Source: a candidate division WOR-3 bacterium (lineage in GTDB: Bacteria; Hydrothermota; Tepidihabitantia; Tepidihabitantales; CAIPLT01). Taken from it: a stretch of DNA of 52,634 nt. Location: NCBI GenBank assembly GCA_039801485.1, contig JBDRUR010000002.1, positions 1 through 52,634 of the forward strand, read 5' to 3'. Below are positions 1-52,634 of the stretch, in pieces. The translations under genes and the position numbers were made by a program. How positions within the stretch are numbered: position 1 is the first letter of the stretch; each line of letters opens with the position of its first letter. The notes below the pieces were generated by a model that did no database searches, was not told the DNA's origin, and worked only from the letters and a program-made list of their open reading frames with translations.

Positions 1-2
1 CA

Positions 3-2657
3 TTAAATTTGGGAATAGCCAATATTTATGACGAAATTGCTCCTGGTCGATTATTGGTGCAATTCAAACCTGAATATCGAGATGCGATTAACATCGAATT
101 TGTCGACGGCAAACCAATTACACCATTTCCAGTAGTGAACCAACTAAATGAAAAATGGCGAGTCTATCAATTTGAAAAATTAAACAAAGAACCTAATCCG
201 ACCGAACTGGCAAAGCAGTTTGGTATGGACTTAATATATTTACTACTCTTTCCTGAGACATACGATGTTCTGTCAATTAAAGAAGAATATTATCAGACTG
301 GTTTTTTTGAATATGTTGAACCTGATTTAATAAGGAAAGCTGACGTTGTCCCAAGAGATCCTGATTTAATTCCTAATGACCCGTTATTTAGTGGCCAGTG
401 GCATTTAACAAAAATCAAATGTCCGACAGCCTGGGACAGTTTTCACGGCGATAGTTCGGTTACTGCGTTAATTATTGATTGCGGTGTTGATTATTTACAT
501 GAAGATTTGACCTGGACTTATGCGGTAAATCCGGCCGAAGATATCAATCATAATGGACGTTTTGACCCGACACCGGCATCTTCTGGTGGCGATTTAGATG
601 GCATTGACCAGGATTACAATGGTTATGCCGATGATGTTATTGGTTATAATTTCTTAAATGGTAATGCCAATCCATTTCCACCAGCTGGCGACGACCATGG
701 TACTGAGTGCGTCGGTGTTTTTTGTGCTCATACCAATAATGGCGCCGGTGTTGCCGGTATAACTTGGGGTTGTCGCTATGTAATTGCTCGAGTTGGCACT
801 GGTGGCAGTATTTACACTTCTTATGCTATCCAGGCTTTGAATTATGCGGTAAGTCGTAATGTCTGGGCAATAAATATGTCTTACGGTGGCAGTTATTATA
901 ATTCATTGGAGAATAATGCAATCCAATATTGTTGGTCGGCGGGTATTGTGCTTGCTGCTTCGGCTGGCAATCAATTTTCAAATTTTCAACCTCGCTATCC
1001 GGCTTGTTATCCCAATGTGATTGCGGTTGCTGCTTCTGATGCACAAGACTTGCGTTCCAATTGGGGTGGCGGTTATGAATCTAATTATGCGCCTTGGGTT
1101 GATGTTACCGCACCCGGCACCCAAGTACTTACAACCGATATTTTTACTAATGCCTATGGTGCCTTTGATGGCACATCATTTTCAGCGCCTTGTGTTGTCG
1201 GTGAAGCGCTGCTACTTAAGTCGGTCTATCCTTCAATGACCAATGCTCAGTGCACAACCCGTATCTTTCAGTCATGCGATTCAATGCCTGACCCTCAATA
1301 CGTTGCCGGCAATTTAGGTCGTGGACGCATTAATGTTGCCAAGGCAGTTTTGCAACCAATTCGCTGTAATCTAAGAACAGTTAGTTTTCGTTTAAATGAT
1401 GGCAATAATAATTATCCGCAACCTGGTGAATATATTGCCTTGATTACAACAATGACCAATGAAATTAACTATCAACCAGCAACCAACGTTTCAGCAACAT
1501 TAACTTGTTCTGACCCAGCAATTGTCATTACCAAAAACACCGCAACATTTCCCACAATTAATCCGGGTGGTTCAGCAAATTGTTCTGCTGATTCTTTCGT
1601 TTTTACGGTTGTGCCCAATGCGATTCCTCATCGCGTCCGTTTTGAGATTACAATCAATGCAACACCACCATCAATTCGAACTGCCGACACAATCTATATG
1701 AATGTCTGTTTACCACGAATTTTATTGGTTGATGATGACAATGGTGCTGACTATGAACGCTGGTATAAACAGGCAATTGATTCTTTAAAAACAATTTATG
1801 CCGTCTGGACAGTGGCAACTGCTGGTTCACCACCACTTGATACTTTATTACAATATCCGGTGGTTGTTTGGTTTACTGGTCTTGATAGTTTAAACACTTT
1901 AACATCAACTGACCAAACAAACTTAACCAGTTATCTCAATCAAGGGAAGAACTTATTTATCTGTGGTCAAAATATTGGTCAAAACATTGGCACGACACCG
2001 TTCTATTCTAATTATCTTCATGCCGAATATGTTGTTTCTCATACCGGAACATTATATTCAGTTGGCATTCCTAATGACCCGATTGGAGGCGTTAATGGCG
2101 ATACAATTGTCACTGGCGGTGCTGGCGGCGCAAGTAATGCAACATCTTGTGATGGTATTCGGCCAATTAGTGGAGCTTATCCTTGTTTTCGTTATCGCAA
2201 TTATCCAGACACCACCGTCTATGGTGTTATTCGCTATAACGGTACTTACAAAGTAGTCTATTTTGGTTTGCCATTTGAAGCAATTGACCACACCGTTGGT
2301 CGTTATATTCAGAAATGGGATGTGATGCGACGCATCTTAGAGTATTTCAATGAACCGTTACCCGGAGTTGAACAAGAAATTACTGATTTAAAATTTACAT
2401 CAGACAAATTGCAAATCTATCCTAATCCATTTATCAATCAAACCAATATCAGATTACTTTTGCCAGCAATTAAAGGTTCAAAATTAAATATCTATAATGC
2501 CACTGGGACCGTTGTTAAGACAATGTCGGTTGATTCGCCACTGATTATTTGGGACGGTACTAATCAAGAAGGCAAAAAATTAACAAACGGCGTCTATTTT
2601 GTAGAACTGAAGACTCCGAATGGTAGTTTAACTAAAAAGGCGCTAATCTTAAGATAA
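3..2657 (+). CDS. Subtilisin-like (S8) serine protease with T9SS C-terminal sorting domain; 5' end probably outside window
   Basis: The frame is open to the window edge and there is no signal peptide. S8 triad motifs DCGVDY / HGTECVG / GTSFSAP are present. The last ~80 aa (LQIYPNPF...GVYFVELK) fit the Por/T9SS C-terminal domain pattern. Confidence 0.85.
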   Translation, partial: LNLGIANIYDEIAPGRLLVQFKPEYRDAINIEFVDGKPITPFPVVNQLNEKWRVYQFEKLNKEPNPTELAKQFGMDLIYLLLFPETYDVLSIKEEYYQTGFFEYVEPDLIRKADVVPRDPDLIPNDPLFSGQWHLTKIKCPTAWDSFHGDSSVTALIIDCGVDYLHEDLTWTYAVNPAEDINHNGRFDPTPASSGGDLDGIDQDYNGYADDVIGYNFLNGNANPFPPAGDDHGTECVGVFCAHTNNGAGVAGITWGCRYVIARVGTGGSIYTSYAIQALNYAVSRNVWAINMSYGGSYYNSLENNAIQYCWSAGIVLAASAGNQFSNFQPRYPACYPNVIAVAASDAQDLRSNWGGGYESNYAPWVDVTAPGTQVLTTDIFTNAYGAFDGTSFSAPCVVGEALLLKSVYPSMTNAQCTTRIFQSCDSMPDPQYVAGNLGRGRINVAKAVLQPIRCNLRTVSFRLNDGNNNYPQPGEYIALITTMTNEINYQPATNVSATLTCSDPAIVITKNTATFPTINPGGSANCSADSFVFTVVPNAIPHRVRFEITINATPPSIRTADTIYMNVCLPRILLVDDDNGADYERWYKQAIDSLKTIYAVWTVATAGSPPLDTLLQYPVVVWFTGLDSLNTLTSTDQTNLTSYLNQGKNLFICGQNIGQNIGTTPFYSNYLHAEYVVSHTGTLYSVGIPNDPIGGVNGDTIVTGGAGGASNATSCDGIRPISGAYPCFRYRNYPDTTVYGVIRYNGTYKVVYFGLPFEAIDHTVGRYIQKWDVMRRILEYFNEPLPGVEQEITDLKFTSDKLQIYPNPFINQTNIRLLLPAIKGSKLNIYNATGTVVKTMSVDSPLIIWDGTNQEGKKLTNGVYFVELKTPNGSLTKKALILR

Positions 2658-2965
2658 TAAATAGACAAACACAACATATTAGACGTTATTAAAGACTTTT
2701 TACCTGTACGAGAATAAAAACATTTTGGGAATTTGTTTTTAGTAGTTATCAATAACCTTAGCAAAATCAACACAGGGATGCTAACTTGCATTGTTATCCA
2801 TTTTACAAATCGCTCGGATGAATTATTCATAGGATTTTCAGTAAGATAGCCGATAAAATTGCTCAATAGGTTGCTGATAGAGCCATTTTAATACCCGGAT
2901 ATTTCATACTTGCCGCCCAAATTAAGAAGTATTGGGGGGAAAATTATTATATCCAACTAAGCAAT

Positions 2966-3841
2966 TTATCTTAGCAAGGTTATTTTTTGGGTAAATCGTT
3001 GGTCAGGTGTTGTCAGCATAACAAAATACATACCTTTGGCAACTTTTTCGTTATTATCGTCTCGGCAGTTCCAAACAATATCTTTCATACCTGCCGGCAT
3101 CACTTCATCAACTAAAGTTCTAATTTGCTTTCCTTCCGCATCATAGATTTTAACCGTTACTTTTGTTAGTTCGGCATTGGAAAATAGAATGTGTGTTATG
3201 CCATTAATTATCGGATTGGGCTTTGGTGGATAAAGCATAGTTAACACAGGCATCTTATTTAAATTAGTCTCTTCTATTCCGACGGGTGTTATTACTAACC
3301 TGAGATTACAACGCGAATAAGTTTGGTTTAAATAGATTGGTTGACTATTATCACTCGATGCATATCTTGTTAAATATCTTGCGGTGTTTGAATATCGCCA
3401 ATATCCAGGGGAGGAATGCCATTGCTGATAGGTTTTAAGAATGAGAATCGCGAGATTACTATTATTATCATAATAAAAGGGTTGAGATAACTCGACATTC
3501 ATCCAACAGGCATTGTTGTAGTTGGGAAATGTGCCTTGATAAACTTGAGTGTAACCATTCAATGAGTATGGACCGGACAGCAATGTTGTATCAGTTGTTT
3601 GTTTCATATAAATTATCACATCAGGGTCAATAGCAGTATTACCGTGCGATTTATAAAAACCAAGATGGGTGACAAGCCCGGCGATATCGATCTCGGATTG
3701 ACGATAGATTGCTTCATAAGTGTTGAAATTATATAAGAGCGCAAAGGGTTGTTGCCAAGGGGTTGAATCAGTTCCAATAATCACTTCGATTGGCTGTGCC
3801 CACGCAATTAAAAATACCCAACATCCAATTAAATACTTCAT
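2966..3841 (-). CDS. Secreted protein of unknown function with T9SS C-terminal sorting domain
   Basis: N-terminus is signal-peptide-like (MKYLIGCWVFLIAWA). The C-terminal ~80 aa (LYPPKPNPI...GMYFVMLTT...LLR) fit the T9SS C-terminal domain pattern. An AGGAGG Shine-Dalgarno (SD) lies just upstream of the ATG. Confidence 0.6.
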   Translation of the reverse strand: MKYLIGCWVFLIAWAQPIEVIIGTDSTPWQQPFALLYNFNTYEAIYRQSEIDIAGLVTHLGFYKSHGNTAIDPDVIIYMKQTTDTTLLSGPYSLNGYTQVYQGTFPNYNNACWMNVELSQPFYYDNNSNLAILILKTYQQWHSSPGYWRYSNTARYLTRYASSDNSQPIYLNQTYSRCNLRLVITPVGIEETNLNKMPVLTMLYPPKPNPIINGITHILFSNAELTKVTVKIYDAEGKQIRTLVDEVMPAGMKDIVWNCRDDNNEKVAKGMYFVMLTTPDQRFTQKITLLR

Positions 3842-3863
3842 AATCCCTCCTACTAGTTATAGT

Positions 3864-3891
3864 ATTTTACAGATATATTTTATCGTGTCAA
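3864..3891 (-). promoter_or_regulatory. Sigma70-type promoter for the T9SS cargo gene
   Basis: On the minus strand: TTGACA (3886-3891), 16-nt spacer, TAAAAT (3864-3869), then a leader with an AGGAGG SD. Confidence 0.45.
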
Positions 3892-4011
3892 GATGTTTGT
3901 ATTTTTTAAGTGCGATTTACCAAGTATTTTATCTTCTTAAACCTCATATCCTAGAGTTTTGGGAAATATTAACGATTTTGAGAAATAGGGATTGTTTGTT
4001 AACGGGACTGA

Positions 4012-5268
4012 TTAAGTTCCAAATTGCCAAGAAGAAATATATCTTTGCTGTGCCGGTGTTAATTTATCAATGGTCACGCCCATTGATTTTAACTTTAATC
4101 GAGCAATTTCTAGGTCAAGTTCTTCAGGTAATTTGTAAACCTTTTTTTCCAGCAATTTACCCTTTTTGACTAAATATTCAACCGCTAATGCTTGGTTGGC
4201 AAATGACATATCCATTACCATTGCCGGATGACCTTCAGCCGATGCTAAATTAACCAACCGGCCTTCACCTAACAGATAAATCTTTTTGCCATTTTGCAGT
4301 TCATATTCTTCACAAAAATGGCGGACCAGTCTTTTACGTTTAGTGATCTTTGCCAAATCATTTTTATTAATTTCAACATCAAAATGTCCAGAGTTACAAA
4401 TAATTGCTCCGTCCTTCATTTTCAGAAAATGTTTCTTGACAATTACATTTTCACATCCAGTAACGGTTACAAACAAATCGGCAATTGGACAGATATCTTC
4501 TAATCTTGCTACTTGAAACCCATCCATCTTTGCCTCTAATGCTTTAATCGGGTTGACTTCGGTTACAATTACATTTGCGCCCAAGCCCTTAGCTTTACTA
4601 GCCACACCTTTACCGCACCAACCATAACCACAAACAACCACAGTTGCGCCAGCAAACAAAAAATTCGTGCTGCGCAAAATACCATCAATGGTTGATTGAC
4701 CGGTGCCATAACGATTATCAAATAAGAATTTAGTTTGTGAGTCATTGACTGCAATTATTGGATATTTGAGAGCGCCGGCTCTCTCCATACTTTTTAATCT
4801 AATAACACCAGTGGTTGTTTCCTCGGTGCCGCCAATAACATCCTTTAGTAATTCTTTTTTTTGAGTATGTAATGTTGAAACTAAATCGGCACCGTCATCA
4901 ATTGTAATATCTGGTTTATGTTGAAGTGCTTGGTTTATATGTTGATAATAGGACTTGCGGTCCTCACCTTTAATGGCAAAGACTGATATTTTATAATCTT
5001 TAACAATACTTGCCGCAACATCGTCTTGGGTTGATAAGGGATTAGAAGCACACAATCGCACTTGGGCACCACCAGCTTTTAAGGTAATGCCCAAATTGGC
5101 GGTTTCAGAAGTAATATGTAGACAACCGGAAATTTTAATATTTTTCAATGGCTTTTCTTTTTCAAATCGTTGGCGAATTAATGTTAAAACTGGCATAAAC
5201 CGTGCTGCCCACTCAATTCGCAGCTTACCTTTTGAAGCTAATTTAATATCTCTGATATCAAATTCCAC
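4012..5268 (-). CDS. ahcY: S-adenosyl-L-homocysteine hydrolase
   Basis: 418-aa ORF that is AhcY-like throughout, including an NAD-binding GYGWCGKG motif. GTG start preceded by AAGGAGA. Lies immediately downstream of metK. Confidence 0.93.
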
Positions 5269-5288
5269 GATCTCTCCTTGGTGTTTTA

Positions 5289-6479
5289 CTAAAAGTTTAG
5301 TGCCTTTCTAATTATTGGAACACTATCTAATTTTTCCCAAGTAAAACTGCCTAATTTTGATTTATCCTCACGTCCGAAATGACCATAACATGCCGTTGGT
5401 AGATAGATTGGTCTACGCAAGTCGAGTTTCCTTATCATTCCAGCTGGGGTGAAATCAAATATTTCTTTAATCACACTTAAGATTTTATCCTCAGCGATTT
5501 TAGCTGTGCCAAAGGTGTTAAGGCTAATATGCGTTGGGTCGGGACGGCCAATAACATAAGCAAGACTGATTTCCATTTTATCACAGATTCCTGCGGCTAC
5601 ACAATTTTTAGCAACATAACGAGCAAAATACGATGCAGTGCGGTCGACTTTAGTTGGGTCCTTACCTGAAAATGCACCGCCACCGTGTCGAACAATGCCG
5701 CCATAAGTGTCAACGATAATTTTTCGACCGGTCATCCCAGTATCAGACTGAGGTCCGCCAATAACAAATTTACCGGTTTCGTTAACAAAATATTTGGTAT
5801 TTTTATCAAGCATCTCTGCGGGCATTACGGGTTTGATAACTTGCTCAATAATTTCCTGTCTTGCTTTTTGCGTAATTCTTTTTCCAGTTCGATCAAGAAT
5901 ATCTTCGGTATGTTGAGCGGCAATAACCACACTAGAAATACGAACCGGTTTACCATTTTCATATTGAACAGTAACTTGTGACTTGCCATCTGGGCCCAGG
6001 TATTCTAATATTCTCTTTTTACGAACTTCAGCCAGCCTTTGGCACAAACGGTGGGCGAGTATAATTGGTAACGGCATATATTCTTTCGTTTCATTGCAGG
6101 CATAACCAATCATCAATCCCTGGTCACCGGCACCGCCAATATCAACCCCTTGGGCAATATCCGGCGATTGTTTACCGATAATATTTATAATTGCACAATT
6201 CTCGGCACTCAATCCGTATTTAGTATCAGTATAGCCGATTTCGAACAGTAATTTTCTAACCAAACTTTGTAAGTCAACCCAGGCAGTCGTGGTGATTTCG
6301 CCGCCAACAATCACTAAACCAACTGAAACAAAAACTTCACAAGCAACTCGCCCATATCTGTCCTGTCGTAAAACATCATCCAGAACCGCATCGGAAATCT
6401 GGTCACACAATTTATCTGGATGACCTTCAGTAACTGACTCGGATGTAAAAAAAGTTTTCAATTGATTTTCTTTTAGCAT
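5289..6479 (-). CDS. metK: S-adenosylmethionine synthetase
   Basis: 396-aa ORF with hallmark MetK motifs ([25 protein letters not shown]). Confidence 0.96.
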
Positions 6480-6488
6480 AATTGTTAA

Positions 6489-6517
6489 CCATAACCGAAA
6501 ATATAGTTTTTGTCAAT
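6489..6517 (-). promoter_or_regulatory. Sigma70-type promoter of metK-ahcY, near-leaderless
   Basis: On the minus strand: TTGACA (6512-6517), 17 nt, TATGGT (6489-6494), then only 9 nt to the metK ATG. No SD. Confidence 0.5.
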
Positions 6518-6558
6518 AATTAACTAATGAAATTTTATCTGTTTTTTTCATGATAAAT

Positions 6559-7494
6559 TTAATTTTCGATTAGTTTTTTGCCCCAATCCGAGACCACTCG
6601 CATTTCTTCAGCAATAATAATACCGTGAATTTTGAGCCCTTGGTAATTTTCCAGAAATATCTTTTTGCCAATCAAATCGTTAAATCCCCAAATATCGGTT
6701 TCAATTTGTAGGTATTTATTTAGAACTAAACGACCGTCAAAGATTACATCGAATCCGTAGGTTTTTAATTCTTTTAGTAAGTTTGATTTATCCTCGGAAA
6801 CGAGTTCTTGTCCAGATAGCTGATTTGCTGAAAGTAGAAAATGGCAATGGGCAAAATTGGTGATCCGCTTGTAATCAATTTCCGGTAATACTATTATCAC
6901 ACCATCTAAATTTTGCGGACTCCAAATTAATTTTTCAAGCTTTGATTTTACCCACATTGGATTCTTTTGACAAACTTCGGCTATCTGCTCAACATCAGCC
7001 AACGGGTTTGTCCAAAATATCTTTAGTAATTGTTTTTCTTCAGAGGAAAAAATCCTAGTTAATGGGTAGCTGTAATTTGCAATCCGATATGCCGAGAAAT
7101 AAGACACGCCAACAGTTTCTTTAATAAATTTAACTTCAGAATCAAAGTCTTTGGAATAAAATATTATTGAGAAATTGTGTCCGAGGTTAGAAGGGATATT
7201 GGTACAAAACCAAATTTCTGAAATAAACGGTATCTTCTGACATATTGTTTTAATAATTTTTTCTCTTTCATCACCATTAATTAGCACACAGCCCCAGACC
7301 CATTCACCACCTAAAAATGGGGGGATAAAAATCGTCGGTTGATATCTTAAAATCACTTGTTCGCTTTCCAATTTTTTTATCCGGGCTCGAATGCTATCAA
7401 GTGGTAATTTTAATTGTTCTGGTAATGTATTGAACCACAGTCCGGTTTTTTCTAAATGTCTTATGATTGCTAAATCGATTTTATCAATTACCAT
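6559..7494 (-). CDS. Hypothetical protein, tandem duplication of an AsnC/Lrp-like winged-helix module
   Basis: The N-terminus DLAIIRHLEKTG...LDSIRARIKKLESEQVILRY resembles an HTH_AsnC domain. A second similar module starts near residue 150 (EEKQLLKIFW...VEQIAEVC...KSKLEKLI). Confidence 0.4.
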   Translation of the reverse strand: MVIDKIDLAIIRHLEKTGLWFNTLPEQLKLPLDSIRARIKKLESEQVILRYQPTIFIPPFLGGEWVWGCVLINGDEREKIIKTICQKIPFISEIWFCTNIPSNLGHNFSIIFYSKDFDSEVKFIKETVGVSYFSAYRIANYSYPLTRIFSSEEKQLLKIFWTNPLADVEQIAEVCQKNPMWVKSKLEKLIWSPQNLDGVIIVLPEIDYKRITNFAHCHFLLSANQLSGQELVSEDKSNLLKELKTYGFDVIFDGRLVLNKYLQIETDIWGFNDLIGKKIFLENYQGLKIHGIIIAEEMRVVSDWGKKLIEN

Positions 7495-7520
7495 TTAGAA
7501 TTCCACTTCACTTAAAAATT

Positions 7521-8867
7521 TTAATAAGCACCGTGTTTACTAATTACCACCGGGATTGTCTTAAATAACATCTTTAAATCATTTTTTAAGCTCCAAGTGC
7601 GAACATAATGAGTATCGAGTTTTATTCGTTGTTCATAACTCGTTTCAGTTCGACCTGAGGTTTGCCATAAACCGGTCATCCCTGGTAATACCCGAAATAG
7701 ATCCAAAGAATATTTTTGGTAGTTTAAAACTTCAGCTTCAACAATTGGTCTTGGGCCAACTAAACTCATCTCGCCTCTAATGACATTAAAAATCTGAGGT
7801 AGTTCATCTAAGCTAAGTTTTCGAATAATTTTGCCGGTTTTCGTAACTCTTGGGTCATTTTTTAGTTTAAAGGTTTTTTCAAACTCGTCCTTTAACTTTG
7901 GGTCGGATTGTAAAATTGCCTGCAAGCGTTTATCAGCATCTTGATACATTGTCCGCAGTTTTAATAAATTGAATGGCTTCATATTCTTACCCAATCGGTG
8001 ATGGCGATAAAAAACTGGACCAGAGCTATCGAGTTTAATACATAACACCATAAATAAAAATAAAGGCGCAATCAAAATAAGCACGATTAAGCAAACAACA
8101 ATATCAATTATTCGCTTCAAGCGATAGCCAATACCCGATTGATACCGATTCTGAATACCAAACCGCGGATAATCTAATTCGCTAATATCTAATCCACACA
8201 AACAATCCGAAGCTTTAAATGACCGAATGCTAATAAAGTCAACAAAGAATTGTTCTATCCAATGCTTGAGATGTGATGTAGGAACGGGATTGGTCATATC
8301 GACTAAGATTAAATTAGCGTTATTTAGCCGACCAAAACTGTCGGCATTCCTTTGTAACCATTCTGCTGCTTCGTCTTTCGGAATTTTTTTGCTTACCTTG
8401 AATCCGAGGCATCGTACATTATTTTCAGTTTGCTCTTTGTCGGAAATCAAAACTATTGAGATTGGTAATAACCGGCGCAAAGCTAAACCAATTATTGGTG
8501 CAAGTAAGTTTAAAAATAACCAAATTGCTAAATAGACTTTAATATCAAAAACCCAGTTAAGTTTAATTAAAAATAGTATAATTATCTGCGAGATAATTGT
8601 TGCAACAAAAATAATTTGGGTTTTGATATTAAAACCATAGTAACCACCTGCTTTTGGGTTAAATACACCGAAGATGTAACTAAAAAATATCAGTAAAAGC
8701 CATAAGATGAAATAATTAGACATAAATTGCCAACGACTTAGCCTATGAAATGCTGAGTTCGATGAATAAGGAAGTAATCCGATTAAAATCAAAAATATTA
8801 ATGGGATAAATATTTCCAATAATACCAGGTAATTACAATTTTTATCTGACTTATCTGCTATTTCCAT
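7521..8867 (-). CDS. Polyprenyl-phosphate sugar phosphotransferase (bacterial sugar transferase family, WbaP-like)
   Basis: Multi-TM N-terminal half. The C-terminal domain carries PVFYRHHRLG...LDELPQ...GEMSLVGPRP...PGMTGLWQ motifs. Confidence 0.85.
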   Translation of the reverse strand: MEIADKSDKNCNYLVLLEIFIPLIFLILIGLLPYSSNSAFHRLSRWQFMSNYFILWLLLIFFSYIFGVFNPKAGGYYGFNIKTQIIFVATIISQIIILFLIKLNWVFDIKVYLAIWLFLNLLAPIIGLALRRLLPISIVLISDKEQTENNVRCLGFKVSKKIPKDEAAEWLQRNADSFGRLNNANLILVDMTNPVPTSHLKHWIEQFFVDFISIRSFKASDCLCGLDISELDYPRFGIQNRYQSGIGYRLKRIIDIVVCLIVLILIAPLFLFMVLCIKLDSSGPVFYRHHRLGKNMKPFNLLKLRTMYQDADKRLQAILQSDPKLKDEFEKTFKLKNDPRVTKTGKIIRKLSLDELPQIFNVIRGEMSLVGPRPIVEAEVLNYQKYSLDLFRVLPGMTGLWQTSGRTETSYEQRIKLDTHYVRTWSLKNDLKMLFKTIPVVISKHGAY

Positions 8868-8883
8868 TAAATAAATATCAGCT

Positions 8884-9822
8884 TTAACTAATCGATGATT
8901 GCTTGCTCATATTACTCTTTTGTTGGAGTAATTGCCACTCAAAATCTACAGTCTTTTGAATCTGTTCAATTTCTTTCTGGGTGAGATGAGCAAATCGGCC
9001 TTGAAGTTTTAAATACTCATAAACCGGTACTGTTTTTTGAGGAATGATATTTATTTTGTATTTGACCCCATTTTCACATTCATAGATTGGGAAAATGTTG
9101 GATTCGACCGCCAAACGACAGATTTTTATCATTAGGTCCGGTGCCATCTTCCATCCGGTTGGACAGGGTGCAAAAATGTGGATAAATTTTGTGCCTTTGA
9201 GTTCTTTTGCTTTTTTAAACTTGTTAATTAAATCCTCAGGATAGGCTAAAGTGGCAGTGGCACAATAGGGTATTCGGTGCGCAATCATTATTTCGGTAAT
9301 GTTCTTTTTCGGTTCTGACTTGGGATTTTTTTCTGGAGTAGTTGTTGTCCAGGCGCCCAGCGGGGTTGCGGAAGAACGTTGAATTCCGGTGTTCATATAT
9401 GCTTCATTGTCATAACAGGTATAAATAATATCATCATTTCTTTCAGCCGCACCGGATAGTGCTTGAATGCCAATATCCAAAGTACCGCCGTCACCAGCCC
9501 AAGCCATCACCGTAACATCTTTTTTACCTTGGATATCGAGACCGGCTTTTACCCCGGCGGCGGCAATTGCTGCGGTTTCAAATGCGGTGTGTAATACTGG
9601 TACATGTAATGAATGCATTGGAAATGGACCGTCAATAATTGTCCAACAACATGCTGGGAGAACCACAATTGTTTTTTCGCCTAATGCTTTTAGTGCTAAA
9701 CGCATTGCTAAAGCACCGCCACAGCCTGGACAGGCAACATGTCCTGGAAACATATATTCCTGGTCAATGATATTAGCATATTTAGAAGATCGAATCGTCA
9801 TCGATGTTGTTTTTCTTTTCAT
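8884..9822 (-). CDS. porB: Pyruvate/2-oxoacid:ferredoxin oxidoreductase beta subunit (TPP-binding)
   Basis: Contains CPGCG and the GDGG...N TPP-binding pattern. An ATGA start/stop overlap links it to porA. Confidence 0.9.
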   Translation of the reverse strand: MKRKTTSMTIRSSKYANIIDQEYMFPGHVACPGCGGALAMRLALKALGEKTIVVLPACCWTIIDGPFPMHSLHVPVLHTAFETAAIAAAGVKAGLDIQGKKDVTVMAWAGDGGTLDIGIQALSGAAERNDDIIYTCYDNEAYMNTGIQRSSATPLGAWTTTTPEKNPKSEPKKNITEIMIAHRIPYCATATLAYPEDLINKFKKAKELKGTKFIHIFAPCPTGWKMAPDLMIKICRLAVESNIFPIYECENGVKYKINIIPQKTVPVYEYLKLQGRFAHLTQKEIEQIQKTVDFEWQLLQQKSNMSKQSSIS

Positions 9823-10973
9823 AATCTTACTCCTTGCCAGATAATATTTGTCGGTGGCGTATCGGTTTTAAAAGTATAATCAATAATGTTTCTGAGATCC
9901 GCCGGTGTAACATCACGGCCACCGAGGCCAATAATATAATTAAAAATTGGTGGTGCTCCAGCCATGCCATAAAGTGCTGATTTGATTTCCTGGGCAAAAA
10001 TACCCGAATGACCAAAGGAGATGTTTCGGTCAATTACCGCAATCTTTTGCGCCTTATATAAAATTGAACGGAGTTCATCAAATGGTGTTGGTCTAAATAA
10101 TTTAATTTTTAGTAATCCTACTTTTCGACCTTGTTCGCGCATCTCATCAATTACCGCTCGTGCTGTGCCGGTAATCGTACCTGAAGTAACAATTATGACT
10201 TTGGCGTCATCGCAACGGTAAGGTTCGATAACGCCATATTTTCGACCAAAGTGTTGATAAAATTCTAAATCAGTTTGTTTGACAACTTCTGCTGCTAATT
10301 CGTTGGCTTTGTGGATCTTGTATCTAATTTCGAAATAATGATCTGGATTAGTTAGAGCACCATATGACCTTGGGAAATTAACATCAAGTTTTGTTTTAAG
10401 TTCGAACGGCGGTAAAAAGGCATCAACTAGTGATTGCTCAGGAATATCAACCGCTTCAGAGGTATGAGATAAAACAAAGGCATCAAGTACAATCATTACT
10501 GGTAACAACACCTTTTCCGCAATCTTAAATGCTTGAATCGTTGTATCTAAGACTTCTTGATTTGACTCACAATATAGTTGTATCCATCCCAAATCTCTTT
10601 GGGATAAAGAATCGTTTTGGTCAGTCCATACTGACCAACCTGGTCCCATTGCCCGATTAATATTCGCCAGTACAACGGGTAAGCGAGCACCAGCTGCCCA
10701 ATGGAGCATTTCGTGCATTAACGCCAAGCCATGCGCTGAAGTAGCCGTAAAAGTTCTTACGCCAGTTGCTGCTGCTGAAATACAAGCCGCCATTGCTGAA
10801 TGTTCTGATTCTACTTTGATAAATTTTGCATTTAGTTTTCCCGAAGCACAAAACTCCGATAAAAGTTCGACGACTTGGGTCTGAGGTGTAATTGGGTAGG
10901 CAGCAATAACTTGTGCTCGGGCAAGTAGCGCACCATAACTAACTGCATGGTTACCGGTTATGACTTTTTTCAT
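9819..10973 (-). CDS. porA: Pyruvate/2-oxoacid:ferredoxin oxidoreductase alpha subunit
   Basis: 384-aa ORF that is PorA-like throughout. Sits between the delta-like fusion gene and porB. Confidence 0.9.
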   Translation of the reverse strand: MKKVITGNHAVSYGALLARAQVIAAYPITPQTQVVELLSEFCASGKLNAKFIKVESEHSAMAACISAAATGVRTFTATSAHGLALMHEMLHWAAGARLPVVLANINRAMGPGWSVWTDQNDSLSQRDLGWIQLYCESNQEVLDTTIQAFKIAEKVLLPVMIVLDAFVLSHTSEAVDIPEQSLVDAFLPPFELKTKLDVNFPRSYGALTNPDHYFEIRYKIHKANELAAEVVKQTDLEFYQHFGRKYGVIEPYRCDDAKVIIVTSGTITGTARAVIDEMREQGRKVGLLKIKLFRPTPFDELRSILYKAQKIAVIDRNISFGHSGIFAQEIKSALYGMAGAPPIFNYIIGLGGRDVTPADLRNIIDYTFKTDTPPTNIIWQGVRL

Positions 10974-10976
10974 AAA

Positions 10977-12698
10977 CTATCCCCGATTCAATTTTTCTTT
11001 ATTAAACTCTTCAAACTTAGATTCTTCAACCATTGAAATTGCATTGCGCGGACATTCATGGGCACAGACCCCGCAACCTTTACAATAATCATAATCAAAC
11101 GAATATGCTGAGTTATCTTTAATCACTGACAAATCCGGACAAAATACAAAACAATTATCACACTTATTACAAACTCCGCAGGAAAAACATCTTTCGGCTT
11201 CACGAACTAACATATGCTTATCATAACCAGTATGGACTTCTTTAAAATTATTTTTTCTAAATTTCACTGCCAGTTCCGGCATCGGTATCTTGGGTAATGG
11301 TTCAAAGTAATCGGTGTTTAAATCAGTAAATTTCACTGGGTTTTCACTCTTATAAATAATTTTATCTTCGAGTCCGATAATTGCCCAGGCGGTTCTTTTA
11401 CCATAACCAATTGCTTCGACGACAGTTTTCGGGCCGGTGACGCAATCACCGATTGCATAGATATTCTTAACATTCGTTTTACCAAGAAAATCTGCTTTTA
11501 TGCCCCAGTCAGTTTTAATAATATCAGGGGTAATAAATGAGAGGTCAACTTGTTCACCAATTGCCGAAATAATGGTGTCAAATTTCATAGTAAAATTAGA
11601 GTTTTCAATTGGCACCGGTCGTCGACGACCTGATGCATCTGGTTTGCCAAGTTTCATCCGAATAAGTTCAACGCCACTGACTTTACCTTTTTTATTGGTC
11701 AATACTTTTACCGGTGCGACCAAAAATTCAATTTTAATGCCTTCATCTTCGCAGGCACGAATCTCATCAGGTACTGCCGGCATTTCAGCTTTAGTCCTTC
11801 GATAAAGAATTGTTGGAATTGAACCCAACCGCAAACAACTCCGCGCGGCATCGATTGCGGTATTGCCGCCGCCGATAACTGCTACTTTTTTACCAATCTT
11901 CACCTTTTTGCCCGCATTAATTATTGATAAAAATTCTAAACCAGAAAATACGCCATCGGCATCGTCATTCGGGACCCCTAATGGTCGATTCTGATGGGCG
12001 CCGTGACTAATCACAATAAAGTCAAAACTCTTTCGGAGTTCATCAAAACTAATCTGTTTGCCGACACTACAATTGGTCTTAAATTTAACATCCAATGCGA
12101 TTAGTTTTTTTATCTCATTATTTAGTACATTCTTTGGGAGCCGGTAGGCTGGGATACCATATCTTAACATCCCACCGAGTTTTGTTTTTTTCTCAAATAT
12201 TGTTACATTGTAGCCATGTTTTGCTAGATAATAGGCACAAGTCATGCCGGCCGGACCTGAACCGATTATTGCTACCGACTCTTTTCGTTTTGTTATCGGC
12301 TTTTCGAACGAAACATTCTTTAATCCCCAATCACCAATAAAACGCTCAATACAATGAATTGAAAGTGCTTCATCATAGTCCTTACGATTACAAACACTTT
12401 CACAAGGATGATAACAAACTCGGCCGGTTATTGCTGGAAATGGGTTATCTTCTAAAATCAACTTATAAGCATCAACCAGCTTGTTCTGTTTAACATAGTC
12501 AATATAACCTTGTATTTTTTCATTAGTTGGGCATTCGTTATTACATGGCGGAATCTTATTAAGATAAACCGGTCTAAAGATGCGCCAAGTGCCCGTGGGG
12601 TTTAACAAAGTTGATGTTAAAGATATTGCCCATTCGGGATAGTCCGATTCTTTTTCTAAAACCGGAATTTCTGGTTTATATTTTTCTAACCATTTCAT
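10977..12698 (-). CDS. GltD/NfnB/SudA-like NAD(P)H:FAD oxidoreductase fused to a PFOR delta-type 2x[4Fe-4S] ferredoxin domain
   Basis: N-terminal Cys cluster is followed by GSGPAG and GGGNTAID dinucleotide folds. The C-terminus has [12 protein letters not shown] and [12 protein letters not shown]. The gene occupies the porD slot between porG and porA. Confidence 0.8.
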
Positions 12699-13230
12699 AA
12701 GCTTCCTTTGTTGCTTGAATATTTTCTTGAATTTTTACTGGCACATATTCTTTAATCCCATCGCAGATGTGCTCTAAACTGGCTAAGTTGGTAATTTTAA
12801 CAAAAGCCCCTAAAATTGCGGTATTAACAATTGGTGCGGTTTTAGCACCTAAACGGTATTTAATTGCAATACCAGTAGCATCGACAATTGCAACTTGATA
12901 ATCAGCAAAGTTATTAATATTAATTTGAGCAATATCACGACAGTTCAACAAAATCCAACCATTAGGTTTGAGGCCCTGAGTAATGTTAACGGTTTTTATT
13001 AATACCGGGTCTAAAACAATAATGTGGTCCGGCGTATAAACTTTGTATCTAACCACAATTGGCTTATCATCAAATCGTAAAAATGCTTGAACTGGTGCGC
13101 CCCGGCGTTCAACACCAAACTCGGGGAAGGTTTGGACATATTTACCTTCGGCAAACAGTGCCGATGCTAAAATTTCAGAGGCAATCACCGCACCTTGGCC
13201 ACCGCGACCATGAAATCTAATTTCAGTCAT
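12676..13230 (-). CDS. porG: Pyruvate/2-oxoacid:ferredoxin oxidoreductase gamma subunit
   Basis: 184 aa, begins [13 protein letters not shown], which is typical of PorG. Confidence 0.9.
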
Positions 13231-13233
13231 AAA

Positions 13234-14220
13234 TTACCATTTTAAAATTGACGCTGCCCAGGTAAATCCAGCGCCAAAGGCAGCGAATAATATCTTATAA
13301 CCATCTTTAATTCGTCCTTCCTGATATGCTTCATAAAGTGCCACGGGGATTGTTGCCGCTGACATATTACCATATTTATGGATGACCATATAAGTCTTTT
13401 CCCAAGGAATTTTTGCGCGCTTAATCGTTGCATCAATAATCCGAATATTTGCCTGATGGGGTATAAAAATATCAATATCGTCAGCGGATAAATTAGCGCT
13501 TTTTAAGGCGGTTAAAGTTGCATTTTCCATCTCGCGGACTGCATTCTTAAACACTTCGTTGCCAGCCATATGGACATAGTGAAGATTGTTTTTAACTGTT
13601 TCAAACGATGAGGGCATTCGTGTGCCACCAGCGGGTTGATATAAAAGTTCGGCTAAATTTCCGTCGGCACCCCAATTAGAAGTGAGAATGCCTCGGTCTT
13701 CATTGGTTGGCACAACAATACAAGCGCCAGCGCCATCGCCAAACAAAACGCAAGTTGCCCGGTCTTTCCAGTTAACAATCTTTGACATCACTTCGGCACC
13801 GCTAACCAAGACTTTTTTGGCAACACCGCTACAGATTAAACTAACGGCAATTTCCAAGGCAAATAAAAAACCACAACAACCGGCACTGACATCAAAGGCA
13901 ACCGAACCGGAAATGCCTAAGCCTTTTTGTACCCAGCAGGCAGTGGCTGGATAAATGGTATCTGGCGTTGAAGTGCCGACAATAATTGTATCTAATTCAC
14001 TTGCTTTCAGATTTGCTTGTTTCAGTGCTTCTTTACTTGCCGAGACGACCAAATCCGAAGTTGCGGTTTTCTCATCGGCAATTCGTCGTTCTTTAATGCC
14101 GGTTCGTTCAGTAATCCATTCATCAGTAGTGTCAACCATCTTTTCTAAATCAAAATTGGTTAAAACCCGCTCAGGCAAAGAAATGCCCATACCAACGATT
14201 TTTACTTTTCGCATAAACAA
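13234..14220 (-). CDS. fabH: 3-oxoacyl-ACP synthase III
   Basis: Active-site region AGCCGF, then HQAN and a GAGFTW C-terminus. The start could be the ATG at 14220 or at 14214. Confidence 0.9.
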   Translation of the reverse strand: MFMRKVKIVGMGISLPERVLTNFDLEKMVDTTDEWITERTGIKERRIADEKTATSDLVVSASKEALKQANLKASELDTIIVGTSTPDTIYPATACWVQKGLGISGSVAFDVSAGCCGFLFALEIAVSLICSGVAKKVLVSGAEVMSKIVNWKDRATCVLFGDGAGACIVVPTNEDRGILTSNWGADGNLAELLYQPAGGTRMPSSFETVKNNLHYVHMAGNEVFKNAVREMENATLTALKSANLSADDIDIFIPHQANIRIIDATIKRAKIPWEKTYMVIHKYGNMSAATIPVALYEAYQEGRIKDGYKILFAAFGAGFTWAASILKW

Positions 14221-14229
14221 TATGTTATA

Positions 14230-14258
14230 ACTATAATCGACAAATAATGCTTCGTCAA
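14230..14258 (-). promoter_or_regulatory. Sigma70-type promoter of the fabH-por operon
   Basis: On the minus strand: TTGACG (14253-14258), 17 nt, TATAGT (14230-14235). Confidence 0.5.
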
Positions 14259-14704
14259 GACTTTAAACAACGAGGATAGTGTATAATATTTAATTATCGG
14301 GTTTTTGCAAAATAACAATGTTTATTTTTCTAACTCTGTTCCTGAACTTGAACCTTTATCATTTTCTTAACACGCTTCTGAACTCAATTCTGAAGATGAT
14401 GCTCTTTTCCATACTGAACTTGTTTCTAACTTCGTACCTCACGCCGGATCCGGCGTATATTCAGGGTATTTGACTCTCTGCGATTTATCATCACACTCTG
14501 ACATTTAATCTTTTTTTGATGCTCAGAAATTTTCTGAGCCCTAGCCTTACTCCCTGAGTGCATTCGGGGGATGTCCCGGGCTTGCCTTTTTTAGTTTAAC
14601 AGTAAAGGGAAATTATATTTTAATCGTATATAATATATAGACGGATTTTTTTATTAAAAGGTTTCACTAAACTTATTCAAAAAAGTCTTTTGTTTTCTAA
14701 TTAA

Positions 14705-14737
14705 TAAAAAAGGGGAAGCAATGTTTTAGCTTCCCCT
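14705..14737 (-). terminator. Rho-independent terminator of the PKD-repeat lipoprotein gene
   Basis: On the minus strand: GGGGAAGC stem, 9-nt loop, GCTTCCCC, then TTTTTT. Begins 19 nt after the stop codon. Confidence 0.75.
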
Positions 14738-14755
14738 GATATTTACGATTTTGGC

Positions 14756-15868
14756 TTATTTTTTATCCGGTAGTTTTTCAATATAGCCGGGTGCGGACGA
14801 AGAGTAGGTGTTAATTGGAATAATATTGCCGGTTGCACCATCAATATTAAAGACGTGCCAATACCAATATGGTTGGCAAGTACCAGCAGGTGGAGTGAAA
14901 GTTTGGAATAATACACCGTTGCGATAAACTTTGACCACTGCGCCTGAAGTCGGAATCGTGCTGTCACCAGAAAAGTGGTGTACCGCATATTTGTATGTAC
15001 CGCTTGAAAGTTGGCTGATTGTAATATGTTCTGGTCCATAACCGTCCACATCATCAACATCAAGTGAGCAATATGGAGCAGTATTGAGATGTCCTCTGTT
15101 TCCATAATAGACATGATATTGTGACGGCGTCCAGCAGTGCGCATCTAAATCGCGAGGATGAGGGCCCCAAGTTAATGCAATAGTAAACGGATAAGCAATG
15201 CTGGTAATGGTAATACCGTGTCCGTTTGACCAATCAGTTACGGCACCAAGTTGGTCTTTTGCCTGAACTCGCACAAAATAAGTGCCAGCAGCAGTGTAAA
15301 CGTGAGTCATAGTGGCAGTCGCGCCACTTGCATAATAAACTGACCAATTAGAAGTATCGCCGTCACCCCAGTCAAATCGATAGGCAATTGAGTCACCATC
15401 CGGGTCGGTAGTGGATGTTGAGAAAGCATAAGTATCATTGACAATCCCACTTGACGGACCAGATGGCATTGGTGGAGCTGGCGGAGCATTATTCGGTACG
15501 ATTGCAATCATATGGGTTGGTGACCAGTCGGATTTTGCGCCATTGATATCTTTCGCGCGGACTTTGATATAATAAGTATCATTAACCGTCCAGGTATGAC
15601 TCATAGTTATTTGCGCGCCGCTAGCAATGTAATTTGACCAGCTAGAGGTATCAGCCTCGCTGCCACCCCAGTTGAACTGAAATGCAATACTATCGTTATC
15701 CGGGTCAGTTGTGGTTGCTTTGAAGTTCAGCACAACATTGATTGCGCCTCGAGTTGGGCCAACTGGTGCATTTGGCGTAAGCGGTGCTTTATTTCTTGAA
15801 AACAAATCACAACCGACAATCAGGATGACTATTAGCATTGTGATCGTGAGTGTTATATTTTTTTTCAT
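14756..15868 (-). CDS. Lipoprotein with two PKD-like repeats and a DUF2135/YfaP-like C-terminal domain
   Basis: Lipobox LIVGC. Two ~95-aa repeats (TTDPDNDSIAFQFNWG... / TTDPDGDSIAYRFDWG...). The C-terminal LTWGPHPRDLDAH...VDGYGPEHI pattern resembles DUF2135. Confidence 0.6.
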   Translation of the reverse strand: MKKNITLTITMLIVILIVGCDLFSRNKAPLTPNAPVGPTRGAINVVLNFKATTTDPDNDSIAFQFNWGGSEADTSSWSNYIASGAQITMSHTWTVNDTYYIKVRAKDINGAKSDWSPTHMIAIVPNNAPPAPPMPSGPSSGIVNDTYAFSTSTTDPDGDSIAYRFDWGDGDTSNWSVYYASGATATMTHVYTAAGTYFVRVQAKDQLGAVTDWSNGHGITITSIAYPFTIALTWGPHPRDLDAHCWTPSQYHVYYGNRGHLNTAPYCSLDVDDVDGYGPEHITISQLSSGTYKYAVHHFSGDSTIPTSGAVVKVYRNGVLFQTFTPPAGTCQPYWYWHVFNIDGATGNIIPINTYSSSAPGYIEKLPDKK

Positions 15869-15937
15869 ATAACTCCTTTCTATTTTTATTTTAATTAGCT
15901 AAATAAATATTAAGATATAATTTAGCTATTATTATAA

Positions 15938-15966
15938 ATCTTAAGGCAAAAACAGGATAATGTCAA
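15938..15966 (-). promoter_or_regulatory. Sigma70-type promoter of the lipoprotein gene
   Basis: On the minus strand: TTGACA (15961-15966), 17 nt, TAAGAT (15938-15943). The leader ends with an AAGGAG SD. Confidence 0.45.
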
Positions 15967-16022
15967 CTTATAATATTACGAATAACATCCTTATTGCTTC
16001 ATTAAAATTTATGTACGAAATC

Positions 16023-16051
16023 TTGACAGCCAACTAAATTATCCTTATGAT
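16023..16051 (+). promoter_or_regulatory. Sigma70-type promoter of the trpB2 operon
   Basis: TTGACA (16023-16028), 17 nt, TATGAT (16046-16051). Confidence 0.5.
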
Positions 16052-16078
16052 AGCATTAATTAATTTTTGGGGGATGAA

Positions 16079-17377
16079 ATGAAAAATAAAAGAGCAGTCA
16101 ACCTCGGTTTTGACGAGTTACCAAAACGGTGGTATAATATTTTAGCCGATATCGGTCCGGATTTTCCACCGCCAAAAGATCCGCCTAAAGGGGAATCCCG
16201 AATCGCCAATCTACCAAAAATTTTGTTAGCCGAATGTCTTAAACAAGAAATGTCAACTGACCGTTGGATCGATATCCCCGAAGAACTTCAACAACTATAT
16301 CTACAAGCCGCAAGACCAAGACCTTTGTTTCGCGCCTATAATTTAGAGAAGAGATTACAGACACCGGCTCGTTTATATTACAAAGGTGAATTTTTCTCAC
16401 CGACCGGTAGTCATAAAGTCAACACTGCTATTGCTCAGTGTTATTATGCCAAGAAAGAAGGCTATAAACGTGTCACAACCGAAACCGGTGCTGGTCAATG
16501 GGGTACGGCTTTGGCTTATGCTGCAGCTTTAGTTGGATTGAAATGTACTATTTACTGGGTGCGTGCCGTTTATAATTGGAAACACGACCGAAGGAATTTT
16601 ATGCAACTTTTAGGTGCCGAAGTCTATGCTTCGCCTAGTCCGAAAACAAAATTTGGTCGTTCCCTATATCACAAAAATAAGAATCATCCCGGTTCATTAG
16701 GCATTGCGATTACCGAAGGCGTTGAAGATGCCCAAAACGACCCTAATGCTATCTATTGCTTAGGCTCAGTGCTTAATCATGTCTTGCTCCATCAAACAAT
16801 TATTGGCTTAGAAACTCAAAAGCAATTTGAATTATTTGATGATTATCCAGACATTATGATAAGCTGTTTGGGTGGGGGGTCTAACTTTGGTGGTTTTGTC
16901 TTGCCATTCGTTGGCGAAGTGCTCACTAAAGGCAAAAAAATAAAGTTTATCGCTGCTCAAAGTCAATCAGCCCCAAATCTTCAAGGCGAATACAAATATG
17001 ATTTTGCCGATTATGGCGAACTAACACCATTGTTAAAAATGTATACTTTAGGTCATAAAATTAAAATGAAACCAATTAAAGGCGATGGCCTTCGCTATCA
17101 TGGTTGTTCACCAATTATTAGTTATCTGCGACATAAAGGGTTGATTGATACGGTCGCTTATCCGGCTGACGAAAAGTATGTGTTCAGCCAAGCCCGGTTG
17201 TTTATTGAAAGCGAAGGTTATTTACCGGCACCGGAATCAACTTATTCAATCTGTGCGGCAATTGATGAAGCTTTGAAATGTAAAAAGACCGGCGAAAAGA
17301 AAGTAATTGCTTTTAATGTCTCAGGCCACGGCTTTATGGATATTCCAGGTTATCGCGAAGTGTTAAAATTGAAATAA
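16079..17377 (+). CDS. trpB2: TrpB2-type tryptophan synthase beta-like PLP enzyme
   Basis: PLP-lysine motif SPTGSHKVNTA and the long N-terminal extension typical of TrpB2. I prefer the ATG at 16079 (GGGGGA SD) over the TTG at 16067. Confidence 0.85.
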   Translation: MKNKRAVNLGFDELPKRWYNILADIGPDFPPPKDPPKGESRIANLPKILLAECLKQEMSTDRWIDIPEELQQLYLQAARPRPLFRAYNLEKRLQTPARLYYKGEFFSPTGSHKVNTAIAQCYYAKKEGYKRVTTETGAGQWGTALAYAAALVGLKCTIYWVRAVYNWKHDRRNFMQLLGAEVYASPSPKTKFGRSLYHKNKNHPGSLGIAITEGVEDAQNDPNAIYCLGSVLNHVLLHQTIIGLETQKQFELFDDYPDIMISCLGGGSNFGGFVLPFVGEVLTKGKKIKFIAAQSQSAPNLQGEYKYDFADYGELTPLLKMYTLGHKIKMKPIKGDGLRYHGCSPIISYLRHKGLIDTVAYPADEKYVFSQARLFIESEGYLPAPESTYSICAAIDEALKCKKTGEKKVIAFNVSGHGFMDIPGYREVLKLK

Positions 17378-17380
17378 ACA

Positions 17381-17890
17381 ATGGTAAATTTATCCTTTAA
17401 GCAAACTGGAGTTCTAACCGAAAATGACTTAAAAAAATCAAAACTGCTACCATCAAAAGCCAGATTTAATAAAGGGCCGGTGGTAGTTGTTGAATGCATT
17501 GAGAAAATCCCCTGTAATCCTTGTGCCGATGCTTGTCCCAAAAATGCCATTACCATTGAAAATAGTATCATTGAAATTCCCAAGGTGAATTTTGATGTCT
17601 GTAATGGTTGCGGTCTTTGTATCGCTCGTTGTCCAGGACTGGCGATCTTTGTTATTAATAAAAACTACAACCCAAAAGAAGCGGCAATTTCTTTGCCTTA
17701 TGAATTTTTACCTCGGCCACAAATAGGCGAGATTGTTTTAGCATTAGACCGTAAAGGCAAATATATCTGTAATGCCCGCGTCGAAAAAGTCCTAGACACA
17801 AAAGCGACTGACCGCTGTGCGGTTATCACAATTGCGGTGCCGAAAAAATATTACAATAAAGTTAGATTTATTAAATTAAAATCAGAGTGA
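17381..17890 (+). CDS. 4Fe-4S dicluster domain protein
   Basis: Cys motifs CNPCADACP and CNGCGLCIARCP. Only a 3-nt gap after trpB2. Confidence 0.7.
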   Translation: MVNLSFKQTGVLTENDLKKSKLLPSKARFNKGPVVVVECIEKIPCNPCADACPKNAITIENSIIEIPKVNFDVCNGCGLCIARCPGLAIFVINKNYNPKEAAISLPYEFLPRPQIGEIVLALDRKGKYICNARVEKVLDTKATDRCAVITIAVPKKYYNKVRFIKLKSE

Positions 17891-17897
17891 GGGAAAT

Positions 17898-20132
17898 GTG
17901 TTATCAATTATCACGGCTATTTTCGTAACAATCACCACGCCCCAATTACCGTTGTCATCAGCCACTACTGACGATGCTTTGGCAATACTGGGCAATCCAG
18001 CTGGGTTAGGCATCGGACGAACATTTAATTGCTACTATCTATATAATTTCAGTAATTACGATGACTTAAATCAAAGACAACGCTTTTGGGATAATCAGAC
18101 TTTTCTTTTCCAGATAAACACCTTAGGCTTTGCCTATGTCGATTTAAAAGATTATCGTATTGGTTGGGGGAGCAAAATCAGCGACGCTTTTGCCTTTGGC
18201 ATTACTTATCGGAAACTAAATGAAAAACACTACTGGGATGCGGGTTTGTTGAGTCGGCCATTAAACTATTTATCATTGGGCGCGATGTTGAGTAATATTG
18301 GCCAAGCAACACCTCGGCAACTGCTATTTGGTATTGGCGTTAGGCCATTAACCAATCGGCTAACATTAACCTTTGATGTGTTCAGTGATAATTGGCGGTA
18401 TCCAACTTTTGGTGTGGAGTTGGAGCCAATTAATGGTGTTGAAATCCGAGGTAAATTTAGTCGCAATCAAATTTTTTCAATCCAAGCCGGTGTTAATTTA
18501 CATAAAGTTGGTATTGGTGCTGTTCATAACTCGTCATTTAATACGGGTAGCAGTTATCACCATTGGGCAGGTTATTTGCGGTTTGACATCGAACGCCGAC
18601 GCTCGCTTATTGCCGAAACTAAAAAATTTCTGGAAATGAGACTTAGTGGTATAATTGCTGACCAAAAGCCCGGTTTTAGTATTTTTGGTAGTAATGTTAA
18701 CTATACTACTTACGAAATCCTTAATACTTTTAAAAAAGCCAAAGAAGACAGCCAAATCACCGGGATTGTTCTGAAACTCGAAAATGTCCGAATGAACTTT
18801 GCTATTGCCCAAGAAATAAAATCAGCACTTAATGAATGCAAAAAAAACAAAAAGAAAATCATTGTTTACTCACCTTACTTTGATAATTTAACTTATTATC
18901 TTGCCAGTGGTGCTGATCAAATCATATCTCATCCTCTAGGTGAAGTTGATATTCCGGGTCTCGTTGCCAAATCGATGTTTATTAAGGACGCCTTGGACAA
19001 AATAGGAATTGAAGTAGAATACGAACGCGTCGGCAAATACAAATCTGCGCCTGAAATGTTAACTGAGGATACATTATCATTAGCAAATCGTGAGGTGATT
19101 AATGCCATCTTAGATGATTTGTATCAACAATTAACCAAAACCATTAGTCAAGAGCGAAATTTTTCTGAACAAGAAATTACCGATAAAATCAACCGAGGCT
19201 TCTTCTTAGCCAAAAATGCGAAACAAGAAAGGTTGATTGACAATCTCTGCTACGAAGACGAACTTGACAGCCTTTGTAAAAATATCTTTGCCCACTCGAA
19301 GCCGATACCAATGAAAAAATACCTTCGCCAGCTTAGCCATCAGTATGACTGGCAAGCGCCACCAAAGATTGTAATAATTTATGCTAATGGTGATATTGCG
19401 ATTGGCGAAAGTTCCACCGACCCATTAACCGGTAATATTACTTGCGGTGCCAACACAATTGTTTGTGCCATTCGTCAAGCACGAAAAGATAAAAAGGTTA
19501 AGGCAATTGTCCTGCGTGTCAACTCCCCAGGTGGTGACGGTTTTGCGTCAGATTTAATTTGGCGTGAAATCCAAATCACTAAAAAGACCAAACCAGTAAT
19601 TGTTTCTATGGGACCGCTAGCGGCATCAGGTGGTTATTATATTGCAATGAATGGTGATAAGATTTTTGCCTTACCCGCAACCATTACTGGTTCAATCGGT
19701 GTCTTTGGTTTGAAATATGTAACTAAAGAGTTATACCACAAACTCGGGATTAATATTGAGACGATAAAACGCGGTGAACATGCCGATGCCTTTTCGCCTG
19801 ATCGGAAATTTAGTCCGGATGAAAAAATGATACTAAAAAAGCAAGTTGAAGACTTTTATGCCCAATTTATTGAAAAAGTTGCCCAAGCTCGAAACTTGAG
19901 CGTTGATTATGTTGATTCTGTTGGCCAAGGGCGTATCTGGACTGGCAATCAAGCCAAAGAACGATTCTTAATTGATTCATTAGGCGGATTGCTTAACGCT
20001 GTTGAATTCGCCAAAGAAAAAACTAAAGTCAAAGAAGTAAAAATTGACTTTTTACCAAGACCGAAACGGGATTTTTTTAATTTAGCGTTAAAGATGATTG
20101 TGCCAATATTAAAATATAAATTCTATGAATAG
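17898..20132 (+). CDS. sppA: Signal peptide peptidase SppA (67K type, two S49/ClpP-like domains) with a ~240-aa N-terminal beta-barrel-like extension
   Basis: The C-terminal ~500 aa show duplicated S49 domains (GVFGLKY..., PLAASGGYYIA). The N-terminal region has alternating beta-strand character and an ILGNPAGLG motif. GTG start with a GAGGGA SD. Confidence 0.75.
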   Translation: MLSIITAIFVTITTPQLPLSSATTDDALAILGNPAGLGIGRTFNCYYLYNFSNYDDLNQRQRFWDNQTFLFQINTLGFAYVDLKDYRIGWGSKISDAFAFGITYRKLNEKHYWDAGLLSRPLNYLSLGAMLSNIGQATPRQLLFGIGVRPLTNRLTLTFDVFSDNWRYPTFGVELEPINGVEIRGKFSRNQIFSIQAGVNLHKVGIGAVHNSSFNTGSSYHHWAGYLRFDIERRRSLIAETKKFLEMRLSGIIADQKPGFSIFGSNVNYTTYEILNTFKKAKEDSQITGIVLKLENVRMNFAIAQEIKSALNECKKNKKKIIVYSPYFDNLTYYLASGADQIISHPLGEVDIPGLVAKSMFIKDALDKIGIEVEYERVGKYKSAPEMLTEDTLSLANREVINAILDDLYQQLTKTISQERNFSEQEITDKINRGFFLAKNAKQERLIDNLCYEDELDSLCKNIFAHSKPIPMKKYLRQLSHQYDWQAPPKIVIIYANGDIAIGESSTDPLTGNITCGANTIVCAIRQARKDKKVKAIVLRVNSPGGDGFASDLIWREIQITKKTKPVIVSMGPLAASGGYYIAMNGDKIFALPATITGSIGVFGLKYVTKELYHKLGINIETIKRGEHADAFSPDRKFSPDEKMILKKQVEDFYAQFIEKVAQARNLSVDYVDSVGQGRIWTGNQAKERFLIDSLGGLLNAVEFAKEKTKVKEVKIDFLPRPKRDFFNLALKMIVPILKYKFYE

Positions 20133-20406
20133 ACCAACAGTCATCTGTCGTTGCGAAGAAATAACCGACAAAGAAATCATTAAAGCAATTAAACAAGGCT
20201 ATACTAGTTTAGATGAACTTAAACGAGTATTACGCTGTGGTATGGGGCATTGTCAAGGCAGAAGCTGTCTTTTACTGATTGCACGGATTTTAAGCCAAAT
20301 GACCAAACAACCAATTGAAAAGATTTCACTACCGACTTCCCGACCGCCATTAAAACCGATACCAATTGGAACCTTAGCCAAATATCAACATGAAAAAGAC
20401 CGCTGA
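20125..20406 (+). CDS. BFD-like [2Fe-2S]-binding protein
   Basis: Pattern CRCEEIT...CGMGHCQGRSC. Overlaps both neighbouring genes. Confidence 0.75.
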   Translation: MNRPTVICRCEEITDKEIIKAIKQGYTSLDELKRVLRCGMGHCQGRSCLLLIARILSQMTKQPIEKISLPTSRPPLKPIPIGTLAKYQHEKDR

Positions 20407-21523
20407 TGTTATTATCATTGGTGCCGGTATCATCGGTGCCGCAACTGGCTATTATTTGGCAAAGAAAAAATTAAAGGTTTTGGTATTAGAAAAAAGATTT
20501 CCGTGCTATGGTTCCACTGGTCGCTGTATCGGCGGAATTCGACAACAATATGCCCACCCATTATCAATCCAGGTAATGATTGAAAGCGTTAAAATCTTTT
20601 CGACTTTATCTGAAGAACTTAACCGAGACATCGAATGGTATCAAGGTGGTTATCTATTTCTCGCCCATTCTGAAGAGAAAAAACAAACTTATCTTTCAGC
20701 GATCGAATTACAGAAAAAGTATGGATTACCGGTTAAATTCATCAGCGCTGATGACTGTGCCCAAATTGTCAAAGGGTTAAATATTGATGGTCTTTTCGGT
20801 GGGGCTTATTGTCCAACTGATGGCCAAGCCAATCCATTTGCGGTTACTTATGGTTATTTACAGGGCATAAAAAAATATCAAGGTAAGATTTTAACTAATT
20901 CTGAGGTTATTAAAATAACAACCAATGGTGACAAAGTTATCTCAGTAATGACCCAATCTGGGGATGAATTTTTTGCTCCAATTATTGTTAATGCCGCTGG
21001 ACCTTGGGCAAAACGTATTGCTCAAATGGTCGGACTTGATGTGCCAATTGAACCTGAACGGCATGAAAGCCTAGTGACCGAAGCGGTAGAACGACTATTT
21101 GATCCAATGTTGGTTGATTATCGGCCAGACGGCTGTTATTTTATTCAAAACTACGGCACGGGGCATTTTATCGGTTGTTATACGCCAATACCAAATGACC
21201 CAGGCTATCATATCAATGCTTCAAGCGAATTTCTCACTGAAATGCCAAGAAGAATGGCAAGACTGGTTCCGAAATTAAAAGACATAAAGGTCATTCGCCA
21301 ATGGGCTGGTAGTTATGAGATGACCCCGGATGGTAATCCAATTGTTGATAAAACACCGATTGACGGCTTTTATATTTCAGCTGGTATGTGTGGTCATGGG
21401 TTTATGTTCGGACCGGCACTCGGCAAATTTATGTCCGAAATTATTACAACTGGTAAAAGTTCGTTGCCGTTAACCGACTTTGCGCTTAATCGCTCCTTTG
21501 TTAAATCCGAACTGATGAAGTAA
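20390..21523 (+). CDS. FAD-dependent oxidoreductase (DAO / sarcosine-oxidase-beta-like)
   Basis: N-terminal DVIIIGAGIIGAATGYYLA FAD fold and DAO-family length (377 aa). Confidence 0.85.
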   Translation: MKKTADVIIIGAGIIGAATGYYLAKKKLKVLVLEKRFPCYGSTGRCIGGIRQQYAHPLSIQVMIESVKIFSTLSEELNRDIEWYQGGYLFLAHSEEKKQTYLSAIELQKKYGLPVKFISADDCAQIVKGLNIDGLFGGAYCPTDGQANPFAVTYGYLQGIKKYQGKILTNSEVIKITTNGDKVISVMTQSGDEFFAPIIVNAAGPWAKRIAQMVGLDVPIEPERHESLVTEAVERLFDPMLVDYRPDGCYFIQNYGTGHFIGCYTPIPNDPGYHINASSEFLTEMPRRMARLVPKLKDIKVIRQWAGSYEMTPDGNPIVDKTPIDGFYISAGMCGHGFMFGPALGKFMSEIITTGKSSLPLTDFALNRSFVKSELMK

Positions 21524-21589
21524 ACATCTTATTGTGAAAATGTAGTTACACGCCACTATTACTTTGCGTCCGCTCGTCTTTTACAACTC

Positions 21590-21632
21590 GCAATAACAGT
21601 TCCTATTCTTCGTTTTTGTGAGCGAAGCAATC
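21590..21632 (+). repeat. Left copy of an inverted repeat flanking the outer-membrane-protein (OMP) gene
   Basis: GCAATAACAGTT[cctattcttcg]TTTTTGTGAGCGAAGCAATC matches the reverse complement of 23185-23214 (GCCATAACAGTTTTTGCGAGCGAAGCAATC). Confidence 0.7.
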
Positions 21633-21647
21633 ATATTTCTTGCTTAT

Positions 21648-23162
21648 TTATAAACTCAAGCCGATTCCTAAATTAAAACTAAGCGATGAGAAAAATGATG
21701 GTGAAGTCACATCACGAATAACTTCCAAGTCTTCTGGAAGGAATTTAGTAACTAATGAAAAGACATTAGACTTGATGCCGAAATCAATTTGGGCATTAGG
21801 TGCATAGGGAATAAAGTTAAGCGGTGTTCGATAACTGCCACCTAATCCGAAATAAATTGGTGCCCGCACTGGCAAAATCATGTCTTTACCTTGATTGTCG
21901 GTAAAGTAAAGATAATCAAATGATGCTAAAAGACCGGTGCGGATAGTAACTGTTGATAACGGTGCGCTGAAAAGGACCCCAAGTTTCGCATTATTGACTT
22001 CTCTTTTCTTTGGTAATGTGCCGCCGAGATACAAATCAAATACTGAAAGCGATATGCCCAAATTCAATTCGGTATATCCAGCCAAAGAGACATTTTGTTG
22101 ACTGCTAAGGGTATCACTAGATTTTGGTGATTTATTAACACTTAAAACTGCCCGGCCGTAAATGCTGTCCGGTAAGACAAAATGCACAAAATTACTATCA
22201 ATTCTGACACTATCAGGTGCTCCAGAAATGCTCAATGTTGTTAAATTATAATTTCCTGATAAAGTAGTTTTAAACCCTTGTTCAACCGAAAGTCCCATTT
22301 TAAAAAAGCCGGCTTGTAAGAGCGTGCCTAAAACAATTGACAATCGGTTAGCACTAAATTCGCCATTACCATTAACACTAATAATGGTATCGGTCAAAAA
22401 TGCATTGCCGGTAATACTGCCTTTAAATGGCGAAGCCGGGGTACCGGTTACTTGAATGTTAGAACTACCGGTAAAATTTAAGTTAGTGCCTAATTCTCCG
22501 GTATATTTCAATAGTTTAAACCCTAATCCAACGCTGCCAAAACCGAAATTATATCCACCGCCAAGAAATAACGGGGCCTTCCCCATATTTATCGCACCGC
22601 CACCATTTACTGAAAGATTTATCGGTGCCGAAATGTTCCATGTTAGTGGAATAGTAGTATCATAACCAGGACTTATGGTCGCGGTTATTGGTTGTGTAAT
22701 CTGGTAATTCACATTAAAAGTTTCCGAACCGTTTACATCAAGGCCAATCCCGACCGAAGATTTCTGCATATAACCGATGCCTAATCCTACCGGACCAATT
22801 TTCTTACTAAATCCAATAAAATTAACACCGCCAACATCGCGTAAGGTTAACTCTACTGGAATATCAATTGCGCCGTGTTCATTAGTTGCTTCAATTGCTT
22901 GCACAGTTAAATTCAATTTCGGTTTACTCGGCACCCCAAAAACAAAATTAAGACCATAATCACTAGTATAACCCAATGCCGCTGGGTTGGCAAACATTCC
23001 ATAAGTACCATAAGCTAATGCTGGTGAGATATAACTGGGATTAGCAAAAAATAGGCTAGCTTCTGGTGCCGATTGTGAAAAATTCAGGTTATATGTCGTT
23101 TGGCTGACGGCAATATTTATTAGTAAGGCACAGGCGATCAATATACATAATTTATGCGTCAT
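21648..23162 (-). CDS. Outer-membrane beta-barrel protein (FadL/PorV-like N-terminal motif)
   Basis: Signal peptide, FANPAALG motif, Gly/aromatic-rich alternating strands, terminal aromatic-rich strand. AAAGGAG SD. Confidence 0.5.
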   Translation of the reverse strand: MTHKLCILIACALLINIAVSQTTYNLNFSQSAPEASLFFANPSYISPALAYGTYGMFANPAALGYTSDYGLNFVFGVPSKPKLNLTVQAIEATNEHGAIDIPVELTLRDVGGVNFIGFSKKIGPVGLGIGYMQKSSVGIGLDVNGSETFNVNYQITQPITATISPGYDTTIPLTWNISAPINLSVNGGGAINMGKAPLFLGGGYNFGFGSVGLGFKLLKYTGELGTNLNFTGSSNIQVTGTPASPFKGSITGNAFLTDTIISVNGNGEFSANRLSIVLGTLLQAGFFKMGLSVEQGFKTTLSGNYNLTTLSISGAPDSVRIDSNFVHFVLPDSIYGRAVLSVNKSPKSSDTLSSQQNVSLAGYTELNLGISLSVFDLYLGGTLPKKREVNNAKLGVLFSAPLSTVTIRTGLLASFDYLYFTDNQGKDMILPVRAPIYFGLGGSYRTPLNFIPYAPNAQIDFGIKSNVFSLVTKFLPEDLEVIRDVTSPSFFSSLSFNLGIGLSL

Positions 23163-23184
23163 ACTAACTCCTTTCGTTTAAAGA

Positions 23185-23214
23185 GATTGCTTCGCTCGCA
23201 AAAACTGTTATGGC
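23185..23214 (-). repeat. Right copy of the inverted repeat flanking the OMP gene (inside its 5' UTR hairpin)
   Basis: See 21590-21632. It overlaps an 11-bp stem, AAAGAGATTGC (23180-23190) / GCAATCTCTTT (23213-23223). Confidence 0.7.
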
Positions 23215-23237
23215 AATCTCTTTTTTTTCATTTGGCA

Positions 23238-23266
23238 ATTTTACAACATAAAAATAACAATGTCAA
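23238..23266 (-). promoter_or_regulatory. Sigma70-type promoter of the OMP gene
   Basis: On the minus strand: TTGACA (23261-23266), 17 nt, TAAAAT (23238-23243). About 67-nt leader. Confidence 0.5.
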
Positions 23267-23299
23267 TATCATTAATTTATGTTCAAGAGATTACTATTC

Positions 23300-23760
23300 A
23301 GTTTATGGTATTTAATTAATTATGCTGGATATGGATAATGGATATGTGAAACAAGTTTTTAAGCTGGCAAATTAATTCTAATTTTCAAAAAGTCTATTTA
23401 TATATAGACTAAATTTAAAGCGGAATTTTTATCTAAGTTATTGATAACCAAAGGACTGTCACAAAAACGGCTCGACCATACTGTATAGTATAGGGGGCGG
23501 TCTTAGAGATTTTGTTTTTCGTAGTAAATTAGCGGAATTTGGTCTGGAAATTGCTTATTTATTTGGGTTGATATTTAATTCTATAATATAATTAATATAA
23601 TATTAGTTGTTATGTTTACTAACTGATAATTTTTTCGGGAAGTAGTTAAGTGTTTAATAACTAAACTATCCTGTGCGCTACTTTGATTAACAGATTGAAT
23701 TTAAGTTAGGAATTCACTGCAAATCGTTAAAATTAGTCTATTATTACCATGTGGGGTCTT
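23300..23760. repeat. Conserved noncoding element, copy A (paralogue of 52000-52500, inverted)
   Basis: Hand alignment to the reverse complement of copy B. There are perfect 30-nt and 29-nt islands plus many 8-16-nt shared blocks. No shared ORF. Confidence 0.8.
23469..23498. repeat. Invariant 30-nt dyad core of element A
   Basis: GGCTCGACCATACTGTATAGTATAGGGGGC is identical to the reverse complement of 52307-52336. Confidence 0.9.
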
Positions 23761-23765
23761 ATGAG

Positions 23766-23796
23766 GATAAAGATAAGATAAGATAAGATAAGAATT
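23766..23796. repeat. Pentanucleotide microsatellite (GATAA)n
   Basis: Sequence is GATAA-a-GATAA-GATAA-GATAA-GATAA-GAATT. Confidence 0.9.
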
Positions 23797-23875
23797 GAGA
23801 TTCTGTGCCGAAAACGGAATGACAAAAATGACAGCGTAATAGTTGGATTCGATAAAATAAGTATAGAATTATTAA

Positions 23876-23904
23876 TTCAATATCTTGGCAACATCATTTA
23901 TAAT
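23876..23904 (+). promoter_or_regulatory. Candidate sigma70-type promoter upstream of tal
   Basis: TTCAAT (23876-23881), 17 nt, TATAAT (23899-23904). Confidence 0.4.
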
Positions 23905-23919
23905 ATGCTATTTTTTCTC

Positions 23920-23947
23920 TTTACAATTTAGGTTTTTTATTTATACT
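23920..23947 (+). promoter_or_regulatory. Second candidate promoter upstream of tal (8 nt from a 25-codon ORF)
   Basis: TTTACA (23920-23925), 16 nt, TATACT (23942-23947), then 8 nt to the ATG at 23956. Confidence 0.35.
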
Positions 23948-24051
23948 ATATACCTATGCAAAAAAGAGTAATCTTCGTATTATTCTTTTTCAATCGGATT
24001 AAGTTTAATTTACCAATAACAATTAACAATTAAGTAGAAATAAAAATCGCG

Positions 24052-24082
24052 GATGGACACAATTTATAATTTTGTGTCCATC
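24052..24082 (+). promoter_or_regulatory. Perfect 11-bp inverted repeat (operator or 5' UTR hairpin) upstream of tal
   Basis: GATGGACACAA (24052-24062), spacer TTTATAATT, TTGTGTCCATC (24072-24082). Ends 16 nt before the GGAGGA SD of tal. Confidence 0.6.
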
Positions 24083-24107
24083 TGAGTTAATTATATTTGG
24101 AGGAATA

Positions 24108-24758
24108 ATGAAAATTTTTATCGACTCAGCAGATGTTAACGAAATCAAAGAAGTCGCCAGTTGGGGCATACTTGACGGTGTCACAACCAACCCGACCCTA
24201 GTGGCGAAAACTGGCCGCGAGATTAAAGAATGTGTTACCGAAATCACCAAAATTGTTGACGGTCCGATTTCGGTCGAAGTAATCAGCACCGATGCTTATG
24301 GAATGGTTAAAGAAGCTGAAGATTGGGCTAAGATTAATCCTAAAAATATCACGATAAAAATTCCGATGAGTATCGAAGGTTTAAAAGCAGTTAAAATCCT
24401 TGCCGAAAAAAATATCAAGACCAATGTTACACTGGTCTTTAGTCCCAATCAGGCACTTCTAGCCGCAAAAGCCGGCGCAACTTTTATCAGCCCGTTTGTT
24501 GGTCGGTTAGATGACATTTCACATTTTGGGATGGAAATTGTCTCAGATATTGTCCAGATATTTAACAACTACGGATTTGCCACTGAAATCATTGTCGCTA
24601 GTGTTCGTAATCCCTTGCATGTTGTTGAAGCAGCCCGAATGGGGGCACATATTGCTACCATTCCTTTTGCAGTCTTAAAACAGATGGTTATGCATCCTTT
24701 AACCGATATCGGCATTAAAAAATTCTTTGATGATTATCAAAAAATACCCAAAAAGTAA
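24108..24758 (+). CDS. tal: Transaldolase (short TalC/FSA-type)
   Basis: [15 protein letters not shown]... at 216 aa is typical of short transaldolases. The ATG at 24108 has a GGAGGA SD; the track start at 24072 lies inside the palindrome. Confidence 0.92.
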
Positions 24759-24830
24759 TGAGTATTAATAAAGTGGGTGATATGAAAATAAAAAATCTTT
24801 GCATTCTCGTGACAATTAAACGGAGGTTAA

Positions 24831-26846
24831 ATGGCATTAATTGATTCCAAAACTGGAAAAGTCATTAAAGATTACTCTATTGAAGAACTTAAAGAATGGG
24901 CAAATCTAATGCGAGGTTATAATTTAGTTGCCTTATGTGCTGCTGGTTCTGGTCATGCTGGTGGCACCTTATCAATGATGGATGTTACTGCTGCTTTATA
25001 TCTGAAAATTGCCAATTTAGACCCTAAAAATCCATTTTGGGAAGACCGGGACCGCATTATTTGGTCAACTGGGCACAAGGCACCAAATCTGTATTTAGGA
25101 CTCGGGGCAGCTGGTTTTTATGATATCGAAGACGTTGTCCGGTTAAGAAAACTCTATTCACCTTACCAAGGTCATCCGCACTGGCCCAAATTACCAGGAG
25201 TTGAAGCCTCAACCGGTTCTTTGGGTCAGGGACTCTCAATTGGTGTTGGCATTGCCTTAGCGGCCAAACTTGATAATAAGAGTTACCGCGTTTATGTCCT
25301 TAATGGCGACGGCGAACTTCAAGAAGGTCAAATTTGGGAAGCAGTAATGGAAGCCGGTAACTGGCAACTTGATAATCTCTGTTCGATCGTTGATAAAAAT
25401 CGCTTACAAATTGATGGCTGGGTTAAGGATGTTCAGGATATTGACCCACTAAAAGAAAAATTTGAGGCATTCAAGTGGCATGTACTTGAGTGTGATGGTC
25501 ACAATATGGAACAGATTATTGACGCCTTAGAAAAAGCAAAATCGTATAAAGGTAAACCTACGGTAATCATCGCTCATACGATTAAAGGCAAAGGCGTTAG
25601 TTTTATGGAAAATGTTGCTGGTTGGCATGGTAAAGCACCTAATAAACAAGAGATGTTGAAAGGCATTGAAGAACTGGGTCTTAGCAGTAAGCTCGATGTC
25701 GAAGGTCTGTTAAAAAGAGCTGAAGACTATCAGAAACAGGTTGATGTGATATTAACTAAAAAAATCCCGAAATTCAGCCGAGATTATTTCTGGAACCGAC
25801 AGCCGAATATGAAAGTAAAAATGGAGCCTACTCGTTTTGGATTTGGTAAAGCACTGGAAGAAAACGGCGATGACCCTCGAATTGTCTGTATCGGCGCTGA
25901 TATTTCTGGCTCGATTACTATTAGTCATTTTTATGAGAAACACCCCGAACGCAAGAACCGTTGGATTTCTGCAGGCATTGCTGAACAATCAGCAACTGCG
26001 CTGGCAGCCGGATTAGCCAAAGAAGGTAAAATCCCGGTTTTTGGCACTTATGGTGTTTTTGCTGCCGGTCGTAATCTTGACCAATTACGAACAACGGTTT
26101 GTTATGGGAACTTCAATGTTTTGATTGCCGGTGCCCATGGTGGTGTTTCGGTTGGTCCAGATGGTGCCACCCATCAAGCGTTAGAAGATTTATTTCAAAT
26201 CTGCGGTCTACCGAACATGCATGTCTCGGTACCGTGTGATGTTAATGAAACCAAACGGGCAACCGAACACCTGTTATTTAATATCAAAGGACCAAAATAT
26301 ATCCGCTTCGCACGGGAAGCAACCCCAATTGTTACAAATGAAAAGACACCGTTTGTCTGGGGAATTGCCAATATCTATCGCTTTCGTCAAGAACAGGAAA
26401 ACTTTATTGATGCTTTTGATGTCTATTTAGCAACCGAGTATAAGTCTGAAAATGAAGATATAACCATTATTGCTTGCGGACCAGAAGTTCCGGAAGCAAT
26501 GCGCGCAGCCTGGATTTTGAAGAGAGAGTTTGATATTGAAACCCGTGTGGTCAATATGCATACCTTGAAGCCTTTGGATAAGCAAACGATTATCAAATGC
26601 GGTTTAGAGACCAATGCAATTATTACTGCTGAAGAACATCAGGTTGGCGCGTTAGGTAATCAGGTTGCCGGTGTGCTGATGCAGGCGAAAGAATTATACG
26701 GCAAAAAGATTATGATGGGTATGATTGGTGTCAAGGACCGATTTGGCGAAAGCGGTGCACCCTGGGAATTAATGTGGGAGTTTGAAGTTTCGGGTGAGCA
26801 TATTGCCCAAAAAGCCAAAGAAATTTATGATTTTATAAAAAGATAA
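24831..26846 (+). CDS. tkt: Transketolase
   Basis: 671 aa with the TPP motif GDGELQEGQIWEA. GGAGG SD. Confidence 0.93.
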   Translation: MALIDSKTGKVIKDYSIEELKEWANLMRGYNLVALCAAGSGHAGGTLSMMDVTAALYLKIANLDPKNPFWEDRDRIIWSTGHKAPNLYLGLGAAGFYDIEDVVRLRKLYSPYQGHPHWPKLPGVEASTGSLGQGLSIGVGIALAAKLDNKSYRVYVLNGDGELQEGQIWEAVMEAGNWQLDNLCSIVDKNRLQIDGWVKDVQDIDPLKEKFEAFKWHVLECDGHNMEQIIDALEKAKSYKGKPTVIIAHTIKGKGVSFMENVAGWHGKAPNKQEMLKGIEELGLSSKLDVEGLLKRAEDYQKQVDVILTKKIPKFSRDYFWNRQPNMKVKMEPTRFGFGKALEENGDDPRIVCIGADISGSITISHFYEKHPERKNRWISAGIAEQSATALAAGLAKEGKIPVFGTYGVFAAGRNLDQLRTTVCYGNFNVLIAGAHGGVSVGPDGATHQALEDLFQICGLPNMHVSVPCDVNETKRATEHLLFNIKGPKYIRFAREATPIVTNEKTPFVWGIANIYRFRQEQENFIDAFDVYLATEYKSENEDITIIACGPEVPEAMRAAWILKREFDIETRVVNMHTLKPLDKQTIIKCGLETNAIITAEEHQVGALGNQVAGVLMQAKELYGKKIMMGMIGVKDRFGESGAPWELMWEFEVSGEHIAQKAKEIYDFIKR

Positions 26847-26875
26847 ATTTGCTATAATTTGCTATGAGGTGAAAA

Positions 26876-28102
26876 ATGCCAAAAATAAAAAGCACAAAAA
26901 GACTAAAAAGAATTAAAGAATGTACTTTAGCCTGCGGATTACCCGAATCCTATCGGATGACCCAAATGGGCACAGAAACTGCCTTTGATGTTTTAGTCAA
27001 AGCACGCCAATTAGAAGCCGAAGGTAAACATATCATCCATTTGGAAATCGGCGAACCGGACTTTGACACGCCCCAAAATATCAAAGAAGCCGCCAAAAAG
27101 GCAATTGATGCCGGTTACACCCATTATGGGCCATCTCAGGGATTACCGGAATTAAGAAAAGTTATTGCCGAAAAAGCCGGTGAATTAAGGGGAATGAAAT
27201 TTAGCGCAGAGCAAGTTGTTGTTACACCCGGTGCGAAACCGATAATGTCATTTGCAATTATGGCATTAGTAGAAGATGGCGATGAAGTCATTTATGTTAA
27301 TCCCGGTTTCCCAATCTATGAGTCAATGATTAAATTTATGGGCGGCAAAGCAATACCACTACCACTTTTAGAAAAGAACGATTTTTTACCGGACCTGAAA
27401 TACCTCAAAAAGATTTTAAACAAAAAGACCAGGATGTTAATTATCAACTCACCCCATAATCCTTGTGGTAGTGTTATGAATGGCGAATTCCTTAAAGAAC
27501 TGGCAAAAATCTTGGAACCATACGAAAATCTCTGGATTCTCTCTGACGAGGTTTATTCTCGGATCGTTTACGAAGAAAAATTTGAAACTATTGCCAAATT
27601 TCCCGGGATGCAAGACCGGACTATTATCCTTGATGGTTTTTCCAAGACATATGCAATGACCGGTTGGCGCATTGGCTATGGCATTATGCATCCGGATTTA
27701 GCATTAGAATTGGCACGAATTGAAACAAATATTAACTCATGCACCACCACCTTTATTCAAATCGCCGGTATTGAAGCATTATCCGGCTCTCAGACCGAAC
27801 CAGAAAGAATGCGACAAGAATTTTATAAGCGACGGGATGTGATTGTCGACGGTCTTAATTCAATCAAAGGCATATCTTGTAAAAAACCCAAAGGTGCGTT
27901 CTATGTATTTGCCAATGTCACTAAAACCGGTTATAATCACAAAGAGTTGGCTGATAAACTGCTAACCGAAGCCGGTGTTGCGTGTTTGGCCGGCACATGT
28001 TTTGGCAAATACGGCAAGGGTTATATTCGATTTTCATATGCCAATTCGATTAAAAACATTAACGAAGCCATTAATCGTATTAGGAAATTTATCGAAAAAT
28101 AA
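26876..28102 (+). CDS. aspC: Class I/II PLP-dependent (aspartate-type) aminotransferase
   Basis: Contains NPHNPCG and the SKTYAMTGWRIGY PLP-lysine motif. The start may be at an internal Met (MTQMG). Confidence 0.85.
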   Translation: MPKIKSTKRLKRIKECTLACGLPESYRMTQMGTETAFDVLVKARQLEAEGKHIIHLEIGEPDFDTPQNIKEAAKKAIDAGYTHYGPSQGLPELRKVIAEKAGELRGMKFSAEQVVVTPGAKPIMSFAIMALVEDGDEVIYVNPGFPIYESMIKFMGGKAIPLPLLEKNDFLPDLKYLKKILNKKTRMLIINSPHNPCGSVMNGEFLKELAKILEPYENLWILSDEVYSRIVYEEKFETIAKFPGMQDRTIILDGFSKTYAMTGWRIGYGIMHPDLALELARIETNINSCTTTFIQIAGIEALSGSQTEPERMRQEFYKRRDVIVDGLNSIKGISCKKPKGAFYVFANVTKTGYNHKELADKLLTEAGVACLAGTCFGKYGKGYIRFSYANSIKNINEAINRIRKFIEK

Positions 28103-28195
28103 CAAAAAGCAACTAATTTTCTAACTGCCAAAGACTTTATTCAAATTAAAAGTTTTAGTTCAATACATTCTACCTGAACCTAAATGATATAAGTA

Positions 28196-28224
28196 TTGAC
28201 ATAAATGTTCTTTTAATTTAAAAT
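28196..28224 (+). promoter_or_regulatory. Sigma70-type promoter of tRNA-Gly
   Basis: TTGACA (28196-28201), 17 nt, TAAAAT (28219-28224). The tRNA starts 12 nt later. Confidence 0.55.
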
Positions 28225-28235
28225 TAGCATAATTT

Positions 28236-28308
28236 GCGGGTGTAGCTCATCTGGTAGAGCGCGAGCTTCCCAAGCTCGAGGCCGCGGGTTCGAGTCCCGT
28301 CGCCCGCT
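28236..28308 (+). tRNA. tRNA-Gly (anticodon CCC)
   Basis: The 73 nt fold as a cloverleaf: acceptor GCGGGTG/CGCCCGC, anticodon stem CGAGC/GCTCG with loop TTCCCAA, T-loop TTCGAGT. No encoded CCA. Confidence 0.93.
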
Positions 28309-28346
28309 TAAATTTTGGTGTTAATTTAAAATAATCGAGGATGAAT

Positions 28347-29171
28347 ATGAAAAAAACAATTTTACTGTTATGTTTGTTAATCGGGTTGGGATTTAGTTAT
28401 AATATCGACTATACAAACTGGACCGTCAATTTTCAAATTGAGAAAGCCGGATTGACTGAATTAAAAGTCGAAACCGATATTGACCGGACATTAAAGTCGT
28501 TAATCAAAAATCTCCAATTTGATAACAACCGAACTGTTCAGGATTATCTTAATGAACATAGTCAAATTGCTCGCCAATTTGACCGATTAAGGATTGGTGC
28601 TAGAGAAACTGATATTCGCTATCTTTCTGATGGTGCAACAATCTACGAATACGAAGCACCTCTCACTGGCCAGGTAATGAAACTATTAATGCCTTATAGT
28701 GGCGGTGGCATACCGATTACAACTTTATGCTGCCCAATTTGCAAAAGGCCATGGCCGGAAGACCTAGCTGTTCCAGAGGGCGTAAAGTTAGTACCGCAAG
28801 AGACTGAATTTACTCCTAAATATACCGGTATTTTAATTGATGCTCGAGACATTGATTTGCAGCCGTGTTTGTTTCCCAAAGTACTTACCGAAGATGGTGA
28901 AGAGATTTACAGTTTGGGTTTCGCCACAAATGAATATGTGACTAAACTAGGGTTGGTTAGTTATGTCCAATCGTTCGACCAGGCATTTCAAAACGAGCGG
29001 TTAGGTATAAATCCTTTACGGGTTACTGCGCTGAAAAGTAGCGGTCCAAATAAAACTGACATTATTATCTCTCAGGCAGATGCTAAAACAATGCACAATT
29101 CCCAACATAACCTCGGACTTTTAGAACGATGCCAAGTGGTAATTCTAATTGGCAACGGTAAGTCAAAATAA
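28347..29171 (+). CDS. Hypothetical secreted protein or lipoprotein
   Basis: Signal peptide MKKTILLLCLLIGLG. Internal CCPIC motif. GAGGA SD favours the ATG at 28347 over 28341. Confidence 0.5.
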   Translation: MKKTILLLCLLIGLGFSYNIDYTNWTVNFQIEKAGLTELKVETDIDRTLKSLIKNLQFDNNRTVQDYLNEHSQIARQFDRLRIGARETDIRYLSDGATIYEYEAPLTGQVMKLLMPYSGGGIPITTLCCPICKRPWPEDLAVPEGVKLVPQETEFTPKYTGILIDARDIDLQPCLFPKVLTEDGEEIYSLGFATNEYVTKLGLVSYVQSFDQAFQNERLGINPLRVTALKSSGPNKTDIIISQADAKTMHNSQHNLGLLERCQVVILIGNGKSK

Positions 29172-29211
29172 ATCACCAACTAATTATCAATTTAAAACCG
29201 AGCGATAATTT

Positions 29212-29997
29212 GTGACAGTTCTTTCGTTACAAAACGGCATAATTTACGGACCAGTCAATTCCAAACGACTAGGCAGGTCATTAGGCATTAATCTCTTACC
29301 AACAACCAAAAAAGTCTGTAGCTTTGATTGCATCTATTGCCATTATGGTAAAACTACTGCTAAAACACTTTTTCCAGAACCTAATGAACTCCCAACAATT
29401 GAACAGATAAAAATTGCGATTGAACAAGCATTGAAAAGCCCAATTAAAATTGATGCCTTGACCTTTTCAGGTAATGGCGAGCCGATGATTCATCCGGATT
29501 TTTCTGAAATCGTCAAGATTGCCACAGAACTAAAAAACCGCTACCGACCACAAATTCCATTAACGCTCTTGAGTAATTCGTCATATTTAGTTAAAGCGAT
29601 TGACATTGACACCTTGTCATTAATTAACAATCGCATTTTCAAACTTGATTGCGCTGACCAAGACAGTTTTCGAATAATAAACAATCCAGTTGACGATTTC
29701 AGTATTACCGCAATAATCGATAGTTTAGCAAAACTTGCAATGGCTTTACCGATTATTATTCAAACCGTGTTTATTGATGGCACTATTAAGAATTATCAAG
29801 GCGAGATATTTGATAAGTGGCTTGAGGCAATAATTAAGATTAGACCCCAGAAAATTCAGATTTATTCTACTGACCGTCCAGTCGCCAATCAACAGGTCCG
29901 AATGGTTGAGGATGAGCAACTTTTTGAACTTGCCAAAATAATCTCCAAGATAACCGAAATTCCAACCACTGCCTACCCGGCACAGAAAAAACGATAA
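29212..29997 (+). CDS. Radical SAM protein, function unknown
   Basis: CSFDCIYCHYG matches CxxxCxxC. GTG start. Confidence 0.75.
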   Translation: MTVLSLQNGIIYGPVNSKRLGRSLGINLLPTTKKVCSFDCIYCHYGKTTAKTLFPEPNELPTIEQIKIAIEQALKSPIKIDALTFSGNGEPMIHPDFSEIVKIATELKNRYRPQIPLTLLSNSSYLVKAIDIDTLSLINNRIFKLDCADQDSFRIINNPVDDFSITAIIDSLAKLAMALPIIIQTVFIDGTIKNYQGEIFDKWLEAIIKIRPQKIQIYSTDRPVANQQVRMVEDEQLFELAKIISKITEIPTTAYPAQKKR

Positions 29998-30106
29998 CAT
30001 CTAATCTTTTCTGCTCATATAAAACACTTAGTATATTGACCTGATTAGCAACAATCAAGACAGTTGACTTAAACTCAAAGATGGATAATATGTTTACAAA
30101 CGATAA

Positions 30107-30955
30107 ATGTATCAATCAAATAAGATTTATCTCTACCAATTAGGCATGAGAATTGCAACTTTGTTACCTCGATTTTTAGCGCTCAGCTTTAGCCATGTAT
30201 TTGCATTTTGGGGTTATGTTTTTGCAAAAAAAGCCCGAAATATTATCAAAAAGAACATCCGATATTGTAATCAGTCGCAACTATGTCTTAAAACCTTATT
30301 AACATTTCTAAATTATGGAACTTATTATGTTGATTTATTTCGGATACTTATATTAGATAAAACCAAACTTCAGAAATTAATATTAAAGGCACAAGGAATT
30401 GAGAATTTAGACCGGGCATTAGCAAACAAAAAGGGAGCAATTTTAATTACTGCCCATTTGGGTAATTGGGACTTAGCCGGTGTTTATTTAGCCAGTCTTG
30501 GTTATCCGCTAACCGCAGTGGTTGAAGATATCCCAGAAATGTCTAATATGCATAATTATTTTCGAATCAAAGGTGGTATTGAGACGGTGTTCACCTTTGA
30601 GATCAAAAAGATGATAAATGCCCTGCTCCGAAATCGGGTTTTGGTTTTATTGGCTGACCGCGACCTAACCAATCGTGGTGTTATTGTCAATTTCCTTGCT
30701 GGTAAGAAAAAAATCCCAACTGGTCCACAAGCCTTCACCCTTAAATATCAAGCGCCAATTCTTTTCGGCTATTTTGTTTTAGATGAAAAACGAAGAAAAT
30801 ATCAGGCTTATATCTCCAAACCATACTATTTCAAAAACAATCTCACAAATACCGAAATAACCCAATTCATTGCCGACCAATTGAGTAACTATATTAAACA
30901 ATTTCCTACCCAGTGGTTTGTATTTCAGGACGAATGGTATGAGCACAATAGTTGA
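30107..30955 (+). CDS. Lipid A / lysophospholipid acyltransferase (LpxL/HtrB family)
   Basis: HLGNWD matches the HX4D acyltransferase motif. N-terminal TM helix. Confidence 0.75.
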   Translation: MYQSNKIYLYQLGMRIATLLPRFLALSFSHVFAFWGYVFAKKARNIIKKNIRYCNQSQLCLKTLLTFLNYGTYYVDLFRILILDKTKLQKLILKAQGIENLDRALANKKGAILITAHLGNWDLAGVYLASLGYPLTAVVEDIPEMSNMHNYFRIKGGIETVFTFEIKKMINALLRNRVLVLLADRDLTNRGVIVNFLAGKKKIPTGPQAFTLKYQAPILFGYFVLDEKRRKYQAYISKPYYFKNNLTNTEITQFIADQLSNYIKQFPTQWFVFQDEWYEHNS

Positions 30956-31664
30956 TTTTATCATTTTCCCGTTTACCAGCCTATTCAGTTTGGGCAAAGG
31001 CTCTAAAACATTTGAGCGTTTTATTGAAGCCAGTTATGAAATCGGTGTTAATTCTTTACCAATAATTATTGTGATTAGTTTCTTTCTTGGTTTAGTCACT
31101 ACGGTCCAGAGTTTTTACCAAATATCTAATATGTTACCCAAATACTTTTTAGGCTTAACAGTTGGTCGGATGATTATGATTGAATTGGGACCGGTATTAG
31201 CAGCAATGACTGTTACTGCCCGTTGTGTATCGGCAATGGCGGCTGAAATTGGCACGATGAAAATAACCGAGCAGATTGATGCCTTAAAAGTGATGAAAAT
31301 TAATCCACAGAATTACTTAGCAAAACCACGAATATTGGCAATGCTGGTTACCTTACCATGTTTAAATGCAGTAACGATTGTCGTTTCGATGCTATCCGGA
31401 GCAATTTTCTCCCAAATATTTTTTTCAATTAATGTTAATACTTTCTTCTATGGACTTACTCACCCGTTTCATCCAATTGACTTTTGGTCAAGTTTCATCA
31501 AATCAATATTCTTTGCATTTTGGATTTCATCAGCGGGAATTTATTATGGTTTTCAAACAACCGGTGGTGCCAAAGAGGTTGGTCAATCGGCAACCAAGTC
31601 GGTTGTCTTATCAATTGCTTTAATCTTAGTGTTTGATTTTATTGCAGCAATAATTTTATTTTGA
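30939..31664 (+). CDS. mlaE: Mla-type ABC transporter permease
   Basis: MlaE-like multi-TM protein. I prefer the ATG at 30939 (MSTIVDF) over the track start at 30918. Confidence 0.8.
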   Translation: MSTIVDFIIFPFTSLFSLGKGSKTFERFIEASYEIGVNSLPIIIVISFFLGLVTTVQSFYQISNMLPKYFLGLTVGRMIMIELGPVLAAMTVTARCVSAMAAEIGTMKITEQIDALKVMKINPQNYLAKPRILAMLVTLPCLNAVTIVVSMLSGAIFSQIFFSINVNTFFYGLTHPFHPIDFWSSFIKSIFFAFWISSAGIYYGFQTTGGAKEVGQSATKSVVLSIALILVFDFIAAIILF

Positions 31665-31668
31665 ATTT

Positions 31669-32298
31669 ATGATTAAAATTATTAATATTACTAAAAAATT
31701 TAATGATCGTCTAATTTTAGATAATATCAATTTTGAAGTGACCAATAATTTATTAGCAATTTTAGGACCGACTGGCAGCGGAAAAACCGTGCTATTAAAA
31801 ATTATTGTCGGTCTAATTAAACCCGATGCCGGTCAGATATTAATCGATAAAAACGAGTCGATTGGCTTTGTTTTTCAACATTCGGCGTTGTTCGATTCAT
31901 TAACAGTAAGGCAAAATATAAGTCTGCCATTAGAAGAAAAGACAAATTTGTCGAAAAGAGAAATAAATGAACAAGTCCTAAAAATCGCTGACCTCTTAAA
32001 TATTAACCAGGCATTTTTAAACAAAAATTGTCAAGAATTGTCTGGTGGTGAGCGGAAGATTGTTGCAATCGCTCGCGCAATTATTAATAATCCTACTTAT
32101 CTATTTTATGACGAACCGACTACTGGCTTAGACCCAATAACGCATGATCGTGTTTGTTCAATTATAAAAAATTTGGCTAAACCAGGCATTATTGTAACTC
32201 ATAGTGAACCAACAATTAAAATGGTTGAAGCGCAGCCGATCTTTCATTTAAAATCAGCAAAACTTTTAAGTACAAAGGAGTATTATGAACAAAGCTAA
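31669..32298 (+). CDS. mlaF: Mla-type ABC transporter ATP-binding protein (short, 209 aa)
   Basis: Walker A GPTGSGKT, signature LSGGERK, Walker B LFYDEP. Confidence 0.8.
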   Translation: MIKIINITKKFNDRLILDNINFEVTNNLLAILGPTGSGKTVLLKIIVGLIKPDAGQILIDKNESIGFVFQHSALFDSLTVRQNISLPLEEKTNLSKREINEQVLKIADLLNINQAFLNKNCQELSGGERKIVAIARAIINNPTYLFYDEPTTGLDPITHDRVCSIIKNLAKPGIIVTHSEPTIKMVEAQPIFHLKSAKLLSTKEYYEQS

Positions 32299-33034
32299 AA
32301 AATTTGGAATTGTTTTATTTATTATTGCAATCATCTTAATTGTTTTATTTAGTTATTTATATCTTTCGGGTAAACTTCGAAGTATTCAGGGATATCAAGT
32401 TGATGTCTATTTCACTGAGGTATCAGAACTTAAAAAGGGTTCGCCGGTCATTGTGCGCGGATTAGAAAAAGGTAAGGTCAATAATATCAAACTCACTGAA
32501 GACAATCAACAGGTTCTGGTCCAGATTACAATTGATAATGATATAAAATTGACTGAGGACAGCAAGTTTGCTATTCGTAGTCTTAGTTACTTCGGTACTG
32601 ATAAAATTCTCTGCATCACGCCTGGTACCGGTAAACCAATGTCAAAATCAACAAAATTTTATGGTGTTAATGAAGTAATTCAACTTGAAAAAATATTTAT
32701 TAATCTTGAAAGCATTATTGCCCAAATCGAGTCGCTACCCATTGATCAAAGCGTTAAAGAAATAAAAATAGAGCTAACCAAATTATATTCAAAAATCGAT
32801 ACTTTGGCGCGTGCATTTACTTTACCAATGACAAATGTTGCCGGGCAACTAAACAACTTGGTCACCAGACTTGATAGTCTGCATTACTATTTTAAGCAGT
32901 CAGGGACAATAACAAAATTAATGGCAAGTGATGAACTATATCAAGAGATTAGAAACACCAATCAGAAACTTCAGGAACTGATCGAGGACATTAAAATTAA
33001 TCCGCAGAAATACTTCTCGGTAAAACTATTTTAG
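32285..33034 (+). CDS. mlaD: MCE-domain substrate-binding protein
   Basis: N-terminal TM helix followed by an MCE-like domain (VYFTEVSELKKGSPVIVRG). Follows mlaEF. Confidence 0.75.
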   Translation: MNKAKKFGIVLFIIAIILIVLFSYLYLSGKLRSIQGYQVDVYFTEVSELKKGSPVIVRGLEKGKVNNIKLTEDNQQVLVQITIDNDIKLTEDSKFAIRSLSYFGTDKILCITPGTGKPMSKSTKFYGVNEVIQLEKIFINLESIIAQIESLPIDQSVKEIKIELTKLYSKIDTLARAFTLPMTNVAGQLNNLVTRLDSLHYYFKQSGTITKLMASDELYQEIRNTNQKLQELIEDIKINPQKYFSVKLF

Positions 33035-33037
33035 CCA

Positions 33038-34339
33038 ATGACCGCATACGAAATTATTCTTAAAAAAAAGTTGGGACAAAAATTGAGCGATGACGAAATA
33101 GAATATATTGTGTCCGGTTACACAAACAATGTCATTCCTGATTATCAATTTTCAGCATTTTTAATGGCGGTCTATTTTCAAGGAATGAGTTTTGAAGAAA
33201 CAACCGCTTTAACTAATGCAATGCTTCACTCTGGTAAGATTTTTGACTTAACAACGATTCCTAACTTTAAGGTTGATAAACATTCAACTGGTGGTGTTGG
33301 CGATAAAGTTTCGCTGATTTTAGCACCATTAGTCGCATCTTTGAGCATGGTAGTACCGATGGTATCTGGTAGAGGGTTGGGTCATACTGGTGGCACCTTA
33401 GATAAATTAGAATCAATACCCGGTTTCAAAACCGATTTAACAGAAAAAAAATTTATTAGTCAGTTAAAAAAAATCGGTGTTGCGATGATTGGCCAAACTA
33501 AAGAACTTGTGCCGGCGGATAAAAAGATTTATGCATTGAGAGATGTAACTGCAACCGTTGATTCAATACCATTAATTGCTGCTTCAATTATGTCAAAGAA
33601 ATTAGCTGAGGGCATTGATGGCTTAGTGCTTGATGTCAAAACCGGTTCCGGAGCCTTTATGAAGGATTATCGGGACGCAGAAACCTTGGCAAAAGTGATG
33701 ATTGCGATTGGTAAAAGAATGCATAAAAAAGTTGGCGCTTTAATTACAAATATGGAGCAACCATTGGGTTATATGGTCGGTAATGCTTTGGAGGTAATTG
33801 AATCAATTGAATGCTTAAAAGGAAACGGACCCGCTGATTTAATGCAAATCACAACTGCGCTAGCATATGAAATGCTGCTTATGAGCAAAAAATATCAGAA
33901 AAATAAAATCAAAGAAATGATTGATCAGGCAATCAACGACGGATTGGCTTTAGCAAAATTTCGCGAAATTATCAAGTGTCAAGGTGGTGACGAACGAATT
34001 ATCGATGATTATCAGTTGCTTCCGCAGCCAAAACATCGCTTCTCAATTCCGAGTCCAAAATCCGGATATATTCAAAAACTAGATGCCCTTACTATTGGAC
34101 TTTTATCCGTTGAACTCGGTTGCGGCCGAAAAACAATTAGTGATAAAATTGATTATAGTGCCGGGTTTATTTTTAAGAAAAAAATTGGTGATAAAGTAAA
34201 AAAAGGCGAGATATTAGTCGATATTTTAGCCAACGATCGTAACAGAATAAAAGCAGTTAGTGAGAAAATTCTAAATGCTTACAAAATTAGCAATGAAAAA
34301 ATTGTCGCACCGCAACTAATTTTATCAAAAATCTATTAA
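33038..34339 (+). CDS. pdp: Pyrimidine-nucleoside (thymidine) phosphorylase
   Basis: Motifs DKHSTGGVGDKVSL and SGRGLGHTGGTLDKLE. Confidence 0.92.
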   Translation: MTAYEIILKKKLGQKLSDDEIEYIVSGYTNNVIPDYQFSAFLMAVYFQGMSFEETTALTNAMLHSGKIFDLTTIPNFKVDKHSTGGVGDKVSLILAPLVASLSMVVPMVSGRGLGHTGGTLDKLESIPGFKTDLTEKKFISQLKKIGVAMIGQTKELVPADKKIYALRDVTATVDSIPLIAASIMSKKLAEGIDGLVLDVKTGSGAFMKDYRDAETLAKVMIAIGKRMHKKVGALITNMEQPLGYMVGNALEVIESIECLKGNGPADLMQITTALAYEMLLMSKKYQKNKIKEMIDQAINDGLALAKFREIIKCQGGDERIIDDYQLLPQPKHRFSIPSPKSGYIQKLDALTIGLLSVELGCGRKTISDKIDYSAGFIFKKKIGDKVKKGEILVDILANDRNRIKAVSEKILNAYKISNEKIVAPQLILSKIY

Positions 34340-34363
34340 GTCGTCCATCAATTTTCTATAAAA

Positions 34364-34391
34364 TTGACAAATTGATAATTTAAAATATACT
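34364..34391 (+). promoter_or_regulatory. Sigma70-type promoter of the ABC-2 exporter, near-leaderless
   Basis: TTGACA (34364-34369), 16 nt, TATACT (34386-34391), then 9 nt to the ATG. No SD. Confidence 0.5.
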
Positions 34392-34400
34392 AAACCCATA

Positions 34401-35123
34401 ATGGTAAAAGCGTGTATTGTTAAAGAATTAAGTAAAAGTTATGGCAATTTATTGGCATTAAAAAATATCTCGTTTGAAATCAATCAAGGCGAGATATTTG
34501 GTCTGATTGGGCCTAATGGGTCCGGCAAAACCACGACTTTGAGAATTTTGGCAACTTTGTTAAAACCGGATAATGGCGAAGCAACTATCTTTGATTTTAG
34601 TGTAACCAAAAATCCGAATGCGGTTAGAAAACTAATAAGTTATTTGCCAGAAGAAGCCGGGGCATATAAGAGTTTATCAGGTTTCGAGTATTTAAATTTT
34701 ACTGCCGATTTATATACTAATGATATTATGAAAAAAAGAGAATTCATCGAACGCGCCTTAGAAATTTCAGCATTGGGTCAACGAATTCACGATAAGGTGA
34801 GAACCTATAGTAAAGGAATGGTGCGTAAGCTACTTTTAGCCCGGGCATTAATGACTAATCCGAAATTTGCCATTCTTGATGAACCAACCGCCGGCTTAGA
34901 TGTTATTAATGCAATGGAAATTAGAACAATTATTAAACAGTTTGTTAAACAAGGTGGCACCTGTTTATTATCATCGCATAATATGTTGGAAGTAGAGTTT
35001 TTATCCGACCGGGTTGCCTTACTCAAAGACGGCGAGATTTTTGAAAGCGGTAATATCGCGGAGCTAAAGATAAGGTATCATGCAAATAATTTAGAACAAA
35101 TATTTTTTGGTATTGGCCAGTAA
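34401..35123 (+). CDS. ABC transporter ATP-binding protein (ABC-2 type)
   Basis: Walker A GPNGSGKT, Walker B ILDEPTAGLD. Confidence 0.88.
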   Translation: MVKACIVKELSKSYGNLLALKNISFEINQGEIFGLIGPNGSGKTTTLRILATLLKPDNGEATIFDFSVTKNPNAVRKLISYLPEEAGAYKSLSGFEYLNFTADLYTNDIMKKREFIERALEISALGQRIHDKVRTYSKGMVRKLLLARALMTNPKFAILDEPTAGLDVINAMEIRTIIKQFVKQGGTCLLSSHNMLEVEFLSDRVALLKDGEIFESGNIAELKIRYHANNLEQIFFGIGQ

Positions 35124-35147
35124 AGCAATAAATTAGTTTAAGATAAT

Positions 35148-36413
35148 ATGCGGCTTATTTTAGTTTTAATAAAAAAAGAAATTAAAGAATTATTAACGCG
35201 TCAACTATTAATTCCAATAATCATTATGGTATTTTTCTTTTCATTTATTGGTCGATTAATGAACAAGGAATATAAAAAAGCGACCAAGCCAAAGCCGGTT
35301 ATCATTGCCGATTTTGATAAAAGTCCAATTAGCAATTTTATTATAACTACCTTAAGTCAAAACAACTTAATTGTTAGCGAACTAACCCAACCAATTGACT
35401 CTTTATTAAAATTTGCACAAACATCAAGGATTGATGTTATCTTAATTATACCTGAAAGTTTAGAAGCGAAATTAAAATCATTGCAACAACCAGCAGTGAC
35501 AATATACACCCTGATTAACAATCTTTCACCATTTGCTGATATTGGTCCGGCTTTTGTGAAATCAGCAATTGGTGCCATAAATGAAAGTTTTGGTGTGCAG
35601 ATTATTAATCAATATGCCAAAGGTGCACCAATCGCTACAATAAAAAAACCAATTAATATCATCGATTATGTAAGTATTAAAGATCAAATTATCAACGCGA
35701 ATCCAGTTGTAATTAAAAATGTTATAAGGGTCCAGACACTCTTTATTCCAGTTATTTTATTAATGGTAATTGTATATATTAGTCAAATGGTCGCGGCGGC
35801 AATTGGACAGGAGAAAGAGAACAAGACCTTAGAAACCTTATTAACATTTCCGGTTAGTCGATTTCAAATTTTGCTAAGTAAAATGCTTGGCGCATCGATT
35901 GTCGCAATTTTACTTTCAGTGATATTTCTTATTGGTATGAAATTCTATTTAACGCCGATGAATCAACTAAGTGGTTCGCCAGTAGCTATCAGGACAACAA
36001 TTGATAATATTTTCCCTGCCCAAACTACTTTGTTTGTTCTTTCAGCCATTTCGTTATTTTTAGCAATTCTTTGTGCGGCTAGCTTAGCGATTTTATTATC
36101 ACTATTTGCTACTGATGCCAAACAAGCACAGGTAATCATTACGCCAATAAATATTTTAGCAATCTTTCCTTATTTTGTTGTTTTGCTTTTAGATATAAAT
36201 TCGCTGGCGCTTCTTCTAAAAGTTATTTTGTATTTGATACCATTTACATACCCATTTATGATGGCACAGGCATTTTTCTTTAAACAGACAACATTAATTA
36301 TTTTGGGTTTAACCTATATGTTGATTTTTTCAATAACGACAACTTTTATCGCAGCAAAAATCTTTTCATCAGATTTAATCTTCACTGCCAAAATAAGAGT
36401 CCGAAAATCATAA
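35148..36413 (+). CDS. ABC-2 family transporter permease
   Basis: N-terminal TM helix, a large extracytoplasmic loop, then about 5 C-terminal TM helices. Adjacent to the ATPase gene. Confidence 0.75.
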   Translation: MRLILVLIKKEIKELLTRQLLIPIIIMVFFFSFIGRLMNKEYKKATKPKPVIIADFDKSPISNFIITTLSQNNLIVSELTQPIDSLLKFAQTSRIDVILIIPESLEAKLKSLQQPAVTIYTLINNLSPFADIGPAFVKSAIGAINESFGVQIINQYAKGAPIATIKKPINIIDYVSIKDQIINANPVVIKNVIRVQTLFIPVILLMVIVYISQMVAAAIGQEKENKTLETLLTFPVSRFQILLSKMLGASIVAILLSVIFLIGMKFYLTPMNQLSGSPVAIRTTIDNIFPAQTTLFVLSAISLFLAILCAASLAILLSLFATDAKQAQVIITPINILAIFPYFVVLLLDINSLALLLKVILYLIPFTYPFMMAQAFFFKQTTLIILGLTYMLIFSITTTFIAAKIFSSDLIFTAKIRVRKS

Positions 36414-36421
36414 ATTATTAA

Positions 36422-37609
36422 ATGAGATTCAAACTTAAGTATTATATTTGTTTTTTAATCTGTTTTTTTGTTGGTTGTTATTATCTGGTAAAGCCACCAA
36501 AATTCATTGAAGCCCCGAAAATTGCAGTTGCAGTTTTATGGGATATTGATACCATCTATCTTACATCCTTAAAGCCATATTCGGTCATTAGCCTTGGCAA
36601 GGCAATAAATCTTGATGCTAATCAAAAATTAATAATCATTTATGCTCGAGATACAATTTTTGTTTATAAATCATCAAAACAAAAATTATTAGCCAGTGGT
36701 GAGAAAATAATCTTTGAAAGTCCGGAGAAAATATCAATTGGTAAAGATCAAAGAAATCTAACTGCCTATCATCGTCGCATTATAATTTCTAAAGATATTG
36801 CTCATCGTTTTCCAACAAAATATCATCTGACCGCAATCAACATTTTGCCCTTAGAACAATATTTATATGGTGTTGTCAGTTGCGAAATCGGTATCGCCAA
36901 TGAGCAAGAACTTGAAGCAGTCAAAGCCCAAGCAGTATGCGCTCGGTCGTATGCAATGTTGTTGTTGGGTAAGAAGAAAGATTTTGACGTATATGGTTCT
37001 TATCTTTACGACCAAGAATATCAGGGTGCTGACCGTGAATATTTATTAGCAATTCGTGGTGTCCAAGCAACGACTGGTGAAGTAATGACTTATAATGATG
37101 AAATCATTTTAGCCCAATATCATGCCTGTTGCGGTGGCCGAACTACTGATGGTCGTTTTTCTTATCTCCGAGCAATTGTTGATGCCCCGTATCATTCATC
37201 AAGAGCCAAGCCTTATTGTCACAAGGCGCCGTATTTTCAATGGGTCGAAAAATTTTCGCTCCAGGATTTTCGGGACAGCATTTTGAAATTAGCCGGCATT
37301 AAATATAAATTTACGTTTGATATAAAATTAGATATCAACAAACGAACTAAGCGAGTTGAGCACTTAAAATTTATTGCTGATAAAGAATATAAACTTACCG
37401 GCGAGACGATTCGTCAGGCATTTAATTTAAAATCAACTTTCTTTAATCTCCAAATAACCAAAGATTCGGTGATAATCAATGGTCATGGTTGGGGACATGG
37501 GATTGGTTTATGTCAATATGGTGCCTTAGAGATGGCAAGACAAAAAATATCTTATAAAAATATTTTGAAACACTATTATCACAACATTAAAATTGCTAAA
37601 ATATACTAA
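36422..37609 (+). CDS. SpoIID/LytB domain protein
   Basis: Motifs AVKAQAVCARSYA, YHACCGGRT and GHGIGLCQYGA. Confidence 0.85.
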   Translation: MRFKLKYYICFLICFFVGCYYLVKPPKFIEAPKIAVAVLWDIDTIYLTSLKPYSVISLGKAINLDANQKLIIIYARDTIFVYKSSKQKLLASGEKIIFESPEKISIGKDQRNLTAYHRRIIISKDIAHRFPTKYHLTAINILPLEQYLYGVVSCEIGIANEQELEAVKAQAVCARSYAMLLLGKKKDFDVYGSYLYDQEYQGADREYLLAIRGVQATTGEVMTYNDEIILAQYHACCGGRTTDGRFSYLRAIVDAPYHSSRAKPYCHKAPYFQWVEKFSLQDFRDSILKLAGIKYKFTFDIKLDINKRTKRVEHLKFIADKEYKLTGETIRQAFNLKSTFFNLQITKDSVIINGHGWGHGIGLCQYGALEMARQKISYKNILKHYYHNIKIAKIY

Positions 37610-37616
37610 GAGGTTG

Positions 37617-38645
37617 TTAACTTACTTTTAAATCTTCGGACAACTGAAATTTGGGAATAAATTTTCTTTTGATTTTTTCCTGGGCTAAGGCAGTGACTAA
37701 AATTGGTAAGACAATGGTTGCATCGGCATAAATTGTAACAGTTTTAGCATCGCAAGCAATTTTACCCCATGATTGGGCTTCATCAAAAGTACAACCAGAA
37801 AGCCCGCCCCATTGTGGTGAGTCCTGGGTGATTTGGATGGCATATTTGTGACCAGATACTGGATATCCAATAAATGGTGCGGTAACTTCGGTTTGCTGGA
37901 TAAAATTCTTTGGCACGCCACCGCCAATATATATTACTGATGAACTTTTAAACTTGGCACACAAAAATGCTGTTTCTTCAATATCTTTTATTAAATCAAA
38001 CTTCAGCTTGCGGTTTTTTTTATACCACAACTCAGTCAAGGCAATCCCGATTGACGAGTCACTAATACTTGGGCAATAAATCGGCACATTATTTTTTGCC
38101 GCAGTCGCAATAAAACTGTCAATTTTCAATTTCTTTTTTTTCTGAGCATTTATCAGATGTTTTCCTAACCGATACAAAAATTCGCGAGTTGAATAGGTCT
38201 TATCTGGTAAAGAAAATGCAAAATCAGCTATAAAGTTATCGGTGGCAATAAAGTCGTCTTCAGAAGCAAAAGTATCGTAGATTCGGTCAATTCGATGTTT
38301 GCGTAATTCGTTGTCATCACAATAATTGGTTCCAATATAATGATGGTAGCCCAAACTTTCAACAATATCATGAAAGATATTAGCCCCGGTCGCAACAATG
38401 CAGTCGAGATAACGATTTTTTATAAGAAAACTAATGACATTTCGCATACCGGCCGGAATCATCGCCCCGGCAAGTCCAAAAAAGATCATCGTTTTGATAC
38501 TCAGCATTTTTTTATAGATCGCAAATGCTTTGCCGAGGTTTCTTGCTTGAAAAGATGTTTTTGCCATCTGATTTAGAATATCAGCAACGGTTATTTTACT
38601 ATTAATCTCAAAAGGAACAGTAGGGTTATTTAAAAATTTTTTCAT
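37617..38645 (-). CDS. Deoxyhypusine synthase-like protein
   Basis: DHS-family features throughout (GGGVPKNF...). I place the start at the ATG at 38645, which overlaps the pdaD stop as ATGA; the track start at 38684 lies inside pdaD. Confidence 0.8.
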   Translation of the reverse strand: MKKFLNNPTVPFEINSKITVADILNQMAKTSFQARNLGKAFAIYKKMLSIKTMIFFGLAGAMIPAGMRNVISFLIKNRYLDCIVATGANIFHDIVESLGYHHYIGTNYCDDNELRKHRIDRIYDTFASEDDFIATDNFIADFAFSLPDKTYSTREFLYRLGKHLINAQKKKKLKIDSFIATAAKNNVPIYCPSISDSSIGIALTELWYKKNRKLKFDLIKDIEETAFLCAKFKSSSVIYIGGGVPKNFIQQTEVTAPFIGYPVSGHKYAIQITQDSPQWGGLSGCTFDEAQSWGKIACDAKTVTIYADATIVLPILVTALAQEKIKRKFIPKFQLSEDLKVS

Positions 38646-39187
38646 GGCAGTAACACTGCGGCCGCAATCACCGTTGTCCACCAACCGCGTTTATCACCAA
38701 TTGCGGTTTGAGTGATATTCATTGTGCGGACAATTTTCCCGGATATCTTCCAGATTTCTTTTCGTTCATCCCAGCTTAATGACGGGTCAAATTCCACGCC
38801 TAAGGTGGTCGCTAACATTGATGCCGCTAAATCTTCGGCATAATCCCCAGCTTTTGCTTCGGTCTCGCCAAAAGAATGGTATTCAGACAGATAACCGTAT
38901 TGATTGGCTTCTTTGGGAACCGCAACGCCAACTGATGCTGAAATTAGCCGGTGCGGTTCGTTAGTAGCATTTTCTGAAATCACGCAAAAGATTACTTCAC
39001 CCGAAGTTAAATACTGGACACCTTTCTGACGCGATAAAAACTTACAGCCCGGCGGTAAAATGCTTGAGACACGGACAATATTAAATCGTTCAATACCGGC
39101 ATCTCTCAGTGCCGCTTCAAAACTTGAAAGTCGGTCGCGGTGTCGGCCAACACCTTTAGTTAAAAAAACCTTTTTCGGTAGAATCAT
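38642..39187 (-). CDS. pdaD: Pyruvoyl-dependent arginine decarboxylase
   Basis: 181 aa with PdaD-like FLTKGVG...VSSILP, including the self-cleavage serine region. Confidence 0.85.
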   Translation of the reverse strand: MILPKKVFLTKGVGRHRDRLSSFEAALRDAGIERFNIVRVSSILPPGCKFLSRQKGVQYLTSGEVIFCVISENATNEPHRLISASVGVAVPKEANQYGYLSEYHSFGETEAKAGDYAEDLAASMLATTLGVEFDPSLSWDERKEIWKISGKIVRTMNITQTAIGDKRGWWTTVIAAAVLLP

Positions 39188-39211
39188 TGTTTATTTTTCC
39201 CCATAGCAAAA

Positions 39212-39284
39212 TGGAGCAGACCAGATTTGAACTGGCGACCTCCTGAGTGCGATTCAGGTGCTCTCCCAACTGAGCTACTGCCCC
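39212..39284 (-). tRNA. tRNA-Ala (anticodon CGC)
   Basis: The minus strand reads GGGGCAGTAGCTCAGTTGGGAGAGCACCTGAATCGCACTCAGGAGGTCGCCAGTTCAAATCTGGTCTGCTCCA. It has the G3:U70 Ala identity pair and anticodon loop ATCGCAC. Confidence 0.93.
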
Positions 39285-39305
39285 ATAAATTTTTGTCACA
39301 AAACA

Positions 39306-39333
39306 ATTTTATGAAAAATTGTAAAAATGTCAA
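39306..39333 (-). promoter_or_regulatory. Sigma70-type promoter of tRNA-Ala
   Basis: On the minus strand: TTGACA (39328-39333), 16 nt, TAAAAT (39306-39311). Confidence 0.5.
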
Positions 39334-39360
39334 CTGATTTTTAAAATGCAGTTGATAATA

Positions 39361-39399
39361 TTAACAAATTATTGACAATTTGTTAAAAATTGTTATTAT
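39361..39399 (+). promoter_or_regulatory. rpmA promoter with a 10-bp perfect palindrome across the -35
   Basis: TTGACA (39372-39377), 16 nt, TATTAT (39394-39399). Palindrome arms are TTAACAAATT (39361-39370) and AATTTGTTAA (39377-39386). Confidence 0.5.
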
Positions 39400-39425
39400 G
39401 GATTATATCATTTTAGGAGCATAAT

Positions 39426-39683
39426 ATGGCACATAAAAAGGGAGCAAGTTCATCACGCAATGGCCGAGATAGCCACAGCAAAAGGCTGGGCATTAAAGTG
39501 TTTGCCGGCGAATGTGTTAATGCCGGCAGTATTATTGTGCGTCAACGAGGCACAAAAATCTATCCGGGATTTAATGTTGGTCGTGCCAAAGATGATACGC
39601 TTTTCGCCCTGGTTAGCGGTCAGGTAAGGTTTGAACGAATATCCCGGGATAAAAAACGGGTTTCAGTCTATCCCCAAAATTAA
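39426..39683 (+). CDS. rpmA: 50S ribosomal protein L27
   Basis: [24 protein letters not shown]... AGGAG SD. Confidence 0.97.
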
Positions 39684-39684
39684 T

Positions 39685-40614
39685 TTACTTTTGTTTTGAC
39701 ATCAAGCTTAGTAATACTGCCCGTTGAATATTTAATCGATTTTCAGCTTGTTCTAAGACAATTGAGTTAGGTCCGTCCAAGACTTCATCAGTAATTTCCT
39801 GTCCTCGATGTGCTGGTAGACAATGCATTATATAATGTAATTTCGGTGCATTTTTGAGTAATTGTTTGTTTAATTGAAAGTCTTTAAATACTACTGCTCG
39901 TTTTTCTGCTTCATGTTCTTGCCCCATTGATGTCCAGGTGTCGGTATAAATAAACTCACTATCTTTAACTGCTTCTTGTGGGTTATTTGTCAGGGTGATT
40001 TTGGCATTACTTTGTTTGGCTAATTGCATGGCTTTTTGGACAATCTCGGGTTTTGGTTCATAACCTTTGGGTGTGGCGATCTTCATATTAATGCCAAGTT
40101 TTGCGGCACCGATCATCAGTGCATTGCAGACATTATTGCCATCACCAACCCAGGCTAAATTAACACCAGCCAATTTCCCTTTACGGTTATAAATTGTCAA
40201 AAAGTCAGCTAAGGCTTGGCAGGGATGATCAAGGTCAGAAAGGGCATTAATCACCGGTATTGAACTATATTTTGCCAACTCAACAACCGTCTGATGACTG
40301 AACGTCCGGGCACAAATACCATGAACCCACAAACTTAGATTTCGTGCAATATCAGCAATTGCTTCTCGTTTACCCAAACCAATGTCAGCTTGACTTAGGT
40401 AAACTGCTGAACCGCCGAGTTGCCGAATTGCAACTTCAAAACTTACCCGGGTGCGTAAAGAAGGTTTTTCAAAAACCAATGCCAAAATCTTGCCATTAAG
40501 ATATGACAACTTTGGCTCAAATTTTAGTTCGTCTTTTAAATCAATTGCTTTATAAATTAGTTGTTGAATTTCATCTTGTGACAAATCAAACATTGAAACT
40601 AAATCTTTTTTCAT
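39685..40614 (-). CDS. argF: Ornithine carbamoyltransferase
   Basis: Motifs SLRTRVSFE, HPCQALAD, DTWTSMGQE and HCLPAHRGQE. Confidence 0.9.
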   Translation of the reverse strand: MKKDLVSMFDLSQDEIQQLIYKAIDLKDELKFEPKLSYLNGKILALVFEKPSLRTRVSFEVAIRQLGGSAVYLSQADIGLGKREAIADIARNLSLWVHGICARTFSHQTVVELAKYSSIPVINALSDLDHPCQALADFLTIYNRKGKLAGVNLAWVGDGNNVCNALMIGAAKLGINMKIATPKGYEPKPEIVQKAMQLAKQSNAKITLTNNPQEAVKDSEFIYTDTWTSMGQEHEAEKRAVVFKDFQLNKQLLKNAPKLHYIMHCLPAHRGQEITDEVLDGPNSIVLEQAENRLNIQRAVLLSLMSKQK

Positions 40615-40616
40615 AA

Positions 40617-42038
40617 TTATAAAATATATCGACTTAAGTCTTTATTTTCAATAATATGTTTTAGCCGGTCTTGGACATAATCGGCCGTAATGGTAATTTC
40701 TTTTAGGTCCGGATCCGGTAATTTAAATAAGATGTCTTCCAAAAGTGCGCTCATTACAGTATGTAATCGGCGTGCGCCAATATTTTCAGTCATTTCATTA
40801 ACTTGGGCAGCAATTTCAGCAATCTTACAAATTGCGTCATCAGTAAATGACAAATTGACCGATTCCGTGGCAAGCAAAGCGATGTATTGTTTAGTTAGGG
40901 CATTTTCCGGTTCAATTAAAATCCGATAAAAGTCATCTTTTGTTAATGAATCCAGTTCGACCCGGATTGGGAACCGGCCTTGCAGTTCGGGAATCAAGTC
41001 TGATGGTTTGGCGTTGTGAAAGGCGCCTGCGGCAATAAACAGAATATGGTCGGTTTTGACCATACCATATTTAGTCAACACATTTGAGCCTTCAACAATC
41101 GGTAATAAGTCTCGTTGAACACCTTCTCGTGAGACATCAGGTCCGACCGTGGTTTTGGAACCAACAATCTTATCAATCTCATCTAAAAAGACAATGCCCG
41201 AGTTTTCAACTCGTTCTTTAGCTTCACTAATTACTTCGTCCATATCGATTAACTTTTGTGCTTCTTCGATTACTAAAATGCGTCTGGCTTCTTTCACGGT
41301 CACTTTTCGCTTTTTGGTTTTTTGCGGGAAAACATCGGCAAAAATTTCTTGCATCTTTAATGACATCTCTTCACCACCACCTTGACCGACGATTTCAATT
41401 AACGGCATGAATGGTTTGGCAGTTTCAATCTTGATGATTCGATTATCCAGTTTGCCTTGCTTTAACATTTTGCGTAGTTTTTCTTTAGTTTCTGCCATTG
41501 ACTGTCCCTTAGCATTTATTTCAGCAGTAACTTCATTATTTTTTAATGTCTTATCATTTATTGACGGCAATAACAGCTCCAAAATGCGTTCTTCAGCGAG
41601 TTGTTCGGCTTTGGGCATTACCAGTTTTGTCTTTTCACTTTTAACAATATTCACACCGATCTCCATTAGATCCCGAATCATTGAATCAACATCGCGGCCA
41701 ACATAGCCGACTTCAGTGAATTTTGATGCTTCAACTTTAACAAATGGTGCTTGGACTAAATTGGCTAATCGCCGAGCAATTTCGGTTTTACCGACACCGG
41801 TTGGGCCAATAAGAATAAGGTTGTTGGGATAAATCTCGTCTTTTAACTTGCCTTTAACTTGCTGGCGACGCCATCGATTGCGTAGCGCAATTGCAACTGC
41901 CATTTTTGCCTTTTGTTGGCCAACAATAAATCGGTCAAGATAAGCAACAATTTCCCGGGGCGTTAAAAATTTTTTCCTTTGGGAATTATCGCCTTTGCTC
42001 TTTACTAATACTTCTTCAATAAGATTTTTTGTGGACAT
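40617..42038 (-). CDS. hslU: ATP-dependent protease ATPase subunit HslU
   Basis: LTPREIV...FIVGQ, Walker [16 protein letters not shown], and HslU I-domain length (473 aa). Confidence 0.93.
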
Positions 42039-42049
42039 ACTATAACTAT

Positions 42050-42078
42050 ATTCTACTTCAGTAATAAATTAAAGTCAA
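42050..42078 (-). promoter_or_regulatory. Sigma70-type promoter of hslU-argF, near-leaderless
   Basis: On the minus strand: TTGACT (42073-42078), 17 nt, TAGAAT (42050-42055), then 11 nt to the ATG. No SD. Confidence 0.5.
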
Positions 42079-42612
42079 GGCAAATCGTCGGCAGTTGGGC
42101 ATGATTTTGAAATTGAATATATAGTTGATTTGGCAAGGAATCAATATAAGGCTAATAATTAAAATTTTCTAAGATAAATTTAGCAGGACATTGAAAGTTT
42201 TCCACCTTAAACAAAATTATATTGGCGATATAACTGTAAAGCACATTCATTTTTGATGTATTAGATTGATTTTCATAGATATTAGGATAAAATTTATTAA
42301 ACCAAGGGTACAGTCCCCGCCACGGCTTAAATTTGCTCAATTTGGTTCACACAAAAGTGCTGTATTTGAGTTTATTAACTTGTGTTTTATTATTTCTAAA
42401 TTGACGGATATTTCGGTGAATCATTGTCTGCATATTTAAAAGACAAGATTGAATTGGAGCATCAGGTGACTAAAGAAAATGCTAGCGAGATTAATCTTTA
42501 AGCTAGAAATGTCATTGATATCAAAGTTAGATAAGCAATCACGCTATTCAATTCAAAAAGCTATTTTGTAAAAGTTAATAAATGAGCAATTGTTCGTACC
42601 ATCGTAATCTGC

Positions 42613-42641
42613 TTGACTAAATTTTTTTATTAAATTATACT
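42613..42641 (+). promoter_or_regulatory. Sigma70-type promoter of nfo, leaderless
   Basis: TTGACT (42613-42618), 17 nt, TATACT (42636-42641), then 7 nt to the ATG at 42649. Confidence 0.55.
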
Positions 42642-42648
42642 TTTGGTA

Positions 42649-43488
42649 ATGCGATTTGGTTTCCATATTTCAATCGGCGGTGGTTTTAAAAAGGTTGTTG
42701 AAAAGGCAGTTAAAAAACAATGCCAAACGATCCAATTGTTTTCACGAAATCCTCGTGGTTGGGAATTTGGGCAACTGGATAAAGATGATGTTTTAGCGTT
42801 TCAGTCCGCCGTAAAAGATAATGATATCAGTCCGGTTTTTGTTCATATGCCTTACTTACCAAACTTGGCATCATCGAATAAAGATTTGTTTAAAAAATCG
42901 CTTCAATCACTGATAACTGAACTTCAACGAACAGAAATGCTTGGTGCTCAGTTTCTAGTAATGCATGTTGGTAGTCGGTTGAATGCCGCAGAAGAAGTAG
43001 CGATTAAAAATGTTAGCAACGGTATTAATCAAGCATTTTCCAAAATTGACAATGCGGTAATTTTGCTTTTAGAAAATACTGCCGGTATGGGCACCGAAAT
43101 TGGCTATAATTTTAGCCAAATACAAGAGATCATTGACCAAATAGAAGAAAAAGACCGGGTCGGCATTGTGATTGATACCGCCCATATCTTTGAAGCCGGC
43201 TATCCAATCCATACCAAAGAAGGGTTGAACAAAACGTTGAAAGAATGCGATGAGCTGATTGGTTTAAAGCGATTACACCTTTTGCATCTAAACGATTCGA
43301 AAACTGATTTGGGCTCAAGAATCGACCGACACTGGCATATTGGCGAAGGGAAAATTGGACTTGATGGTTTTAAGAATATTATCAATCATCCGCTATTAAA
43401 ACACTTACCGGGCATTATGGAAACACCGAGAAAAGATGACAAAGACGACCTGAAAAATATGAAGGTGATTAAAAGTTTAGTAACTTAA
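42649..43488 (+). CDS. nfo: Endonuclease IV
   Basis: MRFGFHISIGGG..., an Nfo-like TIM-barrel with His/Asp/Glu metal ligands. I prefer the ATG at 42649 to the TTG at 42643. Confidence 0.88.
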   Translation: MRFGFHISIGGGFKKVVEKAVKKQCQTIQLFSRNPRGWEFGQLDKDDVLAFQSAVKDNDISPVFVHMPYLPNLASSNKDLFKKSLQSLITELQRTEMLGAQFLVMHVGSRLNAAEEVAIKNVSNGINQAFSKIDNAVILLLENTAGMGTEIGYNFSQIQEIIDQIEEKDRVGIVIDTAHIFEAGYPIHTKEGLNKTLKECDELIGLKRLHLLHLNDSKTDLGSRIDRHWHIGEGKIGLDGFKNIINHPLLKHLPGIMETPRKDDKDDLKNMKVIKSLVT

Positions 43489-43520
43489 TACCATCAACAG
43501 CACTTGCTTCAATAAATATC

Positions 43521-43548
43521 TTGATTTTTGTTTAACTTTGCATAACAT
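43521..43548 (+). promoter_or_regulatory. Candidate promoter of topA, short leader
   Basis: TTGATT (43521-43526), 16 nt, TAACAT (43543-43548), then 11 nt to the ATG. No SD. Confidence 0.4.
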
Positions 43549-43559
43549 ATAAAGTTTAT

Positions 43560-45692
43560 ATGGCAAAGACAAATAAGTTGATTATTGTTGAATCACCGAC
43601 AAAAGCACATACGATTAAGGCACTATTGCATAATCGATTTAATGTAATTTCTTCACGCGGCCACATTAAAGATCTGCCAAAATCAAAACTTGGTATTGAT
43701 ATCGAGAATAACTTCACACCATATTATATTAATATTCGTGGTAAAGGTAAAACAATTAATGAACTGAAAAAGGCCGCTGGAAAAGCTAAGGAGATTTATA
43801 TTGGTTGCGACCCAGACCGTGAAGGTGAAGCAATCGCTTATCATATTCAAGAAGTTATTAGCAATGGTAAAAAGCCGAAGCGGGTATTGTTCTACGAGAT
43901 TACTAAAAAGGGTATTGAAACTGCTTTAGCAAATCCGACTGAGATTGACTATAATAAAGTAAACGCCCATTTTGCTCGACGCGTTTTAGACCGACTTGTT
44001 GGTTATTTGGTCTCGCCAATTTTATGGAAAACAATTAAACGGGGACTATCAGCCGGACGTGTCCAAACCGTTGCCTTAAGATTAATTGTTGAACGTGAAC
44101 GAGAAATTGAAAAGTTTGTTCCTGAAGAATATTGGCTAATCAAAACACTCTTTACTACTAAGGATAAAGAAGAATTTCAGGCATTGCTGATTAAAGTTAA
44201 TGATGAAGAAATCAAAATAAAAAATGAAGAGGAAGCAAAAGCGATTAAAAGCGAATTAGAAAAAAATATCAATTATACAATCACCAAAGTAAAAACCTAT
44301 CAGAAACACACTAAACCACCACCACCATTTATTACTGCGACTTTACAACAAGAAGCATCTCATAAGTTAGGATTTAGTTCCAAACAAACAATGGTAATTG
44401 CTCAACAATTATTCGAAGGTGTGAAGTTAAAAGATGAAGTGACCGGTTTAATTACTTATCCCAGAACCGATTCGCTACGGGTTGCTGATGAGTTTATTGC
44501 TGAAACCCGTAAATATATCACCGAACAATTTGGTAAAGAGTACTTACCAGCAACGCCAAGAAAATATAAAGAAAAAGGTCTTAGCCAAGGCGCACACGAA
44601 GCAATTAGACCAACATCAATATTCCGGACACCGCAGTCAATTAAACAGTATTTGCAGCCCGAACAGTTCAAGTTATATGATTTAATCTACCGACGGTTTC
44701 TGGCATCACAGATGAACGATGCAATTTATATGGTTACCGATATTGAAGTCAGCGGCGTGAAATCAGATACTGAAAAGACCTATCTTTTTAAGACCCAGGG
44801 CATCAAACAAAAATTTGATGGTTTTGAAAAAATCTATGCCGACAACCCTAACGAAAAATTCTTGCCGGCACTTAAGAAAAATGAAGAGGTAATGTTAAAA
44901 GCCGTCAATTGCGAACAACACTTTACTCAGCCACCAGCGCGATATAGTGAAGCAACTTTAATCAAAAAACTACAAATTAATGGCATCGGTCGTCCATCAA
45001 CTTATGCGACGATTGTCTCAACGATTATTGAGCGAAGATATGTCGAGAAAAAACACGGACGATTACTGCCAACCAAACTAGGTTTTTTAGTTGCCGACAT
45101 TTTGATTCCAAACTTTGATAATATTTTTGAAGTGAATTTCACTAAACGAATGGAAAAAGAATTAGATTTAATCGAAGAAAATAAAGTAACTTGGCAGAAT
45201 GTTGTCCGTGATTTTTACATACCGTTTAAAAAAGACTTGGAGAAAATTCAAGACAAAACACCGGAGATTTTGAAAGTTACTACTGAATATCTTGAAGAAC
45301 TTTGCCCAATCTGTGGCAAACATCTAATGGTAAAATGGGGGAAATTTGGCCGATTTATTTCGTGTTCCGGATTTCCACATTGTAAGTACATCAAAAAAGA
45401 AATTGCCAAAGAAACGCCAACGGTTTTGGAAACCAAATGTCCGCAATGCGGTCGGCCACTGGTTGAACGATATAGTCGTTATGGTAAGTTTAACGCCTGC
45501 TCCGGCTATCCGGATTGTAAGTATATTCAGCATAATTTACTTCCCAAAGAACCACCGAAGTTATTGGATAAGAAATGTCCGAAATGCGGAAAACAGTTAG
45601 TTGAACGCAAAGGTCGATTTGGCAATTTTATTGCTTGTTCTGGTTATCCGAATTGCACCTACCGCAAAGCAATCAAAAAATCTAAAGAATAG
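43560..45692 (+). CDS. topA: DNA topoisomerase I
   Basis: Toprim domain LIIVESPTKA, active-site region ITYPRTDS, and three C-terminal C4 zinc-ribbon repeats. Confidence 0.95.
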   Translation: MAKTNKLIIVESPTKAHTIKALLHNRFNVISSRGHIKDLPKSKLGIDIENNFTPYYINIRGKGKTINELKKAAGKAKEIYIGCDPDREGEAIAYHIQEVISNGKKPKRVLFYEITKKGIETALANPTEIDYNKVNAHFARRVLDRLVGYLVSPILWKTIKRGLSAGRVQTVALRLIVEREREIEKFVPEEYWLIKTLFTTKDKEEFQALLIKVNDEEIKIKNEEEAKAIKSELEKNINYTITKVKTYQKHTKPPPPFITATLQQEASHKLGFSSKQTMVIAQQLFEGVKLKDEVTGLITYPRTDSLRVADEFIAETRKYITEQFGKEYLPATPRKYKEKGLSQGAHEAIRPTSIFRTPQSIKQYLQPEQFKLYDLIYRRFLASQMNDAIYMVTDIEVSGVKSDTEKTYLFKTQGIKQKFDGFEKIYADNPNEKFLPALKKNEEVMLKAVNCEQHFTQPPARYSEATLIKKLQINGIGRPSTYATIVSTIIERRYVEKKHGRLLPTKLGFLVADILIPNFDNIFEVNFTKRMEKELDLIEENKVTWQNVVRDFYIPFKKDLEKIQDKTPEILKVTTEYLEELCPICGKHLMVKWGKFGRFISCSGFPHCKYIKKEIAKETPTVLETKCPQCGRPLVERYSRYGKFNACSGYPDCKYIQHNLLPKEPPKLLDKKCPKCGKQLVERKGRFGNFIACSGYPNCTYRKAIKKSKE

Positions 45693-45722
45693 AATAGTTA
45701 TTTATTTATAATATTTTAGCAA

Positions 45723-46178
45723 TTATTCGTATTGCCGGATAATTTCAATCACATCATTTGAAGTCTGGGCTGCCATTAAGGCATTACGTACTTCGCTTTT
45801 TCTTAATAATCGTGATAACCGTGCCAAAGTCATAATGTATTCGGTTTTCATATTCTCGGGTGCGGCAATTAAAAATATCAGGTGAGAAGGTTGACCATCA
45901 AGACTGGAAAAATCAACGCCGGTTTGTGAACGGCCGAAGACAATTACAATATTTTTAATGGCACTGGTTCGAGCATGCGGAATCGCAACACCTTGCCCAA
46001 TGCCGGTACTCTCTAAATTTTCCCTTCGTAAAATTGCCGAAAAGAACTCTTCGGTATCACTAATCAAATTTTGCTCAATTAATTTTTGAGCTAATTCCTT
46101 GATGACCGCAATCTTTTCAGTATTTTGGACATTTAAAATTATTCCGTTATTTAATATAATTTCAGATAGTTTGGGCAT
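45723..46178 (-). CDS. ptsN: PTS EIIA(Ntr)-like regulatory protein
   Basis: 151 aa with the GVAIPHAR phosphohistidine motif. Confidence 0.8.
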   Translation of the reverse strand: MPKLSEIILNNGIILNVQNTEKIAVIKELAQKLIEQNLISDTEEFFSAILRRENLESTGIGQGVAIPHARTSAIKNIVIVFGRSQTGVDFSSLDGQPSHLIFLIAAPENMKTEYIMTLARLSRLLRKSEVRNALMAAQTSNDVIEIIRQYE

Positions 46179-46600
46179 TAACCCTTCCTTTCGTTATGTT
46201 CATTAAGATTTTTATATGGTATTATAATTGTTGGCATTGTCACCGAATTGGCTAATTTTTTAAGATTAATCTTGGCATTATTACTAAGGATTAATAAATC
46301 CACCCGGTAAACTGAAGCAATATCAATGATTTTCCCAGTTAGAGTTTTTTGATTAATGGTTTCGAGCTCTTCTAATAATAGTGAGATTTTGATGCCATAT
46401 TGAAATGCATCTTCTTCGAATTCATATAACCTTTTCCAAGCTCTTTCTTCTTCAACCTTATTTCTTTTCTGAGCGCTCGGTGGTTTGATAACCGTTAATG
46501 CCAAAATTTGTGAATGATATTGACGGGCTAAAGACATCGTAAACTCGGATAATCTGTCAATCTTGGTCCTTGGTTCAAAATATACTAATATTTTGTGCAT
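46178..46600 (-). CDS. Universal stress protein-like protein
   Basis: 140 aa with a USP-like alpha/beta pattern (KILVYF...DLLILS...PTIIIP). Overlaps the ptsN start by 1 nt. Confidence 0.5.
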   Translation of the reverse strand: MHKILVYFEPRTKIDRLSEFTMSLARQYHSQILALTVIKPPSAQKRNKVEEERAWKRLYEFEEDAFQYGIKISLLLEELETINQKTLTGKIIDIASVYRVDLLILSNNAKINLKKLANSVTMPTIIIPYKNLNEHNERKG

Positions 46601-46602
46601 TT

Positions 46603-48003
46603 TTATTTACCAATACAAAAATTTTTAAAGATTGCATCTAAAATTTCTTCGTTATTAATTGGATTGGTTAACGTAGTTAAGGTATCAAGACTGCTTCGTA
46701 AATTAATTATTGCATTTTCCAAATATTGTTCATGCTCAATTTGAGCTAATAAATTGACAACTTCCTTAAGAGCGGTAATGTGCCGTTGATTTAAGTAGAG
46801 ATAATTATTTGCTGGTGATATTTTTCGTTGATAATACTTCGCCATTGCCCTTTTTAGTTGGTTAATGCCTTGGTTATATTTTGCTGAAATTTCATAAAAT
46901 TTTTCCTTGCCAAAGTATTTTACATCAAAACGTTTTGGTAAGTCAACTTTGTTAAGGATAGTGAGATGAGGTTTTGAGTGAGTTAATTTATAAACCAACT
47001 CGTCATCCTTAGTCATCGTTTGCGAATAATCGTAGATTGCCAATATAAAATCAGCTGAGTTCAGCCAATGTTTTGTATGTTCAATGCCAATTGCTTCGAT
47101 TTTTTCTTTGCCAGAAGGTTTTTTGATTCGCCGCAATCCAGCAGTATCTATTAGATGAAATATGATACTATTGATAACAACGGTTTGTTGCAGACTATCA
47201 CGGGTGGTTCCTGGAAATTCAGTAACAATTGCCCGTTCATTTTCAATCAAGCGGTTGAAAAGTGACGATTTACCGACATTGGGACGGCCAATTATCGCAC
47301 AATAAACACCGTTGCGGAAAAAACGCAATTGTTCATTTTGGGCAATTAGATTTTGCAAGTTGGTTGCTATTTGCTTAATAGTTTTTTTTATCGGCGGTAT
47401 CCTGAATTCACAGGTTTCTTCGTTCTCTTCAAATTCCAGTAAATTTTCTAATTGGACAATGATATTTTTGATATCGGCTGTTAAGTTATTAACAAAATTA
47501 GACAGTTTGCCTTGTAATTGTTCAATTGCTTGATTGAAGCCGGTTTCAGTTTTTGCTTGGGTTAAATCTAAAATTGCTTCGGCTTGGGCGACGTCCATTT
47601 TACCAGCAAGGACACGGCGTTTGGTGAATTCGCCAGGTTGTGCTAACCGCGCACCAATTTTTAAGAGAAGGTCTAAAATTGTTGATGCGACAAAATTACC
47701 ACCGTGACATGAAATTTCAACCATATCTTCACCGGTATAACTATTTGGCGCTTTGAACACAGTTACTAGTACTTCATCTAACATCTTTTTTGTAACGGGA
47801 TTGATAATCTTGCCGAAGTGAACAGTGTTACCTTTAGCTTGCGATAGTTTTATTTTACCTTGGAATATTTTTTCAACAGTAGCAATAGCATTTTCCCCTG
47901 AAATCCGAATGACATTTATGCTTGATATACCCGGTGCTGTGGCGATGGCCGCAATAGTGTCAGAGGTAATGAACTTATAACCTTGAGAACTGCTTAAAAC
48001 CAT
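46603..48003 (-). CDS. mnmE: tRNA modification GTPase MnmE
   Basis: [12 protein letters not shown]1 motif [13 protein letters not shown]-terminal FCIGK. Confidence 0.94.
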
Positions 48004-48036
48004 GATAAAGTGGTTACAATTTATTTCATCGAGATT

Positions 48037-48639
48037 TTATGATAAGGGTGCAATAACCGCAGTTCTTTTTGATCCGCTGCCAACACCATAAATACGCACG
48101 GTCCCTAATTGGCTGAGTTCTTTTTCCACAATTTTAAATTCCCGTTCAGTTAAAATGTCCAGAGCCATTTCGCGGTTAGTTTCTAATACAATTTTGGCAA
48201 CAGCTAATGCCTTCTTTTTTAAGAAATTCTCGCGGCGGCGGCGGTAGCCGGAGACATCAGCGAAAATATCGATAGTTAATGTTGGATAGCGATGGCGGAA
48301 AATCTGGTTAATCATCGCCTGAATTGACATAATAATCATCCCGCGACGACCAATTAAGAGTCCGTCGGCGCCACGACTTCTGATGTTTGTATAATAACTA
48401 CCGTCTTCATTGATCTTCGTGCGCACCATCGCTTTTATCCCCATCAGTTCAACTAACTTTGAGACGACGGCATTTATTTCGGATTCAAGTTGTTCTGGGG
48501 TTGGCAAAGTAGTTGCACCAGATACTTTTGTTTCATTTTCCGGCTTTACACCTTCGCCAGTGGTTTGATTTTCAGCTGACTTTATTTCTTCGTTACTGGC
48601 TGATTGGTTATTATTTGTTGTTTTATTTGCTTCTGCCAT
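48037..48639 (-). CDS. jag: KH/R3H RNA-binding protein Jag/KhpB
   Basis: KH domain (LLIGRRGMIIMSIQ) plus an R3H-like C-terminus. A GGAGGT SD lies 5 nt upstream of the ATG, inside the yidC 3' end. Confidence 0.8.
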   Translation of the reverse strand: MAEANKTTNNNQSASNEEIKSAENQTTGEGVKPENETKVSGATTLPTPEQLESEINAVVSKLVELMGIKAMVRTKINEDGSYYTNIRSRGADGLLIGRRGMIIMSIQAMINQIFRHRYPTLTIDIFADVSGYRRRRENFLKKKALAVAKIVLETNREMALDILTEREFKIVEKELSQLGTVRIYGVGSGSKRTAVIAPLS

Positions 48640-50105
48640 TTTATACCTCCACGACCAATGATACTCTCGACAATTGAGAGTAAATTAAATATGAACCAAT
48701 ATAACTGTAATCCTGATGGAAAGTTTAAAAATATTACAGTCAAAAAAATTGGCATAAAAACTAAAAGCGCAATGTTTCGTTTATCAGCGCTGGTCAAAAA
48801 ATTTTGGATAAGAAACGATATTCCCATTAAAATTGGTAAAATATAGTATGGGTCTTTTAATGATAAATCCTGAAGCCAAAAGGCAAAGCGGGCACCACGT
48901 AACTCAATTGTTTTTTGTAAGACTGAATATAATGCCCAGAAAATTGGTAATTGAAAGATTAATGGTAAACAGCCTGAGAAGGGGTTTATTTTATATAAAC
49001 GATATAATTGCATTGTTTCTTGATTTAGTGCCTGCGGATTGTCCTTATATTTCTTTTTCAACTCTTCGATTTTTGGTTGTAAAAGTTGTAGTTGTTGCAT
49101 CTGTTTAGTGGTCATGCGTGTTAATGGGAAGAAGATGCCTTTCATAATTAGCGCAAAAACAATAATTGCAAAACCATAGTTTCTAAAGATTGAATACAAA
49201 AATTTTAACACTTTCAAGATAGCAATTGCGAAGATCTTTGTCCAACCCAGATCAGTTAATGTTTCCCAATTGGTTCGATGACTTTTTAAGATCTCATAAT
49301 CGATCGGTCCAAAATACAATGTATATTTATGGGAAGCATTAATTGTTGGTTCGTAGCTATAACCAATCCGGCCATCGGGCAAATGTTGGAATCGGCATTT
49401 TGCTTGATTTTGTGGATTTGATAAAATCGTTGCAAAGTATTTAGATTTCAACGCAACCCAGCGGATATTTTCAATTGATTTATCGGCAATCGATTTTACT
49501 TTATTTGCCGCAATTTTGTTTACTTTTTTATCATCTTGATAGAAAAGACTGAAATAACGAATTTCATCTTTGGCGGTCTGTTTTTTCTCGGTAAATGCCA
49601 ACCCGGGCTCATATAGTATCTTATACGGCGTCGTCGATAAATTTTCTTTTTCGATTATCATTGTTAAGGAATAGTTGGAATGAAGTACAAATGTTTTTCT
49701 TACCGGTCCCTGAAATGTAATCGAGGAGTCATCTTGAGCAATTATTGCGTAATTTGTTGTTAATGAATCATTGATAAATTGCGTTTGTAAAACTCGGCTG
49801 TTTTCTGGTATAAGTTCTGCTTGATACTTTTTTAAATAGGCTGATTTAATACTAGCGCCGATATTTGAGAAAACAACCTTCACCTGAGTATTTTCTAAAA
49901 TAACTTCAGTTTCCGGAATTGACGTCGTTGATTGTTCAATTTTTAGAATTTGAGTTGGTAGTGATTGTGGCGGAGTTATTGTCTCAGATTTTGTTGCTAC
50001 CGAAGTCATTGGCGGTAATGAGCGCTTCGGCGTAATTAGCTGCCAGACAAATAACACCACCATTATTAATAAGAATGCAATAATTAACCTCGTGGTATCG
50101 CTCAT
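48582..50105 (-). CDS. yidC: Membrane protein insertase YidC
   Basis: N-terminal TM helix, a large periplasmic domain, and a conserved C-terminal 5-TM core (MQLYRLYKINPFSGCLP). Confidence 0.93.
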   Translation of the reverse strand: MSDTTRLIIAFLLIMVVLFVWQLITPKRSLPPMTSVATKSETITPPQSLPTQILKIEQSTTSIPETEVILENTQVKVVFSNIGASIKSAYLKKYQAELIPENSRVLQTQFINDSLTTNYAIIAQDDSSITFQGPVRKTFVLHSNYSLTMIIEKENLSTTPYKILYEPGLAFTEKKQTAKDEIRYFSLFYQDDKKVNKIAANKVKSIADKSIENIRWVALKSKYFATILSNPQNQAKCRFQHLPDGRIGYSYEPTINASHKYTLYFGPIDYEILKSHRTNWETLTDLGWTKIFAIAILKVLKFLYSIFRNYGFAIIVFALIMKGIFFPLTRMTTKQMQQLQLLQPKIEELKKKYKDNPQALNQETMQLYRLYKINPFSGCLPLIFQLPIFWALYSVLQKTIELRGARFAFWLQDLSLKDPYYILPILMGISFLIQNFLTSADKRNIALLVFMPIFLTVIFLNFPSGLQLYWFIFNLLSIVESIIGRGGIKWQKQIKQQIITNQPVTKK

Positions 50106-50129
50106 AAAGTATTACTAATAGAATTTTGA

Positions 50130-50357
50130 TTAATCAACCGGGTCATAGCCACCATGATTTAATGGATTACATCGTAATATTCGTTTGATAGTAAGCACGC
50201 TACCTTTGATTAGTCCATATTTTAATAACGCTTGTTTGGCATACTCCGAACAGGTCGGATAAAAACGGCACGTTTTTGGTAGTATCGGACTTAAAATTAG
50301 TTGATAGCTACTTATCAACGCAATCGGTATTTTTATTAGAAGCGATGTGCTTTTCAT
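50130..50357 (-). CDS. yidD: Membrane protein insertion efficiency factor YidD
   Basis: [11 protein letters not shown] motif, 75 aa. Confidence 0.9.
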
Positions 50358-50755
50358 ACTATGTTTCGGACTAACGACAATATTTCGTTTTTTAATTGGT
50401 GAAAATCAATATTAATGATATTAGGTCGAGGACGGATTACATAGGCGTATTTTTCTGAAAAATATTCTTTATTGGTGCGATAGATTTCTTTAAGATATCG
50501 TTTTATTCGGTTACGAACAACAGCTTTGTCAAAGGTGTTTTTCGCAATGTAAACGCCAAATTTTCGGCAGTTACTATTGGCATAAAACAAACTAAAATAT
50601 GGGTTTAATATCACTTTTCCTGATAAAAATACTGATTGATATTCGTTTTCCTTTCTAATCAGTTCGGATTTAGCTAACCGACAATCTTTTATCATTTTCT
50701 TAATATAGTTAATTAAAGCAAATTGGGGATGAGTACGCTCATCCGTAAGTATCAT
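50354..50755 (-). CDS. rnpA: RNase P protein component
   Basis: RNR-type motif ([13 protein letters not shown]) and a position between rpmH and yidD. The true start may be an internal Met (MIKDCRL). Confidence 0.85.
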
Positions 50756-50769
50756 CTCAAGTCTAAAGA

Positions 50770-50907
50770 TTATACGGTTAAAACCTTTCGGCCTTTTTTA
50801 CGCCTTCTTTTTAAGACTTTTCGGCCCCAATGGGTTTTCATTCGAGCACGAAAGCCGTGAGTTCTTTTTCGTTTAATTACCGATGGTTGATATGTTCTTT
50901 TCGGCAT
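50770..50907 (-). CDS. rpmH: 50S ribosomal protein L34 (not in the ORF track)
   Basis: My own translation of the minus strand gives [45 protein letters not shown] (45 aa). Confidence 0.95.
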
Positions 50908-50912
50908 AGGTT

Positions 50913-50940
50913 ATCATAATGGAATTAACCGAAAAGTCAA
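50913..50940 (-). promoter_or_regulatory. Sigma70-type promoter of rpmH-rnpA, leaderless
   Basis: On the minus strand: TTGACT (50935-50940), 16 nt, TATGAT (50913-50918), then 5 nt to the ATG. Confidence 0.5.
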
Positions 50941-51057
50941 GAGTTAAGTGGTCGTTCTAAAAATTTGTTACTGAAATTACGTATAGAGAAAAAGAAAAAA
51001 TTTAGTGTTTTCAACGCTTTTGTTGGGAGAAATTTGGCTTCACAAATGTTATGCTAT

Positions 51058-51954
51058 TTATTGTTCTTCAGCGCGAGGATGGGCTTTTTGATAGATCTTT
51101 TTTAAGTGTTCAATTGAAATGTGGGTGTAAATTTGAGTTGCTGATAACGAACTATGTCCTAAAAGCTCTTGAACCGCTCTTAAATCAGCACCACGTTCTA
51201 AAAGATGGGTAGCAAAAGAATGGCGCAGAGTATGAGGATTAGTATGGCTGACTTCAGAAACACGAGAAATGAGCTGATTAACGATTTTCTGAACCGAACG
51301 GGTACTGAGCCGTCTGCCTTGTTTGTTTAATAATAATGCAGGATTTGTTTTGTTTTTACGGACCGCTAAATATTCTTTTATTGCCTGCTGAGCATAACTA
51401 CCCAAAGGTACAATTCGTTGTTTGTTTGCTTTGCCTTTGACTAATATTACTTCATTGTAAAAATCGATATCAGCGATATTTAAATTTACTAGTTCGCTGG
51501 CACGAAGACCAGCACCGTATAATACTTCGATGATTGCTTTGTTTCTAAGGGTTATTTCATCGTTGCCCTGAAATGATAATACTTTTTGTATCTGATACTG
51601 GGTAAGAAATCCGGGTAAAGTTTTGGTGATTTTCGGTGTTTTTATTGCCTTGGCGGGATTGGTTGCTAAGATCTTCTTACGCGTCAAGTATTTAAAAAAT
51701 GATTTTAAACTACTTAATTTACGGGCAACCGAGCGTTTATCATAACCATATTTCAAAAGATAACCAACAAAATCCCTAATGTCATCGCGCTTTACTGTTA
51801 AAATATCTTGATGATTTTTACGGTCAATCAGAAATTCTAAAAATTGACCAAGGTCAATCTGGTAAGCCCTAATGGTATGTTGGGAAAAGTTCTTTTCAGA
51901 ACTGAGATAATCTAAAAATTTATGTACTCGTTCATCTGATGGGTAGATTGGCAT
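51058..51954 (-). CDS. xerC: Tyrosine recombinase XerC/XerD family
   Basis: Catalytic pattern LRASE...HTLRHSFATHLL...GHSSLSATQIYTH. I start the gene at the ATG at 51954 (MPIYPSDERVHKFLDYL) because the track TTG start at 51990 is the -35 hexamer. Confidence 0.9.
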   Translation of the reverse strand: MPIYPSDERVHKFLDYLSSEKNFSQHTIRAYQIDLGQFLEFLIDRKNHQDILTVKRDDIRDFVGYLLKYGYDKRSVARKLSSLKSFFKYLTRKKILATNPAKAIKTPKITKTLPGFLTQYQIQKVLSFQGNDEITLRNKAIIEVLYGAGLRASELVNLNIADIDFYNEVILVKGKANKQRIVPLGSYAQQAIKEYLAVRKNKTNPALLLNKQGRRLSTRSVQKIVNQLISRVSEVSHTNPHTLRHSFATHLLERGADLRAVQELLGHSSLSATQIYTHISIEHLKKIYQKAHPRAEEQ

Positions 51955-51961
51955 ATAGTTC

Positions 51962-51990
51962 ATCATATCAATTATAATTAAAGCTGTCAA
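51962..51990 (-). promoter_or_regulatory. Sigma70-type promoter of xerC, leaderless
   Basis: On the minus strand: TTGACA (51985-51990), 17 nt, TATGAT (51962-51967), then 7 nt to the ATG at 51954. Confidence 0.5.
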
Positions 51991-51999
51991 GGATTCAAG

Positions 52000-52500
52000 T
52001 TGGTTCGGTAGCGGATAATATTCTGTGTAAAATTAGACCTTTTAGTTTAGTGTAAGATGACAATTAACCATTTTTTAACGATCGGTACTGAATTCCTAAC
52101 TTAATGCCAAGCTCATAATAAAAGTTATGCCCAGATTGGTTTAGTTACAAAGCACTTAACCGCCTTCCGAGCAAATTGTCGTTCTGCTGCCATAGCCGCT
52201 AATAATATTTCAACCAATTTAGGCAATTGAACATCAACGCAAATAAATCGATAATTACCATAAAAATTTCAGCTAATTTATCGGGTAAAACAAAATCCCT
52301 AAGTCAGCCCCCTATACTATACAGTATGGTCGAGCCATTTTTATGATAACTTCTTGGTTATCAAGTAAGTTAGATAAAAATTCTGCGTAAAATTTAGTCT
52401 ATATATAAATAGACTTTTGTAAATGAATAAATATTAACTTTTTTAGTGCCAAAAAACCTGTTTGACATACCGAGCACAAGAGAATCTCATAAATTAAATA
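52000..52500. repeat. Conserved noncoding element, copy B (paralogue of 23300-23760, inverted)
   Basis: See copy A. It fills most of the 575-nt gap between xerC and ntpD. Confidence 0.8.
52307..52336. repeat. Invariant 30-nt dyad core of element B
   Basis: GCCCCCTATACTATACAGTATGGTCGAGCC is the reverse complement of 23469-23498. Confidence 0.9.
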
Positions 52501-52529
52501 GGATTTCTTTAATATATTGCAGGTTAAAC

Positions 52530-52557
52530 TTGACTTAAATTATATTTTAATTAAAAT
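52530..52557 (+). promoter_or_regulatory. Sigma70-type promoter of ntpD, leaderless
   Basis: TTGACT (52530-52535), 16 nt, TAAAAT (52552-52557), then 7 nt to the ATG at 52565. Confidence 0.5.
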
Positions 52558-52564
52558 GGTTTTT

Positions 52565-52634
52565 ATGCGAATAAGCGTTAGTGCCACCCGAATGGAACTT
52601 TTACGCTTGCGACGGCGATTAATTGTCGCACAGC
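52565..52634 (+). CDS. ntpD: V-type ATP synthase subunit D, 5' fragment (runs off the window)
   Basis: MRISVSATRMELLRLRRRLIVAQ matches the conserved NtpD/AtpD N-terminus (xxPTRMELLxLKxRL). Only 23 codons are visible. Confidence 0.65.
   Translation, partial: MRISVSATRMELLRLRRRLIVAQ

Follow-up and report, generated by a model that had tools for sequence, protein, structure and literature searches.

The window analysed here, an entire contig of 52,634 nt from a candidate division WOR-3 bacterium, contains two copies of a genuine non-coding element that is selectively maintained. This genome has two or more members of the family, and other WOR-3 bacteria have related ones. Copy A lies at 23330-23775 on the + strand and copy B, inverted with respect to A, lies at 52033-52509 on the - strand. 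Both are designated type 1. The best reading of these sequences is that A and B are old paralogues of a self-contained, lineage-restricted non-coding unit of ~450 nt present in one clade of WOR-3 bacteria. An inverted second copy had been proposed in the original prediction, and it is recovered by an inverted-repeat search, by MAFFT alignment and by nhmmer. Its measured span, 52033-52509, corrects the predicted 52000-52500. MAFFT and an nhmmer profile both extend the homology over ~450 nt (nhmmer envelopes 23310-23774 for A and 52509-52033 for B).

The two longest inverted repeats in the window are those formed by the two copies. The first (I1) pairs 23441-23732 with 52073-52364, is 292 nt long and ungapped, and is 73% complementary; the second (I2) pairs 23383-23440 with 52366-52423, 58 nt that are 90% complementary. 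Across the core, 84 of 350 aligned positions are mismatched, giving an identity of ~76%, which replaces the two thirds estimated previously. With its core 24% diverged the pair is not a recent duplication, in agreement with the original prediction. The ungapped block (23441-23732, +, against 52073-52364, -) has 78 mismatches, 42 of them transitions and 36 transversions, and no indels. Within the core, indels are limited to one single-base event at 23440/23441 and another near 23733; larger gaps appear in the MAFFT alignment in the 5' flank. Indels that are not multiples of three had been described between the conserved blocks; the central 292 nt have no indels of any kind.

Two perfect islands are found within the copies, both at the predicted coordinates. 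Island 1 (AAAAGTCTATTTATATATAGACTAAATTT, 23388-23416, +) is identical in copy B (52390-52418, -) and is a 7-6-7 palindrome, AGTCTAT / ATAGACT, the right arm of which, ATAGACT, is also invariant in the type 2 copies described below. Island 2 (GGCTCGACCATACTGTATAGTATAGGGGGC, 23469-23498, +) is identical in copy B at 52307-52336 (-) and is predicted to form a hairpin, CCAUACU-GUAU-AGUAU(A)GG, closed by GCUC/GGGC. The window has exactly two instances of a 21-mer taken from island 2, where none is expected from shuffles, and perfect runs of at least 30 and 29 nt have P ~1e-4 under random placement of the mismatches. All the shorter shared blocks that had been listed are present in the MAFFT alignment. 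A conserved inverted repeat or hairpin, AGTTAAGT-N8-ACTAAACT, lies at 23644-23667 (+; 52138-52161 in B); its foot pair is A-U in A and G-C in B and in L007, a contig from a relative, and the L007 version has one G-U. The 3' end carries a bipartite conserved block, TTAAGTTAGGAATTCA-N6-ATCGTTAAAA(T), at 23701-23733 (+; 52073-52104 in B), which is also found in L007. A 3' box, TTAAAATTAGTCTAT (23727-23741, +), is an inverted copy, at 14 of 15 positions, of ATAGACTAAATTTAA at 23404-23418, and is kept in L007 and degenerate in B. Boxes are repeated within the element, namely AGTCTAT and GCGGAATTT: AGTCTAT is found again near the 3' end of A and of L007 but not of B, and the 18-22 nt following the palindrome are repeated ~360 nt downstream in B and in a further homologue, L015. 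Three palindromes would be operator-like sites if the element acts as DNA: AGTCTAT-N6-ATAGACT, TGATAAC-N6-GTTATCA and AGTTAAGT-N8-ACTAAACT. Directly downstream of copy A, at 23765-23795, there is a (GATAA)n pentanucleotide run, GGATAAAGATAAGATAAGATAAGATAAGAATTG, and L007 has a single GGATAAGAATT unit at the matching place after its own copy.

The absence of a shared ORF, and with it the non-coding nature of the element, had been predicted and is borne out by several results. There are stops in all six frames of both copies, the mismatches in the 292-nt block are distributed over the codon phases as 30/22/26 and thus without 3-nt periodicity, and nine translated frames gave no Pfam match. The original prediction could assign the element to no RNA family, and this is also borne out. 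In a search of Rfam 15 (4227 models), first at the gathering threshold and then with E up to 10, the only matches in the window at the gathering threshold were two tRNAs, and with E up to 10 the copies and homologues (A, B, L011, L007, L001, L015 and L003) gave only sub-threshold noise from eukaryotic snoRNA, miRNA and lncRNA models. With blastn, nothing in the phage and plasmid records matched at E up to 0.01; viral contigs, scanned with motifs four times, yielded no matches, and a literature search found no paper mentioning both WOR-3 and non-coding RNA. The family is, on this evidence, a genuine new candidate that matches no known family, and is not yet a demonstrated RNA.

More specific functions were considered and dropped. 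A replication origin was rejected as the DnaA box TTATCCACA, allowing up to one mismatch, occurs 20 times against 16.5 expected and does not cluster in either copy; the GC-skew profile does not point to A or B as oriC either. A sponge for a CsrA/RsmA-type protein was rejected as GGA occurs six times in A and three times in B, against 3.5 and 4.4 expected; among the copies the motif is enriched only in L011. In a seed-pairing search of the islands against the 5' regions of the 47 genes in the window, shuffled islands formed stronger duplexes than the best found with the real ones.

The genes around the two copies share little. Copy A sits between tal (+) and a 504-aa WOR-3-specific OMP-like gene (21648-23162, -), which is transcribed away from it from a promoter, TTGACA-17-TAAAAT, at 23266-23238. 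The gap between these genes had been described as gene-free and 946 nt long; gene-free it is, and its computed length is 945 nt (23163-24107, the OMP ORF ending at 23162 and the tal ATG lying at 24108). The tal gene has a promoter of its own, TTTACA-16-TATACT at 23920-23947, and a leader block of ~65 nt (within 23920-24107) that is conserved in the relatives L016, L017 and L018, none of which has the element upstream of tal. Given this promoter and a leader that is conserved where the element is missing, copy A is not the regulatory region of tal. In L017, the gene upstream of tal is not an OMP homologue. The tal leader block has features of its own. Its U-rich start is predicted to pair with the Shine-Dalgarno sequence GGAGGAA and the block has no Rfam match, and on this model it may be a translational control element. 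The tal 5' UTR also contains a near-perfect 12-bp hairpin, GGATGGACACAA...TTGTGTCCATC (24051-24083), just upstream of the ribosome-binding site; this hairpin is absent from L016, and L017 has other repeats instead. Inverted copies of GATTGCTTCGCTCGCAAAAAC at 21612-21632 and 23185-23205 bracket the OMP-like gene, and the same REP-like motif, 'cattgcgagcg...gcaatc', is found at 2880-2925 of L015, between the type 2 element and the neighbouring gene.

Copy B sits between xerC (51058-51954, -), which is downstream of it on the same strand and has its own promoter at 51990-51962, and an ORF starting at 52565 (+). This ORF (52565-52634, MRISVSATRMELLRLRRRLIVAQ...) begins 56 nt beyond copy B, has a promoter, TTGACT-16-TAAAAT, at 52530-52557, and runs off the end of the contig; the 23 residues available give no Pfam match, and we take them to resemble the N-terminus of V-type ATPase subunit D. 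The xerC gene lies directly upstream of an rpmH-rnpA-yidD-yidC cluster on the - strand (48582-51954), and in L008, L009 and L012 xerC is followed by Por_Secre_tail genes instead. Gene-free gaps of more than 500 nt are also found at 14231-14742 and 42039-42642; neither has an Rfam match and neither is like the element. The neighbours of the element vary: an NHL-repeat gene, the ORF at 52565, the OMP-like gene and xerC, the last in either orientation. The element is most likely, judged by its contexts, an autonomous unit and not the leader of one gene.

Homologues of the element are present in related contigs and none is a piece of a known gene or IS, so that the original prediction is not refuted on these grounds. 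The closest named relatives of the OMP-like protein, XerC and transaldolase are from candidate division WOR-3 MAGs. Related genomes are present in the Logan runs SRR32459165, SRR32459166, SRR27730047 and ERR3772643 and in JGI 3300031707, 3300035701 and 3300036774. L007, a Logan contig whose XerC is 93% identical to that of the window, begins inside the element and so has its 3' half, at the matching position upstream of xerC. In L001, whose OMP-like protein is 89% identical, the 5' flank of the element adjoins that gene and the contig stops just before island 1. A diverged form, which we refer to as type 2, is found upstream of xerC in the opposite orientation in L011, L009 and L010; XerC is 78% identical in L009 and L010. 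In these two contigs the type 2 element is interrupted by an IS30-like insertion, with a transposase gene (N-terminus MNTKYSHLKQEERDQIFSLLEDGKNQNEIANII) inside the element (L009 1-150 / L010 1-105), and the IS forms the end of both contigs. L011, which has no such insertion, matches them at 99.3% identity as far as the point of insertion. L011 also has a GC-rich repeat at 1010-1130 (ggcgagggtaaacc...cccctcaccc...gggagggaataaagggaggg) between the element and xerC, and, at 262-417, an ORF of 51 aa, preceded by a good ribosome-binding site, which lies ~60 nt beyond the outward 3' promoter-like site of the element. A further type 2 copy, L015, was found in JGI metagenomes with a relaxed 5' motif and lies between an NHL-repeat gene and a Por_Secre_tail gene. 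The relaxed pattern matched two metagenome contigs and no GTDB genomes. Neither it nor the island-2 21-mer matched any GTDB species representative, and the exact 21-mer had no matches in the viral, genome and metagenome collections.

Type 2 also includes L003, in which the OMP-like protein is 61% identical and the gap upstream of its gene resembles type 2 (nhmmer E 2.5e-6; Smith-Waterman z 6.7-12.5) and not copies A and B (z 0.2 against copy A). Homology was not significant for the corresponding gap in L005 (z 1.4-2.8), despite a common 12-mer, TTTTCAAAAAGT, and no element is found upstream of xerC in the relatives L008 and L012. Type 2 is represented by L011, L015 and L003, which have a perfect island of their own, and by the interrupted L009 and L010. 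In L011 and L015 about 61 nt at the apex of the predicted hairpin are 100% identical; this island occupies the place equivalent to island 2 and differs from it in sequence. The spacer of the type 2 palindrome differs between L011 and L015. As type 2 has its own perfect island at the equivalent place, the copies group by lineage and not by locus. This pattern would suggest that the copies have been homogenised or have co-evolved with a partner common to them.

The comparison with L007 provides a measure of constraint. The xerC genes of the window and L007 are 89.6% identical in DNA and only 64% identical at fourfold-degenerate sites, which indicates that neutral sites are heavily diverged. In this comparison the neutral spacer separating xerC from the element requires 25 gap columns over ~100 nt, against three gap columns in 200 nt for the 3' half of the element, where the blocks are kept. 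In this 3' half, identity is 68% between B and L007, 66% between A and L007 and 63% between A and B, so that orthologue and paralogue are about equally distant. Judging from these values, the variable parts of the element drift near the neutral rate, and both its blocks and its length are conserved. Since the blocks persist and indels are almost absent at a fourfold-degenerate identity of 64%, these alignments show the element to be under selective constraint. Purifying selection on an RNA structure or on protein-binding sites had been suggested; the constraint itself is upheld by the islands (P ~1e-4), the 292 nt without an indel and the blocks in another species, and RNA structure as its target is not established, given the weak fold z-scores and the behaviour of L003 described below.

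The explanation we favour, at somewhat less than an even chance, is that the element represents a small family of independently transcribed non-coding RNA genes. The RNA-versus-DNA question rests on five usable sequences. Taking the + strand of copy A as the forward strand, the consensus-fold z-scores against column shuffles are -1.92 for type 1 (7/200 shuffles) and -2.38 for type 2 (3/200), compared with -1.23 and -0.87 for the reverse strand. The signal is located in the 5' domains, with none in the 3' domains. Single-sequence MFE z-scores for both strands of A and B are unremarkable (-0.37, -0.84, -0.80 and -0.75), the two-sequence alignments contain five and eight compensatory pairs, and a joint alignment of type 1 and type 2 gave no common fold. 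Of the helices predicted from L011 and L015, 27 of 51 pairs are kept in held-out L003, as many as in slid controls. Several substitutions between copies are G-U compatible on the forward strand only, for example CUAAUC/GAUUAG versus CCAAUC/GGUUGG in type 2, the L007 version of the 23644-23667 hairpin and, in A, the UGAUA/UGUCA stem. In all five copies G exceeds C on the forward strand, whichever genomic strand this is (skew +0.18 to +0.25), mainly at conserved positions. The strand-specific features, among them the modest consensus-fold signal, favour a forward RNA.

Signals for transcription are found on both strands. The candidate forward promoter, TTTTCA-17-TAGACT (23382-23410, +; TTTACA-16-TAGACT at 52423-52396 in B), overlaps the island-1 palindrome and scores 8-9/12, compared with 10-11/12 for the real promoters of this genome, which have the form TTGACA-16/17-TAAAAT and include those of both tRNA genes. 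By eye, no sigma-54 or ECF-type promoter motifs are conserved between the copies upstream of island 1, and the forward strand has no intrinsic terminator. Other features favour the reverse strand. There the palindrome is followed by a T-run and resembles a weak terminator, with only two G-C pairs; in type 2 the palindrome has an A-C mismatch on the forward strand and a G-U pair on the reverse. A reverse promoter-like site is positionally conserved in every copy (TTAACG-16-TAACTT in type 1, TTAATC-16-TAAAAT or TAAATT in type 2), and at the palindrome end the neighbouring gene invariably runs in the same direction as the reverse strand. The 3' block is also promoter-like in the forward, outward direction (TTAGGA-16-TAAAAT in type 1, TTGACA-17-GACAAT or TAGACA-17-GAAAAT in type 2). 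As this 3' block reads both ways, direction is not decidable from sequence.

If the element does encode RNAs, the transcribed strand would be + for A and - for B, a choice we prefer only slightly over the opposite strand. Transcription would be driven from the site overlapping the island-1 palindrome (TTTTCA/TTTACA, 16-17 nt, TAGACT) and would start near 23417 in A and near 52389 in B. The RNA body would then be ~320 nt long, and it is over this region that length is strictly constrained. Its first ~170 nt are predicted to form a long irregular hairpin with the invariant island 2 at the tip, and its 3' end would carry the bipartite block TTAAGTTAGGAATTCA...ATCGTTAAAA, which is observed as conserved sequence. 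The invariant islands may be contact surfaces for one shared trans-acting partner, either a protein or a nucleic acid. Such a partner would explain why the same perfect island is found in all copies within one lineage and why a different perfect island is found in the same relative place in the type 2 lineage.

The conserved blocks might instead act as DNA. In that case the element would be a phased array of protein-binding sites on which a nucleoprotein complex forms, with no RNA product needed, for example a regulatory or architectural region for the adjacent gene or a site for a site-specific recombinase. We consider this fairly unlikely, though several features fit. The blocks are kept as sequence with variable spacers, when helices would be expected to covary, and the absence of indels fits helical phasing. 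The recurrence of the AGTCTAT box at the 3' end in A and L007 and of the 18-22-nt segment following the palindrome in B and L015 would suit such an array, and a recombinase or DNA-binding protein common to all copies would need a perfectly identical core. The gene at the palindrome end always points away from the element, at four independent loci and two orthologous ones, and the structural support for an RNA is weak. Nevertheless, the strand-consistent excess of G over C and the substitutions that are G-U compatible on one strand are not expected for purely double-stranded recognition. The neighbouring genes have no common function and each has a strong promoter of its own, bacterial regulatory regions are usually shorter than 450 bp, there is no enrichment of DnaA boxes (20 versus 16.5 expected) and no candidate binding protein has been identified.

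A further possibility is that the copies are what is left of a mobile or duplicative repeat without autonomy, either MITE-like or derived from an IS, which spread through intergenic regions, perhaps carrying outward promoters, and has since decayed, its conserved blocks being former transposase or recombinase sites or parts exapted later. We regard this as unlikely. A repeat of this kind would account for the multi-copy, intergenic distribution and for the variable occupancy of the flanking loci: the element is absent upstream of tal in L016, L017 and L018, and upstream of xerC it is absent in L008 and L012 and present in the window, L007 and L011, in L011 in opposite orientation. It would also fit the grouping of copies by lineage, in that L003, beside an OMP-like gene, resembles type 2 and not A. 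Copy A has a TIR-like pair of 15 nt (23404-23418 / 23727-23741, 14/15), promoter-like sites face outward at the 3' end, and the Logan contigs of the closest relative (L001 and L007) break inside the element. The TIR-like pair is, however, degenerate in B, and the homology between A and B runs ~75 nt past its left arm; a reading of the pair as TIRs or as part of an inverton is weakened accordingly. There is no direct target-site duplication flanking either copy, and the copies are only 63-76% identical. Copies within the genome that are 24-37% diverged and still have invariant islands and no indels indicate selection, not decay. Furthermore, no similarity to a Pfam family or to a phage or plasmid record was found, there is no linked transposase, the IS30-like gene in L009 and L010 having been inserted into the element, and different species have kept the element beside xerC and the OMP-like gene.

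That the element is a small coding gene or pseudogene, or that the similarity is due to chance or to an assembly artefact, is highly improbable: one frame does yield similar peptides in A and B (KNGSTILYSIGG.LRDFV..KLAE), but in A it has no start codon and in B it is interrupted by a TGA, the stops, codon phases and Pfam result given above led us to drop a coding function, and the independent homologues in contigs from other samples rule out chance or artefact.

Returning to the reading of the element as a family of RNA genes, we tentatively raise a further suggestion, in which we place less confidence, that it represents a new class of large (~320-450 nt) paralogous non-coding RNAs confined to a clade within the phylum WOR-3, with at least two loci per genome and islands of 30-60 nt that change between lineages and are the same in all copies of one genome. 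If this is true, the island pattern would reflect concerted evolution or co-evolution with a dedicated trans-acting partner. No cultured member of WOR-3 is known to have been studied in depth, and a non-coding unit that is conserved, present in several copies and marked by lineage-specific islands would offer an entry point to RNA or nucleoprotein regulation in this group. The element would also suit the study of paralogous non-coding copies in which short segments are kept identical and the remainder drifts near the neutral rate. Even as an array of binding sites or a repeat in decay, it would mark loci at which short-read assemblies of these genomes break.

Several known systems resemble the element in part. 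The 7-6-7 palindrome of island 1, the presence of three copies beside xerC, the perfect identity of the core and the inverted arrangement of two copies are reminiscent of dif/Xer sites and the core sites of invertons. Since XerC served as the query for retrieving those loci, the adjacency to xerC is in part an artefact of sampling. Unlike dif, copies A and L015 are away from xerC and the type 2 spacer differs between L011 and L015; the element is not known to resemble the dif consensus, and a dif-like site was dropped since only the architecture is alike. The Correia/NEMIS, ERIC, BOX and RUP repeats share with the element a multi-copy intergenic distribution, inverted repeats, promoter-like sequences and a variable presence among relatives. 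Unlike these repeats, the element is larger and highly diverged, with invariant islands and without indels; it has no target-site duplication, and a terminal inverted repeat is found only in A and L007.

Among RNAs, OLE, GOLLD, ROOL, HEARO/omega RNA and raiA are, like the element, several hundred nt long and intergenic, with conserved blocks, and are found in narrow groups of mostly uncultured bacteria. These RNAs have strong folds supported by covariation, whereas structural support for the element is marginal and no Rfam model matches it; the element has no IscB, TnpB or other associated gene near it. Families of paralogous sRNAs with an invariant stretch include Qrr1-5 of Vibrio, with an identical region of ~32 nt, OmrA/B and PrrF1/2. 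The Qrr, OmrA/B and PrrF RNAs are ~80-150 nt long and have clear promoters and Rho-independent terminators. The element differs from them in its length of 320-450 nt, its weak promoter-like site, the absence of a recognisable terminator and the absence of complementary targets in the window. It resembles them in having several intergenic paralogues, each standing alone beside unrelated genes, in which a perfect island is maintained within diverged sequence.

What the first reader, a model, noticed from the sequence alone, without database searches (positions are those of the whole stretch)
52000..52500. Copy B of the conserved noncoding element, wedged between the xerC and ntpD promoters
Copy B occupies almost the whole 575-nt gap between the leaderless xerC promoter (51962-51990, minus) and the leaderless ntpD promoter (52530-52557, plus). 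Read 5' to 3' in the orientation of copy A (+), copy B runs toward xerC, just as copy A runs toward tal. Read in the opposite orientation, copy A runs toward the OMP gene promoter and copy B toward the ntpD promoter. Weak homology continues up to those promoters (TATGTGAAACAAGTTTTT vs TATGTCAAACAGGTTTTTT; TATTTAATTAATTATG vs TATTTAATTTATGAG). Both copies are therefore complete inter-promoter modules between divergent transcription units whose flanking genes are unrelated. This suggests a portable regulatory or structural DNA/RNA module rather than gene-specific leader sequence.
Basis: partly seen in the sequence, partly recalled or inferred. Interest (0 to 1): 0.65.

Follow-up and report, generated by a model that had tools for sequence, protein, structure and literature searches.

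The report
High-copy intergenic repeat of a WOR-3 bacterium
The 410-base "copy B" is real, but it is one of tens of diverged copies of a non-coding dispersed repeat scattered through the genome of an uncultured hot-spring WOR-3 bacterium, most likely a non-autonomous mobile element rather than a dedicated regulatory module.

Summary
Observation confirmed. Copy B (52062-52471, minus) matches copy A (23341-23745, plus) at 74.5% over 404 columns. Two perfect blocks of 29 and 30 nt exceed what uniform divergence allows. No Rfam match and no conserved ORF.

New finding: public hot-spring metagenomes that hold this genome carry the ~140-nt core at 50-75 times the flanking depth. It sits on 40-50 distinct contigs per run, each near single-copy depth, with differing flanks. 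That implies tens of copies per genome, with internal-deletion variants.

At locus A, a co-existing strain replaces 662 nt, including the whole element, with 41 nt. A diverged homologue lies upstream of xerC in another WOR-3 species, in the opposite orientation.

Exact core words are absent from 185,579 species genomes, JGI metagenomes and viral contigs.

Best reading: a new lineage-specific MITE-like repeat family. Its core holds a 7-6-7 palindrome, further palindromes, and a 15-nt inverted repeat to the right terminus. Target-site duplications, a sharp left end and an autonomous partner were not found, so MITE membership is unproven.

RNA structure is not supported: fold z-scores are unremarkable, and a structure model scores the distant homologue lower than sequence alone. 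No usable transcriptome exists.

The parts
52062..52471 (-). Copy B of the repeat (whole A-B homologous stretch). The family boundary toward xerC is sharp at 52070-52073.
52285..52424 (-). High-copy conserved core of copy B (block 2, H2 palindrome, block 1).
   Evidence: Summed contig depth is 800-1630 against a baseline of 15-26 in runs X1 and X3.
52390..52418 (.). Block 1, identical to copy A over 29 nt. It contains the palindrome AGTCTAT-N6-ATAGACT (52396-52415), the most conserved part of the family.
52345..52362 (.). H2 palindrome GATAAC-N6-GTTATC. Family consensus is GATA(A/G)C CTTTTG GTTATC, followed by TATCAA-N4/5-TTA, which resembles the IHF consensus (weak lead only).
   Evidence: Loose ends; variants (10 matches in the window versus 7.6 expected).
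52307..52336 (.). Block 2, identical to copy A over 30 nt (GGCTCGACCATACTGTATAGTATAGGGGGC on the minus strand). It contains the palindrome ATACT-GTAT-AGTAT.
52130..52171 (-). H4 hairpin (GGTTAAGT...ACTAAACC with an outer stem). Two pairs change on both sides between A and B, and the hairpin is kept in L011.
52070..52105 (-). Block 3, the conserved right-end segment (TTAAGTTAGGAATTCA...CGTTAAAA), at about 10 times baseline depth. In B the terminal TTAGTCTAT motif is degenerate.
23341..23745 (+). Copy A of the repeat.
23388..23416 (.). Block 1 in copy A (palindrome at 23391-23410).
23469..23498 (.). Block 2 in copy A.
23727..23741 (.). Right-terminal inverted repeat TTAAAATTAGTCTAT, complementary at 14 of 15 positions to ATAGACTAAATTTAA at 23404-23418. 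The same motif ends the orthologue of B in L011 and several other copies.
   Evidence: (3 of 200 shuffles reach 14/15); loose ends.
23255..23916 (.). Segment containing all of copy A that a co-existing strain replaces with 41 nt (...TAGCACGATTTTATAATAGATTAATTTCCC).
51962..51990 (-). xerC promoter-like site. This is flanking context, not part of the repeat.
52530..52557 (+). ntpD promoter-like site. This is flanking context, not part of the repeat.

Best explanation
Copy B and copy A are two members of a lineage-specific, non-coding, dispersed repeat family of about 330-450 nt. The family is present in tens of diverged copies (roughly 30-70) in the genome of an uncultured hot-spring bacterium of candidate division WOR-3. 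It most likely spreads, or once spread, as a non-autonomous mobile element mobilised in trans by a transposase or recombinase encoded elsewhere. The conserved ~140-nt core (block 1 palindrome AGTCTAT-N6-ATAGACT, palindrome GATAAC-N6-GTTATC, block 2) and the right-terminal TTAGTCTAT motif would be the cis-acting protein-binding sites. The variable middle, which carries 100-180-nt deletions in some copies, would be dispensable. Both window copies lie in AT-rich spacers between divergent promoters, where an insertion breaks nothing. Shown: the repeat, its copy number, differing flanks, lack of coding capacity, population indel, lineage restriction, and a homologue in a second species. Inferred: transposition in trans, the role of the palindromes, and neutrality of the insertion sites.
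For: 1. Depth: summed depth over the core is 575-840 versus 25 at 85% likeness in run X1. It is 1000-1340 versus 17-24 at 80%, and up to 1630 in X1 and about 1200 in X3 at fine scale.
2. Same genome: 40-49 distinct contigs per block per run. Contig depths cluster at each run's own genome baseline (about 24 in X1, 16 in X3, 11 in X2), so the copies sit in the same genome.
3. Control: a 20-kb stretch shows comparable peaks only at copy A, at a tRNA gene, and in one other bin.
4. Flanks: loose ends beyond both boundaries differ between copies.
5. Deletion variants: joints skip 92-182 nt inside the element.
6. Non-coding: no conserved ORF, and a pseudo-protein search was empty.
7. Inverted repeat: 15 nt, 14 of 15 complementary, between block 1 and the right terminus of A. 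Only 3 of 200 shuffles reach this. It recurs in L011 and in other copies.
8. Population indel: an allele lacks 662 nt including copy A. In X3 it has depth 9.9 against 7.0 for the filled allele and 15.6 downstream.
9. Distribution: the closest strain or species (XerC 93%) keeps copy B with a fast-diverging middle. Relatives at 74-79% lack it near xerC. One relative has a homologous core in the opposite orientation (sequence-only model 32.4 bits, E = 1e-8).
10. General fit: AT-rich, intergenic, hairpin-bearing, tens of copies. This matches prokaryotic MITEs as reviewed in PMC10969869.
Against: No target-site duplication is visible at A or B. The left inverted-repeat arm lies at least 60 nt inside the A-B homologous region, and many other copies share still more sequence to its left, so the left end is undefined. 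The core is far better conserved than the rest: about 90% versus about 62-65% in 40-column windows, with two perfect runs that never arose in 20,000 simulations. That could reflect host-level selection rather than transposition constraints. The population allele without copy A is not a precise empty site, since it also lacks about 85 nt to the left and 175 nt to the right of the element and carries 41 unrelated nt. No transposase lies in the window or could be linked to the family. Individual copies outside the window could not be retrieved, so copy number rests on assembler depth.
Confidence: 0.55

Rival explanations
1. A host-maintained architectural or regulatory DNA repeat, working like REP/BIME, ERIC or CIR elements. 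The palindromes and the IHF-consensus-like site would bind a nucleoid-associated protein or a global regulator. The repeat would be kept in promoter-proximal spacers because it insulates or tunes divergent promoters.
For: Conservation is mosaic: blocks are 100% identical between copies that are otherwise about 65% alike. The block 1 palindrome is nearly invariant across about 50 copies. Both window copies lie between divergent promoters. TATCAATAAGTTA fits WATCAANNNNTTR in the family consensus.
Against: Two of two copies in divergent spacers is not significant: the window has four such spacers, and 42039-42642 and 15869-16066 lack the element. The IHF pattern is as frequent as chance in the window (10 found versus 7.6 expected) and is not kept in the L009 homologue. 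A strain without the element at locus A co-exists with the filled strain. There are no binding or expression data.
Confidence: 0.2
2. A multi-copy gene family for a structured non-coding RNA of about 300-400 nt, or a cis-acting RNA element transcribed from within the repeat.
For: RNAalifold on A versus B gives -42.6 kcal/mol on the copy-A strand (82 pairs, 7 with changes on both sides) against -24.6 kcal/mol on the other strand. Hairpin H4 keeps pairing through two double changes, and also in L011. A weak promoter-like site TTTACA-16-TAGACT sits in block 1 just before the predicted P1 helix.
Against: There is no Rfam match even at E <= 10. Single-sequence fold z-scores range from -0.3 to -1.5. 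A covariance model with the proposed structure scores the independent L009 homologue lower (27.8 bits, many non-canonical pairs) than a sequence-only model does (32.4 bits). Common family variants give G-U pairs on opposite strands in different hairpins. The two runs labelled metatranscriptomic have flat, DNA-like depth, so there is no transcript evidence. RNAalifold avoids broken pairs by construction, and only two sequences were available.
Confidence: 0.1
3. A module moved by site-specific recombination, working like Xer-dependent pdif modules or IMEX elements. Block 1 (about 10-nt arms around a 6-nt spacer) would be a tyrosine-recombinase core site, the right-end TTAGTCTAT a half site, and the adjacent sequence would hold accessory sites.
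For: Block 1 has an arm-6-arm architecture, and a third copy of the arm motif sits at the right terminus. Family members lie directly upstream of xerC in two WOR-3 species with different neighbours and in opposite orientation.
Against: By my own recollection of dif consensus sequences, block 1 does not resemble them. Tens of active recombination sites per chromosome would be hazardous. The xerC association comes from a search centred on xerC, and copy A is not near xerC. Contigs show no strand-switch joints. Nothing was tested biochemically.
Confidence: 0.1
4. A chance resemblance, or a one-off local duplication of an intergenic region.
For: Only two copies are in the window.
Against: E = 1.5e-74. 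There are tens of further copies in the source community.
Confidence: 0.01

Closest known systems
Prokaryotic MITEs (for example Correia/NEMIS elements of Neisseria, ERIC, Coxiella QMITE1/2, Sulfolobus SM1-SM4)
   Same: Non-coding, AT-rich, intergenic, tens of copies per genome, internal-deletion variants, hairpin-forming palindromes, a terminal-type inverted repeat, and strain-level presence/absence. Possibly an IHF-type site, as in Correia elements (PMC10969869; PMC2229807).
   Different: At about 400 nt it is at the large end of the range. No target-site duplication was found. The left inverted-repeat arm is internal and forms one half of a perfect palindrome. The most conserved part is a 140-nt subterminal core rather than both termini. 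No parent IS is known.
BOX elements of Streptococcus pneumoniae, and BIMEs of enterobacteria (modular or mosaic intergenic repeats)
   Same: Modular build with conserved blocks separated by variable or missing segments. High copy number, intergenic location, no ORF.
   Different: No sequence relation. The modules here are not tandemly reiterated. The palindromes are AT-rich rather than GC-rich as in REP.
Xer-dependent pdif modules and IMEX elements
   Same: An inverted pair of roughly 10-nt arms around a 6-nt spacer, plus a further arm copy at the other end. Proximity to xerC in two species.
   Different: No similarity to known dif sites (from recollection). Chromosomal and in tens of copies. 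Recombination was not tested.
IS200/IS605-derived palindrome-associated elements (PATEs) and TnpB/IscB guide-RNA remnants
   Same: No clear TIR or TSD. A subterminal hairpin at one end. A strand-asymmetric pattern of G-T pairs.
   Different: No matching hairpin at the other end. No Rfam hit to HEARO or IS605-associated RNA motifs. No TnpA or TnpB gene nearby.

Membership tests
MITE (non-autonomous transposable element) | Short (about 50-600 bp) and without coding capacity | tested here: met
   The element is 405-410 nt. No ORF is conserved between A and B, and stops interrupt every frame.
MITE (non-autonomous transposable element) | Many dispersed copies in one genome with unrelated flanks | tested here: met
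   The core is at 50-75 times baseline depth, on 40-49 contigs per run, each near 1x genome depth in three runs. Loose ends are diverse. This is indirect, because it rests on assembler depth and not on a closed genome.
MITE (non-autonomous transposable element) | Terminal inverted repeats | tested here: inconclusive
   A 15-nt inverted repeat (14 of 15) links 23404-23418 and 23727-23741, reached by 3 of 200 shuffles. It recurs in L011 and other copies. However, the left arm is internal to the homologous region, and the repeat is degenerate in copy B.
MITE (non-autonomous transposable element) | Target-site duplications flanking the element | tested here: not met
   Inspection of both copies at the inferred ends shows no direct repeat. 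Old copies can lose them (PMC10969869).
MITE (non-autonomous transposable element) | An autonomous IS with the same termini in the genome or lineage | not testable with these tools
   The rest of the genome could not be retrieved. There is no transposase in the window. The collection scans were exhausted.
MITE (non-autonomous transposable element) | Insertion polymorphism (filled and empty sites) | tested here: inconclusive
   An allele lacking 23255-23916 co-exists with the filled allele in X1 and X3. It is not a precise empty site, since 41 unrelated nt lie between the breakpoints.
Any Rfam RNA family (including HEARO, group II intron domains, ribozymes, 6S, OLE) | Covariance-model match at or near the gathering score | tested here: not met
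   Only two tRNAs reach the gathering score in the window. Nothing credible appears at E <= 10 in either copy.
Structured non-coding RNA (new family) | Conserved secondary structure supported by covariation, and a transcript | tested here: inconclusive
   Seven double changes in 82 predicted pairs, from two sequences. The structure model scores the L009 homologue below the sequence-only model (27.8 versus 32.4 bits). Fold z-scores are no lower than -1.5. There are no usable RNA data.
REP/BIME | 20-40-bp GC-rich imperfect palindromes, often in clusters at the 3' ends of genes | tested here: not met
   The unit is about 400 nt at roughly 30% GC. It lies between divergent 5' ends.
IS200/IS605-type PATE | Related subterminal hairpins at both ends; no TIR or TSD | tested here: not met
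   The left hairpin (block 1) is present. No related conserved hairpin occurs at the right end in A, B or L011.
Xer/dif-type recombination site (IMEX or pdif module) | Two inverted recombinase-binding arms around a 6-8-bp spacer, recombined by XerC/D | tested here: inconclusive
   The architecture is present (AAAAGTCTAT-TTATAT-ATAGACTAAA). Resemblance to known dif sequences is poor by recollection. Recombination cannot be tested here.

The most novel reading that the evidence does not exclude
The ~140-nt core is not merely a transposon end. It would be a host-retained functional module of this WOR-3 lineage: either a tyrosine-recombinase (Xer-type) site with accessory sequences that makes intergenic segments portable, or a new multi-copy structured RNA or DNA-binding platform. 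Its strong mosaic conservation across about 50 copies, and its presence upstream of xerC in two species, would then reflect function rather than selfish spread.
Probability: 0.15. Interest if true: 0.65.

Novelty: new member of a known kind. Interest (0 to 1): 0.35.

Why it matters
WOR-3 is an uncultured phylum-level lineage whose mobile elements and regulatory DNA are essentially undescribed. Tens of copies of about 400 nt add up to a noticeable share of a small genome. The family also breaks short-read assemblies: Logan contigs and sister MAG contigs end inside the element, which matters for MAG quality. It may also serve as a strain marker, given the filled and empty alleles at locus A. If the conserved core proves to be a protein-binding or recombination site, it would be an entry point to the genome dynamics of an organism nobody can grow. 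As it stands, the finding is a useful annotation rather than a surprise.

Tried and rejected
1. Exact scans with the most conserved 20-24-mers found nothing real. Species genomes gave 0 hits twice. JGI metagenome contigs gave 0 hits, then 3 chance hits L002-L004 with no surrounding similarity. Viral contigs gave 0 hits twice.
2. A chimeric pseudo-protein made from the open frames across the core, meant to fish out gene calls on other copies, found nothing.
3. A profile of two T9SS C-terminal domains, meant to reach paralogues elsewhere in the same genome, found nothing and used the last protein search.
4. Known RNA families were rejected.
5. A small protein or type I toxin was rejected. The only shared peptide-like stretches (KSL..PPILYSMVEPFL and AVKC.VTK) are interrupted by stops in one or more copies.
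6. Transcript evidence was not obtainable. X8 does not contain the organism, and X6 and X9 have flat, DNA-like depth.
8. The idea of terminal inverted repeats at the core boundary (CAAAAGTCTA / TAGTCTTTTGG) was dropped, because many copies share further sequence to the left of the core (loose ends).
9. Homology extending to the promoters was rejected for the right side and is marginal for the left.
10. An intrinsic terminator or promoter role for block 1 was considered. Only weak consensus matches exist and the spacing varies between copies.
11. The IHF site is no more frequent than chance.

Full report
**The observation.** The repeat finder pairs 23383-23732 with 52073-52423 as inverted arms. 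MAFFT and blastn extend the match to about 23341-23745 (plus) and 52062-52471 (minus), with E = 1.5e-74. Over 404 ungapped columns the two copies are 74.5% identical, but unevenly so. Two stretches are perfectly identical: AAAAGTCTATTTATATATAGACTAAATTT (29 nt) and GGCTCGACCATACTGTATAGTATAGGGGGC (30 nt). The middle of the element is only about 62-65% identical. In 20,000 simulations with the same number of uniformly placed mismatches, two runs of 29 or more never occurred. The window holds exactly two copies.

**The setting.**
- The best promoter-like sites of the region are TTGACA-17-TATGAT at 51990-51962 (minus) and TTGACT-16-TAAAAT at 52530-52557 (plus). Each ends about 7 nt before an ATG.
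- XerC and transaldolase are confirmed by Pfam.
- The 26-residue NtpD start has V-type ATPase subunit D as its only PDB match, at E = 0.06.
- The 504-aa 'OMP' has no Pfam domain.
- Similarity beyond the element is marginal on the left (z = 1.7) and absent on the right (z = 0.5).

**What it is not.**
- Rfam finds only two tRNAs in the window, and nothing credible in either copy even at E <= 10.
- No reading frame is conserved.
- Single-sequence folds are no more stable than shuffles, with z between -0.3 and -1.5 on both strands of both copies.

**The organism.**
- XerC homologues named by their sources are overwhelmingly 'candidate division WOR-3'.
- The window is an entire 52,634-nt contig of an NCBI WOR-3 MAG.
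- The public runs that hold it are hot-spring metagenomes from two studies.

**The key result: copy number.** I laid the contigs of those runs on the window. The flanking genes sit at 17-26 (X1), 15-18 (X3) and 10-12 (X2). The core of the element reaches much higher values:
- 575-840 in X1 at 85% likeness.
- 1000-1340 in X1 at 80% likeness.
- Up to 1630 (X1) and about 1200 (X3) over block 1, and 1350 and 828 over block 2, at fine resolution.

Forty to forty-nine distinct contigs cover each block in each run. Their individual depths (mostly 16-32 in X1, 8-20 in X3, 4-24 in X2) track the genome's own depth in that run. So the copies belong to the same genome population rather than to unrelated community members.

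A 20-kb control stretch shows comparable peaks only at copy A, at the tRNA-Gly gene (expected, because it is shared by many organisms) and in one further bin. I therefore estimate tens of copies, roughly 30-70 per genome. The caveat is that this rests on assembler word depth.

The family boundary toward xerC is sharp at 52070-52073, and the high-copy core stops at 52419-52424. Flanks beyond these points differ among copies. To the left of the core, however, many copies still share a weaker consensus (AAGC..GCAAAATTAATT..AAACATTT), so the true left end is not defined. Several copies carry internal deletions of 92-182 nt relative to A or B. The right-end block is detectable at about 10 times baseline and the middle at 3-6 times, consistent with faster divergence there.

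**Mobility and age.**
1. At locus A, runs X1 and X3 contain an alternative allele. In it, 23254 is joined through 41 unrelated nucleotides to 23917, removing 662 nt that include the whole element. In X3 the two alleles have depths 9.9 and 7.0, which sum to roughly the downstream depth of 15.6. X2 and the sister MAG contig L015 carry only the filled allele. This is not a precise empty site, but it shows the element is dispensable and polymorphic.
2. The nearest relative (XerC 93% identical, L011) keeps copy B at the same place and in the same orientation. Its middle has diverged strongly, while the H4 hairpin and the right-end block are conserved.
3. Species with 74-79% XerC identity have different neighbours around xerC, and in most there is no element within the 10-20 kb fetched.
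4. One such species (L007-L010) has a homologous core 310 nt upstream of xerC, in the opposite orientation (nhmmer E = 2e-5; sequence-only model 32.4 bits, E = 1e-8).
5. The most conserved 20-24-mers are absent from one genome each of 185,579 species, from JGI metagenome contigs and from IMG/VR.

The family is therefore old within a narrow WOR-3 clade and otherwise unknown.

**Anatomy, read on the copy-A strand.**
- A weakly conserved left arm.
- Block 1, a perfect 7-6-7 palindrome (AGTCTAT TTATAT ATAGACT) flanked by A/T runs.
- A segment whose family consensus contains TATCAATAAGTTA on the other strand. This fits the IHF consensus WATCAANNNNTTR, but the pattern is no more frequent in the window than chance (10 found versus 7.6 expected).
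- Palindrome GATAAC-N6-GTTATC.
- Block 2, with palindrome ATACT-GTAT-AGTAT.
- A variable middle.
- Hairpin H4.
- The right-end block TTAAGTTAGGAATTCA...CGTTAAAA, followed by TTAGTCTAT.

That last motif is an inverted copy (14 of 15) of the right arm of block 1 plus its flank in copy A. Only 3 of 200 shuffles reach this match. The motif recurs in L011 and in several other copies seen as loose ends, and it is degenerate in copy B. I found no target-site duplication.

**RNA or DNA?** RNAalifold prefers the copy-A strand: -42.6 versus -24.6 kcal/mol, with 7 double changes in 82 pairs. H4 shows two compensatory pairs. Several points count against a structured RNA:
- With two sequences, and a method that avoids broken pairs, this evidence is weak.
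- Common family variants create G-U pairs on opposite strands in H2 and H3.
- A covariance model carrying the proposed helices scores the independent L009 homologue lower (27.8 bits, with many non-canonical pairs) than a sequence-only model does (32.4 bits).
- The two runs labelled metatranscriptomic that contain the organism have flat, DNA-like depth across 10 kb, so they say nothing about transcription. The genuine RNA-seq run does not contain the organism.

**Interpretation.** The data fit a non-autonomous mobile repeat (MITE-like) best. Supporting features are the many dispersed non-coding copies with differing flanks, deletion derivatives, a terminal-type inverted repeat, strain-level presence/absence, lineage restriction, and AT-rich intergenic location. 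These are the general properties of prokaryotic MITEs summarised in PMC10969869.

Membership is not proven. TSDs are missing, the left end is undefined, no parent IS is known, and the core is conserved far more than neutral decay of old insertions would predict. That last point keeps three rivals alive:
- A host-selected DNA-binding or architectural repeat.
- A recombinase (Xer-type) module, suggested by the arm-6-arm architecture of block 1 and the xerC neighbourhood in two species.
- An RNA gene family.

I put about 0.9 on 'dispersed multi-copy repeat family' and about 0.55 on 'mobilised in trans as a MITE-like element'.

The idea of a portable module is right. The specific idea of a complete regulatory inter-promoter module is not supported. 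This is a new family of a known kind of element in a poorly known phylum, and of moderate-to-low interest unless the conserved core turns out to have a host function.

Noticed in passing
window 23766-23794: A pentanucleotide tandem repeat (ATAAG/AAGAT, about 5 units) just right of copy A. It varies in unit number between strains: contigs in X1 lack 5 nt and contigs in X3 lack 10 nt. The sister MAG contig L015 ends at this repeat.
   Followed up: partly
window 14000-14666 (intergenic 14221-14742): This bin has about 4-5 times the neighbouring contig depth in X1, X2 and X3. The 520-nt gene-free stretch contains a relatively GC-rich, hairpin-rich segment (14440-14600) ending in a T-run, and a CAAAAAAGTCTTTTG motif (14679-14693) that resembles the repeat's arm motif. 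There is no Rfam hit at E <= 1.
   Followed up: partly
window 52017-52034 versus 52377-52394: A direct repeat (16 of 18): AATATTCTGTGTAAAATT between the end of copy B and the xerC promoter duplicates the segment next to block 1. It may be a remnant of a second, degraded copy.
   Followed up: no
L007:1-100 and L008 versus L009:700-780: In the related WOR-3 species, an IS30-like transposase gene (MNTKYSHLKQEERDQIF...) is inserted about 170 nt from the core-like sequence in two assemblies. It is absent at the same point in a third, so this is an insertion polymorphism unrelated to the repeat.
   Followed up: partly
L007:430-560 / L009:1010-1140: A GC-rich segment with inverted repeats (CCCTCCC...GGGAGAATTC...GGGTGAGGGG) lies between xerC and the core-like sequence in the related species. 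It looks like a different repeat family.
   Followed up: no
window 51954-51990 and 52530-52567: Both divergent genes appear to be leaderless or nearly so. Strong sigma-70-type promoters end about 7 nt before the ATG. The xerC promoter is kept in relatives (TTGACA-N16/17-TATTAT before the ATG in L007).
   Followed up: partly
window 50354-51954 versus L005, L007, L012, L016, L017: Synteny around xerC is rearranged in this species. Here xerC is followed by rpmH-rnpA-yidD-yidC and preceded by the ntp operon. In relatives at 74-79% identity it is followed by a T9SS-tail protein and recO.
   Followed up: no
window 17539-20810: A contig in X1 (depth 30.8) joins 17539 to 20810, skipping 3270 nt. This may be a strain-level deletion or a paralogous junction across the 744-aa gene.
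   Followed up: no
window 42039-42642: A second long (604-nt) spacer between divergent genes. It has no copy of the repeat and no Rfam hit at gathering score. Its content is unexplained.
   Followed up: no
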